Assembly (NCBI GenBank): GCA_038087875.1
Contig: CM075988.1
Location: forward strand, 15,874,001-15,938,000
DNA: 64,000 nt
Origin: Malacoraja senta
Lineage: Eukaryota
Direction: 5' to 3'
This document shows, piece by piece, positions 1 to 64,000 of this stretch. Made by a program: the position numbers and the translations under genes. The stretch's first letter is position 1. Every line of letters begins with the position of its first letter. Under the pieces are notes generated by a model, which was given only the letters and a program-made list of their open reading frames with translations, had not been told where the DNA came from and made no database searches.

Positions 1-2
1 TC

Positions 3-1595
3 TTTGTCTTTTTTAAGTATTAGTGTGATCGTTGATTCAGCTAATGTATCAGGTAATATTTGTTTTTTAAAAGCATATTGATACACTTTTTGTAATCGTG
101 GTATAATTTTGTCATAGAAGCTTTTATAAAATTCATTTGTAAATCCATCAGGACCTGGTGTTTTTCCATTCTTTAATGAGTTTATTGTATCTTCTAATTC
201 CTTAATTGAGATTTGTGCACCCAATTCCTCTTGTTCCTTCAACTCTAACTTTGGAAGATTACAATTATCCAAGAACTCTGTAATTTTATTGGAGTCAGTT
301 GTCGTTTTAGATGTATACAAATTCTCATAAAATTGCGCAAATCTTTTATTAATATCCTTCGGTATGGTTAATAATTCCCCTCTATCTGATTTAATCTTTG
401 GGATCGTATGTTCTTTTTCTCCTTTTTTTAGCTGGCGAGCGAAAAGTTTATGTGGTTTATCCCCAAATTCAAAGTGCTCCTGTTTTGTAATTTGGAAAAG
501 TCTTATAAGTTTGGCTGATAATAGTTTATTTAATTTAAATTTCAAAATTATTATTTTATTATGTTTATCTATTGATGGATCTTTAGCATTATCTGTATCC
601 ATTTGTCTAATAAGTTCTTCTAACTGTCTTTGTTCATTCTTATTCTTTTTATTTTGAAAAGCTTGATATGAAATTATAATACCTCTAATGAATGCTTTAA
701 AAGATTCCCATAGTACAGTAGGCGATATATCTGGAGTGTCGTTTATTTCAAAAAAGGCGTCCATTTGTTCTTTTAAATATATACTCGCTTGCGGATCTTT
801 TAGGATTTGAGAATTAAATCTCCAAAACGATTTATTCTTAGACATTCCTTCCAGTTTTAAAAAGAAAGTTAGTGGTGAACGGTCTGAAATCGAGTTTGTA
901 TGGTATGCTGGGTTCAAAGTATGAGGGATTAATTTTGTATCCACCAGGAAATAATCTATACGTGAGTATGTTTTATGTACCATTGAATAAAACGAGTATT
1001 CCCTGCCAGTTGGATTAGCAATTCTCCAAACATCTGCTATATTAGTATTGTTTATATAAGTATTTAAAAGTTCACCGGTTTTAGATTTCGTATTCCCTCT
1101 CTGTTTTTGGCTTGATTTGTCTAAATACGGATCTAAAACACAGTTAAAGTCTCCTCCTATTATAACATTTTGATAATTAAACTCTGCGATTATGTTCAGA
1201 ATTTTATTGAAAAAATGAGGGTTGTCAAAGTTAGGCGCGTATATATTTACCAAAGTAATTGGAGTATCATGAATTTCTCCATTAACTATCAAATATCTCC
1301 CTTCAATGTCTGTTATGGTATTCTTTGCTTTGAATGGTATACCTTTTCTAATAATGATTGACGTACCTCTAGATTTCGAAGTATATGAGGAATGGTATAT
1401 TTGACCTATCCATTTCGCCCTCAACCTAGCTTGATCCTGAGATTTTAGATGAGTTTCTTGTAAGAAGATAATGTCAGAATTGTACAGTTTCAGCTGAGCT
1501 AGTATCTTACCCCTTATAATAGGTTTGTTAATACCTCTTATATTCCAACTGCAGAATGAGACTCCTCCTAGGTTCTTTTGTTTAGCATCTTGCAT
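3..1595 (-). CDS. L1 ORF2 (APE endonuclease and start of RT region), partial
   Basis: Manual translation begins MQDAKQKNLGGVSFCSWNIRGINKP...DIIFLQETH; the same frame at the window edge reads LPDTLAESTITLILKKDK; no stop-terminated fragment appears in the ORF track. Confidence 0.85.
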   Translation of the reverse strand, partial: MQDAKQKNLGGVSFCSWNIRGINKPIIRGKILAQLKLYNSDIIFLQETHLKSQDQARLRAKWIGQIYHSSYTSKSRGTSIIIRKGIPFKAKNTITDIEGRYLIVNGEIHDTPITLVNIYAPNFDNPHFFNKILNIIAEFNYQNVIIGGDFNCVLDPYLDKSSQKQRGNTKSKTGELLNTYINNTNIADVWRIANPTGREYSFYSMVHKTYSRIDYFLVDTKLIPHTLNPAYHTNSISDRSPLTFFLKLEGMSKNKSFWRFNSQILKDPQASIYLKEQMDAFFEINDTPDISPTVLWESFKAFIRGIIISYQAFQNKKNKNEQRQLEELIRQMDTDNAKDPSIDKHNKIIILKFKLNKLLSAKLIRLFQITKQEHFEFGDKPHKLFARQLKKGEKEHTIPKIKSDRGELLTIPKDINKRFAQFYENLYTSKTTTDSNKITEFLDNCNLPKLELKEQEELGAQISIKELEDTINSLKNGKTPGPDGFTNEFYKSFYDKIIPRLQKVYQYAFKKQILPDTLAESTITLILKKDK

Positions 1596-2487
1596 TTTGA
1601 ATAATTATAGTACCTTTAAATCTTGTGGTGCATCCATATCCCAGGTCTTTGGGTATTGGGGGAACCTTTAAATTTCTAAGTTTTGTTGGCATATCCCTTT
1701 TACGCTTATCACTAAACACAAAACACAAACATGTGAGTTTATGTGATAATAATATATATTTTTTTTAAATTTGAAAAAGTGAAAATACAGTGTCTAAATT
1801 AGTCGACACTGTAACAAGTGGCCCACCTGTAGGTGGGAGAAAACCTTGTTTCGACTTCCATTGTTGGTGTTAAACAAATAACTCCGCTCTCTTGGTTAAT
1901 CATAACATATTAGAACGGGGCCTCACATTCAGATATATGATACAAATTTACCGTATATATTTCATTATAACATATCATATATATATCGCAATTTTAGCTA
2001 CTAATTATTAAACAAATGATTTTAGCTTCAATAATAGTCAACTGTTGGTTGAAGGGGTTAACGAAATGCGCCCCTGGACCTAAGCCAGGTGCCCGTTTCT
2101 CATCCCCTCCTCCCAGTTATAGATAAGGTTTGGATTTAGTAAAAATTTATATTAGTTTTATTAGTTCGTTATTTTTTATTTTTATTAGCGTCCGTTACTA
2201 TTCTAGTCTAATATTGATAACTTGTTAAATTGTTAGGTTGTTAATAGGATCAATTCTTACAATTGGATTTAATATTATAATCTATTAAACAATTAATGCT
2301 TCTGGTATAGTCCATTCTCTTCAGTTCAGCTGTTTACTTCGTTTGGAACACAGAATGTCCTTGAGTCAAAATCCTAAACAGTCTCGCCATCCTAAACAAA
2401 ACACTGCTTGAAATGGTTCTGAGCTGCCAAACCTCCATTAAACGTGGAATTCTAATAAAAAAAAGGATGAATTCATACCATTAATTT

Positions 2488-3549
2488 CTACTTTTCAACG
2501 ATGCTCTGGGCATATTTGTACGCCTCCTCCAGTTTTACAAATGATCTTTCACGACCATTAAAAGAAATACGCATTTTGGCTGGATAAAAAACACCGTATC
2601 CGACACCTTGTTTCCCTCTTAAAAGTCCTTTTGCCTTTCCGAATTGATTTCTCTTTTGTACAATTTCATACGGATAGTCCCTGAATATTTTGATAATGTC
2701 ATTATCCATCCGTAATTGCACTCCGTATTTAATTTTGCTCATCACCTCTTCCAGTTCTGAAATGTCCCGGAATTTCACAATAATATTGTGTGGTCTTTTC
2801 CCGCTTGAGATCTCGGTTTAAATCTTGGAACACGATGAGCCACTTCAATTTTCGGTTCTTTGGAGAGATTAAGCAGTTGTTTAAGTAAGTCCATGGCAAA
2901 CTCACGAACGTCCTTTCCCTCAGTTCCCTCTGAGACTCCAAGAATACTCAAATTCTGGCATCTAGAGCGAGCTTCCAGGTCCAGGCATTTATCTGAGACT
3001 TTCCCCAGTTGAGTCGTCATCTGTACTGAAGTTTGTTCATATTCTTGCTTCCTTTGATCATGTTCTTGCCTCATTTTCAACGTCTTCAACCACTCGAGCC
3101 ATATTTTTCTCCAATTCCATGATTGTAGCCATACTTGCAGCTACTGTTTCAAGCACAGCCGTGAACCTGTCCGTAGTAACTTTTTCCATCTTATCAATTC
3201 TCCCCGATAGTCCATCTTTCGCATCATCAATTCGTTTATTTATAGTATCCAGTGAATCAGCCACCTTCAGATTTCCAGCATTCGAATCCTGCATCATCTT
3301 TTTGATTTTTTCCATCATTTGTCCCATCAGAGTTTTATTCTCATCCATAATTTCATCTTTCATATCCTTCACTGATTTCTTCAAATCCTCAAGTTCTTTA
3401 TCCTTAGTCAGCTCTGTCTTAGATCTTGTATCCATTTCTACAACCACTTCAGAAACTTCAGAGGTACCTTCTCCTTCAGGATTCTTCAGTTTTTTCAGCA
3501 GCTTTTTAACTGTTCTCTGAGGGCTCTTGGCTGGAGACAGTTTACTCAT
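2488..3549 (-). pseudogene. L1 ORF1 (RNA-binding protein), frameshifted into 3 pieces
   Basis: ORFs 3058-3549, 2775-3089 (DLEARSRCQNLSILGVSEGTEG...IEVAHRV) and 2488-2778 (IKIFRDYP...VFYPAKMRISFNG). Confidence 0.88.
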
Positions 3550-3879
3550 TTAAAAGTCTTTAAGCCACCGTTTAAAACATCGTGCTTACTGATGACGTCA
3601 TCAGCCCGGCGACCAGAAGCTCCGGTAAGGTTTTTAATCCAATTCCGACTTATGGACCCGTTTTTACGCGAAAAATCGCAAAATTTTTCGAGAGCGGAGC
3701 TAGGTGCACGTCTGTTAATCTAACATGGCGCCACCGGAAGTCATGATCGTCACATTTAATACAACTTTGCCATAACAGGCCTCCTTTCTGTTTCATCAGA
3801 TGCATCAAAGAGTGAAATTGGTCAGAAAGGCTCCTAAATCATTAAGATATTTGCCTGGATTTTACAGCAGTGCAACTAA

Positions 3880-4200
3880 TGAAGCTGTTCTTTCACAGCT
3901 CCATTAACCTGGGTTCAATCCTGACCTTGGGTGCTGTATGTGTGGAGTTTGCACTCTTCCCCTGTGCCTGCATGGGTTTCCCCCAGCTGTGGCTGTTTTC
4001 TCCCAACTGAAAGAAAAATGTGCGTCTTAGATTAATTGGCCTCTGTAAAATGCCCAGACATGCGGGTGAGAGGAAGAATCTGGGGGGAATTGATGGGAAT
4101 GTGGAGAGAAGAAAGTGGGATCAATGTTGGGTTGGTGTAAATAGGTGCTTGATGATCATTGTGGACTAGGTGGGCAGAGGAGTCTATTTCTGTGTTGTCT
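3880..4200 (+). mobile_element. tRNA-derived SINE (V-SINE/HE1-like), degraded
   Basis: B-box-like GGTTCAATCC followed by TGTGTGGAGTTTGCAC...CCCTGTG core shared with copies at 15290 and 35455. Confidence 0.7.
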
Positions 4201-4412
4201 GTTTAAGTAGGGATACAATTGATTATTTGTTTAAGTTCAAAAGAACTGCACGGTCTAAGAAAGGGAAGCAACCAGTCTTCTGAAGGTTGGTCAACACATT
4301 TTGGTTAATCTTCTTTCCGTGAGGTGCTTTGGAAATTGCAAATATGATGAAATTGCTCTAAATGCAAGTTGTTATTTGGCCGACTTTAACTGACTCTTTT
4401 TTCTCTGTGCAG

Positions 4413-4710
4413 GTCAGACAGTGTGTCGCAGGGGAGTTGAGCGACCATGTTACAAAATCGCCTACTATAAAGACGAGTCACGCAGGTTGGGGTTCAAGGA
4501 GGCGGAACATGCATGTCAAAGCGATGGCGGGGTCCTGCTCAGCATTGAGTCCGAAAATGAGCAGCAGCTCGTTCAGAAGCTGATCCAAGGCTTGTCTGCT
4601 GGTGACGGAGATTTCTGGATTGGACTCTCGCGGAGAGAGAATGGCAGCGAGAGTTCAGCAGATTGTCCAAGCCTGTACCAGTGGCTGGATGGGAGCGATG
4701 CAAAGTTTAG
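4413..4710 (+). CDS. LAYN: layilin coding exon, C-type lectin domain N-half
   Basis: ttctctgtgcag acceptor and AG|GTGGGC donor; GQTVCRRGVERPCYKIAYYKDESRRLGFKEAEHACQSDGGVLLSIESENEQ...DGDFWIGL. Confidence 0.95.
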
Positions 4711-5365
4711 GTGGGCATCCTTCTACTGTTCATGGTAGATACAGCTAATATTGGAGTTATTATCAACCTTGTCACTGCTGTTATGCTATGTTCCACCATG
4801 TTTAGTTTAATTTTGTTTGGAGATGCAACATGCAAACAGGCCCTTTGGCACACCGAGTCCACACCGGCCACCGTTTACCCGGTCCCACTAGTTCAATTTT
4901 ATCCCACTTTCTCACTCCCAACACATTAGGGGCAATTTACAGAGGCCAATTAACCTCCAAACAGCATTTATTGCACATTCTCAGTTACCCTGAGAAGTTG
5001 GTGGTGGGTCTTAAACTGAGTGGTTCTTGGCTGAACATTGCAATTATAGCTGGCTCTCACATTCAGTTCTCTTCAGTCTCTGGGTTTTGCTCGCTCGCTC
5101 ACTGAGTCCGTCTTGTGATGATGGACAAGTATAGGTCTGAGCATTTAATTATTCTACCTAAGAACAAAGAAACAAGTCATCATAACACAACATAAAGTAA
5201 GCCCAGCTCCCACTGTCATTAGACCCAGGAACTGTTTGACTGGGAATTAGAATCAGAGAGGAGAAGATAGAAACCCTGGTGTAAGTGTGCTCTCAATCTA
5301 AGATGACATTCCCATTGTTGCCCATTGTCAAATTGCCATTAGTCGACAACTGTTGCTTCTTTTAG

Positions 5366-5523
5366 GAACTGGTATGTGGACGAGCCATCATGTGGCAGTG
5401 AAGTGTGTGTCGTGATGTATCACCAACCCTCTGCATCTTCCGGCATGGGAGGCCCGTACTTGTATCAATGGAATGACGATCGATGCAACATGAAAAACAA
5501 CTTCATCTGCAAGTATGCACCAG
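5366..5523 (+). CDS. LAYN: layilin coding exon, C-type lectin domain C-half
   Basis: cttcttttag acceptor and G|GTAACC donor; NWYVDEPSCGSEVCVVMYHQPSASSGMGGPYLYQWNDDRCNMKNNFICKY; phase matches the previous exon. Confidence 0.95.
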
Positions 5524-7219
5524 GTAACCCTGCATGCTTGGGGAAACATTCGGCCAAGAGATCCGAATTCAGAGCTACCTGTCTGTCCCAGGCTGTATGA
5601 GCAGCTAGCATGTCCATGTGTAGTTGCTGGCAAGAGAATCAGAGGTTCTGTCCCCTGCTCCGGAGTGACCAGATTTGGTACACAGCGCTGGCCCAGCTCT
5701 GGAGGGAGATCAGGCCTGTGGTGGAAGAAGCTTAAGGAGGTTCTAGGGAGGGTGTTTTGTCTTTGGTGGTGGTTGGCACAAGAGTTGGGCTGGGGCAAGT
5801 GGAACCAGCCCTCTTCAATTTCTGGCATGGAGATGGGGAGATGAAACGGCAGTGGTGGGAAGGGGTGGGATCAGAGCTGGGAGTGTGACAGGACTGCCAG
5901 CTCCTCTCCAGATCACATACCATCTTGACTGATATATACTCCCAATCCTTCATCAAGGACTAAGGAAGGGGTTGACCTCTGGGGAAAGGCTGAGGCTGAG
6001 CTTTGCTGTGCCTGGGAGCATCTCACAGAGTCAGCTGTAGAAGGGGCTAATCCAAGGTTCACAGAGGTTTGGGGTGATTTTGATAGTGGATGGCTGGAAA
6101 TTACGGGCTGAGCTCTGGGGGTGGAGAGCCTTGGCTGGGAAAGGGATTTTCACCTGCTGATCTCTGATGCCAACTATATATATTTTTTTCAGTTCTGAGT
6201 TGTGAGTATCACTGGCAAGGCTGGCATTTATTTCTCATCCCTAATTGCCCTTGAGTGAGTGGCGTTGGGCCAACCTTTAGATCCACTGTAGTCCTACCAG
6301 TAAACATACTCCCACAGTTGACTTGGGAGGCCCAGGATTTAGACCGGTGATGATGAAGGTTTGGTAATATAGTTCAGAATCAGGATGGTGTGTAATTTGG
6401 AAAGGAACCTGCAGGTGGTGGTGTTGCTATGTGCCTGCTCCTGTCCTTCTCGGTCAATGAGTGTGCAGGTTTGTGAGGCACTGTTGGAATAGCCACAGCC
6501 CGTAACTGCGGTTTCCGTGTGTTTTTGCTCCTAGTTCGAGTTTCTACAATTCCGAGTCCAACCCTGACTCCTTCCCTGAATCGGACCCTAATTCCCTCTG
6601 GAGATAATAGATCTGATGCAGGTAAGTAATTAAGTTTATTGGCCAAGTATTCACATACAAGGAATTTGCCTTGGTGTTCCGCCCACAAGTAACAACATGA
6701 CATACAGTGACAGTTACGTATGACTCAGAAAACATTAAACATTAATAATAATAAAAAACATTAATGATAAAACACCATTGATCAAGCATGTGAACCAACT
6801 AAATACCAGATCAAAGGGAGGCTACAGATTTTTGGCTGTTGAGTAGAGCAACTACTCGTGGATAAAAACAGTTTTTATGTCTGGCTGTGGCAGCTTTGAC
6901 AGTCCGGAGTCGCCTTCCAGAGGGAAGTGATTCAAAGAGTTTGTGGCCAGGGTGAGAGGGGTCAGAGATTATCTTGCCCGCTCGCTTCCTGGCCCTTGCA
7001 GTGTACAGTTCATCAATGGAGGGAAGGTTGCAGCCAATAATCTTCTCTGCTGATCGGACGATTCGCTGCAGCCTCCAGGTGTCGTGCTTGGTGGCTGAGC
7101 CAAACCAGACCATGATGGAGAAGGTGAGAACAGACTCTACGATGGCTGTGTAGAATTGGACCATCATTGCCTGTGGCAGATTGTGCTTCCTCAGCTGCCG
7201 CAGGAAGTACATCCTCTGT

Positions 7220-7430
7220 GAATGTGTGTGAATGTGTGTGATTGGCGGTGGTCGGAGGGGCCGTAGGCGCAGATTAGCAGCCACGCTTCCGTCAGTCTGC
7301 CCCAGGGCAGCTGTGGCTACAGAAGTAGCTTACCACCACCGAGTGTGACTGAGGAGTGAATGAATAATGCGATGTAAAGCGCCTTGAGTATTAGAAAGGC
7401 GCTATATAAATCCAATCCATCATCATCATC
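7220..7430 (+). mobile_element. 5'-truncated SINE with L2-type tail nested in the Rex LINE
   Basis: Interrupts the AQQRMYFL codons; TSD TCCTCTGT at 7212-7219 and 7432-7439; ends AAAGGCGCTATATAAATCC...(CAT)n. Confidence 0.85.
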
Positions 7431-9029
7431 GTCCTCTGTTGTGCCTTTTTGACTGTGGAGTCGATGGTAGCCCCCCACTTAAGGTCCTTGGAGATGATGG
7501 TTCCCAGGAACTTAAAAGACTCCACAGATGTGACTGTGGTGTTCTTGATGGTGAGTGGGGTGAGGGGAGGGGGCTCTCCTAAAGTCTACAATCAGTTCCA
7601 TTGTCTTAAGAGCATTGAGCTCTAGGTTGTTGCGATGGCACCAGGATACCAGCTGTGACACTTCCTCTCTGTAGGCAGACACCTCCCCATCCTGGATCAG
7701 TCCAATCAGGGTTGTGTCGTCCGCAAACTTGAGAAGCCTGACAGAGGTGTCTGTGGAGGTGCAGTCGTTGGTGTAGAGAGAGTAGAGGAGAGGAGAGAGT
7801 ACACAGCCTTGCGGTGCTCCTATGCTGAGTGTTTGTGGGTCCGAGATGTGCTTTCCCAGCCTCACATGCTGCTTCCTGTCTTTCAGGAAGTTGGTGATCC
7901 ACTGACAGAGGGGTTCAGGCTCGGTCAACTTGGAAAGTTTGGAGTGTAGTAGCTCTGGCACAATGGTGTTGAATGCAGAGCTAAAATCAACAAACAGGGT
8001 CCTCGCATAGGTCCCCTGGCGGTCTAGGTGCTGTAGGATGAAGTGCAGGCCCAGGTTGACTGCATCATCCACAGATCTATTGGCCCGATATGCAAACTGC
8101 AGAGGGTCCAGCAGGGAGTTTGTGATATTTTTCAGCTTGGCCAGCACAAGCCTTTCGAGTGTCTTCATGACTACAGAGGTCAGTGCGACAGGCCTGTAGT
8201 CATTAAGACAAGTAATCCTTGCCTTTTTGGGTACAGGGACAATAGTGGAGACTTTGAAGCAGGCAGGGACAATACGTGTTTGTAGGGACTGGTTAAAAAT
8301 GTCTGTTTAGACCGGTGCCAGCTGTTTGGCACAGAGCTTAAGAGTAGAAGGGGAAACATTGTCAGGTCTTGGAGATTTCTGGCTCTTTTGTCCTCTGAAA
8401 AGCCTCTCCACCTCCTCTATTTTTATTGTTGATATTAGATAAGTTATGTTGTGCAGCACAGAGGGTGTGGATGATTGGGTGTGAAGTGGTGATTGGAGGG
8501 GGTAGGGTGTAGAAAGGCACAGTCTTTGCAAATTGAGGTCAGGTTGTGAGTGGGTGTGAAGTGTTGGTTGGGGTGGGAAATGGTCCAGTCTTTTCATACT
8601 GGAGTCTTGCCTTAAGTAGGTGTGAAGTGGTGAATGGGAAGGAGAGGGTGCAGGGTCAATTCTCTGTAGACTGGGGTCTGGCTGTGTTGGTTGAGGAGGG
8701 GGGAGGGGGTACCAGGGTTATGTTTCTGATTTTCAAACCTGCAGTAAAACTCATTCAGGTCGTTGGTCAGCTGACGATTGTCCAAAGAGCGGGGGGCTTT
8801 CCTCTTGTAGCTGGTAATTTCTTGCAAGCCCTTCCAAACTGAAGAAGAGTCACTACCTGAGAACTTGCTCCTCAACTTCTCAGAGTACCTTTCCTTGGCA
8901 GCTCTGATTCCTCTTCTCAGCTTGTACTTGGCCTGCCTGTAGAGGTCTGCATCCCCGCTCCTGTAGGCCTCATCTTTAGACCGTCGGAGCTGTCTGAGTT
9001 CTGCAGTGAACCAGGGCTTGTTGTTGTTG

Positions 9030-9283
9030 GCCGCGGGACTTATTTTCCATCGCCCGCCAGGGGCTCTGACTCTGACATCGGGAGGAGAATGGGGAGTGCA
9101 GGGGAGAGATAAGACTTTGCCTTCCATCACAGAGAGGAGGAGATTCGCTGTGATGGATGTTTGTGTAAATTGTGTTGTGTCTTGGTTCTTTTTACTTGTT
9201 TGTATGACTGCAGAAACCAAATTTTGTTTGAACTTCATTTGAGGTTCAAATGACAATAAATGGTATTGTATTGTATTGTATTG
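9030..9283 (+). mobile_element. 5'-truncated short retroposon nested in the Rex LINE; same family as 22805-23548
   Basis: Interrupts the TRTWF|NNNKPWF codons; shares GCCTTCCATCACAG...CTGTGATGGATGTTT; ends AATAAA plus (GTATT)n. Confidence 0.8.
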
Positions 9284-9769
9284 AACCATGTCCGGGTCTG
9301 AGATGTAATGCAACTGTCCTCGCAAAAGCTGACATATGATGATACAGTGTCCGTATACTCATCGAGGCCTGTGGTTGCTTACCTGAACACATTCCAATCA
9401 ATGCAGTCAAAGCAGGATTGTAGGTTCTCAATGCCCACCTTTTCGTTGTTCTGACCACAGGCTTAGCAGCTTTTAGTTTCTGCTGTAGGTCGGAATAAGG
9501 TGAACTATGAGAGAGAGACCCAGACCCGCCCGTGGAACAGAGCAATATGCGTTCTTGATTGAGGTACAACAGTGATCGAGTAAGAATCAATGTATTCACT
9601 GGCTGAGCGATAGGGTTGGCGGGTGTGACTGTTTGAGGAACAAGGGAATGGCATGGGGGTGGAAGGTTGTCAGGGGAGGAGGTGGGTGAGCTGACACTGT
9701 CCCTAATGGTGAAAGGTTTCGTCTATGAATATGATGAGTGCAGGTATTGGGTCATGGTTAATTATTGTC

Positions 9770-10000
9770 AGACACTAAGTGCTGGGGTGACTCAGTGGGC
9801 CAGGCAGCATCTCTGGAGAAAAGGAATAGGTGACATTTCGGGTGGCAAACCTCCTTCAATGGTTCTGAGTCTGAAGAAGAGTTCCGACCCAAAACGTCAC
9901 CTATTCCTTTTCTCCAGAGATGGTGCCTTAACCACTGAGTTACTCCAGCATTTTGTGTCCATCTTCGGTATAAACCAGCACCTGCAGTTCCTTCCTACAC
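9770..10000. mobile_element. Penelope-derived short inverted-repeat element
   Basis: Arms CAGCATCTCTGGAGAAAAGGAATAGGTGAC and GTCACCTATTCCTTTTCTCCAGAGATG; degenerate hammerhead core at 9871. Confidence 0.75.
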
Positions 10001-10505
10001 ATTTATTATTGTCATGTATACCAGGATACAGTGGAACTCTTGTTTTGCATGCTATCCAGCAGGTTATACCATGCACGAGTACAATCGTGCCATTCGTGAG
10101 TACACATAGACGGAGATTTGAAAGAACGGAACAAATGTAGAGGATATATGTAAATCCTTTGAGGCCAGCATGCAAAGAGTCGGTGCTATCTTAAACAAGG
10201 GCCATAGATATTTAGGTAAATCTTGTTTATCATGATTTTGTCATATAGATTCTGATCATGTAGACTTTGTGCACCTTGAATGAGTGAAGTATTTCCCGTT
10301 TCTAATACAAAGTGGTAATGTGAACGCAGCACATCTATGGATGACATTACAATCTGATTTCACTCCTCCATCTCCTTTGTACCTTCACAAAACCACACGT
10401 GACATGCAGATTGCTCCCATTATAAGTGGATTGCTTATCTGTAGAGTGGTAAAATGATGAAAACCCGATTGCATAACGTTGTGGAACAGGTTAGCACGCG
10501 AACGG

Positions 10506-13500
10506 AAACATAGAAACATAGAAACATAGAAAAATAGGCGCAGGTGTAGGCCATTCGGCCCTTCGAGCCTGCACCGCCATTCAATATGATGATGGCTGAT
10601 CATCCAACTCAGTATCCTGTACCTGCTTTCTCTCCATACCCCCTGATCCCTTTAGCCACAAGGGCCACATCTAACTACCTCTTAAATATAGCCAATGAAC
10701 TAGCCTCAACTACATTATGTGGCAGAGAATTCTACAGATTCACCACTCTCTGTGTAAAAAATGTTTTTCTCATCTCAGTCCTAAAAGATTTCCCCTTTAT
10801 CCTTAAACTGTGACCCCTTGTTCTGGACTTCCCCAACATCGGGAACAATCTTCCTGCATCTAGCTTGTCCAACCCCTTAAGAATTTTGTACGTTTCTATA
10901 AGATCCCCCCTCAATCATCTAAATTCTAGCGAGTACAAGCCGAGTCTATCCAGTCTTTCTTCATATGATAGTCCTAACATCCCAGGAATCAGTCTGGTGA
11001 ACCTTCTCCGTACTCCCTCTATGGCAAGAATGTCCTTCCTCAGATTAGGAGACCAAAACTGTACGCAGGTGTGGTCTCACCAAGACCCTGTACAACTGCA
11101 GTAGAACCTCCCTGCTCCTATACTCAAATCCTTTTGCTATGAATGCTAACATACCATTCGCTTTCTTCACTGCCTGCTGCACCTGCATGCCTACTTTCAA
11201 TGACTGGTGTACCATGACACCCAGGTCTCGTTGCATCTCCCCTTTTCCTAATCGGCCACCATTCAGGTAATAGTCTACTTTCCTGTTTTTGCCACCAAAG
11301 TGGATAACCTCACATTTATCCATATTATACTGCATCTGCCATGCATTTGCCCACTCACCCAGCCTATCCAAGTCATCTTGCGGCCTCCTAGCACCCTCCT
11401 CACAGCTAACACTGCCCCCCAGCTTCGTGTCATCCGCAAACTTGGAGATGTTGCATTCAATTCCCTCGTCCAAATCATTAATATATATTGTAAATAGCTG
11501 GGGTCCCAGCACTGAGCCTTGCGGTACCCCACTAGTCACTGCCTGCCATTCTGACAAGGACCCGTTTACTCCTACTCTTTGCTTCCTGTCTGCCACCCAG
11601 TTCTCTATCCACATCAATACTGAACCCCCAATACCGTGTGCTTTAAGTTTGTATACTAATCTCTTATGTGGTACCTTGTCGAAAGCCTTCTGAAAGTCCA
11701 GATATAACACATCCACTGGTTCTCCCTTATCCTCCCTTATCTAGTTACATCCTCGAAAAATTCTATAAGATTCGTCAGACATGATTTACCTTTCATAAAT
11801 CCATGCTGACTTTGTCCAATGATTTCACCATTTTCCAAATGTGCTGCTATCCCATCTTTAATAACTGACTCTAGCAGCTTCCCCACTACCAATGTTAGAC
11901 TAACTGGTCTGTAATTCCCCGTTTTCTCTCTCCCTCCCTTTTTAAAAAGTGTGGTTACATTAGCTACCCTCCAATCCTCAGGAACTACTCCAGAATCTAA
12001 AGAGTTTTGAAAAATTATCACTAATGCATCCGCTATTTCTGGGGCTACTTCCTTAAGTACTCTGGGATGCAGCCTATCTGGCCCTGGGGATTTATCGGCC
12101 TTTAATCCACTCAATTTACCTAACACCACTTCCCGGCTAACCTGGATTTCACTCAGTTCCTCCATCTCATTTGACCCCCGGTCCCCTGCTATTTGCGGCA
12201 GATTAATTAAGTCTTCCTTAGTGGTCTGCCATGCCCTTGTTCCCCATGATCAATTCACCTGTTTCTGACTGCAAGGGACCTACATTTGTTTTAACTAATC
12301 TTTTTCTCTTCACATATCTATAAAAACGTTTGCAGTCAGTTTTTATGTTCCCTGCCAGTTTTCTTTCATAACCTATTTTCCCTTTCCTAATTAAACCATT
12401 TGTCCTCCTCTGCTGGACTGAATTTCTCCCAGTCCTCTGGTAGGCTGCTTTTTCTGGCTAATTTGTATGCTTCATCTTTTGTTTTGATACTATCCCTGAT
12501 TTCCCTTGTTATCCACGGATGCACTACCTTCCCTGATTTATTCTTTTGCCAAACTGGGATGAACAATTGTTGTAGTTCATCCATGCAGCCTTTAAATGCC
12601 TTCCATTGCATATCCACCGTCAATCCTTTAAGAATCAATTGCCAGTCTATCTTGGCCAATTCACGTCGCATACCCTCAAAGTTACCTTTCTTTAAGTTCA
12701 GAACCCTTGTTTCTGAATTAATTATATCACTCTCCATCCTAATGAAGAACTCAATCATATTATGGTCACTCTTGCCCAAGGGGCCACGCACAACAAGACT
12801 GCTAACTAACCCTTCCTCATTACTCAATACCCAGTCTAGAATAGCCTGCTCTCTCATTGGTTCCTCTACATGTTGATTTAGAAAACTATCCCGCATACAT
12901 TCCAAGAAATCCTCTTCCTCAGCACCCCTGCCAATTTGATTCACCCAATCTATATGTAGATTGAAGTCACCCATTATAACTGTTTTACCTTTGTTGCACG
13001 CATTTCTAATTTCCAGTTTGATGCTGTCCCCAACTCCACTACTACTGTTAGGTGGCCTGTACACAACTCCCACTAGCGTTTTCTACCCCTTAGTGTTTCG
13101 CAGTTCTACCCATATCGATTCCACATCCTCCAAGCTAATGTCCTTCCTTTCTATTGCGTTAATCTGCTCTCTAACCAGCAACACTACCCAACCTCCTTTT
13201 CCTTTCTGTCTATCCCTCCTGAATATTGAATATCCCTGGATGTTCAGCTCCCAGCCTTGGTTACCCTGGAGCCATGTCTCCTTGATCCCAACTATATCAT
13301 AGTCATTAATAGCTATCTGCACATTCAACTCATCCACCTTATTACGAGTGCTCCTTGCATTGAGACACAAAGTCTTCAGGCATGTTTTTACAACACTCTT
13401 ACCCCTTATACAATTATGTTGAAAAATTGCCCTTTTTGATTTTTGCCCTGGATTTGTCTGCCTGCCACTTTTACTTTTCACCTTGCTACCTATTGCTTCT

Positions 13501-14640
13501 ACCCTCATTTTACACCCTCTGTCTCTCTGCTCACACATTTAAGAAACCCACCACCTCTTATTCTCTGTTTATTATATTTTTCTTCTTTCCCCCCTACATG
13601 TTGGGTCTGAGTGCTTCCCTTCTCTGCCTCCTGCCTCACACACTGTCTACTAGTTTTCTCTATTTGAGTTCCTCCCCCCAACCGTTCTAGTTTAATGTCT
13701 CCCCAGTAGCCTTTGCAAATCTCCCCACCAGGATATTGGTCCCCCTCGGGTTCAAGTGCAACCCGTCCTTTTTGTACAGGTCACACCTTCCCCAAAAGAG
13801 GTTCCAATGATCCAGAAACTTGAATCCCTGCCCACTGCACCAGTCCTTCAGCCACGCATTTATCCTCCAACTCGCTCCATTCCTACTCTCACTGTCGCGT
13901 GGCACAGGCAGTAATCCTGAGATTGTTACCTTTGCGGTCCTTTTCCTTAACTCTCTTCCTAACTCCCTAAATTCTCCTTTCAGGACCTCTTCCCTTTTTC
14001 TACCTATGTCATTGGTACCTATATGTACCACGACCTCGGGCTCCTCTCCCTCCCATTTCAGGATATCTTGGACACGTTCAGACACATCCCAGACCCTGGC
14101 ACCAGGGAGGCAAACTACCATCCGGGTCTCCCGACTGCGTCCACAGAATCGCCTGTCTGACCCCCTAACTATAGAGTCCCCTATTACTACTGCCTTCCTC
14201 TTCTTTTCCTTACCCCTCTGAGCAACAGGGCCGGTCTCTGTACCGGAGGCCCGGCCGCTGTTGCTACCCCCAGGTAGGCTGTCCCCCCCAACAGTACTCA
14301 AACAGGAGTACTTATTGTCAAGGTTTACAGCCACCGGGGTACTCTCTAGTCCCTGCCTCTGCCCCTTGCCCCTCCTAACTGTGACCCATTTGTCTGTCTC
14401 CCGTGGTTTTGGAGTGACCACCTCTCTATAACTCCTCTCTATGACCTCCTCACGCTCCCTGACCAGACGGAGGTCATCCGAGCTGCTGCTCCAGGTTCCT
14501 AACACGGTCCCTTAGAGCCCCATCTCGACGCACCTGGCGCAGATGTGGACGTCTGGAGGGCTATCAGACTCCATGACTTCCCACATCTGACATCCAGAAC
14601 AGTAAACTGCCCTGGCCCTCATACTCCTCCCTTACCCTGG
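10506..14640 (-). mobile_element. CR1 LINE, near full length, decayed (ORF1 zinc finger/esterase; ORF2 endonuclease and RT)
   Basis: CLNARSTRNK, GDFNLH, SDHN, YLDFQKAFDKVPH, SGVPQGSVLGP, KFADDTKLG; (CTATGTTT)n tail at 10506-10530. Confidence 0.95.
13687..14620 (-). pseudogene. CR1 ORF1, SGNH/GDSL esterase-like with N-terminal Cys motif (frameshift near 14480)
   Basis: VIGDSIVRG, CLPGARV, VHIGTND, DGLHLN blocks; upstream CSGCQMWE...CARC. Confidence 0.85.
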
Positions 14641-15289
14641 ATACAATACAAAGTGCAATACAATACAAAGTACAATACAATACAATACAAACTGCTGGAA
14701 ATACTTAGTAGGATATGCTAAAACTTCAGATCACCATGTCCAGGAGCAGACTTGAATGGAGATGCTGCCTGCCCCACTGAATTACTCCAGCATTTTGTGT
14801 CTACCTTGCATGGGCAGTTGGAGGCAAGCGTTTGATTTTGTGTCTTAATTTTCTTGCCAGGGAAGATCTGTCCAATTTCTGACCAGTAGCCTGCATTGTT
14901 TCCATTGGGTACTGAGATCTCTCAGGATTAGATGACCCAGAACTGAAACATTACAGGCATCAGTAACCTTCACAGATTGCCCCCAGACTTTCTGTCAATT
15001 ATGTCCCAGATTTTGTTCCAATTAGTGATTAAGAAGTTTAACTGATTTTGAACATATACTAAATTTACAAGATTATGTGAAGCATTGGCAAAGTTGTGGT
15101 AACTGGTTATTTGGGTGCAGAGTTGCAAAACAAAGGCATACAAATTGCCAGCAAATCCTGATACTGAAATGGTGGAAACACTCACCAGACCAAACAGCGT
15201 CTGTGGAAAGGGAAACAAGAGTTAACATTTCAGGTTGAAACCCCTTCTTCACAACTGAAAAGTGAGAAAATACAAAGAGAGATGTGAAG

Positions 15290-15552
15290 GCTGTGAAATA
15301 CAAATCACATCAGTCCATGCCGACCAACGGTCACCCGTACACAGTCCTATCTTACACACTGGGGACAATTTTCAGAAGCCAATTAACCTACAGCCCCGCA
15401 TATCTGTAGAGTGTGGTAGGAAACCAGAGCACCCTGAGAAAACCCACATGGTCACAGGGAGAATCTACAAACTCCATACAGACAGAACCCATAGTCAGAT
15501 CGAATGCGGGTCTCTGGCGCTGTAAGGTAGCAACTCTACCGTTGCACCACTG
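15290..15552 (-). mobile_element. tRNA-derived V-SINE/HE1-like SINE
   Basis: Reverse complement has A/B-box-like head GGTGCAACGGTAGAG...GCATTCGATC and TGTATGGAGTTTG core. Confidence 0.75.
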
Positions 15553-16845
15553 TCTCATCATCTGAACAGCAACAAATGAATTGAGGGACTGGGAGAGTGG
15601 AATGGAGTCCTTACAGAAAGTATAGTGGGTGATAGTATAGTTGAGACAGCTGTGTGTGTCTATTTGCTTGCAATGGAAATTCACTGTTAACATTTCTCCT
15701 GAAATGGATAGAGTGGGAAACAAAGAATCGGGGATGAATTCATCCAGCTGTAATATTAAAGTTGTTTTCCTATTTTCATAGACACTCTATGAGCTGCTGG
15801 GTATTTCCAACATTGCCCTTTTAATTTCAGTTCTCTACAAAAGCTCTGACCAACAGTACACCCTGTTTACTCGCTCTCTTGCCCTCATTAATTTACTAAT
15901 ACCTCCTCCACCTTCTCTGCGACGTTTAACTACCTGGACTGTTCTTGTGTTTTTTTTTCACATTTTCAGTTCCGATGGCAGTATCTGTCTCTCCTTCCAT
16001 AGATGCTGCCTGACCTGCTGAGTATTTCCAGCATTTCCAGTTTATTTTGGATTTTCAGCATCTGGAGTGTTTTGACTTTAATACAATTTAGCAATCAACA
16101 AAGCAATAAGATGGAGAAGAATCTTTCCAAACCGTTACATATGAAGTAATGAGAGTGAAAGGTTTGAGCAACAGCGCGAGAATGGTAATTTATTCACTAC
16201 GAGAATGGCAATTTAAAGAAGGGTTTTGAGCTGAAACGTCACCTATTCCTTTAGTAATGACCAGGTTCAGGAACAGCTGCTTCCCCACACTACAACACTA
16301 CAACCTCATAAAGTTCTGAACTGCAATAGACTATTATTATTATTGCACTATTATTGTTTGTTTTTTGCATATGTGGTGTGTGTGTGTACTTGTGAGTATG
16401 TGTATATATACACTCTGAACTTTCTCTCGTAACATACTATGTTTACAAATTCTGTTGCGCTGCAGCAAGTAAGAATGTCATTGTTCTATCTGGGACATAT
16501 GACAATAAAACACTCTTGACTCGACTCTTCTAAACCAACATCTGCAGTTTCTTCCTACACATGGTAGTTTATTAATTCCACAAACCTCTAAGTTGCACAG
16601 TAAATGCAGAGCATCGACTACCCTTTTCCAACCCCTCTGTATGTGTCAGTCAACTATACACCAGAGTACATGTTGCATTTAGCAAGCGGTAATATCTAGC
16701 TAATGCACAAAGTTGGCTAGGACTGTGGCAGGGAGTCCAGCAGCCTGAAGAAGCAACCAACTTCCTAATCTTTAAATATTCAGCCCTAATGGAGCAAGGA
16801 TAATGGCAGAACCCTACATTTATTTGCATTTAACATTGTTTCTAG

Positions 16846-16911
16846 ATGAATCGGGAGTTCCAGTTACTGAGGGCGAGAAGGATTCACCTGTAACTATTGG
16901 CAAATCAGAAG
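16846..16911 (+). CDS. LAYN: layilin probable stalk exon (66 nt)
   Basis: cattgtttctag acceptor and G|GTAACT donor; phase 1-1 and open: DESGVPVTEGEKDSPVTIGKSE; fits between the flanking exons. Confidence 0.7.
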
Positions 16912-17389
16912 GTAACTATGGAAATACTGAGCAGCACGAGATGTAAATCCTCCTCCACCACATGCTCTAAATATGTGATACGATGGCATAACCTAATTTG
17001 CTGATTTTTGGGAATTTAAGTGCAGTGCACACACAGTATCTTACTGGGCTACAGGCTTCTGCCTCCTGTGTTTATTTCTGACCAATACCAAGTTTGCTGC
17101 CTAATCCCGTGAAGCCCCTATCAATGGTAGGTCTCACCAATCTGGTGGTGGAAGTGACTCGTGGTCCACGGACATTTGTCATCATCTGTCCAGCTGTTCG
17201 TTTTTAACACTTTTTCAATTAATAAGCCATTTCATCATTGCTACTCTCCCTGCTATCGGAAGATATTGACATTAAAATTGGGTTCAGACCCTAAAATTGG
17301 GCAACCAAGACCAAAGACCCGGAATCCTGTTGCGGCGCAGGTCCCCTCCTCAGCTAAAGATGCTGACTTTCATTGGACTTGAGTCTCCA

Positions 17390-18140
17390 TCTCTGTTGGA
17401 CTCACAGATGTAAACCCTGTCCCTATACCTCCTCACTCACCTCCATCTGAGGACCCCAGCAGTCCTTCCAGGTGAGACAGAGGTACACGAGCACCTCTTC
17501 TATCCTGAAATACTGCATCCAGTGTTCCCAATATGGCAAGGACCAAGAGTAGACTGCGCTCAGTCTGCCAAGGCCTACTGGATCTCCTGGTTGCTACCCA
17601 TTTTAACTTCTCTTCCCATTCCCATACTGGCTTTTGTGTCCTGGACCTCTTCCACTGCCAGAGGGAGGCCAGTCACAAACTGGAGAATCACCTTGGGTAG
17701 CTTACAACCCAACGGTATGAACATAGATTTCTCCAATTTTAGGTAACCTCTCACAAACATCCACCACCCTTCCTTCCCAAACCACACCGTTCTTTCACCC
17801 CCCCCCCCCCACCTTCCCTCATGCCTAATCTGGCCCCCCACCTATTCACCCCCTCGCTGCCCTCTGGTTGTACAATCCGTAACTCTTCAACCCTGCCTCA
17901 CACCTTCCTTTCTTATCACTGGCCTATGTTCCCAACCATCTGCCTATACAAAATCCTCCTTGCCTATGTCAACCTATTATCTGCCAAGCTTTGTCTGCCT
18001 CTCCCCTTTTCCAACTCCCCCCCCCCCCCCCACCACAAACAGTCTGAAGAAGGGTCTTAGCCAAAACATCACCTATCCATGCTCTCCAGAGATGCTGCCA
18101 GATCCGCTGAGTTACTCCAGCCTTTTGTGTCCTTCCCTGC
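17390..18140 (+). mobile_element. Penelope-like element, 3' fragment (GIY-YIG endonuclease remnant plus terminal repeat)
   Basis: Remnant PQQSFQVRQRYTSTSSILKYCIQCSQ and LGSLQPNGMNIDFSNFR*; ends in the same CTGAAGAAGGG...CTCTCCAGAGATGCTGCC sequence as the short palindromic elements. Confidence 0.8.
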
Positions 18141-18589
18141 ATATCCAGTTGCCTATTCAAATACAGTACCGTTTCTGCATCCACCCTCACCCTGCATCAT
18201 GTTCCAGGCACAGCACCCGCTGTGTAAAAACAAAAATGCCCCTTTCATATTTTTTTCAAAAGAAACTCAGTTCCCTTCTTGCTGGAAGGAATCGGCCCAC
18301 ATTGAAACTGTGGTTCTTTGACTATCTGATGCCCTCCTATAACTCGTACATGCCCGGTCACGGTCAAAGGATTTCTGATCTGAATTATGTTGCAGCCTGA
18401 AGCCCAAATGCCGGAGATTGATTATGGAATGTCGCAGGAATCCTGAATGGGTTTTTTTTGCTCCTTAATCTGAAATTCCTGAAGATAATTCCTGAAGATA
18501 GACCTTTTGAAAAACCCCGACCTAGCTGAGTTCAGTTAGCTCAGCATTAACCCCAAACCATCTTTCTAAAGCAATATTGAATATTTCCT

Positions 18590-19140
18590 TTATTGGCTGA
18601 GGCAAGGTTGATAAGAGCGGAGAACAAATGCTGGATCGATAAACAGTGACAGTTAAACCATGGCCTATGTACTGTGTAGAGTTGTGGTTGCCACATAAGA
18701 ATAAAGAGGTGGTTGACCTGGAGAGGGTGCAGAGAAGGTTTAAGGGGACGTTGCCAAGTCTGGACAATTGCAGCTGTCAGGAAAGACGGGGTGGGCTGGG
18801 GGTGGCGGTGGGTTGGGGTTCATTGGGTTTCGATTGTGAAGCCTGAGGGGCAGATGTAAAATTATTTTAAGTAAATGGGAAGGACCTGGTTTCCTGAGCA
18901 AGGGTGATTCGTGGGATAATTGGAAGAAGGATTTTGTGGAAAATGAGAATTTTTTGTACAAAAGGAGGTGGAGATCCAGAACTCACTACCTGGAAAAGCG
19001 GTCGAGATGGTGAACTTCACTATTAAAAAGTACACCGATTCTACTGGAAGACCTGTGACCAGCAGGGCTGTCGGTCAATTACTAGAGGGTGACGTTAGTT
19101 TGGGATAGTTATTTCAGACATGATGGGCCAAGTGACTTCC
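18590..19140 (+). mobile_element. old CR1 3' fragment
   Basis: YCVELWLPHKNKEVVDLERVQRRF remnant. Confidence 0.65.
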
Positions 19141-19266
19141 CATGTGTACAAACATTTCTAAAGATCACTTTCATTTTAAATATTTCAAACAAGATGCACA
19201 TATCCTGCTCACTGGATTTCAAAATGTCAGATTTACCTTTGTAATTGGAGCATTTATTTTTTGCAG

Positions 19267-19369
19267 GCAATTCTCTCAACATCATCTACATTATCATTCC
19301 AACGATCCCTCTGCTCCTCCTGTTGCTGGTCTCCAGTGCAGTCTTTTGTTTCCGTTTCTTTGTGAGAAG
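19267..19369 (+). CDS. LAYN: layilin transmembrane exon
   Basis: ttttttgcag acceptor and AG|GTAAGT donor; NSLNIIYIIIPTIPLLLLLLVSSAVFCFRFFVR. Confidence 0.93.
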
Positions 19370-19399
19370 GTAAGTTGGAGATGACAGGTGGCCCAGGCA

Positions 19400-19960
19400 T
19401 TGGCAGACCACCCCTCCACGGTGACAACCCACCTAACGTCAGGGAGACGGACCCCTGATGTCATGATGACGCACCACCCAATGTCACAGTGACAGACCCG
19501 GCGGTGATGGATCCACCCAATGTCACAGTGACAGACCTGACGGCGATGGATCCATCTAATGTCATGGTGACAGACCCCCCCCCCCAACCCCATGGTGATA
19601 GACCACCCAACCACATGGAGACAGAGCTCCCAACCCCACGTGATGGACCACCCAACGTCACAGTGATAATCCACCCAACACTACGGTGACAGAGCCCCCA
19701 ACCCCGTGGTGACAGACCATCCAACCCCATGGTGGCGGAGCCCCCAAACCCCACGATGATGGATCACCCAACATCACATTGACAACCCACCCCACCTCAC
19801 AGCATCAGACCACCCAACCCCACGGTGACAGACCACCCAATGTCACTGCAACAGACCACCCAATGTCATGTTGACGACCCACCCAACTCAGCAGTGACAG
19901 ACACCCAACCCTACTATGATGGACCACCCAACCCCACTGTGAGGGACAATCCATCGTCAA
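19400..19960. repeat. degenerate minisatellite (~19-40 bp units)
   Basis: Recurring CACCCAATGTCACAGTGACAGAC and CCCAACCCCACGGTGACAGAC units. Confidence 0.8.
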
Positions 19961-20115
19961 CATCGGTGAGAATTCACATTGCTTAATGCACTCACCACCC
20001 CAGCCTCTCCCCCCCCCCCCCTTCCTTTCCCACTGGGAGGGCAACTCAGTGTGAGAAAGGTATCCAAATTTGTCTCAGTCTGGCTGGCAATTCAAGTTAA
20101 TGATTTTATTTTAAG

Positions 20116-20446
20116 GAGGAAGGAAAGAAGTGAAAATGTTGTGAAAGAGCACAGCTTCTGGATGGAGCCTGTCAGAACCCAGTCGCCAAACCTGGAGATT
20201 TACAACATCATCAGAAAGCAGTCAGAGGCAGACTTGACTGGAACTCACCCTCACATTAACACCACATCCTTCCGCACCACTCCAGCTAATCGAGGCTTGC
20301 ACAGTCTCTCTGGAGAGTATGATAACGTCGACGGTCAGTGCTCTGAGAGCGGCTTTGTGACTAATGATATTTATGAGTCTTGCAGTGACCAAGCATCAAG
20401 AAGCAGAGAATCAGGTTGGGTTGAAAACGGGATCTATGGTTACTAG
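20116..20446 (+). CDS. LAYN: layilin terminal coding exon (cytoplasmic tail)
   Basis: ttttattttaag acceptor; SPNLEIYNIIRKQSEADL...ESGFVTNDIYE...ESGWVENGIYGY*. This long tail distinguishes layilin from its paralogue chondrolectin. Confidence 0.95.
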
Positions 20447-22308
20447 GAGTCTGCAGGGTCCAGTTGTGAGGACCAGATTGTCCAGGGACCGTTTCCCCTC
20501 AAGGAGGGGACACATTCCTCGCTGGACAAAATACTCTATTCCTTTTGCGACAGGACACAGAGGGAAACACCCAATGAAACAGGGACCATGAAAGGTGACG
20601 CGACAACCAGCAAGACTATCAGTGAACAATTGAACACCAGGGCTCCAACCCACTCGCACGTCAACAGCGCCTTAGGGCTGTTCCAGAGAGGCGGCTGAGT
20701 GTGAGTGAGGGAGATGTGGTCTCATGGTCTTATTCATGTCAGCATGTAAACACTTTCTCCTTTCGTCCCCAGCATATCACTGAATGTGTCCCCGCTCTCT
20801 CTGCAGGGAAAGCATGATTCAAGTCCACCTCCACATATTGCCTGACACAATATCCACACAAAGTGCATATTAAAGTCCATCAATACAAATGTTGACCAGA
20901 GCTCTCTCTGAACTTTGTCCACCGTGTTAAATGCTAGAACTCTCGTTAAATACACAGAACCTCTTCTGGAGCACCTCAAGACTGACCTTCAACCTGTGAG
21001 AGGAAGTCACAGCATGTTGTTAATTCCTCCTGAACTGAAGTATTTTCCAGATTTTTTATCAAACTTGCAATGCCTGTTCCAGTTATAAATCATAGTCTTT
21101 GCCACTGCCAATGTGTCCGTGATTTCTGAAAACCCAATGCATTCTGCTCATATCTTGCCAAGTAGAAAATTATTCTCAAAATCAGCTTGTCTTACAGATT
21201 GATTGTGGTGGAAGATCAACAGATCTTTAGGTCTTCAGAGCTCAACTTTCTGACACATCGGGCCAATTTGGCTGTGTGTAGTGGGCACTTGCCCATAGAC
21301 TCTGTTTGTTATGTTCTGCAGGTTATTGTAATCATCGCTGCATCTTGCACAGGGCTTGTATGAGTCAGATGACCAACACTGTGTCTCCTTAACCAGTTAC
21401 TGAAGGATCACGAATGAGCAGCACAAAGTCTGAAAGTGTAAATGTAAGAATATTTGATGCAATCAAATCAGATACTTTTAAATTATTTTTGTGGGATATA
21501 TATATTCCATATAAGGCCATCATGTAATGATGCCCTTCTTCGAACTGCCCTTGGGAAAGTGATGATGAACTGCTGCCTTCATTTTCATAGTCTGTGTGGT
21601 GAATTTCACTGCAGTTTTCTGCAACTGTGTGGCTTGCTAGGTAATTTCAAAGAGCAGATAGTGATCAGGAATCATATATAGGCCAGACCATATAAGGAAG
21701 GCGGGTATCTTTCCTAGTCTTCAGAGAACCATATGGGCTTTTATGACACTTCAGTGGTCTAATACTTACCCTGAATGATTCTATCTACTAATTCCACATC
21801 CTATTAATTAAATTCAAGTTCTCCAGGTGCCTGTGGGGTTTGAACACCTATCCGCATCCAAGCCTTCCGATTATGAGCCCAGTCATTTAAAACTAAAGCG
21901 CCAAACACTGAAAATAAAAGAAGGATAAGGGCAAGACAGTGTGAAGAAAAAACACCAGAAGAAAAAGTAAAGCAATTTTTTTTGTTTGTTTAAGAAAAAT
22001 CTCCAATGATAATTAGTATCTGAAAGAATGGGACTCCATATAGAATTTTCAATGCCAAGTGAACCAGATATCAAATTTTGCACAATGAACATTAGACTGG
22101 GGTAGACAAATCCTAACTTCCTATGGCAAGTTTAATTTGTATCTATATAATCGCACAGTGCAGTAAATATGAAGTGTGTAGTCTGAGATATGATTTTTGA
22201 GCAATTATGCTGAAATAATGCACCTCTTTAACACACACTTTTCACAATCACAATAATACTTTGGTAGACAAAAAATGCTGGAGAAACTCAGCGGGTGAGG
22301 CAGCATCC

Positions 22309-22508
22309 NNNNNNNNNNNNNNNNNNNNNNNNNNNNNNNNNNNNNNNNNNNNNNNNNNNNNNNNNNNNNNNNNNNNNNNNNNNNNNNNNNNNNNNNNNNN
22401 NNNNNNNNNNNNNNNNNNNNNNNNNNNNNNNNNNNNNNNNNNNNNNNNNNNNNNNNNNNNNNNNNNNNNNNNNNNNNNNNNNNNNNNNNNNNNNNNNNNN
22501 NNNNNNNN
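22309..22508. other. assembly gap (200 N)
   Basis: N run. Confidence 1.
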
Positions 22509-22587
22509 GAGATATGATTTTTGAGCAATTTATGCTGAAATAATGCACCTCTTTAACACACACTTTTCACAATCACAATAATACTTT

Positions 22588-22790
22588 GGTAGACAAAAAT
22601 GCTGGAGAAACTCAGCGGGTGAGGCAGCATCCATGGAGCGAAGGAAATAGGCAACGTTTAGGGTCGAAACCCTTCTTCGGCCCGAAACATTGCCTATTTC
22701 CTTCGCTCCATGGATGCTGCCTCACCCGCTGAGTTTCTCCAACATTTTTGTCTACCTTCGATTTTCCAGCATCTGCAGTTCTTTCTTAAA
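22588..22790. mobile_element. Penelope-derived palindromic short element with 14-bp TSD
   Basis: ~80-bp inverted arms spanning 22588-22756; CACAATAATACTTT duplicated at 22574-22587 and 22791-22804. Confidence 0.85.
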
Positions 22791-22804
22791 CACAATAATA
22801 CTTT

Positions 22805-23548
22805 ATTAGCCAAGTATGTTTTGTATCATACGAGGAATTTCACTTGCCAAGTCAGTCATACAAATAGAAAGCAACGGGACAATCACATTTTTACATAAAC
22901 ATCCATCACAGTAACTCCTCCACATTCCTCACTGTGATGGAAGGCGAAAAAAAAGTTCAATCTCTTCCCTTTGTTTTCCCGCGGTCGGGGGCCTCGAGCC
23001 CTCCGTTGACGGGATGATCTTGACGCCCGTAGCCGGCGACGGGCCCTCCACGTCGAGGCGATCAGCTCCTGCATCGGTGGGATGTCAGCTCCCCCACGCC
23101 AGACGATCGAACCCCATTGCAGGAGCTGGTCGAACTTTCCGCAATGTTGGATCTCCCGCCATCCATGGCCTCTCCCGAGACTGCGAGCTCCCAATGTAAA
23201 GTCCGCAGGCCGCGGTTGGAGCAATCCCAGGCAAGGGATCGACTCCGATGTAAGTCCATGCCCCACGGTGAGGCCCAAGGTCAGTCCGAGGAGGCCTCCA
23301 GCGCAATCGATGGTAGGCCGCAGAGCGACCGGAGAATGCGATCTGAAAATTAATCGCATCTCCGGCAAGGTAAGAAACTGGAAAAAAAAGGTTTCCCCCA
23401 ACCCCTCCCCCCCCCCCCCCCCCCCCCACATAAAACAAACTGGAGAACATTTACACAAACTTTTAACACACTAAAAATAAACAAAAGACGAAAAAACAAA
23501 CAGACTGTTGGCGGGGCTGCCAATCGTGCGGCGCCCCCTGGTGGTGGC
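22805..23548 (-). mobile_element. CpG-rich non-coding retroposon (SINE-like) with Rex-type tail
   Basis: 3' end AAATTCCTCGTATG...CTTGGCTAATAAAG resembles the Rex tail at 6621-6680; shares an internal segment with 9030-9283. Confidence 0.7.
23531..23544 (-). promoter_or_regulatory. CTCF consensus motif
   Basis: CCACCAGGGGGCGC, matching the CTCF core consensus. Confidence 0.6.
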
Positions 23549-23899
23549 ATGTAACAGTACATGTGTATTCACTGGACATTGTTTAACTCGTGCAAAGATA
23601 TTGGTGATGACTGTTCTTACCTTTACAGAAAAATTCACAAATTCTTTAACAGACTATGAAGTGATCAGATTGCATGCTTTATAATGTAAATACTGTATTG
23701 TTGTGAATTGCAAGATTTGTATCATCATCAGACTTTGTACTGTACAGATATAACTAATGAACTGTTTGAGATGTGCATATGATATGATTTGGTTTTGTTC
23801 CATTGATGTACAACGTGATCATTGTCTGATTGGGCTGTTTAATCACAAAGTCACCTTAATGTGGTCATCAAAATTATAAAACTCAACTGTATGTTTTTA

Positions 23900-26800
23900 A
23901 TTAACTTTACCAGATCTTGGCATCATCACCAAAGTCAGCACTGATTGCCCATCCCCAATGACCATTGAGAAGATGGTGGGTGTGCCACCTTCTTGAATCA
24001 CTGCGGTGTTTCTGGTAATAGTTCTCCCATCGTGCAGTTGGTCAGGGAGTTCCAAGATTAAATCCGGTGAAATGAAGGACCAGCAATACACATCCAAGTT
24101 AAGCTGGTGTGTGATTTGAAGTGGAACCTGCATGGGGTGGGGCGCTTGTGGGCTTGCTGTTGTTGTGCTTTAAGGTTGTATAAGTCTTGGATAGGGAGAT
24201 GCAAGTAGCTGCAGTCAATTTTGCAGATGGTTGGCTCTGTAGCCATTGTGTGTTAACATGGAGGGAATAAATGTGTAAGGTGGCCAGGCGCTAGTAAAAT
24301 GGGATGTTTTGTCGTGGGCAGTGACAAGTTTCTTGCAAGTTGTTATAGACAATAGACAATAGGTGCAGGAGTAGGCCATTCGGCCCTTCGAGCCAGCACC
24401 GCTATTTAACGTGATCATGGCTGATCATCCCCAATGAGTACCCCGTTCCTGCCTTTTCCCGCATATCCCCTGACTCCGCTATCTTTAAGAGCCCTATCCA
24501 GCTCTCTCTTGAAAGCATCCAGAGAACCTGCCTCCACCACCCTCTGAGGCAGAGAATTCCACACACTCACAACTCTCTGTGAGAAAAAGTGTTTCCTCGT
24601 CTCCGTTCTAAATGGCTTACTCCTTATTCTTACACTGTGGCCCCTGGTTCTGGACTCCCCCAACATCGGGAACATGTTTCCTGCCTCCAGCGTGTCCAAA
24701 CCCTTAACAATCTTATATGTTTTAATAAGATTGTTGGTACTACATTTATCCTCCACATTGAAGGTATTCCTTCATGTTCCTGGTTTGTGCCTTGTAGATG
24801 ATGGAAAGATATTGAGGGGTCATGAGCCAAGTAACTGTTTTGATATAATGTGGTTGGTTAGAGACTGGCTGTTATCATGGTGGGTACCTCTGGAGAAACC
24901 ATGATGTGTCACCTATTCAGCATTTCTGGCTGAAAAATACTGTGACTGTTTCATCCTTGTATTTAGCACTCAAATACTGGGTACCACCATCACTGAGGAT
25001 AGAGCCATTTGCAGAGCCTTCTCCTCCATCGGCTGTTTAATTGCCCACCACTGTTCACGACGAGAGACAAGGGATCTGCAGATGATAGAATCTTGATTAA
25101 ATGCCGAGTGCTGGAGGAACTCAGCAAACCAGGCAGCATCTGTGGAGGAAAAGGGAAGATGACATTTCAGGTCGGGATCCCTCTTCAGGCATTCACAACT
25201 AGTTGTGACAGGACTGCAGAACTGTGATCTGATCCAATGGCTGTAAAATATCTTTGTTGTGGGTATTGCATGATGTTTTTGCTGTTTTACATGCATGTAT
25301 CCCTTTATGGAGGGATATGGATCACATTCAAGCAGAGAACATTCATTTAACTTGGCATCATATTGCGGACGTTGTGGGCCAATGGGCCTGTTCCTGTGCT
25401 GCACTGTTCTATGTTCTATCTGATTCAGCTTCGCCAGGCTGGTGCCCCATCTTCGGGTATGCCAGGTGCTGCTTTTCCTGCACACAAATCCTGACATTCC
25501 TAGCTGACAGATAGAATCTACAAGAGGTGGTGCTCACTGCACCCCACGTACAAAGTGCAGATCTATGAAAGCCTTGTACAATGTGCCATATTACACACCT
25601 GGAGCAGAAGACCAAGCGTAACGTACCATCTTCATCGAGAGGACACGCTCCACTGAGTTGTGTGCTGTTACCATTGTGCTAGCCGATGGAGTTTGTGCTG
25701 GAATTGAATTCCACCTCCCGTCCCACACTCTGCTCCTTACTCTGGTCAAGCCAGTGGACCAACCCTGATTTGATAAGGAGTGTAGAGGGACAACAGAAGA
25801 CATACCTAAACAGCCTCGGAGAGCTACAATGCAGAGCAGCAGGCTAAGTGATAGATGAAGCATTTGATCAACGTAGTTTAGCAATTCAACTCAAACACTG
25901 CAGTCCTTTCCCATTAAGCTGCAAATGGGGGTGCATTATTACACAGCTTGTAGGATAAGACAACTTGTGAATCTATCCACCTTCAACAAAGTCTGGGTGC
26001 AGCATTTGAGGGACAAGAAACATTTGCGATCCTCTTCAGCTAGAACTGCCCTGTATGATTATTCTACACCTCCTGATGGGGCCCCCATTATCACAGAAGG
26101 CAGTCTTAAGGCAAATTGATCCATTCCACAAGATATCACGAATGGCTGAAAACACAAGACAAAACAAGGACTTCATTGTAGCCTCGGTCTACAGGAGCTG
26201 AATTCCAGAGGTGAGATGACAATGACAGCCTCTTGACACCAGAGAGCCTTGATAAAACTGTAATCATTAGGAATAAACCGGACAACTCTTCACAACAGAA
26301 ATCACCCCAGGCACAAAGTAAGATGGTTGTCACACACACTATCTCAACTCCCAGGACGTTGCCATTGGAGTTCCTCGGGTAAACGTTAAGAGCCCCATCA
26401 GCTCAGCTGTTTCAACCAATACCCTCTCTTCATCAACAGGCTAGAAACGGAGATGTTTGCCGATTGTGGGACAATATTCCATCCCACAGCTTCTGTGGCT
26501 GTCCGGATATGAAGCAATCCATGACCACGTGCATGAAGACCTAGACACCATTCAGGCATGAGCTGATCAATAGGAAACAACAATAATGCCATCCATGTGC
26601 TAAACAGTGACCATTTCTTACACAAGAACATTTACCCTCGTCTCTATAACATACAACTGTTTTTACTCTTCCACCGTCAAAATTAAATGAAACAGCCACA
26701 TATAAGCTACAACTACAAGTGCAGGTCAGAGACTAGGTACCCTGCAGTGAGTGACCTGACTCCACAAAGCCATCTAGAAGGGGCAAGTCAACAGTATAAT

Positions 26801-26990
26801 GAATATTTTATCTGCCAGGATAAGTATTGCAACAGCAGCATTCAAGCCATTTCTGGGTAGAAATGATTGCTTGACTGATACTCCATCTACTACACTAAAC
26901 ATTCACTTCCTCTGTGTAAGCACACCAACTCAACAATGTCAAAGCATTGCAAGATTCTCTTCGGCATCTCACCACAACAGCTTCAATAAC
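23900..26990. mobile_element. highly decayed old LINE fragments in both orientations (clade not resolved)
   Basis: Segment at 23920-24140 resembles 6190-6450; RT-like remnants near 26300-26600. Confidence 0.45.
24345..24730 (-). mobile_element. CR1 3' fragment
   Basis: TYKIVKGLDTLEAGNMFPMLGESRTRGHS...FFSQRVV; (CTATTGT)n tail. Confidence 0.9.
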
Positions 26991-28979
26991 ACTTGCCAAA
27001 CCCAAGAAAAAAAGGACACTCCATCTCAGCGGGTCAGGCAGCATCACCAGAGAACATGGATAGGGGAAGTGTCGGGTTGGGATCCTTGTTCTGAAGAAAG
27101 GACCTGCCTGAAACGTCACCGATCCATGGTCTCCAGGGATGATGATGATGATACTTTAGTGTCACATGTACACATGCACCTAGGCACAATGAAAATCTTT
27201 GTTTTGTGTACAATCCACTGAAGTTATAATATAGATAAGCACAATCATAGATAAGTACAAAAGTACGATTATAGTGTAATAGTAGACTTCACCGAGATAC
27301 TACACAAAGAGTCATGTCATAAGGAATAGAAGTTAGGCCATTTGGCCCATCAAGTCTACTCCGTCATTCAATCATGGCTGATCTATCTCTCCCTCCTAAC
27401 CCCATTTTCCTGCCTCTCCATAACCTCAGACACCTGGTGCCATCAAAGTTTCAGCGTTCTTGAGAGCACAGTCTTTTCTTGGCCTTAAAGGCCCGTTGTC
27501 GTGGTGGCACTGGTAATCTCCTCCATCCGCCACCACCCTTAAAATGGCCCTTTGTCCGCTATCGCAGTCCTCCTCCCCAGCTCCTGGTCTTCGGGGTTGA
27601 GCAGGAGACGGGCCTCAGATGACTCCAGGTGTATTCCCGTTTCCACGGCCAGGCCTGCTTAGTTTAGTTTAGTTTAGAGATACAGCACGGAAACAGGACC
27701 TTCGGCCCACTGAGTCCTCGCCGAGCAGCGATCCCCATACACTAACTATATCCTACACACACCAGGGTCAATTTATAATTTTACAAAGCCAATTAACTGC
27801 AAACCTGTATGTCTTTGGAGTGTGGGAGGAAACCTGGTGGTGAGGTATGGCTGCTGCCCCATGTGAGCAGCCAGGATGCTGCCTGACCCGCCAAGTTACT
27901 CCAGCACTTTGTATCTTTCTCTGTAAACCGGCATCTGCAGTTCCTTGTTTCTATATCCCAAACCCATGACCTTTACTTCCCAGAAACCCATGGGGAGCAG
28001 GCACTTAGAGACATCAACACCAGCATGTTTCACTCCAAATCAAACACAGTTAAACCTTGAAAATATATTCCCATTCCTTCTTCATCAGAGTAAAAACCCC
28101 AGAACACAAGGACAGCAGCACAAGGAAAGGCAGAGTTTAATAACACTGCACATCTCACCTTTTCAACATCATTTAGGAATGTCCATTAAATGTTTGCCTT
28201 ATCAACAGCACTTGCATCCTGTAAATAATTTCCAAAAATCCTGTGGGCTTTCTGCCTGTGTACAGTAATGTATCCATGAATGTATAATTAAAAGGTCCAT
28301 GTCCCACAATCTTTTGGTTTTTAAACTATCTGCGTGAGATCGCAGTCTCTTTTCCATGCCCATGAGCAGTTGATGTGAAACCAAATCTCATTTATATTGG
28401 ACACTTTCAGCAAGTTGAAAGAGAAGACCCTGGTCCCTGTAGCATGGGCTGGATTGGAGCCAAGATTCCAGATCTGGTGGGTCTTTGAGCTGGTCATTGT
28501 CGACGTCACCCAGTCTTCTGCACTTCCCTCAGTTTGGACATCAATACAAGTTTGAAGCTGGTGAGCCTTGTGCAGTCAAACAGCATTTTAAACCCTTGGA
28601 TCACTAACTCCTGCCCCACAACTGCTGCACACAGTTAGTTTGCTTGTTCATGGTGAGTTCCTTTCACCACCACAAACTGTGAGATCATATTTCTGAAATG
28701 AGCTCCCAGCTCTAACACAAAATGATCATTCATCGGTCCACACATATATATTTGTTTTAAACTGTGACTGGTTTTATTTACAGACCGGTAATGTTTAGTT
28801 CCATATTCTTCAATCCATAGAAATATTTGAAAGACTAAATTTATTTTTAACTGCTTCAGTTAAATCAATAAATCTCTGTGCGTTATTCAGGTATGGACTT
28901 GGTGTGTGATACTGAGATTTGTTTTTAAAATCTCAATTTGATTTTAGCTCTAAGAATCGTTTTCAAAAAAAGGATGTGA

Positions 28980-30180
28980 AATAAGCCAATGGCGACAGAC
29001 CAATAAAGTTTATCTCTATCTTAGCAATGTTTTAGAAACATTAATTAGGGGCAGAATTACCAGTCATTGGACAAGGGTGGATTGATTATTTGTTAAAGGC
29101 AAATCATGGCTAACTTGCTAGAGTTTTCTGATGAAGTAACAGAAATGGTTTATGAGGGAAAGACAGAAGGTGTGGTAAATGTGGACTTTCAACATATATA
29201 GCAGAATGGATAGAAAATCGGACAAGCAAAAAAGAAACAGTAGCAATGAAACGTTTTTCAGAAAGGAGGGAAAGCACAATGAAGCTTCCAAGGGTGGGTA
29301 CCTTAAGACCATTGCTTTATCTTATGTATATAAAGTAGAATCATAGCAAGTGTGAAGATGGAAATAGACTTTAAAGTGATATAGACAGGTTGAACCAGTG
29401 GGACAGATAGGTGGCAGATGAAATTTAATGCTAAGAAATGGAAAATGTTAGATTTCAGCAACAAGAAAGAGAGGATGCAATATAAACTAGAGACCATAAT
29501 TCTGAAGGTTTGTCTTTACAGAACGGGAGATAGATTGACTGTTAAAAGTAGTTAAAATGCCACCAGGATCCTGTGTTTTTTCTCTATATGAGCACAGAGT
29601 ACAAGAGCAAGGAGGTTATTATAAATCTTTATAAAACACTTAAATATGAAAGTGATTGGCAAGAAAAGTGTTAAAAGCGAGTAGCATGTCAGTGGTTAGG
29701 AAGTTATTGACAAAAATTCCAAAGGAATTTTGGAATTCCTTTTTCCTGTTTCTTTTTCCTTGTCCAGTTTTCTATCTATTCTGCTACATTATCTTTTATT
29801 CCATAACCTTCAATGTCAGTGATCAGCCTATCAGGTTTCAACTCATCAAATATATTTCCAAAGGACAGGATTAAAAGGTTATGGGGGATAGAGATAGTCA
29901 TGGACTTTTCCCCCCAAAACATATGCCTCTGGAACATGAGAACACAGGTTGAAAGAGAAGGTGAAGGAATTTAAGAGATCTGAGGGATATATTTTGCACA
30001 CTGAGCAAGTACTGGAGGCAGATATAATTAATTATTATCTTTAAAAGGCATTTGGACAGTTACTTTGTTTAGAAATAAATAGAGGGATAGAGGCTTAATG
30101 CAGGTAAATGAGTTTAGCATAGATAGGCACCCCAGTTGTCATATATGTCCATAGTGCTTGTTCATGTGCTATGATTCTAA
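28980..30180 (+). mobile_element. old decayed CR1 RT and 3' fragments
   Basis: KGKSWLT, WQMKFNAKK and EYKSKEV remnants. Confidence 0.6.
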
Positions 30181-31487
30181 GTATTTAAACATCCTCTTGA
30201 ATTGCAAATGTATTGTAGGCTATGGACTTGATCGTTGGCATGTACAAGATAGGCCGAAGGGTCAGTTTCTGTCTGTGACTCAATGACATGAAGAAAAATT
30301 ATGAGACAAGTAGTTGAGGCTTGGAATACGTTGCCAGAGTACCAGGGAAACATTCAATTACAGAGTTCAAACGGAAGCTGGATAAAAATCTGAAAACTTG
30401 CAGTGCATTGGGAAGAAGACAAGGGATACATTGGTGGATCTGATGGATCAGATTGCCTCATTCCTGCTGTAACCATATCATGATCTGTGGCTTGTGGCAT
30501 GCTCTGCAAATTTGGCTGTATGTGTCAATTTACATATATTTTCAACATCATTCACCACCCTGATTCCTTGTTAAACAAAGATTAAAAGATAGTGTCAATA
30601 AACACAGTGGTGCTGTATTCAGCCTCAGATTGAATTTCAGGGGATCCTCAGATGAATCTCAGGAGAGAACATAGAACAGTACAGCACAAGAACAGGTCCT
30701 TCGGCCCACAACGTCTGTGCCGAACATGATGTCAAGATCAAAGATAGACACAAAATGCTGCAGTAACGCAGCGGATCAGGCAGCATCCCTAGAGAAAAGA
30801 AATAGGTGACGTTCGGGTTGAGATCCTTCTTCAGAGTCTGAAGAAGGATTTTGATCTGAAACATCACCCATTCTTTTTCTTTATAGATACTGCCTGAACG
30901 GCTGATTTACTCCAACATTTTATGTCTATCTTTGGTATAAACCAGCATTTGCGACTCCTTCCTACACATGATGCCAAGACCATTTCTTACCTGTCTGCAC
31001 ACAATCCATATCCTTCCATCCCCTATCTTTTCCAAAATTCTGTTAAATGCCACTATTGTATCAGCCTCAACTACCACTCCTGGCAGCACACTCCAGGTAC
31101 TCACCACACTCTTCTGTGTAAAAAAAAACTTGCCCCACACATCTCCTTTAAACTTGCCCCTCCCAGCTTAAAGCTATACCCTCGGGTATTTGAATTTTCC
31201 ACCCTGGGAAAAAGATTCTGGCTCTCTGCCCTATCTATGCCTCTCAGAATTTTATATACCTCTATCATGGTTGCCGCAACCCCTGGCATTCCAGAGAAAA
31301 CACTCTAAATCTGTCCAACCTCTCACTGTAACTAATGGCTCCTAATCCAGGCATTATTCTGGTAACCCTCCTCTGCAACATTTCTAAAGCCTCCACATCC
31401 TTCCTGTAATGGGGTGATCAGAACTGCACGCAATATTCCATATGCAGCCCAACCAAAGTTCTCTAAAGCTGCACCATGACTTCCTCA

Positions 31488-33127
31488 AGTCAAGTCAAGT
31501 TTATTCGTCACATACACATACGAGATGTGCAGTTAAATGAAACGTGGCAATGCTCGCGGATTGGGCAAAAAAACAAACAAACAAACTACAAACAGAATGG
31601 AAGAATAGAATCACATATTCTTTTACATATTAAATATTGTGGGCGGAAGGAAAAAGGGGAAAAAAACGGGAAAAACAAAAAACAGCAATTTTTTAAAAAC
31701 AGTAGAGTGGTTCAGTAAAGTTAGTCCCTGGTGAGATAGGAGTTTACAGTCCTAATGGCCTCTGGGAAGAAACTCCTTCTCAACCTCTCCGTTCTCACAG
31801 CATGGCAACGGAGGCGTTTGCCTGACCGTAGCAGCTGGAACAGTCCGTTGCTGGGGTGGAAGGGGTCTCCCATGATCTTATTGGAGTTGCACCTTCTAGT
31901 TCCTGCAGGGGGGCGAGTGTAGTTTCCATTGTGCGTTCGGCCGAACGCACTATTCTCTGCAGAGCCTTCTTGTCCTGGGCAGAACAATTCCCAAACCAGA
32001 TTGTAATATTTCCGGACAAGATGCTTTCCACAGCTGCTGAGTAAAAGCACTGGAGGATCTTCGGAGACACTCTGAATTTCCTCAATTGCCTGAGGTGGTA
32101 AAGGCGCTGCCAGGTGTGATGTCCATGTCATATCCTCAGAGATGTGGACTCCCAGGTATTTAAAACAGCTCACCCTATCCACAGTATCCCCATTTATCCT
32201 CAATGGTGTGTACGTCCTCAGATGATGTGCCCTCCTAAAGTCCACGATCATCTCCTTAGTTTTTTTGATGTTCAAGAGGAGGCTGTTGTCCTGACACCAG
32301 AGTGCCAGATGAGCCACCTCCTCCCGGTAGGCCTTCTCATCGTTGTCTGAGATCAGGCCCACCACCACAGTTTCATCAGCAAACTTGATTATCGAGTTGG
32401 AGCTGAACCTGGCCAGACAGTCATGTGTGTACAGGGAGTACAGTAGTGGGCTGAGGACCCAATCCTGGGGGGATCCTGTGCTCAGGGTGAGGGACTTCGA
32501 TATATTCCCTCCCATCTTGACTACCTGGGGCCTGGCGGTGAGAAAGTCCAGGGTCCAGGCACACAGGAGGGTGTTGAGCCCTAATTCCAGTAGCTTCTCG
32601 GCCAGTCTGGTGGGGACTATCGTGTTGAAGGCTGAACTGAAGTCTATGAACAGCATCCTCACGTAGCCCCCCTTCTGGCTGTCAAGATGAGAGATAGCGG
32701 TGTGCAAAACCTGGGAGACCGCATCGTCCGTGGGCCTGTTCGGACGGTATGCGAATTGTAACTGGTCCATGTTGCGAGGGAGGAAGGCGCAGATGTGTTT
32801 CTTCACCAGCCTCTCAAAGCATTTCATGACTACCGAAGAGAGGGCCACTGGACGGTAGTCATTCAGACAGGCTGGGGAGGCATTTTTAGGTACCGGTACA
32901 ATGATGGATTTTTTGAAGCAGGCAGGGACCGCGGACTTGTCCAGGGAGAGGTTGAATATTGTAGTGAACACCGGAGCTAGCTGCGTAGCACAGAACTTAA
33001 GTACTCGCCCCGAGATGCCATCGGGGCCTGCAGCTTTCCTCGTGTTCACCCGTGTCAGAGCCCTCCTCACATCGTGCTCGGAGAATGGGAATGTGAGCAC
33101 ATTCCTCCCTTCAGCTTCGATAGCCAG
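31488..33127 (-). mobile_element. Rex1/Babar LINE, 5'-truncated, inserted in an older CR1 fragment
   Basis: 476-aa [44 protein letters not shown]; (TTGAC)n tail. Confidence 0.92.
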
Positions 33128-33729
33128 CCTCACTCTTATACTTAATGCCACAACCTATGAAAGCAAGCACACCATATGCTTTCATTCTGAGGTCATACGT
33201 AAAGTATCTGTATCAACGATTCTTCAGGCTGGAAGGTCATCAAAATACCAAAGATTTAAGTGCAAACTAGAAACTCACAAGCTTGAAATGAAACTCTATG
33301 TGGACAATCTGAAAAGGGAGTTCACCACGTGTGTCACTTGTGCATGTCTCCTCAACAGCACAGTGCTGCCATCAAGCTTCTTGACCAGACAAACCTGCCT
33401 CACAACGCCAACTTGTTTCCATATAGAATGGGGCAACACATGATGCTGTTCTTGAAATTTGAATGGGACAGCATGGAATATCACAGACAGGGGGTTTTCA
33501 TCTGATTGAACCAATTGCCAACTTCTCTCTTTCTTTGTAATCTGTTCAGGACAAATCCAATATTTAAAATTCTATTCCGGTTATGCAAGAAATGCTAACT
33601 GTCTGTGCTGTGCAGAAGCTGCAATGTTTCAACACGTTTTACTTGCAAAAATGTTTACAGGCATTGAATGATGAGTTACACTCAGTTGACTAGATCAATC
33701 TGTTTCAACTTGTCCACCTGCATCCTTAA

Positions 33730-35226
33730 GGGCCTGACCCAGTTAGGAGACCTCCACCGCGACCTCTGGCGACCTTAAACGACTTTTTAAAAAATCAAGG
33801 TCGCGGTGACCTACGACCTCCTACAACCTTCCACAACTATGTGTGCGACCTCCTACGACTATGTTGAAGACCTCTCTCGACTATGAAGCAAACCTCCTTC
33901 GACCTCCTTCAACTATGTTGAAGACTGGCTTCGACCATGTACGTTTTACTCGAGGATGGTCTCTGGCAAATTGGTCCGTGAATGAGCACGACCCCCTTCC
34001 ACCTCAGAGGACCACACCAGAAACCAACAACGACCAGTGACGAGTGTCTACAGCTCAAATGACCACCTGATAAAATGATGTCATGACTGCATTTTTTTCT
34101 CACTAAAAAATGCCTCCCAGGTTTTTTTTAAATCATTCAGATCCATGCAAGCACGGAAGGAACTAGTTTGGAGGAAGTTATTAAAAATACAACTACTGCT
34201 GTTTGCAGTAGCCCTTTTGCTTCGGCAGCCTTTTAAGAAAGGCAGAAGGGGAAGAGCAAGGGTGAAGAGGAAGCACAAGAAGAGGTCTCAATGGGTGAAT
34301 GGAGATGATGTGATGGACTGTCCCAGTACACCAGATGACTGGAAGAGAGTGGCTTTAACAAAAGATGGAACTTTAAGTACACATGTGGGGCAGTGGATGG
34401 CAAGCATGCCATTCTTGTCCCTGTCCCTGTACCCCTCATTTTCCTTTTCGTACAGGATGGCATTCTGCTGGAACCGTTCCTCAAGGTCCCCCTCCTGCTG
34501 CCTGGTGAAGGTGTAGGGCTTAACCTTCCTCCAGCCCTCCCTCACCACCAATGGGGCATCTGCCGCTGATGCTGTGTCAGACACAGGAGAAAGGGCTGCT
34601 TTGCTGCCTTCAAATGAGGCAGTGAAGGATGGGGTGGTGGTGGGGACATATACTGCCCCCCTGGTCTCCTCCTCCAGGGGTCTCTCATGCAGGGCTACCT
34701 CCTCCTGCACTATCACCTCCTGTGGCATCACCTCCTGCCACTCCTCCTGGGTGGGCAACACCTGCATGGCAGTTTTTTTAAGGGTTGTGCCCTCCCCTGC
34801 GCTGCTGCCTTTTTGGTGCCATCTCTAAAACACGTCTCCTCTCCATAAAACTCTCCAGCTATGAATGAACATGCCTTGGAGTGACAGAGGTGACGTTCTG
34901 CTGTTTAAATAGCCTTTTTTTCTACTGACCTTTTTTTCACCCCGGAGCTATTACCTTTGACTACCTACGAATAGCATCACGACCTACTACGACCGGCTTC
35001 GACTAGACCTACGACTAAAAATATATCGATTTTTCCCGCGGCGACCTATTTTTAGTCGCGGTCAATTTTTAACATTTTGAAAAATACGCCGCGACCTAGC
35101 TGAAGCCTCGACTACGCGGAGACCACTCTCAACCATGAAGGAGAGTGACGAAGACCTCCTACGACCTCGTGGCGACCTATGGGTCGCGGGCAAACTCGCC
35201 AGAGGTCGCCCAAGTGGGACAGCCCC
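33730..35226. mobile_element. PIF/Harbinger DNA transposon, internally deleted
   Basis: 25-bp TIRs match at 20/25 (GGGCCTGACCCAGTTAGGAGACCTC vs GGGGCTGTCCCACTTGGGCGACCTC); TAA and TTG flanks; subterminal CGACC/CGACT arrays; two convergent ORF remnants. Confidence 0.78.
34288..34822 (-). pseudogene. Harbinger MADF/Myb-like DNA-binding protein remnant
   Basis: MAPK start at 34822 with a frameshift; FTRQQEGDLEERFQQNAILYEKENEGYRDRDK resembles the first half of a MADF domain; TATTTAAA upstream at 34904-34911. Confidence 0.6.
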
Positions 35227-35454
35227 TTGCACAAACAATTCCTGCTCGAAAATAAGCAAGATGAAAGAATAGGTTCATGATGCTAGGTGCCTTTGACTCA
35301 GGTGTCTCCTTCCTTGTATGTGAATACTACAAGGCAAATTCCTTGTATGTGAATACTTGGCCAATACACTTATTCATTCATTCATTCATTCATTCATTCA
35401 TTCATTCATTGACTTCTGAACATTACTAACCACTAATCCAGCACCTTCAGGGAG

Positions 35455-35750
35455 GCGGGTGGCACAGTGACACAGCTACCTTACAGCACCAGAGAGTTGG
35501 GTTTGATCCTGACTACGGGTGTTGTCTGAATGGAGTTTATACACTCTCCCTGTGACTGCGTGGGTTTTCTCCAGGTGCTCCGGTTTCCTCCCACGCTCCA
35601 AAGACGTACAGGTTTATAGGTTGACTAGTGTTGGTAAAAAAAAAATTTAATTGTCCCTCGTGTGTGGGATCGTGCTAGTGTACGGGGTGATCACTGGTCA
35701 GTGCGGATTCGGTGGGCTGAAGGACCTGTTTACATGCAGTATCTCTAGTC
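35455..35750 (+). mobile_element. tRNA-derived V-SINE/HE1-like SINE
   Basis: GGTGGCACAGTG...GGTTTGATCC head; GGAGTTT...CCCTGTGACTGCGTGGGTTTTCTCC core. Confidence 0.78.
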
Positions 35751-36719
35751 TAAAAATCGAATGTCCTTAAAATGGACTGTTATTCAGAAGAATATTGCAT
35801 TATTCTGCAATTTAAGTGCATTAAGTGGAATAATGCTGCCACATTTCTGAGAATATAGGAAAATTAGTATAGGGACAGCTGAATTGAAGAATGCAACAAT
35901 ACACAATGATAAAGTGAGTGAGTAAAATTCTGGGTATCATTTCCAGAGAAATAAACTACATGAGCAGGCAATGAATGTACATTTCAATTTATATCAGGAT
36001 GCACTCTTATCCATACTGCTAAAAGATTATTTTGACATTGCATAAAGTGCTGGAAAGATTTATGAGGACGCTAATAAAATGGAGATGATGCGGCTATCAG
36101 GAAAGACTGACTGGGCTGGGGCTTCCGTAAAAAGATAAAGAGGAAAAACGATTGGGATTTCTTCGGTTACTGAGGAACTTCCAAGGGGGCAATTGAGAGA
36201 AAAGAACATCTGTTCAGAAACAAGGGGTATAAATGTAAGTGAGTAACATGCCAAATTGGAGGAATTCTTTACATTAACAATGTGATTGTAATTTTGGTAC
36301 AGAGAACTTTGATGTACAAGAGGAAGTTTCTGCGCACAGGAGTTATAATGAAAGATATTGTGGCAAATACATTTGTTTAAGAACAAACTGCAGATGCTGG
36401 AAAATCGAAGGTAGACAAAAATGCTGGAGAAACTCAGCGGGTGAGGCAGCATCTATGGGGCGAAGGAAATAGGCAACTTTTCGGGTCAAGACCCTTCAGA
36501 CTGATGTGAGGGTGGGGGGGGGGGGTGGTGCGTGAAGAAGAAAGGAAGAGGTGGAGACAGTGGGCTGACTGTGACAAATACCTTTTTTATTTTGTCTCAC
36601 AGATGAACTCTAACCAGAGAAAACAAAGATTTACGTGTTAGAACAATATAGAACAGATAAAATAATACTATACAGGAACAGGCAGTTTGGCCCACAATGT
36701 TTGTGCCAAACATTATGCC

Positions 36720-39700
36720 AAGACCCGGTCCAAGTCGGCAGCGGAGCGGCAGGTGAAGGAGAGCAGGGTTTGGTTGACGAATTTAATTCACAAATTGGTA
36801 AATTGGCGAATTAGGCAATGAATCAGCCAATATAAGCAAAGTTTGCTCTAGGGGAGCAGTCTGTCGGGGAACGGCCTTGTCGAGGGAAGGGCCTTGTGAG
36901 TAAAGTGCCAGTCTTTGGCTCAAGAGTCTTTGACGAGGAGGCTGATCGAAATGTGTGATTTTTGTCCACTGAAGAAATGGCAGGCATGTTGGTGCAGTGT
37001 GTTTCCTGCAGGATGTGGGAAGTCAGGGGCACGGCTGGAGCTTCTGGAGACTACACCTGCAGAAATTGTGTCCAGGTGCAGCTCCTGAATGAACGTGTTG
37101 AGGAACTGGAGAAGCAGCTGGATGAACTCCGGGCCATCCGGGAGAACGAGAGTTTCGTGGACAGGACTTACAGTGAGGTTATCACGTCAAGGAAATACAG
37201 GAAGAGAAAAGGTGGGTGACTGGGAGAAAGGGGAGTAACCGTGGGGTGCAGGAGACCCCAGTGGCTGTGCCAAATGAAAACACGTACACTCTTTTGGGGC
37301 AGACGACACTTCCAGTCCAAGCAGCGAACAGGTCGGTGCCTCCAATCCTAGTGATGAGACTCGACTGGTGAGACCGACGTCGGGCAGAGCTATAGTAGTG
37401 GGTGACTCCATTGTCCGAGGTGCGGACTGGAGATTCTGTGGCGGCAGGCGAGACTCGAGGATGGCCTGTTGCCTCCCTGGTGCCAGGGTTCAAGATATCC
37501 CAAACTGACGTCAGAACATCCTCGAGAGGGAAGGTGAACAGCCGGCAGTCGTTGTGCACGTGGGCACAAACGACGTCGGGAAGAAGAAGAAGGAGGTTCT
37601 GCAATGCGAGTTTGGAGAAGAAGACTGAAAAGCAGGACTTCTAGCGTGGTTGTCTCTGGATTGCTTCCAGTACCTCGTGCTAGTGAAGGCAGGAACAGGG
37701 AGATAGGGGATCTGAAAGTGTGGATGGGGGGCTGGTGCAGGGAACAAGGATTTGGATTTATAGACCACTGGGATCTCTTCTGTGGTAGGGGTGACCTGTA
37801 CAAAAGGGACGGGTTACACCTTCACTGGAGGGTGATTAACGTTCTGGCAGACAGGTTTGCTAGTGCTACACGTGTGGGTTTAAACTAAATAGGGGGGGGG
37901 GGGTTGACAAATTGGGAGTATAAAGATGGAGTTAAAGGAGAAGTGAGTACAGGAAAAGTTACAAAAGATTCCCGAATTAATGGGAAGAAATGTTTGAGAA
38001 CGGATAAGAGAGTACAGTCAGGGCCAATAGTGACCGGTGTGAGAGGCGAAGTGACTACTGAAGTTAAAGTGTTGTATATGAATGAGCAAAGTATAAGAAA
38101 TAAAGTGGATGAGCTTGAGGCTCAGTTAGAAATTGGCAAGTATGATGTTGTGGGAATTACAGTGACATGGCTGCAAGAGGACCACAGCTGGGAACTGAAT
38201 ATTCAAGGCTATACGTCCTATCAAAAAGACAGACAGGTGGGCAAAGGGGGTGGGGTAGCTCTGTTCGTGAGGAATGAAATTCAGGCCCTTGCGAGGGGTG
38301 ACATAGAATCAGGAGATGTGGAGTCAGTATGGATAGAACTGAGGAATTGTAAGGGTAAAAATACTCCAATGGGAGTTATATACAGGCCCCCAAACTGTAG
38401 CCTGGATATAGGGTGCAAGTTGAATCAAGAGTTAAAATTAGCATGTCGCAAAGGTAATGCTACGGTTGTTATGGGAGATTTCAACATGCAGGTAGACTGG
38501 GAAAATCAGGTTGGTACTGGACCCCAAGAAAGGGAGTTTGTGGCGTGCCTCCGTGATGGATTCTTAGAGCAGCTTGTATTGGAGCCTACCAGGGAGAATG
38601 CAATTCTGGATTTAGTGTTGTGTAATGAACCTGATTTGATGAGGGAACTCAAGGTAAAGGAGTCATTTAGCGTGATCATAATATGATAAGTTTTAATCTA
38701 CAATTGGGGAGGGAGTAGGGAAAATCGGAGGTGTCAGTATTACTATTGAACAAAGAGGATTATGGAGCCATGAGGGAGGAGCTGGCCAAAGTTGACTGGA
38801 AAGATACCCTAGCAGGGATGACAGTGGAACAACAATGGCAGGTATTTCTGGGAATAATTCAGAAGGTGCAGGATCAGTTCATTCCAAAGAGGAAGAAAGA
38901 TTCCAAGGGGAGTAAGGGATGGCCGTGGCTGACAAGGGACATCAGGGACAGTATAAAACTAAAAGAGAAGTATAACATAGCAAAGGTGAGCGGGAAGACA
39001 GAGGATTGGAAAACATTTAAAGAGCAACAGAAGATAACTAAAAAGGCAATGCGGGGAGAAAAGATGAGGTACGAAGGTAAGTTAGCCAAGAATATAAAGG
39101 AGGATAGTAAAAGCTTTAGGTATGAGAAGAGGAAATAATTTGATAAGGCCAAAGTTGGACTCTTGAAGACTCAAACAGGCGAATTTATTATGCGGATCAA
39201 GGAAATGGCAGATGAGTTGAACAGGTACTTTGGATCCGTCGTCACTTAGGACACAAACAATTTTCCTGATGTACTAGTGGCCAGAGGATCTGGGGTGACG
39301 GAGGAACTGAAGGAAATCCACATTAGGCAGGAAATGTGTTGGGTAGACTGATGGGACTGAAGGCTGATAAATTCCCAAGGTCTGATGGTCTGCATCCCAG
39401 GGTACTTAAGGAAGTGGGTCTTGAAATCGTGGATGCATTGATGATTATTTTCCAATGTTCTATAGATTCAGGATCAGTTCCTGTGGATTGGAGGGTAGCA
39501 AATGTTATCCCACATTTTAAGAAAGGTGGGAGAGAGAAAACAGGGAATTATAGACCAGATAGCCTGATAGTGGTGGGGAAGATGCTGGAGTCAATTATAA
39601 AAGTTGAAATAGCGGCACATTTGGAAAGCAGTAACAGGAAAATCATGCTTGACTAATGTTCTGGAATTTTTTGAGAAAGTAACTAGGAAAATGGACAAGG

Positions 39701-40915
39701 GAGAGCCAGTGGATGTAGTGTACCTGGACTTACAGAAAGCATTTGATAATGTCCCACATAGGAGACGAGTGGGCAAAATTAGAGCACATGGTATTGAGGG
39801 TAGGGTACTGACATGGATAGAAAATTGGTTGGCAGACTGGAAACAAAGAGTAGTGATTAATGGGTCCCTTTCAGAATGGCAGGCAGTGACTAGTGGGATT
39901 CTCCAAGGCTCGGTGCTGGGACCGCAGCTATTTCCAATATACATTAATGATTTAGATGAAGGGATTAAAAGTAACATTAGCAAATTTGCAGATGACACAA
40001 AGCTGGGTGGCAGTGTGTACTGTGAGGAGGATGCTATGAGGCTGCAGGGTGACTTGGACAGGTTGGGAGAATGGGCAGATGCATGGCAGATGCAGTTTAA
40101 TGTGGATAAATGTGAGGTTATCCACTTTGGTGGCAAGAACAGGAAGGCAGATTATTATCTGAATGGTGTCAAGTTGGGAAAAGGGGAAGTACAACGAGAT
40201 CTGGGGGTCCTTGTTCGTCAGTCACTGAAAGTAAGCATGCAGGTACAGCAGGCAGTGAAGAAAGTGAATGGCATGTTGGCCTTCATAACAAGAGGAGTTG
40301 AGTATAGGAACAAATAGGTACTTCTGCAGTTGTATGGGGCCCTAGTGAAATCACACCTGGAGTATTGTGTGCAGCTTTGGTCTGCAAATTTGAGGAAGGA
40401 CATTCTTGATATCGAGGGAGTGCAGTGTAGGTTTACGAGGTTAATTCCCGGGATGGCGGGACTGCCATATGTTGATAGAATGGAGCTGCTGGGCTTGTAT
40501 ACTCTGGAATTTAGAAGGATGAGAGGGAATCTTATTGAAACATGTAAGATTATTAAGGGTTTGGGCACGCTAGAGGCAGGAAACATGTTCCCGATGTTGG
40601 GGAAGTCCAGAACCAGGGGCCACAGTTTAAGAATAAGGGATAAGCAATTTAGAACGGAGATGAGGAAAAACTTTTCACTCAGAGGGTTGTGAATCTGTGG
40701 AATTCTCTGCCTCAGAGGGCAGTGGAGGCCAATTCTCTGGATGCTTTCAAGAGAGAGCTAGATAGGGCTCTTAAAAGTAGTGGAGTCATGGGGATATGGG
40801 GAGAAGGCAGGAACGGGGTACTGATTGGGGATGATCAGCCATGATCACAGTGAATGGCAGTGCTGGCCGAACGGCCGAATGGCCTACTCCTGCACCTGTT
40901 GTTTATTGTCTATTG
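36720..40915 (+). mobile_element. CR1 LINE, near full length, decayed
   Basis: ORF1 CVSCRMWE...CRNC, GDSIVRG, VHVGTND, DGLHL; ORF2 GDFNMQ, YLDLQKAFD, QGSVLGP, KFADD; TATTGTCTATTG tail. Confidence 0.95.
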
Positions 40916-41139
40916 ACTAAAGCGTATCTGGCTACAGATTATCCAAACCCCTCCACTCCCTGCATATCCATGTGCCTATCCAAAAGTTTCTTAAATGCCA
41001 CTATCATATTTGCATCCACCCTCACACCCGCAGTGCGTTCCAGGCACTTACCACCCTCTGTGTAAAAATGTTGTCCCTCACATCTCCCTCAAACGTTGCT
41101 CCTCTCACCCGAAAGCTTTGCACTCTGGTATTTGATATA

Positions 41140-42015
41140 TCAGATTCAGATTCAACTTTATTGTCATTGTGCAGTGTACAGTACAGAGACAATGAAATGC
41201 AGTTAGCATCTCCCTAGAAGAGCGAAATAAATATGAGCAGTAAATAAATAAATCTAATAAATCCTGGTGGGAGGAGTGTCCGGGGGGGTGTGATTTGCAG
41301 TCACCGAGGTACAGTGTTGAGTAGTGTCACAGCCGCAGCTGAGCGCCCTTCGCAGACAACGCTTGCTTTGGACAGACTCAATGGAGGGGAGTGAGGAACG
41401 GTGATGCGTTGGGCAATTTTCACCACCCTCTGCAGTGCTTTCCGGTCGGAGACAGTAGTTGCCATACCATACTGTGATGCAGTTAGTAAGGATGCTCTCG
41501 ATGGTGCAGCGGTAGAAGTTCACCAGAATCTGAGGAGACAGATGGACCTTCTTTAGTCTCCTCAGGAAGAAGAGACGCTGGTGAGCCTTCTTGACCAGAG
41601 TTGAGGTATTGTGGGTCCAAGAGAGGTCATCGGAGATGTTGACCCCCAGGAACCTGAAGCTGGAAACACGTTCCACCTCCATCCCGTTAATGTGGATGGG
41701 GGGGGGGGGTGCGTGCCGCCCCTAGACTTCCTGAAGTCTACAATGAGCTCCTTGGTCTTCTTGGAGTTAAGGGCCAGGTTGTTGTCAGCGCACCATGCTG
41801 CTAGGAGCTGGACCTCCTCCCTAAAGGCCGACTCATCGTTGTTGCTGATGAGGCCAATCACCGTTGTATCATCTGCATACTTGATGATGGGTGTTAGTAC
41901 CATGTACAGGTGTGCAGTCGTAGGTGAAGAGGGAGTAGAGGAGGGGGCTCAGCACACAGCCCTGTGGAACGCCGGTGTTCAGGGTGAGGGTTGAAGAGGT
42001 GTGCTTGTCTAACCT
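41140..42015 (-). mobile_element. Rex1/Babar LINE 3' fragment
   Basis: IIKYADDTTVIGLI, LNSKKTKELIVDFRK, KKAHQRLFFLRRL; (TGAATC)n tail. Confidence 0.9.
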
Positions 42016-42019
42016 TCCA

Positions 42020-42850
42020 TCCTGGAAGAAAAGTGTTGTCTGTCTTTATCTATGCCTCTCATAACTTTACACTCTTCTATTACGTCTCCCTCAGCCTATG
42101 GTGTTCCTGAGAAAACAATCCAATTCTGTCAAGAGAGAGTTAGATTTAGCTAAGGGGAATCAAGGGATATGGGGAAAAAGCCGGAACAGGGTACTGATTT
42201 TGGGATGATCAGCCATGGCAGTGCTGGCTCGAAGGGCCGAATGGCCTACTCCTGCTACTACAGTATTTTCTATGTTTCTATGTTTCTGTCCAACCTCTCC
42301 TTGCAACTAATACCTTCTAATCAGGCATCATTCTGGTAACCCTCCTCTGCACCCTTTCGATAGCCTCCACATCCTTCCGTATTGGGCAACCAGAATTGCA
42401 ACGCAATACTCCAAATATATTGTCAAACAACATCCTATAAAGTTGCATCATGACTTACAAACTCTTATACTCAGTGTCTCGACCAAAGAAGGCAAGCATA
42501 CCATAAGCCTTCTTTATCATTCTATCTACGAGTGTTGCCGCTTTCAGGAAGTTATGGACTTTAGACCTGATTTCTCTGTACATCAATGCTATTAAAGGAC
42601 TTTCCATTAATTGTATATTTTCCCTTACATTCAACCTTCCAAAGTGCAACACCTCACACTTGTGATTAAACTCCATCTGCCATTTTTCCACCCATTTCTG
42701 TAGCTGAACTGCATCCCATTGTATACGTTGACCGACTTCCGCACAGTCTGTGACCACAGCAATCTTGGTGTCATCTGCAAACTTACTAACCATCTACATT
42801 CAAGTCTGAATCATTTACAATGTCATGAGCAACAGAAGTCCAGCACAGAT
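42020..42850 (-). mobile_element. CR1 RT/3' fragment
   Basis: SKFADDTKI...WQMEFN.KCEVLHFG. Confidence 0.85.
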
Positions 42851-43369
42851 CCCTGCAGAAGGGCGACGCAGTGGACTGTGGAAGTGCTTCCAAGATGTGC
42901 AATTTTTCCTTAACTGTGGATTCCTCTTCATATTGTTGACAAAAGTTTATCTCCTCCAGGTTGGAGAAATTAAACAGAGAGCACTTCCATTCAGTATGCA
43001 AGGGAGAACCTGACCCTTGATCAGCAGCACATTGGCACCCAGTTAATGCTGCTGCCTGGCACCTCCAGCATCTTGGCCCAACCCTGACCGCTGTTCCGGC
43101 TGTGAGGGGATTGCACACTCTCCCTGTGGATTTCCTATGGGTATTCTGGAACTCCCAACCCCACATCTCAAAGATGTGCAGGCTGGTAGGTTAGCTTACA
43201 CTAACTTTCCCCTCGTGTTGACGAATAGTAGAATCTAGGAGATTTGAAGGGAATGTGAGGAGAATAGAATATGGGATTAGTATAGGATTATCATAAAGAG
43301 TAGTTGATGGTTGGCATGGACTCAGTGGGCTAAAGGGGCCTGCTTTGCTGGATGACCCTATGATACTCA

Positions 43370-44570
43370 CAAGTTCACAAGTCACAGGAGTAGAATTAGG
43401 CATTCGGCCCATTGAGTCCACTCCGCCATTCAAACTTGGCACTTCTCTGCCTCCTAATCCCATTTTCCTGCCTTCTCCCCATAACCCTTGACACCCGTTC
43501 TAATCAAGAAATTGTCTATCTCTGCCTTAAAAATATCCACTAACTTGGCCTCCAGAGCCCCCCTGTGGCCATGAGTTCCACAGATTAACTACCCTCTGAC
43601 TAAAGAAGTTCCTCCTCACCTCCTTTCTAAAATAGCGCCTTTAATTCTGAGCCAATGACCTCTGGTCCTAGACTCTCCCAACAGTGGAAACATCCATTCC
43701 GCATTCATTCTATCTATGCCTTTCATTATTCTGTAAGTTTCAATGAGGTCCCCCTCAACCTTCTAAACCCTAGTGAATACAGGCCCAGTGCTGTCAACGC
43801 TCATCATATGCTAACCCACTAATTCCTGGAATCATTCTTGTAAACCTCTTCTGGACCCTCTCCAGAGCCAGCACATCCTTCCTCAGATATGAGGGCCCAA
43901 ATCTGCTCACAGTACTCCAAATGCAGCCCAACCAGCGCCTTATAGAGCCTCTGTTTTTGTATTCCAGTCCTTTTTGATATTCAAACTAGCATTGAATTTG
44001 CTTTCCGTACTACCGATTGGACTTGCAAATTAACTTTTTGGGAGTCCTGCACCAGCACTCCCAGGTCCCTTTGCACCCCTGATTTCTGGATTCCCTCTCC
44101 ATTTATAAAATAATCTACACCTTTATTCTTATTACCAAATTACCAAATATTTTTTTTAACATGTTCAATAAAAATAATTTAATTTTTTTTTTTTAATTAA
44201 AAAAAATCTATGACTCTGCAACTTTGCTATACTGAATTTCATTGCCCAATCCCCTAACCTGTACAAATCCTACTGCAGAGTCCTTGCTTCTTCTACACTG
44301 CCTGCCCCTCCATCTATTTCAGCATTATCTGCGAACTTGGCCACAAAGCCTTCAATCCCCTTATCCAAATCATTGATATACAACATGAAGACCAGCACAG
44401 ACCTTGCGGAACTGCACTAGTCACTGGCAGCCAACCTGAAAAAGCGCCTTTTATTGCAACTCTTTGCCTTCTGCCATCCAGCCAACCGCTATCCATGCTA
44501 ATATCTTCCCTTTAATACCAGGGGCTATCATCTTCCCTTGCAGCCTGATGTGTGGCACCTTATCAAAGGT
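43370..44570 (-). mobile_element. CR1 RT/3' fragment
   Basis: WLDGRRQRVAIKGAFSGWLPVTSAVPQG; (CTTGTGA)n tail near 43370. Confidence 0.85.
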
Positions 44571-45336
44571 ACAGTGACTCTAACTGAAATTACAAGCCTT
44601 TGCCACTCTCTCTCACCCTCCACTTCCACATTCAACATCTCTAGATTTCCACCCTATCAGAGATATCTTCTTTATTCCCTCCTGCTCATTCCATTCTCTG
44701 CATGCTTGTTTTCTAACTTTTCTAGGTTCTGTCTAATAATCCTTAGGTATTTCCCAGAGACATGGATGGAATTTCACCGCACAGCTGGTACAGTTTAGGA
44801 TTTCTGCAATCACACTATTGGCAGGCTGTGAGATGATACTCAGACCCAAGACCTCCTCCTTTCCAATTCCTTAGAGTTTTTCAAGTTCCTTCTTTCCCCT
44901 CTCGTTTCCACTCTCCCTCCCCACCACTCTCCCTCCTCTCCTCTTCCCTTCCCATGCTATCATTCAATGTTGATCCAGTTACTATCTGAATGGATATATC
45001 CTAATTGGGCAAAAAGTGATGAAGGGGAAATGCTGACAGTTGATGGGAAGGTTTGGTCAAGGGGCAGCAAGGGTATGACATTTCCCCTTGAAATCTCGTT
45101 GGGAGAAGATGAGAACATTACACCAGTGGTGCCAGATATCGGTTCAGGAGTTGTACTCTATTTTCCAAATTCGAATGGTCACGGATTCCCAAAGCAAATA
45201 CTTATGAGCATACTCCTGGCTGACAGTCCAGTCCAACTGAGGGGGTGAACTAAACTTTGGTCCCATCCTGATTCAAACATGAATGTACTCATAGCACCAA
45301 TTCAAGAAAAATGTAAAAACTCCTCACTAGTTTTCC

Positions 45337-45478
45337 TTCTTCTTCTTTCGTGTGGCGTGCACAGCCTAAAGTTGTTGGGACAACTTGTTCTATTCGATCT
45401 TCCGTTTGTGCACGTCGAGTTGATTGTATTAGTCAAAACAGGGCGGACCACATGAAGGTTGCCAATCTTCCACCCCTC
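45337..45478 (-). mobile_element. 142-bp non-autonomous retroposon with ribozyme-like head and (GAA)n tail
   Basis: 10-bp TSD CTAGTTTTCC at 45327-45336 and 45479-45488; 3' end CCACACGAAAGAAGAAGAA. Confidence 0.85.
45422..45476 (-). ncRNA. HDV/CPEB3-like self-cleaving ribozyme fold
   Basis: GGGGUGG(P1) AA GAUUGGCA(P2) ACC(P3) UUCAUGU(L3) GGU(P3') CCGCCCU(P1') G UUUUGA CUAA(J4/2, catalytic C) UACAAUC(P2'). Confidence 0.75.
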
Positions 45479-45584
45479 CTAGTTTTCCGATCAGTGCTCA
45501 ACTCAAAGATCAAATGAAGAAGTAAGGAACTACAGAGGCCGTTTTACACAAAAGAACACAAATTTTGGCTTGTTTTCATAGGAT

Positions 45585-45700
45585 GTTGAATGCAAATTTT
45601 CCACTTTGTTTCCTATATTATAACATTTGACTACATATGAAAAGTACTTCAAATTGTTTGTGACTCTGAAATTGTAACAAGTGCAATACAAATACTCATG
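45585..45700 (+). mobile_element. ancient Deu-domain SINE relic
   Basis: GCAAATTTTCCACTTTGTTTCCTATATTATAACATTTGACTACATATGAAAAGTACTTCA resembles the recalled DeuSINE 3' region. Confidence 0.5.
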
Positions 45701-47979
45701 CCTTCTTTCAAAGAATTTAAGTTTGAAACTTCCTATAATGTGCATTACTACATGTTTAACAATGTTTACAACAGCTTCGAACTTCCCTTGTCCCACCAAC
45801 AAGCCCCTCTCTTCAGTTGCATTTTTTTCTCCTCATTTTTGACTTTGGTCGATTGATTTGAAAGGATGTGGTTCTCAGAATATAGAAGTGAGAACAATAA
45901 GAGCACGTGAGGTATGAACATTTTCCTCCCTTCCCCAACCCCTGCCCACACCCATTCATTTGGGGCTCAGGGCTTGTTAAATACCATCAAAAGTTCTGAC
46001 TTGTAAAACCTTCCAAGTTATCATCCGCTTCCTCTGTCCCAACTTTCTCTCTATATTGTGCAGGGAAGGAACTGCAGATGCTGGCTTATACCAACATAGT
46101 CACAAAATGCTGGAGTAAGATGAGCGGGTCAGGAAGCATCTTCGGGGAAAAATAATTGGTGACATTTCGGGTTGGAACCCTTCCTCAGACTGACACGTCA
46201 CCTATTCTTTTTCTCAGAGATGCTTCCTGACCGCTGAGTTACTCATGGCAGCCTGTGTCTTTTTCCTTTCCATCTTTCCTGTTTACAATCTATTTCTTCT
46301 ATTCTATCGCCCTCTTTCTCTTTTCTTTTCCCCTGACTCTTGTTCCCCAGTTCTTCACTCTTACAGTCTCCTCTTAGCCTCCACACCACTCTCCTACTTT
46401 CCCACTCCCCTCCTCTCCTGCGGCCTACATTCTCTCCCTCTCCCACTCCCCTCTTTCCCCTGCTTGCTCCTCCTCGAATTTCTCATAATTGTAATTGTGC
46501 TGTTGCTTCACCGCTCAACTTTTTCTGTGGCAACAAGTTTTTACATCATCACCCTAAAAAATCTCATCAGTTCCACATCAACGTTTTAATTCTTTACATT
46601 TCACTCACGTTTGGTCTCATCTTCCATTTCACTGCTGCACCAGGTTGTAGGTGGACTCTTGCACACAGCTCACTGTTCCTTGCACATTGCTAATAGAACA
46701 CCTTCTCAAGCAACTCCTCCCTGCTCACTCCTTGCCACTGCTCTTGTACACAGCTTGTAACACGGGTCATCCACATTGTTTTCTACACCCTGCTTTTTAC
46801 ACACTCACACAATGCTCATCATGGCTTCTCTCACACACGTTGCACACTGTTCCTCATATGTAACTTCTCACACACAATACTCAATACACAGACAATGCTA
46901 CATGATTCACCACCGACACAACTTCTCACATTTGCTTTGGTGCTTGTTTATGTCTCATTGTGCTTTAGATAGCAGCGGATCCAGGACTGCTTACGAATTG
47001 CAACAATTGTTCCATTATCTCAGTAACCTGTCTGGACCCCATATTAAATGCAATTGTGATGCTGGTGGGCTCAAAGGTATATATATCGAAAGGAAACCTT
47101 GAGATAAAACATTTCTTTATATTGCTTACAATTCAAACCATGAAAACACTTCATAACATTGAGTCATAACTCATTAAATATTGTTACGTGCACAGGGTCC
47201 AGCAACCAGTTGTACATAGCAAGAATCCATCAATCACCATTATGTATATGGTCTCAGTGGGCTATTTATATACACTTTCTACTTAATCTGGAATTGTTTC
47301 TATATATAGTAATAACTGAACTGTATGCAAAAAAAATACTGTACCTTGGTACATGTAATACTACAAACCATAGAACCATTGTACCATGATATCCTGATAA
47401 TCAAATCAAACCTGGTGTTGAGGCATTGGACCATGAGTAGTAGACAGGGCTCTGTTTTCTTCACTGCTCTTTGCTGAGCATTTGCTATGTCAAGCATCTT
47501 TATGCCTGAGCTTCACTGTAGTACTTTACTGAAGATTCTCTCTCTGTTCTACATACTTTGGTTTTGCACTGTTGTGGTGTAATTTACTTAGAACAACTGA
47601 TAATTTATTTTTATTTTTCTTGGTAATTTTTTGCTTCTGGTGTGCTTACAAGGCTGTGCAAGTAAGGATTTCAATGTTCCGGCTCATGTGACAAATTAAA
47701 CGAGTTTGTGTCTCTCGACTTGAATGTTCTGCATGGGGAACCAATCTGGGGAAAAAACAGGAAGTAAGGCACAAACCACAACCTTTGAACAAACACTAGA
47801 GTGGCAACAACCGTAGCAAAATGGCACTGAAATAACCAGCTTCACAGCCAATGCAATTCAACACTCGGAAAACAATGTCTTGCATTTCTACATGGACGCT
47901 TCACATATTAGGGCATTCCACTGATATACCACCTGTAAAATAGTCCCAAGGCACTTCACAGGAGCAACATAAAACAAAA

Positions 47980-50900
47980 CAAAGACACACTTGTCATACT
48001 GGCCCAGCATTTACGGACCCCAACTGGATGACAGCTCATTTGTAACCAAATTTTTTACATATCTCCCAAATATTGAAAATCACACGTCATTGTGGTTGGA
48101 GATTTAATCTGGTCCAAGACCCTATACTGGACAGAATCTTCGAACAAAGCCTCTACTTTAACTAAATCAGGTAAGACTCTGCATGCTTTTGCCAAACAAC
48201 TTAGGGCTCACAGACCCATGGAGATTTACATTCCCCACGACTAAATTATTTTCATTTTTCCCCACGTGCACCGTACCTATACCGTATAGACTTCTTTCTC
48301 TTAGATAACAGACAGCTCTCCAAAATCAAATCCAGCGAGTATCATAGCATCGTAATATCAGATCACGCTGCGACCTCCCTCGATCTCCATTTTCGTAACG
48401 AACTAACCTTTAAAGTGGAGGTTCAACTCCTCATTATTAGCAGAGGCTCACTACATGCAATTCTTGCACTCCCAAATCACCTTATATTTTGAGCTGAATG
48501 ACTCGCCGGACATAGAAAGAGGTATACTCTGGGAAGCTTCAAAAGCCTATATTAGGGGCCAACTTATCTCTTTTGTCTCCAACCTGAAAAGAACCGAGAC
48601 GTCCCAAACGGCAGACCTGTTACAAAAAATAAAGGACATTGTTGACAAATATGCATCTGACCCAAACCCTAACCTTTATAGAGAACGCCTTAGGTTACAA
48701 ACAGACTTTGACCTCACGTCTACTAATAAAGCCAAGCTACGACTGCTTAAATCTAGGCAACACTTTTTTGAATCTGGGGATAAAGCTGGAAGCTTTTGGC
48801 CATCAGGCCAGAACAGAGGCGACTTCACGGCTAATTCCAGCCATTAGATCCAGCTTAGGGAGATTCATACTGATCCTCTTAGAATTAATGAAGCATTTGC
48901 TAAATTCTACGCTGAACTATACGCTTCCGACTGTCCTCCCACTGCAGGTGACATGTTCAGTAGTATGACGTTTCCCCGAATTGACGATGAAGCCACGAGA
49001 GACTTGGGTTGGTCCCATAACTGTTGCTGAGGTCCAAGCAGCCATCACATCGTTGCAAAGCGGAAAGTCACCCGGCCCTGACGGCTTCACTGTAGAATAT
49101 TACAAAGCTTTCTCTGATCTCCTCGCACCAGTCCTGAGAGATATGTACAATGAGGCGTTTTTACATCATCGCCTACCGCCCACCTTGTCGTGGCTACTAT
49201 CTCCCTAATTCTTAAAAAGGAGAAAGATCCCCTGCTTTGTAGTAGCTATAGACCAATCTCACTCCTGAATGTGGACCTCAAAATCCTCTCTAAAGCCCTT
49301 GCGCTCCGTCTTCAACGAGTGATGCCCTCTATTATCTCGTTAGATCAAACAGGGTTCATACCAGGCCGACAGTCTTCCCACAATACTAGGGCGTCTCCTT
49401 AACATCATCCATTCTCCGAGTAGTGAGATCCTGGAGATAGTGGTCTCCCTCGACACCAAAAAAGCTTTCGACAGGGTCGTAGTGGAGTACCTATATGAGG
49501 CGATGGACAGGTTTGGCCTCGGCAACAGTTTTATTCTTTGGGTCAGTCTATTATATTCGTCCCCGGTGGCCTCAGTACAAACAAACGACACACTGTCGCC
49601 CCACTTCACCCTTCAGAGAGGTACCAGACAGGGTTGCCCGTTATCACCACTCCTGTTTGCTGTCGCGATAGAACCCCTGCGGTCTGGTTACGCTCAGAGA
49701 AGGGCTTTAAAGGTATTACACGGTTCAACACAACTCATAAAGTCTCATTGTATGCGGATGACCTGCTCCTGTACATCTCGAACCCAGTCAGTTCTCTCCC
49801 TGTGATTACGAATATTTTAGAACGGTTTGGTGCGTACTCTGGTTATAAAACTTAACTACCAAAAGAGTGAGCTATTACCGATTAACTCATTGGCTAAGCA
49901 GCTCCCTCGCTCTTTAACCTCATTCAAATGGGCAGAGGACGGGTTTCGCTATCTCGCGTTTTTGTCACAACACCCTTATCTGATATGTTCCGCACAAACT
50001 TTCTGCCTCTGGTTGAGAAAGCCGAATGAGATTTTGACCGCTGGTCAGTTTTTACCGCTATCCCTCGTGGCCCGGATAAATCTGATCAAGATGGGTCGTC
50101 CTACCCAAATTCCTGTATCTTTTCCAGCACGTCCCTATACTTATCACTAAATTTTTTTTTGATAAATTAGAAAGGTCAATATCTAAATTTTTATGGGGTA
50201 GCAAACCGGCTAGAATCCGAAAGGCGATACTGCAGTCTCCTAAGAGTGACGGCGGTTTGGCACTTCCTGACTTTAGGTGATACTATTGGGGTAGCTAACG
50301 TGCAAAATTCCTGTATTGGATGAATGATGATTGCGACCACCTACCGACCTGGGTATACATGGAAAAGGGCGAGTTCACGTCTCCCGTTGCGGTCTGTCCT
50401 ATGCTCCCAACTCCCCCTTTCTATAACATCTGTGGGTGCAGGCCCAATTGCGTCTCTCTCGCTCAAGATATGGAGTCAACTCAGGAAAAACTTTGGTTTA
50501 CAAGGCCCTTCCAATCTTGACCCCACTGCTTAAAAATCACATCTTTTAAACTTCAAGCACAGACCACGTATTCAAACCTGGCATAGCAACGGTATCAGTA
50601 GTATCAAAAACCTATACAAGGATGGCATCTTTTCGTCCTTCGCGGAGCTCTCGTCCAACTACAGCCTCCCAAACTCCCACCTTTTTCGGTTTTTCCAGAT
50701 TAGGGATTTTGTGAAGAAGACATTCCCCTATTTCCCAAATCACCCCCTTGAAACCCTGACCGATACCATCTTAGCTCTAGATCCCAACCGGAAGAAATGC
50801 ATCTCTATTTTGTATAATTTGCTAGGGTCGGTTATATTGAAACCTCATACCTCATTAAAAGCTGCGTGGGAGGGAGAGCTGAATACGAAACTAACAGACC

Positions 50901-51774
50901 AGCAACGGGACTCTGCCTTGGATTTGATCCACTCTTCCTCCATATGTGCCCGTCATGGCCTAATCCAATGCAAAGTCCTTCACAAAGTCCACTACACAAA
51001 TGCAACATTATCTAGAATGTACCCCGCTGTTAGGGACACCTGCAACAGATGTAATCAATCCCCTGCCAACCATAGCCATATGTTTTTGGTCTTGCCCTAA
51101 GCTAGCAGCCTTTTGGGGAGGTAGGTGCTTTCGAATTGATAAGCAGAGCCTACGACCAGACTATTCCTCCAATGTCAAGCCATTTTCGGTACCCTGCCCC
51201 AACACCAACATCTCTGTTGCGGTGAAACGGGTACTAGCTTTTACAACCTTGTTAGCCCGGAGACTAATCTTGCTTAACTGGAGGCTCACCTGTCCCCCGA
51301 CACACGCCCGTTGGATTAAGGAGGTGCTTTACAATTTAAAGCTTGAAAAACTTAGGTTCTCTCTCAAAGGCTCTACCAAGACATTCCCTAGATACATGGA
51401 ACCCTTTCTTGGAACTTGTTAACTCTCTCAACTTGTCCCCGGACTCGGAAGAGGACTGAGTGTTCTCCACCATTGTTTTGCTCTACAGCAGCTGCTTTCC
51501 CCCTTAACCCCCCCCTCCCCCACAATTATTTATTTAATTAATTACTTAATTTTACTGTTATTAGAGACCCCAATTTATTTATTTATTTATTTTTTTAAAG
51601 TACTTTTTGTTTCGTTTATCTTACCATATGTGTGTGGATGTGTACGTATGTGAGTGTTGTTTGTCCCCGTTTGGTTCCGACCTGATTCGGGTGGGTTGAA
51701 GGGTGGGTAAGGGTAAGGGTTTTGAGGGTCGCTTACTGTGAAATTGCTGTGAAATTCAAATAAAAAGATTTAAA
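47980..51774 (+). mobile_element. L1-clade LINE, 5'-truncated (most of ORF2 plus 3'UTR)
   Basis: GDFNLV, SDHA, GKSPGPDGF, YRPISLLNVD, RGTRQGCPLSP, LYADD, CNRC zinc knuckle; AATAAA near 51759; 15-bp TSD CAACATAAAACAAAA at 47965-47979 and 51775-51789. Confidence 0.95.
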
Positions 51775-53964
51775 CAACATAAAACAAAAACTCACGCTGA
51801 ACCATATGAGGAGATATTAGGGCAGGTGAACAAAAGGCTGCCACAAATTAGGATTCAAAGTGTCTTAAAGTCAGAAAGGGGTGGAAAGATTTTAAGACAC
51901 CCAGAGCTTACAACCATGTTCTTTGGAGGCACAATGCTAAACAATTTAAGTTCGAAATGAATAAGTGACCAGATTTAAAGCACATCTCGGTCACAGTTTA
52001 GTTTAGTTTAGTTAAGCTTAGTTCATTATAATTGTCACATGTACAGTGAAAGATTTTGTTTTGCGCGCTATCCAGTCAGGGAAAAGACTTACATAAATAC
52101 AATCAAACTGTCCACAACACACAGATAAAGGATAAAGGGTACTAACATTCTGTGCAAAATATAACATTGAGGTCTGATAAAGTCTGATTAAAGATAATTT
52201 AAAGGTCTCCAATAATGGGAAAAGGCAAGATCACAAATGGATGGAAGATCATTTTTAAATGGTGACATTCCTGGAGCCCGGTGTAGGTCAGGAAGTCACG
52301 GGTGACTTCATGCATAGAGTCATACAGTATGAAAACAGCCCTTCAGCCCAACTCGTCCATGCCAATCAAGATGTCCCATCCAAGCGGGGTCCCATTGTTC
52401 TGCGTCTGGCCCATATCCTTCATGTGCATGTTTGGAGACAAGCTGCTACATTCTGTATCCTAAGGTTATGGAGAACAAAATAAGGAAGCAGGCCAGACCA
52501 AATTAGAGCAGCCAAGTCTGAAGGTAACATTTCACTGAGGTTTCACAGCAGATTATCTGAGGGTGGGACAGAGTTGAGCAACATAATGGTAATGGAAACA
52601 CACAATGTTAAGTACGGGAGACACAAGATACTGCAGATGCTGTTTACAAAAAAAAGCACAGTGCTGGAATAGCTCAGTGGATCAGGCAGACTGTCTGAAG
52701 AAGGGTTCAACAGGTAACATCACCTATCCGTGTTCTCCAGAAATGCATGCCTAACCCACGAAGTTACTCCAGCATTTTGTGACTTTTAATGTTAATTATG
52801 GCATGGATGAATGGAAAATACCATGGAGGACCATCCATCTTCCTTTTTAGCATTCACCTGAGAGGGGAGACGTTGCCATAGCTTATCAATATGTGTGACA
52901 AAGGGGAATACAGCTTCTTTGACAGTGAAGCATTTATTTAATACTGTACAGTACTGGGAGTCAACCGAGACATCTGTACTCATTTTGATAGAATAGAATT
53001 AGAAACCAAATCTTTCTGACTCACTCACTAATGGTCATTTATGATGATTATGATATGTTCAATTTACAATAAAGGCACTAAGGATACCGCAGATCACTGC
53101 TATCAGCTGAAGGGGCAGACATTACTTATGTGCTTAGATTTCTGGCATAAGTCTTTGTGCTTAATGTGAATGCTCTTTCACACAGTCCATGCTCACATTT
53201 TCTGCTATGCTTCGACAAGATTGGTATTTATTGATCCACTTTCTCACCGACATCATCAGGTTTGGAGGTTTGAATTAGGTCTCCTAGTTAACATGCTCGT
53301 TCGAGAATCTATTAAATGTTATACTTGCATCTGTGGATATTGCCTTGGTTATTCATTGCTTTTAGTTTATAATGGAATATTAAAAGCTAAAAGCAATGAA
53401 ACAATATAATGGAAAGGAACACTAGCATATTCCCGCACATGGGCATAGAGATACCAGAAGCAATTCAACCCTTCAGTTTGTTTCACTGCTCTGTAAATTC
53501 ATGGCTGATCTGTATCTTGAACATTTTGGGTTATTTTTGTTGGTGCGCTTACCAAACAAAATAAAATGAGCAACTTTAGTCTTAAAAATGTTAGTTTGCT
53601 TCCAGAATTTACAGCTTTGTGAAAAAGTGCTTCCGTTAATTTTAAAAACAACTCTCTATCTCAGTCTCTTGCACTAAAGTTTCTACTGGATGTCTGAGTT
53701 TGATTGCGCCTTAATTAGATCAACCTTTATTTTCCAATCTCTAGGAAATATATGCCTAGTTCAGTAATGGGGCTTTACTATTTAACTCTTTTAAACTGTG
53801 ATATAGTTCTGGTGAACCTTCAGTGATTCTTCCTAAAGGAGGGTGCTCAGCAGTGAATGGCATATCATTAATATCTTGTACAACTGCAACTCTCCTTTCC
53901 TTTTGTACTGCTGTTGCAATATGCATAATGGACAATATTAAATATGGAAAGAGTGCAGAAAACA

Positions 53965-54950
53965 TCTGCGAGGATGTTGCCAGGATTCAAAGGCCTGAGC
54001 TGTTGGGAGAGGTTGGGCAGGCTAGGGACTTTATTCCTTGGAACACGGAAGGGTGAGGGATGATTTTATAAAGGTGTATAAAGTCCTGAAGGGGGATAAA
54101 TAGGGTGATTTACCTGGGTTGGGGAAATGAAGAACCATAGGTTTAAGGCAAGAGGAGAAATATTTAATAGGAATCTGTGGGGCAAATGAGGGGAAAAACT
54201 ATGGCCAAGAAAGCACACCAAGGTCTGTATTTCATTAGAAAGTTTGGTAAGTCTGGGCATGGTCCCCAATAATCCTCACCAACTTCTACAGATGGTCTGT
54301 GGAAAGTATTTTATCGGGAAGCATCACAGCATGGTATGGGGAGCAGCTCCATCCAGAACCACCAGAAATTGCAGAGAGTTTTGGATGTAGCTCAGACCAT
54401 CACACACACGAACCCCGTTCCATTGACTCCATCTACACTTCATGCTGCCTCGGCATGGCCACCAACACAATCAAGAATCAGTATCATCCCAGTCACTCCC
54501 TTTTCTCCTGCCTCCCATCAGGCAAGTAGTACAGACATTTGAAAACACATATCTCTCACTTGATAGAGTGCAGTCCGGACCTCCCCTCTACCTCATTGTA
54601 GACTTTTGAACTATCTTTAGTCAAATTATATCTTGCACTAAACGTTGTACCCTTTATCTACACACTGTAATGGCTTGATTGTGATCATATATAGTCTTTT
54701 CTTTGACTGGGATAGCACATAACAAAAAGCTTTTAACTGTACCTCAGAGTGTGATGGGTATATGGAACGAGCTGTCAGAGGAAGTAGTTGTGGCAGCTAT
54801 AACAATATTTTTAAAAAACATTGAAACAAGTACAGGGATAGGAAGAGAGATATGGGCAAAACATAGGCAAATGGGACTATCTTGGATGGGGGCATATTGA
54901 AGCATGGACATGTTGGGGCAGAAGGGCCTGTTTCCGTTCTGGGTGACTAT
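53965..54950 (+). mobile_element. decayed CR1 3' fragment interrupted by a Rex 3' fragment (~54185-54745)
   Basis: ESILSGSITAWYG and LPSGK (Rex) between CR1 tail remnants. Confidence 0.7.
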
Positions 54951-55124
54951 ATAAACGGTGGTAATTTCCTTTTAAAGTGCCATGCCATAAATGAAGCCAG
55001 CACTTTCCCTTGAGTCTGTTTGAGTTTTAAAGTGCAGCATAAAAGCCTTTACTATGCCATTAGAGATAAACAGAACTAAGGCAACTCCCTTCCAAGAGAG
55101 AGAGAGAGAGAGAGACGAGAGAGA

Positions 55125-55782
55125 GACAGACTATCTCTCATCTGTTAGAGACATAAAACAAAGGCAGACCCTCACCAAATACAGGCTAAGTGACCACTAT
55201 TTGGCAGTTGAAAAAGGAAGACAGAAGAGATTCTGGCAACCAAGGAGAAAACAGAATATGTGGCCACTGTTTGACAGATGAGGTTGAAACAGAGGTGCAC
55301 TTCCTCCTAAAATGGAAAAAATTTGACAAAACAAGGAAAACATACTTTGACAAACTCAGTCAAGCAACCCCTGACTTTAAGGAACTAGACGATACATCAA
55401 AACTAAGAATAATCCTTGGTGAAGGAAATACGGCACATCTTGGTGCACAATACGTAACAGCATGCCATAACCTGAGAGACGGTGAATGACCAATATGCAC
55501 ATATGTACGCACACACTAATTGACATTAACTGACACTAAGAAATTAATATTGAATTGCTAATTAGCTATCCTGTTGTACTGCTTACAGCTGCAAGAACGT
55601 GTAGCAATCAATAAAAGGCTATAGGCCTCTTGCGAGTTTATGTACAGGGACATATCTATCTATGCACTGTATACTTGTATTTATACTTATGCATCTTAAA
55701 TATGTATGTCATGTTTCATACTTTGGCAATATAACAAATGTTTTTTGTATCATGCCAATAAAGTTTAAAATTGAAATTGAAT

Positions 55783-55790
<8 letters not shown>
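55125..55790 (+). mobile_element. 3' end of an RTE-X-like LINE within a (GA)n microsatellite
   Basis: LTKYRLSDHYLAVEKGR...RICGHCLTDEVETEVHFLL; AATAAA then (AATTG)n; GA repeats on both sides. Confidence 0.7.
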
Positions 55791-55820
<30 letters not shown>

Positions 55821-55825
55821 GGAGG

Positions 55826-55876
<51 letters not shown>
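55789..55876. repeat. (GA)n microsatellite
   Basis: Direct observation. Confidence 0.95.
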
Positions 55877-55879
<3 letters not shown>

Positions 55880-57126
55880 TCGACGCAGAGGCTTCTGTGT
55901 CTGAGTTGGGATTGATAAGGTCCAGTATACCCCCAACAACGAGCATCTCCATTGCCAAACAATGGGACAACCGACCGCCGAGGGCAAACATTTTTACCAC
56001 CCCCCCCCCCCCCCCCTCAGTTCACTACCGGGCATCAACATTTTATTGTGCAGGAAGGAACTGCAGATGCTGGGTTATAACGGAAGATAGACACAAAATG
56101 CTGGTATAACTCAGCGGGACATGCAGCATCTTTGGAGGAGAAGGTCGGGACCCTTCTTCAAACTAGTGTCTATCAGCATTTTATTCACCAATTCACCACA
56201 TCAACAGCAAATGGTAGGAAACCTGAAATGCGCTGCAAACAGGGGAGGCGAGCTTCAGCCGTGGGCTGTGCCAGGGGCTCCATCTGCACGGTGCTCGCAC
56301 CACACTGCAGTGGCTTTTAATTCTCCGCCTCCCGCATTCAATCTTCCACTGTGTAGATAAAGCAAATGAAACCTGTCTGCGGGCAGGTTGGGGCACATGA
56401 GAAGGGGAAAGTGTGAGCCCGTGCCTATCACATCTGTGCGCTGCTTGGTAGCTGGCAGCCCTTTGTCTAACTGGGTTCTGACCAAACCGACATCCTCTCC
56501 CCGGCTAGACACGAAATGCTGTGGTAACTCAGCGGGGACAGACAGTATCTCTGGAGAGCTTCTTTAGACCCGTCTCGACCAGAAACGTCGCCCATTCGAA
56601 TATTCCTTCTCTCCAGAGATGCTGCCTGTCCCGCTCAGTTACTCCAGCATTTTGTGTCTATTTTCGGTTTAAACCAGCGTCTGCTGTTCCTTCCTGTACA
56701 TTTCGTCCTCTCCCCAGCCATGGTTGCCGCAGGCTGGCAGACCCCCAAGACTGCTGATTGCTGCCCGACCCGCTGAGTGGTTCCAGCGTAGTCGGTTCTT
56801 TTTTAAAATGGGTTAAATCTTTATCTGAGAAGCCGCAGGAACAGCAAGGGGGTGGGGTGTGTGTGTGGATGGGGGGGGGGGGAGTCTGAAGCTTCTCGGA
56901 AGATTCTAGCTGAGCTGCTAGTCCCCAGACATCGTCTGCCCATCGCGTAGACTGCGATGTGGAGTGGGTGGGGATCACTTCATATTCTGGAAGAAGGGGC
57001 GTGCTGCCTGTCAGCTGCTACCGCAGTCAGTGCTGCAGTGAGAGGCGCTCCAACAGCCTTTAATTCTCTACAGGATACCCACGGTTGCACAGACTCGCTT
57101 CCGATTTCAAAAAACCAAGAGGCGAT

Positions 57127-57195
57127 TATATAGAAGCGGCGGGCGAGAAGCTGACCCTTCAGTAGCAGCGGGAGGCGAGACCATTGCAGGTAAGG
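57127..57195 (+). promoter_or_regulatory. putative TATA promoter and short non-coding first exon of an unidentified gene
   Basis: TATATAGA at 57127; Inr-like TCAGT with A at 57161; CAG|GTAAGG donor at 57189/57190; CpG-enriched unique sequence. Confidence 0.55.
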
Positions 57196-57799
57196 GACAG
57201 CGAGAGAGCCAGGGCTGAGGAGAAGGGGAGAGGAGAGGAGAGGAGAGGAGAAGGGGTCGGCTGCCGATTGCAGGGAGAAGCGGAGATGTGAACCCGCTCT
57301 GCAAATACCCAGCAGGGGATGGGAGAGTTGAATCAAAGCGGAGAACATTCAGAGAAGGGCGAGGAAAGGAGGAAGGGAGAGAGAGAGGGGAAGGGGGAGA
57401 GATAGGGAGGGTAGGGGGACAGAGGCGAGGGGAGAGATGAGAGGGAGGGGGGGGGAATAGGAGGGGGGAAGCGATGAAATAAGGAGAGAAAAAAATCAAT
57501 TTCATCAGAACCCTCGACATTTAATCTTTAAAAGATTGAAAATAAATCTTTAATCGCTTGCAGGCAAGAGTCGAGAGAATTAATCGCAGGGGTATGGATT
57601 GGGAGGGAACTGCTTTAAATGTAAATCCAATGCAGGTAAAATCCGGGATTGTTTGTGCAGTGTCCGGGGGAAAAACCGCAGCCGCTGCGACTGAAGTTGC
57701 TGCGGATTTCTGCCGATTACATTCAGGAGAAAGCTGTGGGCGGCAGAACCGAGAAGGGGTGGTGGGGGGGGGGGGGGGGGGGGGGGGTGGAAATCGCGG

Positions 57800-57999
57800 N
57801 NNNNNNNNNNNNNNNNNNNNNNNNNNNNNNNNNNNNNNNNNNNNNNNNNNNNNNNNNNNNNNNNNNNNNNNNNNNNNNNNNNNNNNNNNNNNNNNNNNNN
57901 NNNNNNNNNNNNNNNNNNNNNNNNNNNNNNNNNNNNNNNNNNNNNNNNNNNNNNNNNNNNNNNNNNNNNNNNNNNNNNNNNNNNNNNNNNNNNNNNNNN
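57800..57999. other. assembly gap (200 N)
   Basis: N run after a poly-G tract. Confidence 1.
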
Positions 58000-58414
58000 G
58001 TGCTGTAAGGAAGCAACTCTACCGCTGCGCCATCGTGCTGCCCTCTTAACCCTAGTGGCTTTTTCTGTTATTGCACTTCATTATTTTTTTGCACTATTCA
58101 GTTTTTGCACTACAGTTTTGCACCAATCTGCTGACTTACCCTGGTTGTTGTATTTATTAATGTATTTATCATTATAGCTGTACATTGTTCACTCAGTGAC
58201 CTTCGTGGGAACAAGGCATCTTATTGCACATTGGTGCAAATGACATAAACTAATCTGTATCTATACATTTTTATCCTCAAATGTTTATTAATAATTCAGC
58301 CTCAGTTCCTTCACTGTAGCGACTGATCAGTGCATGTCAGTACACGTGACAATAATAATAATAGACTAATAATATAGCAGTTTTTAAAAAATCAACTAGT
58401 TGCAGCTTCAAACA

Positions 58415-59915
58415 GAACTGTTCAAGAAGGAACTGCAGATGCTGAAAAATCGAAGGTAGACAAAATTGCTGGAGAAACTCAGCGGGTGCGGCAGCGTATA
58501 TGGAGCGAAGGAAATAGGCAACGTTTCGGGCCGAAACCCTTCTTCAGACTGATGCAGGGTGGGGACGTTTGTCTTCAAACGGAACTGCACGTTTTGCCAC
58601 GAACAAACGGGTTGTCTGAACCCGCAGATACGAATTAGCGATGATCAGAAATTACGAGCACAGTGTTTCATGGACCGTCCCGGCTGAGTTAAATTGCCTT
58701 GAATTGAGCTGCCCCGTTTCTCGTTTAGGGGGCATCTCAGTATGGTAATATGCTATATCAAAAAGCACAAGCGAAGAACTTAATAACAATGCGGACACAG
58801 GGAATTGCAGATGCTGGATTCTTGAGCAAACACAAAGTGCTGCAGGAACCCAGCGGGTTGGAGGAAGCATCTGTGGAGGGAATGGACAGACGAGGAACGT
58901 CGCTTGTCTAATTCCCCCACAGATGCTGCAAGAACCGCGGAGTTCTTCCAGCACTTTGTGTTTTGCTCATAACAATGCGGGCTGAGATGAGATTAATGAA
59001 CACATGGCAGTTTTAAATTCTGCATCTTTACCATCTGTTCCCCTTCCCCCCCCCCCCCCCCCCCCTGTAACGTGCGATGCTTTTCCAACTGAAAGATTTT
59101 TAATAAATTCAAAGCGTTGCACAATTTGGTATTCCACGTGTAGGGAGGAACTGCAGATGCTGGTTTAAACCGAAGATAGACAAAAGGCGAGTAAACACAG
59201 CAGATGCAATGCCAAAGATAGATACAAAAAGCTGGAGTAACTCAGCGGGTCAGGCAGCACCCCTTCTATGCAAACAAGTAACGACGATCAAAGAAACAGA
59301 CATTGAAGAAGGGTTTCGGCCCGAAACGTTACCTATTTCCTTCGCTCCATAGATGCTGCTGCACCCGCTGAGTTTCTCCAGCATTTTTGTGTACCTTCGA
59401 TTTTCCAGCATCTGCAGTTCCTTCTTTAAGACATTGTTGGCTGTTGGCTAGGTGGTTTTATTGTATATATTTCATTCGTTTGCTCTACATCTCTCTCTAT
59501 CGCAGTCTTTATCTCTCGTTTCTCTCTCCCCTGACTCTCAGTCTATAGAAGGGTCCCGACCCGTAACGCCACCCGTTCCTTTTCTTCGGAGATGCTGCCT
59601 GTCCCGCTGAGTTATGTTTGTCTCACTTTGGCATCGTATGTGCAGACAAACTCACACAGCCCCGAGCCCGGACACTCGCCAGTGCGTTGAGATGAATGTT
59701 CACTGGTTGTGTGGGAAGGAACTGCAGATTGACACAAAAAGCTGGAGTAACTCAGCGGGACGACAGGCAGCATCTGTGGAGAGAAGGAATTGGGTGACGT
59801 TTCGGGTCGAGGCCCTTCTTCAGACTGCAGATGCTGGTTTAAACTGAAGTTTGACACGCACAAAATGCTGGAGTAACTCAGCGGGTGAGGCAGCATCTGT
59901 GGATGGAAGGAATTG
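58415..59915. mobile_element. cluster of Penelope-derived short elements in both orientations
   Basis: Several copies of GGAACTGCAGATGCTGG and GCTGGAGTAACTCAGCGGG; hammerhead cores at 58520-58547 (-) and 59796-59823 (-). Confidence 0.8.
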
Positions 59916-59919
59916 GTCA

Positions 59920-60450
59920 TTGTGCGGGCGGGCACTCATCTCAAAGATACTTTGCTCATGCTTGCTCCGGCCGGGGTGGCCGCTGCGCAGTGCGGGGCAG
60001 CTCCGGTGGGTGGCGGTGTCCGTGGGAGGACCGCCGTCTATCCCCCCCCCCCCCCCCCCTGGCAGCCAAGTTGTGGGTGTTGCCTGGAGACCAGGGTGCG
60101 ATGCCAATGGCGGCGGTGGGCGGTGCCGGCGGCTATCCGGCGCTGTCGGGCGGGCAGCAGCAGCAGCAGCAGCAGCCGGGACACGTTTGAATTAACCAGT
60201 TGTTTTGTTACAGTGGAAAGAAATGGAACCATTGTAGCGGCCGGCGCTGCGACAGCGAGAGGTGGAGCCGCTGCAGGTACAGGCAGGCGGGCGGGTCTGG
60301 GCCCAGGTACAGGTGTAGTTGCAGGTACAAGTACAGGTGTAGGTACAGGTGCAGGTATAGTTGCAGACCCACTTCACTGCGGCCCCGATACTCACACAGC
60401 CCCCCCCCCCCCCCCGTGCCCGGACACTTGTAACGGCGCAGCCCCAGCCC
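59920..60450. promoter_or_regulatory. CpG island-like promoter with RFX X-box, CCAAT and GC boxes
   Basis: High CpG density; GTTGCCTGGAGAC at 60079-60091; CCAAT at 60104; GGTGGGCGGT near 60115; (CAG)7. Confidence 0.6.
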
Positions 60451-60823
60451 GATGGGAGGGAGGGAGGGAGATAGTGGGGGGTGGGTGGGGAAGTGGAGGA
60501 GGAGGAGGAGGAGGAGGAGGAGGAGGGTGGGTGGGGAGGAGGAGGAGAAGAGAGGGGGGTGGGGGGGGGGGAAGTGGAGGAGGGGGGTGGGTGGGGAAGT
60601 GGAGGAGGGGGGTGGGTGGGGAAGTGGAGGAGGAGAGGGGAGAGATGGAGACAGGAGACAGAGGGGAGAGGGAAGAGGAAGGGTAGAGGATGCGCTCAAG
60701 TTTGGGACCAGAGAGGGAAACGGGGTGTTCCCAGCATTGGCTACAAGGGGCAGAGTTACACAGTGGGGGTATATTGCCCCGGGTTGGCTACGCGAGGTGG
60801 TATCATGGAGTGTGATCACTGTC

Positions 60824-60870
60824 GGGCACAATAGTGGAACTGGGTCTCTGCCAGTTCCACTATTGTGCTC
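60824..60870. repeat. perfect 18-bp inverted repeat with 7-nt loop
   Basis: GCACAATAGTGGAACTGG-gtctctg-CCAGTTCCACTATTGTGC. Confidence 0.95.
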
Positions 60871-63391
60871 AAGGTTTGGTATAAAGTAAGGAGTGTAAGG
60901 AACAGAAGCTGGGTGGATTATTCGGCTTCTCCAGGCTCTTCTACCATTCGTGAAAATCAAATGATTGTTCATCATCCTGCCACTTTCTTGCACTGGCTCC
61001 ACATCCCTTAATTCCCCCAGACGTGGGGTAGGTGCGTGTGCAGGGGCTGGGTACAAAGTGAGGATCAGGAGGTGCCCAGGTTTAATTTTTTGAGAAGGAA
61101 CAGGATGGCACAAAGTATGTTGTTGGGAGATTCCTGTGTCGTGCCAAGGATTGGAATTCAGTATGCTTCAGTTTGTGCACTTTCCCATCTCCCAGTGCCA
61201 TAATCATCTCATCCAGGTGATAGTTCTTCATGTGTGAGATCAGGGTATTTAACTGTAAGGGGCATTGCAACAGAAATTGACCAGATATGCCAGGTATAGT
61301 TGCAGGTCCATGAAGTATGGATGAAGCAATACTGCATAGTGCCTTTCAGGTGGATTGACAGGCTGATGTTTACCTTACCAATCTACAGACTCTGAAGTGA
61401 ATTGTATGACCCTGCTGTGTGAGTGACTATGGCTTTAATTCGATGCAGTTGGAAGGGTCTGAGAGTTTCTATTTGCTGCTTTTTGCGTGTGATGATGGTG
61501 CTTCTTGGCCTGCAATCGCAGTAGCAGGTGTCTTCTGTGTTTACTGAATTCGTCTGCCTACTCTTTTCTGAATCTGTGAAAAAGATAATGTTATGACAAT
61601 CTGAGAGAGCTGGCTCAACTCCTGAAAGATTATCATTGAACCTTGCGGTTCATTCAAATGACCCAACGACTCCGCGTTTGCGAATTGAAAGCTATCCATA
61701 TATTTTCACTTCAACGTGATTCACTGACATAAACAAAATACTGCAAAATCCAGACTTTTGAAAAATGAAACTGAAAACGTTAATATTCTGCGAACTGAAT
61801 CCAGGCAACTGAAGAAAGGTCACCGGCCTGGATCGTAAACTCTGTTTCCCTCGTCACAGATGTAACATGATCTGAGTATTTGCAGTATTTTCAGATTTTA
61901 TTGAATGACTGATTGGATAATCCTATAATAACCAGTGCTTTTCCCCATTGTTGTACAGTGACAGACCTGCATGTCAAGATATTAGTGAAAGACCTCCACC
62001 CACCTACCTAAAACATTTATGAAGCCGCCCAAATTCTATGGTGTAAAATCTGTACCCACTGCTCCAAAGCTCCAATGTCTCACAATTGTATCCCTGTACC
62101 AGACAGAGCTCCTGTCCCTCTGTGATACTGTAATAGCTCCGTACCCACGTGCTATACCCTAATGGTATAACTTGTCAGACCTGTACTGTGTTCAAGCAAT
62201 GGCAGACTTTTTTTAACCAAGTGTCATAGAGCTAAAAATGTCCTCTTACCATGATGTGAGTTTGGAAGGAGATGATTTGTCATATTTGTTTTAGAACTTA
62301 CCCTGCAGGTGGAGCACTTTGTGCATTTTTTTAACTGTGTGAATTCACTGGATCAGCTGCCAGAGTTAAAGTAAAAGAATAAAGGGAGATTCCAAAATGA
62401 AGCTGAATGTTTGTGCTGAATGTTGGAGGAGGTTGACTTGAGTGGAGGTCTCCACTGTTGAAGTGTGGGTCATCGTGAGAAATAGTTTTCATGGTTAGGA
62501 AGGAACACGAAGAATATTTGAAGATAATCAGACATGGGGCAAGGCTGGAATAAAATAATGTGAGATGAACAAAAATGGTTATATTCTGGCAGATGGTGCT
62601 GATTCATAAGAGTATTGCAACAATCTGAATTTGCTCATTTCTAGGGAGTAAATATGCCCAATTAGGGAGTTACTGAGCAGTTTTGCAGTTGCGTTATCTG
62701 GGGAATTTTGATTCTCATCAACGTGAAGTACGTGCTCATCAATACAGAGAGTCATACAGTGTGAAACACACCCTTTGGCCCAACTTGCCCACACCGACCA
62801 ACATACCCCATCCAAACCAGTCCCACTTGCCTGTGTTTGGTCCATATCCCTCTAAACCTTTCCTATCATAGAGTCATAGAGTCTCAAGGAATACAATTTT
62901 TTAGGAGTGAGTTCGGGTTTGGCTCGTGTTTCAGGGGCAGTGAAATTTTCCGCCCTGATCTACTCACTCTGTGCTTGATATTCCAATTTTTACGACATCT
63001 TTCCCATGCTTTCTGACTTTGCAGAGTCTATGCAGAACTTGGGGCTGTTTGGCTCCAGTTTCTATCTTCCAGTGTTAAGACTATTCATCTTGATTTATAA
63101 ATGATACTTACAGCTGACTGACCTGAGTAGATCACCTCTTACTGATTGGGCTGCCTAAAACCCAGTTGAGCTAATCCAATGCACCTTAAAGATACATTCT
63201 GCCTTTCATTGTCTGAAAATGGGACTGGGTGTATGAGGGAAGTTCTGAGTGAAAGAACTAATGCTTATTCCACCTCCAAAGACCTGATTGTTCCTGATTG
63301 GTTCCAGAGAGGAACATCGAACACTTCTATACTTAATAACATATAGATAGACACAAAATTGTGGAGTCACTCAGCGGGACAGGCGGACAGT

Positions 63392-63419
63392 CTGAAGAAG
63401 GGTCTTGACCCGAAACGTC
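63392..63419 (+). ncRNA. minimal hammerhead ribozyme motif in a Penelope-derived element
   Basis: CUGAAGA-A-GGGU-cuug-ACCC-GAAA-CG-UC, flanked by AGU/ACU (3-bp stem I). Confidence 0.6.
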
Positions 63420-63579
63420 ACTATTCCTTCTCTCCAGAGATGCTGCCTGTCCCACTGAGTTACTCCAGCAATCTGTGTCTATCTTTGGGGTATAACCAGC
63501 ATCTGCAGCTTCTTCCTACACTTATTAACGTGTACCCTGGCTTGAGGTACAGACTTAAATCTAATTGCTAGCTTTTGGG

Positions 63580-63615
<36 letters not shown>

Positions 63616-64000
63616 ACTTGCAAAAGGATAAGATGTCAAAATCTAAATGAGGGATGTTGATGGGATAATATTTGGATAAGATACACCAGAAATGGGTTTT
63701 AGTGACGTATTTAAGAAGCTTGCATGTGGATTAATGGTCCTTGGGATGGGATACACGCTGAGGTCACAGTGAGAGTAACAGGAAAGATGTGATTGCTCTG
63801 GAATTAGTGCAATCGAGATTTGAGGATGTTGCCAGGACTGGAAAATGTAGCTTTGACAGAAGATTAGATAAACTAGAGTTGTATTCCTTGTACTAGTGGC
63901 AGCTGAATGGTGACTTAATGGGATGTATACAATTATGAGCTGCTTATATTGTGTAAATGGGAAGGATCTATTAATCTATTTCCCAAAGCACAGGGTCCGA

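What the first reader, a model, noticed from the sequence alone, without database searches (positions are those of the whole stretch)
45337..45478. Ribozyme-headed mini-retroposon: HDV/CPEB3-like fold at the 5' end of a 142-bp SINE-like element
Seen: the insertion is bounded by a 10-bp TSD and has a (GAA)n tail. Its first 55 nt on the minus strand fold as a nested double pseudoknot. P1 is 7 bp (GGGGUGG/CCGCCCU) with the G.U wobble at position 1. P3 is ACC/GGU closing L3 UUCAUGU, followed by a single P1.1 G, an almost absent P4 and J4/2 CUAA. P2 is GAUUG/CAAUC and is imperfect beyond 5 bp in this copy. The predicted cleavage site (G at 45476) lies 2 nt from the TSD. The 3' half forms a separate stem (CGUGCACA/UGUGCACG enclosing AAGUUGU/ACAACUU). 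I see no tRNA A/B boxes. Established: HDV-like ribozymes process the 5' ends of R2, RTE and ingi/L1Tc retrotransposons, and the CPEB3 ribozyme L3 is UUCACGU. Inference: this is a promoter-less SINE family that cuts itself out of host transcripts and borrows a LINE (possibly Vingi/ingi-like, from the tail) for insertion. It would be among the smallest HDV-like folds. I cannot confirm it is undescribed.
Basis: partly seen in the sequence, partly recalled or inferred. Interest (0 to 1): 0.88.

Follow-up and report, generated by a model that had tools for sequence, protein, structure and literature searches.

The report
Ribozyme-headed short retroposon family
A 140-base mobile element present in thousands of copies begins with a fold like the hepatitis-delta/CPEB3 self-cutting RNA, which most likely trims its own front end out of longer transcripts, and sister families in the same genome carry even closer look-alikes of the "mammalian" CPEB3 ribozyme.

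Summary
Window 45337-45478 (minus strand) is one slightly decayed copy of a short retroposon with a 10-bp target-site duplication and a (GAA)n tail. Its tail 22-mer has 4263 exact matches in the 1.94-Gb genome.

In intact copies the first 54 nt form a P4-less HDV-like double pseudoknot: P1 7 bp with G1.U, P2 7 bp, P3 3 bp, L3 UUCACGU, J4/2 CUAA or CGAA. Target-site duplications abut G1, the predicted cleavage site.

At least six other element families in the same genome carry the same core on different, complementary helices. One heads a LINE whose ORF opens with an AP-endonuclease. Across 10 sequences, 95% of pair cells are paired against 73% in shuffles, and 12 of 17 pairs show changes on both sides. 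Eight of 8 fetched relatives exceed the Rfam gathering score of the "mammalian" CPEB3 ribozyme (37-64 bits). The finding's own family does not (25.6 bits or less).

- Self-cleavage was not tested.
- One poly(A) RNA-seq run showed no pile of read starts at G1.
- The LINE partner is not pinned down. A LINE 3' end sharing CACACGAMA(GAA)n is the best candidate; Vingi/ingi has no support.

The kind is known (HDV-like ribozymes on R2, RTE, L1Tc and their non-autonomous derivatives). The P4-less eukaryotic form and the multi-copy CPEB3-type set appear new in the literature I could search.

The parts
45479..45488 (-). Upstream copy of the target-site duplication, GGAAAACTAG
   Evidence: Read directly; identical to 45327-45336.
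45477..45478 (-). Two extra bases (GA) between the duplication and G1
   Evidence: In the family, 1-8 extra bases at this junction occur in 21 of 51 copies that have a duplication of 7 nt or more.
45422..45476 (-). HDV/CPEB3-like head, 55 nt in this copy and 54 nt in intact copies. P1 is 45470-45476 with 45440-45446; P3 is 45457-45459 with 45447-45449; L3 is 45450-45456; J4/2 CUAA is 45429-45432; P2 is 45463-45467 with 45422-45426. This copy is decayed.
   Evidence: Sequence. Intact copies pass my HDV-like descriptor and this copy fails it. Covariation across related families.
45356..45414 (-). 3' hairpin: outer stem CGUGCACA/UGUGCACG, inner stem AAGUUGU/ACAACUU
   Evidence: Minimum-free-energy fold of the 3' half of copy L024. 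Both arms are kept in subfamilies A and B.
45346..45354 (-). Terminal motif CACACGAAA just before the tail, shared with a LINE 3' end (CACACGACA)
   Evidence: Families 2 and 3 end in ACTCGATAA and ACACGAAAA.
45337..45345 (-). (GAA)3 tail; its length varies between copies
45327..45336 (-). Downstream copy of the target-site duplication, GGAAAACTAG

Best explanation
The element is one old copy of an abundant, recently active, non-autonomous non-LTR retroposon. Its first 54 nt encode a minimal (P4-less) HDV-like ribozyme of the CPEB3 type. The proposed cycle has three inferred steps. (1) A source copy without its own promoter is transcribed as part of a longer transcript. (2) The head folds into the nested double pseudoknot and cleaves 5' of G1, which fixes the RNA's 5' end. 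(3) A LINE reverse transcriptase recognises the 3' end (hairpin, CACACGAMA motif and (GAA)n) and copies the RNA into a staggered nick by target-primed reverse transcription. This gives 7-17-bp duplications, often with a few extra bases at the 5' junction. What is shown: multi-copy status, precise 5' ends at G1, duplications, one empty site in related organisms, conservation of the head between subfamilies, and covariation of P1, P2 and P3 across sister families with an invariant putative catalytic C. What is inferred: the cleavage itself, co-transcription, and the identity of the LINE.
For: Copy number and age. There were 2806 first-look candidates, and the 39 other scored copies were about 96% identical to the window copy. 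A second subfamily gave 217 candidates. The tail 22-mer has 4263 exact matches against 0 for the reversed control. For copy L024, one contig in each of two runs from other organisms skips 149 bases with 12 shared letters, which is the empty site. A contig from a third run spans the filled junction with 0 differences.

5' ends. Of 59 top-hit elements, 51 have a duplication of 7 nt or more, and it ends within 2 nt of G1 in 41 of them (exactly at G1 in 19). In an unbiased sample of the first 20 tail matches, 19 carry the head and 1 is cut to about 45 nt. Fifteen of the 20 have a duplication, and it ends within 2 nt of G1 in 10.

Fold. Intact copies have P1 7 bp, P2 7 bp, P3 3 bp, L3 UUCACGU, G37 and C44NAA. 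P1 plus P3 is the pseudoknot-free minimum-free-energy fold of the 54-mer. The descriptor gave 67 hits in real sequence and 0 in 10 shuffles.

Subfamilies. Subfamilies A and B differ in the head only at two unpaired positions, J1/2 A/G and J4/2 CUAA/CGAA. The 3' 80 nt differ at about 12 positions. CUAA and CGAA are the J4/2 forms of the Rfam F. prausnitzii and CPEB3 consensus lines.

Sister families. Families 2 and 3 gave 2047 and 2056 first-look candidates. They start at G1 against duplications (5 of 9 and 5 of 7 exactly) and end in (GAA)n. The Rfam CPEB3 model found 39 matches over its cut-off among 59 scored candidates, and 0 in 14 control genomes. All 8 fetched loci were over the cut-off.

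Covariation on 10 sequences from 7 families. 95% of cells are paired, against a shuffled mean of 73% (0 of 500 shuffles reach 95%) and 43-54% with slid partners. Twelve of 17 pairs change on both sides. P2 is not in the Rfam model's structure, yet it is 100% paired and 6 of its 7 pairs covary. C44, A46, A47, G37 and four L3 positions are invariant.

Promoter. There is no tRNA-like head (no tRNA, 7SL or 5S Rfam match). The same fold heads a protein-coding LINE, which argues against a Pol III promoter role.
Against: No cleavage assay exists. Rfam does not recognise the finding's own family. Scans found 0 matches in the window and 0 of 20 whole loci listed for any HDV-type family. An element-only scan gave only RF02682 at 14.4 bits, E 1.2. 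The 25.6-bit CPEB3 match in L005 leaned on a chance match of its flank.

In the one raw RNA run laid (poly(A) RNA-seq, organism F; 4177 reads, 99% running on into unlike flanks) no position showed a pile of starts or ends (table 6). Most poly(A) RNA molecules holding the element there are therefore not cut at G1, although most genomic copies carry decay mutations.

P4 is absent and P1.1 can be at most one or two pairs, which in some HDV-like ribozymes lowers activity (recalled).

The covariation set was picked by structure-aware tools: families 2 and 3 by my descriptor, and families 4-7 by a model that scores P1, P3 and P4. Only P2 in families 4-7 is free of that circularity. No LINE has been tied to the element.
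Confidence: 0.8

Rival explanations
1. The fold is real and selected, but it does not work by self-cleavage. It could be a 5' structure bound by the LINE protein, or one that protects the RNA end. The 5' end would then be set by transcription initiation or another nuclease.
For: No cleavage has been shown. No pile of starts at G1 appeared in poly(A) RNA-seq. Family 1 scores poorly with the Rfam HDV-type models.
Against: The invariant positions are those of the HDV-type catalytic core: C of J4/2, A46, A47, the L3 positions, G37 and the G1.U wobble. Close relatives pass the gathering score of a family whose members do cleave. The 5' end coincides with the HDV-type cleavage site in three families whose P1 sequences differ.
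Confidence: 0.1
2. This is an ordinary Pol III SINE. The head is a degenerate tRNA-type promoter (GTTTCGAC resembles a B box), the start at G1 is the transcription start, and the pseudoknot is coincidence.
For: Precise 5' ends are also expected from a fixed Pol III start. GUUUCGA loosely resembles the B-box consensus (recalled, not scored). The family's intact copies have no run of four T.
Against: ARAGORN found 0 tRNA in 4 loci, and no tRNA, 5S or 7SL Rfam match appeared. Sister families keep the pairings while changing the helix sequences, and they lack the GUUUCGA stretch (families 3 to 7). The same fold heads a protein-coding LINE. The descriptor gave 0 hits in 10 shuffles.
Confidence: 0.04
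3. Family 1 is a non-cleaving remnant of a CPEB3-type ribozyme. The loss of P4 killed catalysis, and its 5' end is set in trans or by template end effects of the reverse transcriptase.
For: Family 1 has the weakest match to the CPEB3 model. P4 is replaced by a 5-nt linker.
Against: Young copies still start at G1. The head is better conserved between subfamilies than the rest of the element. P4-less family-2 variants still pass the CPEB3 cut-off (43.7 and 37.4 bits). P4-less HDV-like ribozymes from phages cleave in vitro (PMC10879173, passages).
Confidence: 0.06

Closest known systems
HDV-like ribozymes at the 5' ends of non-LTR retrotransposons (R2, R4/Dong, RTE, Baggins, L1Tc)
   Same: The ribozyme sits at the extreme 5' end and the cleavage site coincides with the element's 5' junction. 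The elements lack their own promoter and are released from co-transcripts (PMC6765202 and PMC3774820, passages). Family 4 here is such an autonomous element.
   Different: The element of the finding has no ORF and is only about 140 bp. Its ribozyme lacks P4, and it inserts throughout the genome.
Non-autonomous derivatives that keep the partner's ribozyme: NARTc/SIDER of trypanosomatids and R2 SIDE elements
   Same: These are short, ORF-less elements whose first tens of bases are an HDV-like ribozyme and whose 3' end serves the partner's reverse transcriptase (abstracts of PMC3383444, PMC4035085 and PMC3414825 in the listing). A review states that some non-autonomous SINEs use hammerhead or HDV-like ribozymes (PMC6765202, passage).
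   Different: Those elements share head and tail sequence with an identified partner. Here no LINE with the same head sequence was found, and the link to a 3' end rests on a 9-nt motif plus (GAA)n. The Pr77 head of trypanosomatids is also a promoter, which was not examined here.
Mammalian CPEB3 ribozyme (Rfam RF00622)
   Same: L3 UUCACGU, J1/4 GU and J4/2 CGAA (subfamily B) are identical, and the topology is the same. Sister families match the model at 37-64 bits, and family 6 is also alike in P4.
   Different: CPEB3 is a single-copy intronic sequence reported only from mammals (PMC8233481 and PMC11620745, passages). Here the fold is multi-copy and heads mobile elements. Family 1 itself stays below the cut-off and has no P4.
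Minimal (P4-less) HDV-like ribozymes: drz-Mtgn and theta ribozymes of gut phages
   Same: The P4 domain is absent and the size is about 50-55 nt. Some of these were shown to cleave in vitro (PMC10879173, passages).
   Different: Those come from phage genomes and are often next to tRNAs. This one is in a eukaryotic retroposon and its core sequence is of the CPEB3 type.

Membership tests
HDV-like (delta-like) self-cleaving ribozymes | Nested double pseudoknot: P1, P2, P3 (with or without P4), with the P2 5' arm inside the P1 span | tested here: met
   Intact copies pass the descriptor. Covariation: 95% of cells paired and 12 of 17 pairs compensatory. The window copy itself fails.
HDV-like (delta-like) self-cleaving ribozymes | Cleavage site immediately 5' of the first P1 nucleotide, with G1 in a G.U wobble | tested here: inconclusive
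   G1.U36 is present, and DNA 5' junctions sit at G1 (41 of 51 within 2 nt). The RNA cut itself has not been seen: no pile of starts appeared.
HDV-like (delta-like) self-cleaving ribozymes | Catalytic cytosine in J4/2 (C-N-A-A) next to the P2 3' arm | tested here: met
   C44, A46 and A47 are invariant in 10 sequences from 7 families.
HDV-like (delta-like) self-cleaving ribozymes | Divalent-metal-dependent self-scission giving 5'-OH and 2',3'-cyclic phosphate | not testable with these tools
   This needs an in vitro transcription and cleavage assay.
Rfam RF00622 CPEB3_ribozyme | Score at or above the gathering threshold of 35 bits | tested here: not met
   Family 1 scored 25.6 bits at best, and that score was helped by a chance match in the flank. 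It was not listed in 20 of 20 loci or in the element-only scan. Sister families met the threshold in 8 of 8 loci, at 37.4-64.2 bits.
Rfam RF00622 CPEB3_ribozyme | Single-copy sequence in an intron of CPEB3, in mammals | tested here: not met
   The fold is multi-copy and sits at element 5' ends. Host taxon and CPEB3 synteny were not examined.
Classical SINE | Head derived from tRNA, 7SL or 5S RNA with an internal Pol III promoter | tested here: not met
   ARAGORN found 0 tRNA in 4 loci. Rfam gave no such match.
Classical SINE | 3' end shared with a partner LINE; target-site duplications; simple-repeat tail | tested here: inconclusive
   Duplications and the (GAA)n tail are present. The LINE 3' end in L033 shares only CACACGAMA(GAA)n. 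None of 20 tail-selected copies was a LINE.
Ribozyme-headed non-autonomous non-LTR elements (NARTc, R2 SIDE type) | Head ribozyme shared with an autonomous partner in the same genome | tested here: inconclusive
   A LINE with a related CPEB3-type head exists (family 4), but its helices and its P4 differ. No recurrent non-SINE sequence follows the family-1 head among 159 pattern matches, of which 100 were listed.
Minimal P4-less HDV-like ribozymes (drz-Mtgn/theta) | No P4 domain; P1 3' arm joined to J4/2 by a short linker | tested here: met
   The linker is GUUUCGA in family 1 and GUUUCCA in family 2.
Minimal P4-less HDV-like ribozymes (drz-Mtgn/theta) | Phage genome context, often flanking tRNA genes | tested here: not met
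   The context is a 1.94-Gb eukaryotic genome and an interspersed retroposon.

The most novel reading that the evidence does not exclude
The single-copy 'mammalian' CPEB3 ribozyme would be a domesticated head of an ancient ribozyme-headed retroposon. This genome would then preserve a living radiation of that lineage: one LINE and at least six short non-autonomous families, totalling thousands of copies. That would supply the missing outgroup for CPEB3 ribozyme evolution and a natural series running from the full P4-bearing form down to a 54-nt core.
Probability: 0.35. Interest if true: 0.8.

Novelty: new variant of a known kind. Interest (0 to 1): 0.66.

Why it matters
HDV-like ribozymes on retrotransposons are established, so the principle is not new. 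Three points would interest a specialist.

1. **A natural P4-less ribozyme in a eukaryote.** This is a 54-nt HDV-type ribozyme driving a family with thousands of copies. Minimal forms have so far been reported from phages and metagenomes (PMC10879173, passages).
2. **A whole set of families sharing one catalytic core.** They sit in one genome on different helices. That gives ready-made covariation data and a graded series for structure-function work.
3. **Matches to the CPEB3 ribozyme model far above its cut-off, as multi-copy heads of mobile elements.** The CPEB3 ribozyme is described as single-copy and as not found outside mammals, leaving it without outgroups (PMC8233481 and PMC11620745, passages). 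If the similarity reflects descent, the origin of that ribozyme becomes testable.

I did not determine the host taxon. The multi-copy, element-borne state differs from the published mammalian state whatever the host.

Tried and rejected
**Rfam.**
- The gathering scan of the window gave 0 matches.
- The permissive scan of 45250-45560 gave only an irrelevant mir-184 match at E 1.
- Twenty whole loci gave no HDV-type match.

**LINE with the same head.** A pattern holding the head's 3' part plus three 'not-SINE' positions gave 159 matches. The 100 listed were mostly SINE copies with small indels, and no non-SINE continuation recurred.

**LINE with the same tail.** None of 20 tail-selected copies was a LINE. 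BLAST of the element against about 330 kb of local sequence found only full copies.

**Linking the ribozyme-headed LINE (family 4) to the (GAA)n LINE 3' end of L033.**
- The coordinates of the 11 head-bearing copies and of the top 40 3' ends do not coincide.
- No exact 24-mer of that 3' end lies 3-6 kb downstream of the seven family-4 5' ends on contigs C1 and C2 (matches with one mismatch were not listed).
- The two are therefore probably different LINE families, or family 4 ends differently.

**LINE clade.** Pfam shows only Exo_endo_phos in the N-terminal 190 aa. The protein atlas gave generic endonuclease clusters. 'RTE-like' therefore rests on architecture (endonuclease first, no ORF1, 13-nt 3' UTR, trinucleotide tail) and on recall. 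Vingi/ingi was not tested directly, and nothing found points to it.

**RNA evidence.**
- No RNA holder was listed by the look-up of sequencing runs.

**Folding energies.** The z-scores of the head are not significant (-0.04 and 0.92). This is expected, because the pseudoknot is not modelled.

**Earlier findings and literature.**
- The search of earlier findings by place, by sequence and by six words returned nothing.
- Searching three sequence strings found no relevant paper.
- The phrase 'CPEB3-like ribozyme' showed 0 occurrences in every listed paper.
- Ruminski 2011 and Webb 2009 are not held, so whether they list vertebrate SINE-like carriers is open.
- Repbase and Dfam could not be consulted.

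Full report
**1. The observation**

On the minus strand, the 10-mer GGAAAACTAG occurs at 45488-45479 and at 45336-45327. Between the two copies lie two extra bases (GA), a 129-nt body starting at G 45476, and (GAA)3 at 45345-45337. The window has no second copy. Rfam finds nothing here at gathering scores and nothing relevant at E up to 10.

**2. A large, young family**

- The window lies in a 1.94-Gb assembly of 6182 contigs. The element drew 2806 first-look candidates, and all 39 other scored copies were about 96% identical to it.
- A copy found by chance in a flank led to a second subfamily, B, with 217 candidates at 94-97% identity.
- The 22-mer CCWACAACTTTAGGCTGTGCAC from the 3' hairpin has 4263 exact matches, against 0 for the reversed control. 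By inference the family has on the order of 10^4 copies.
- I took the first 20 of those matches as an unbiased sample. Nineteen carry the head; one of these lacks the first 5 nt. One is cut down to the last 45 nt or so. None runs upstream into LINE-like sequence.
- For copy L024, contigs of two runs from other organisms each skip 149 bases with 12 shared letters, which is the empty site. A 1007-nt contig of a third run spans the filled junction with no difference. The family therefore moved recently.

**3. The 5' ends**

| Set | Elements | Duplication of 7 nt or more | Ends exactly at G1 | Other positions of the end relative to G1 |
|---|---|---|---|---|
| Family 1, top hits | 59 | 51 (7-15 nt) | 19 | 1-2 nt inside: 10; 1-2 nt upstream: 12; 3-8 nt upstream: 9; 4 nt inside: 1 |
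| Family 1, unbiased sample | 20 | 15 | 6 | within 2 nt of G1 (including the 6 exact): 10 |

Ends 1-2 nt inside reflect microhomology with the leading Gs. A few extra bases at the 5' junction, as in the window copy, are common.

**4. The fold in intact copies**

The window copy differs from the family norm at several places. It has an extra G in the P2 5' arm, G-to-A in the P2 3' arm, C-to-U in L3 and C-to-U in the linker. Intact copies read:

GGGGUGG-RA-GAUUGCA-ACC-UUCACGU-GGU-CCGCCCU-GUUUCGA-C(U/G)AA-UGCAAUC

- This gives P1 of 7 bp with G1.U36, P2 of 7 perfect pairs, P3 of 3 bp and no P4, in 54 nt.
- P1 plus P3 is the pseudoknot-free minimum-free-energy fold of the 54-mer. Its z-scores are not significant, as expected when P2 cannot be modelled.
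- My descriptor requires P1 of 7 bp, P3 of 3 bp, L3 of 7-8 nt, P2 of at least 6 Watson-Crick pairs abutting P3, and CNRA before the P2 3' arm. It accepts intact copies and rejects the window copy.
- Over 695,536 nt (both strands of the window and 110 loci) it gave 67 hit starts. It gave none in each of 10 block-shuffled replicates.
- Subfamilies A and B differ in the head only at two unpaired positions, J1/2 (AA/GA) and J4/2 (CUAA/CGAA). Their 3' 80 nt differ at about 12 positions. The source lineages have therefore kept the head.

**5. Rfam on the finding's own family**

- Copy L005 matched RF00622 (CPEB3 ribozyme) at 25.6 bits, E 4.7e-5, in register. Part of that score came from a chance match of its flank to the model's 5' leader.
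- Twenty whole loci gave no HDV-type match.
- An element-only scan of a subfamily-B copy gave a single hit on either strand: RF02682 (HDV ribozyme of F. prausnitzii) at 14.4 bits, E 1.2, covering nt 1-54 exactly.
- By Rfam's criterion, family 1 is not a member of any curated HDV-type family.

**6. Sister families**

Two of the 67 descriptor hits were not family 1.

- Family 2 (L075, 178 nt) reads GGGGUC-AA-GGAAAGA-GCG-UUCACGU-CGC-GGCCCU-GUUUCCA-CCAA-UCUUUCC.
- Family 3 (L050, about 200 nt) reads GGCCCC-AUA-GCAGAA-GCG-UCCACGU-CGC-GGGGCU, then a 21-nt J1/4-P4 segment, then CUAA-UUCUGC.
- Each drew about 2050 first-look candidates at 92-97% identity.
- Both end in (GAA)n and start at G1 against duplications: exactly at G1 in 5 of 9 (family 2) and 5 of 7 (family 3).
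- Both match RF00622 at about 27 bits.

Searching the whole genome with RF00622 gave a rough 102,231 first-look candidates. Of 59 scored, 51 had E of 1e-3 or less and 39 exceeded the 35-bit cut-off, with a best score of 64.2 bits. The 14 control genomes gave none.

I fetched 12 of these hits and rescanned 8 of them. All 8 were over the cut-off, at 37.4-64.2 bits. They include:

- P4-less family-2 variants, at 43.7 and 37.4 bits;
- three further families (5, 6 and 7), of which family 6 resembles the CPEB3 consensus even in P4;
- family 4.

In family 4 the ribozyme is followed after about 40 nt by an ORF (MMSRSPTNG...). Residues 33-168 of that ORF match Exo_endo_phos, PF03372, at E 1.1e-9. Family 4 is therefore an autonomous LINE with the endonuclease first and no ORF1. 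Eleven copies cover its head and first 684 nt.

**7. Covariation** (alignment of 10 heads from 7 families; pair counts)

| Measure | Observed | Control |
|---|---|---|
| Pair cells forming standard pairs | 95.0% | shuffled mean 73.0%; 0 of 500 shuffles reach it |
| Same, with partners slid by 1-3 columns | n/a | 43-54% |
| Pairs with changes on both sides | 12 of 17 | n/a |
| P2 cells paired | 100% | n/a |
| P2 pairs with changes on both sides | 6 of 7 | n/a |

- Invariant columns include C44, A46 and A47 (J4/2), G37, and four L3 positions.
- Caveat on selection: families 2 and 3 were found by a descriptor that demands pairing, and families 4-7 by a model that scores P1, P3 and P4.
- P2 is a pseudoknot that the Rfam model does not encode. 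Its compensatory changes in families 4-7 (GUAGAA/UUCUAC, GCAGGA/UCCUGC, GAAGGA/UCCUUC) are therefore the cleanest evidence.

**8. The partner LINE**

- L033 holds a 5'-truncated LINE copy of about 350 bp with its own duplication (ATCATAAGT). It has the end of an ORF, a stop codon, a 13-nt 3' UTR and a (GAA)n tail, reading ...AAGACACACGACA(GAA)n.
- That LINE drew at least 1302 candidates, and the 39 other scored copies are 96-99% identical to the query.
- Its last bases match the ends of the short families: CACACGAAA in family 1, ACACGAAAA in family 3, ACTCGATAA in family 2. This is the best partner candidate, but the shared stretch is short.
- I could not tie it to family 4. Coordinates do not coincide. 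No exact 24-mer of this 3' end lies 3-6 kb downstream of seven family-4 5' ends.
- No LINE carrying the family-1 head sequence turned up.
- Nothing found points to Vingi/ingi. 'RTE-like' rests on architecture and on recall.

**9. RNA**

- No run that holds the stretch is on record as RNA.
- One raw poly(A) RNA-seq run (organism F) gave 4177 reads on the element, and 99% of them continue into unlike flanks. No position showed a pile of starts or ends.
- This does not support cleavage in that sample. It is weak evidence against efficient cleavage of the bulk of copies, most of which carry decay mutations.

**10. What it most likely is**

It is a promoter-less, non-autonomous retroposon. Its 5' end is set by a minimal CPEB3-type HDV-like ribozyme, and its 3' end (hairpin, CACACGAMA, (GAA)n) is used by a LINE reverse transcriptase. 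The window copy is a decayed insertion and probably cannot cleave.

**11. Comparison with what is known**

- HDV-like ribozymes at the 5' junction are described for R2, R4/Dong, L1Tc and RTE (PMC3774820, passage).
- They are also described for Baggins and RTE elements that lack promoters. The same review says some non-autonomous SINEs use hammerhead or HDV-like ribozymes (PMC6765202, passage).
- NARTc/SIDER and R2 SIDE elements are non-autonomous carriers (abstracts in the listing).
- The kind is therefore known.
- P4-less minimal HDV-like ribozymes are described from metagenomes and phages (PMC10879173, passages).
- The CPEB3 ribozyme is described as lying in a single-copy gene and as not found outside mammals (PMC11620745 and PMC8233481, passages).
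- In the held library I found no paper with the head sequence and no use of 'CPEB3-like ribozyme' in the listed papers.
- Ruminski 2011 and Webb 2009 are not held, and Repbase and Dfam are out of reach. 'Undescribed' therefore remains unproven.
- I did not determine the host taxon.

**12. Verdict**

The reading is supported at the level of sequence, structure and population of copies. Catalysis and the partner LINE remain to be shown.

Noticed in passing
L131-L136 (G000 C21:8958106-8958189, C1:217550485-217550568, C1:86602691-86602774 and others): These loci hold a LINE 5' end with a full CPEB3-type ribozyme (P4 of 8 bp) scoring 57-64 bits against RF00622. About 40 nt further on, an ORF opens with an AP-endonuclease domain. 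Eleven copies cover the first 684 nt.
   Followed up: partly
L137:601-679 and L139:101-170: Family 6 heads resemble the CPEB3 consensus even in P4 (CUGUCAGAUUCUG...GCGAAUCCUGCU), which looks like shared descent and not convergence. Both fetched copies are decayed at the 5' end.
   Followed up: partly
Downstream of P2 in L075, L111-L130, L135, L137 and L139: Families 2, 3, 5 and 6 all continue directly after the P2 3' arm with a CCACCACC-like or CCACAC-like stretch. Family 1 and the LINE do not. Its role is unknown.
   Followed up: no
One search list, e.g. L066, L086, L089: A recurrent short variant of family 1 joins the ribozyme directly to AAATAAGATCAAAT, losing the 5' arm of the outer 3' stem. 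It accounts for about 16 of the 100 listed pattern matches. The outer stem may therefore not be needed for mobility.
   Followed up: no
L024:1501-1635 compared with 1696-1755 (run X10): RNA reads on the element are about 2:1 in favour of one mate orientation (183-228 against 64-140). An unrelated repeat 200 nt away is about 1:1 (1677 against 1852). This could reflect an orientation bias of copies in genes or loss of sense-strand RNA.
   Followed up: no
L033:173-521 (minus): A 5'-truncated LINE copy carries a 13-nt 3' UTR and a (GAA)n tail. Its family is very young and abundant: at least 1302 candidates, with the 39 other scored copies 96-99% identical to the query.
   Followed up: partly
L120: A family-2 element is inserted into the 3' end of a family-1 copy, so family 2 was active after that family-1 insertion. 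L113 and L114 are the same insertion with identical flanks on two contigs, which points to a duplicated segment.
   Followed up: no
G000 C8:937615-937815: Several short matches to nt 12-44 of the LINE head lie in tandem just upstream of one LINE copy. This suggests a local tandem repeat of the ribozyme's 5' part.
   Followed up: no
window 7500-14500, 31700-33200, 37500-42800: The window is dense with LINE fragments carrying reverse-transcriptase and endonuclease ORFs of other families. Runs of N lie near 22,300 and 57,700.
   Followed up: no
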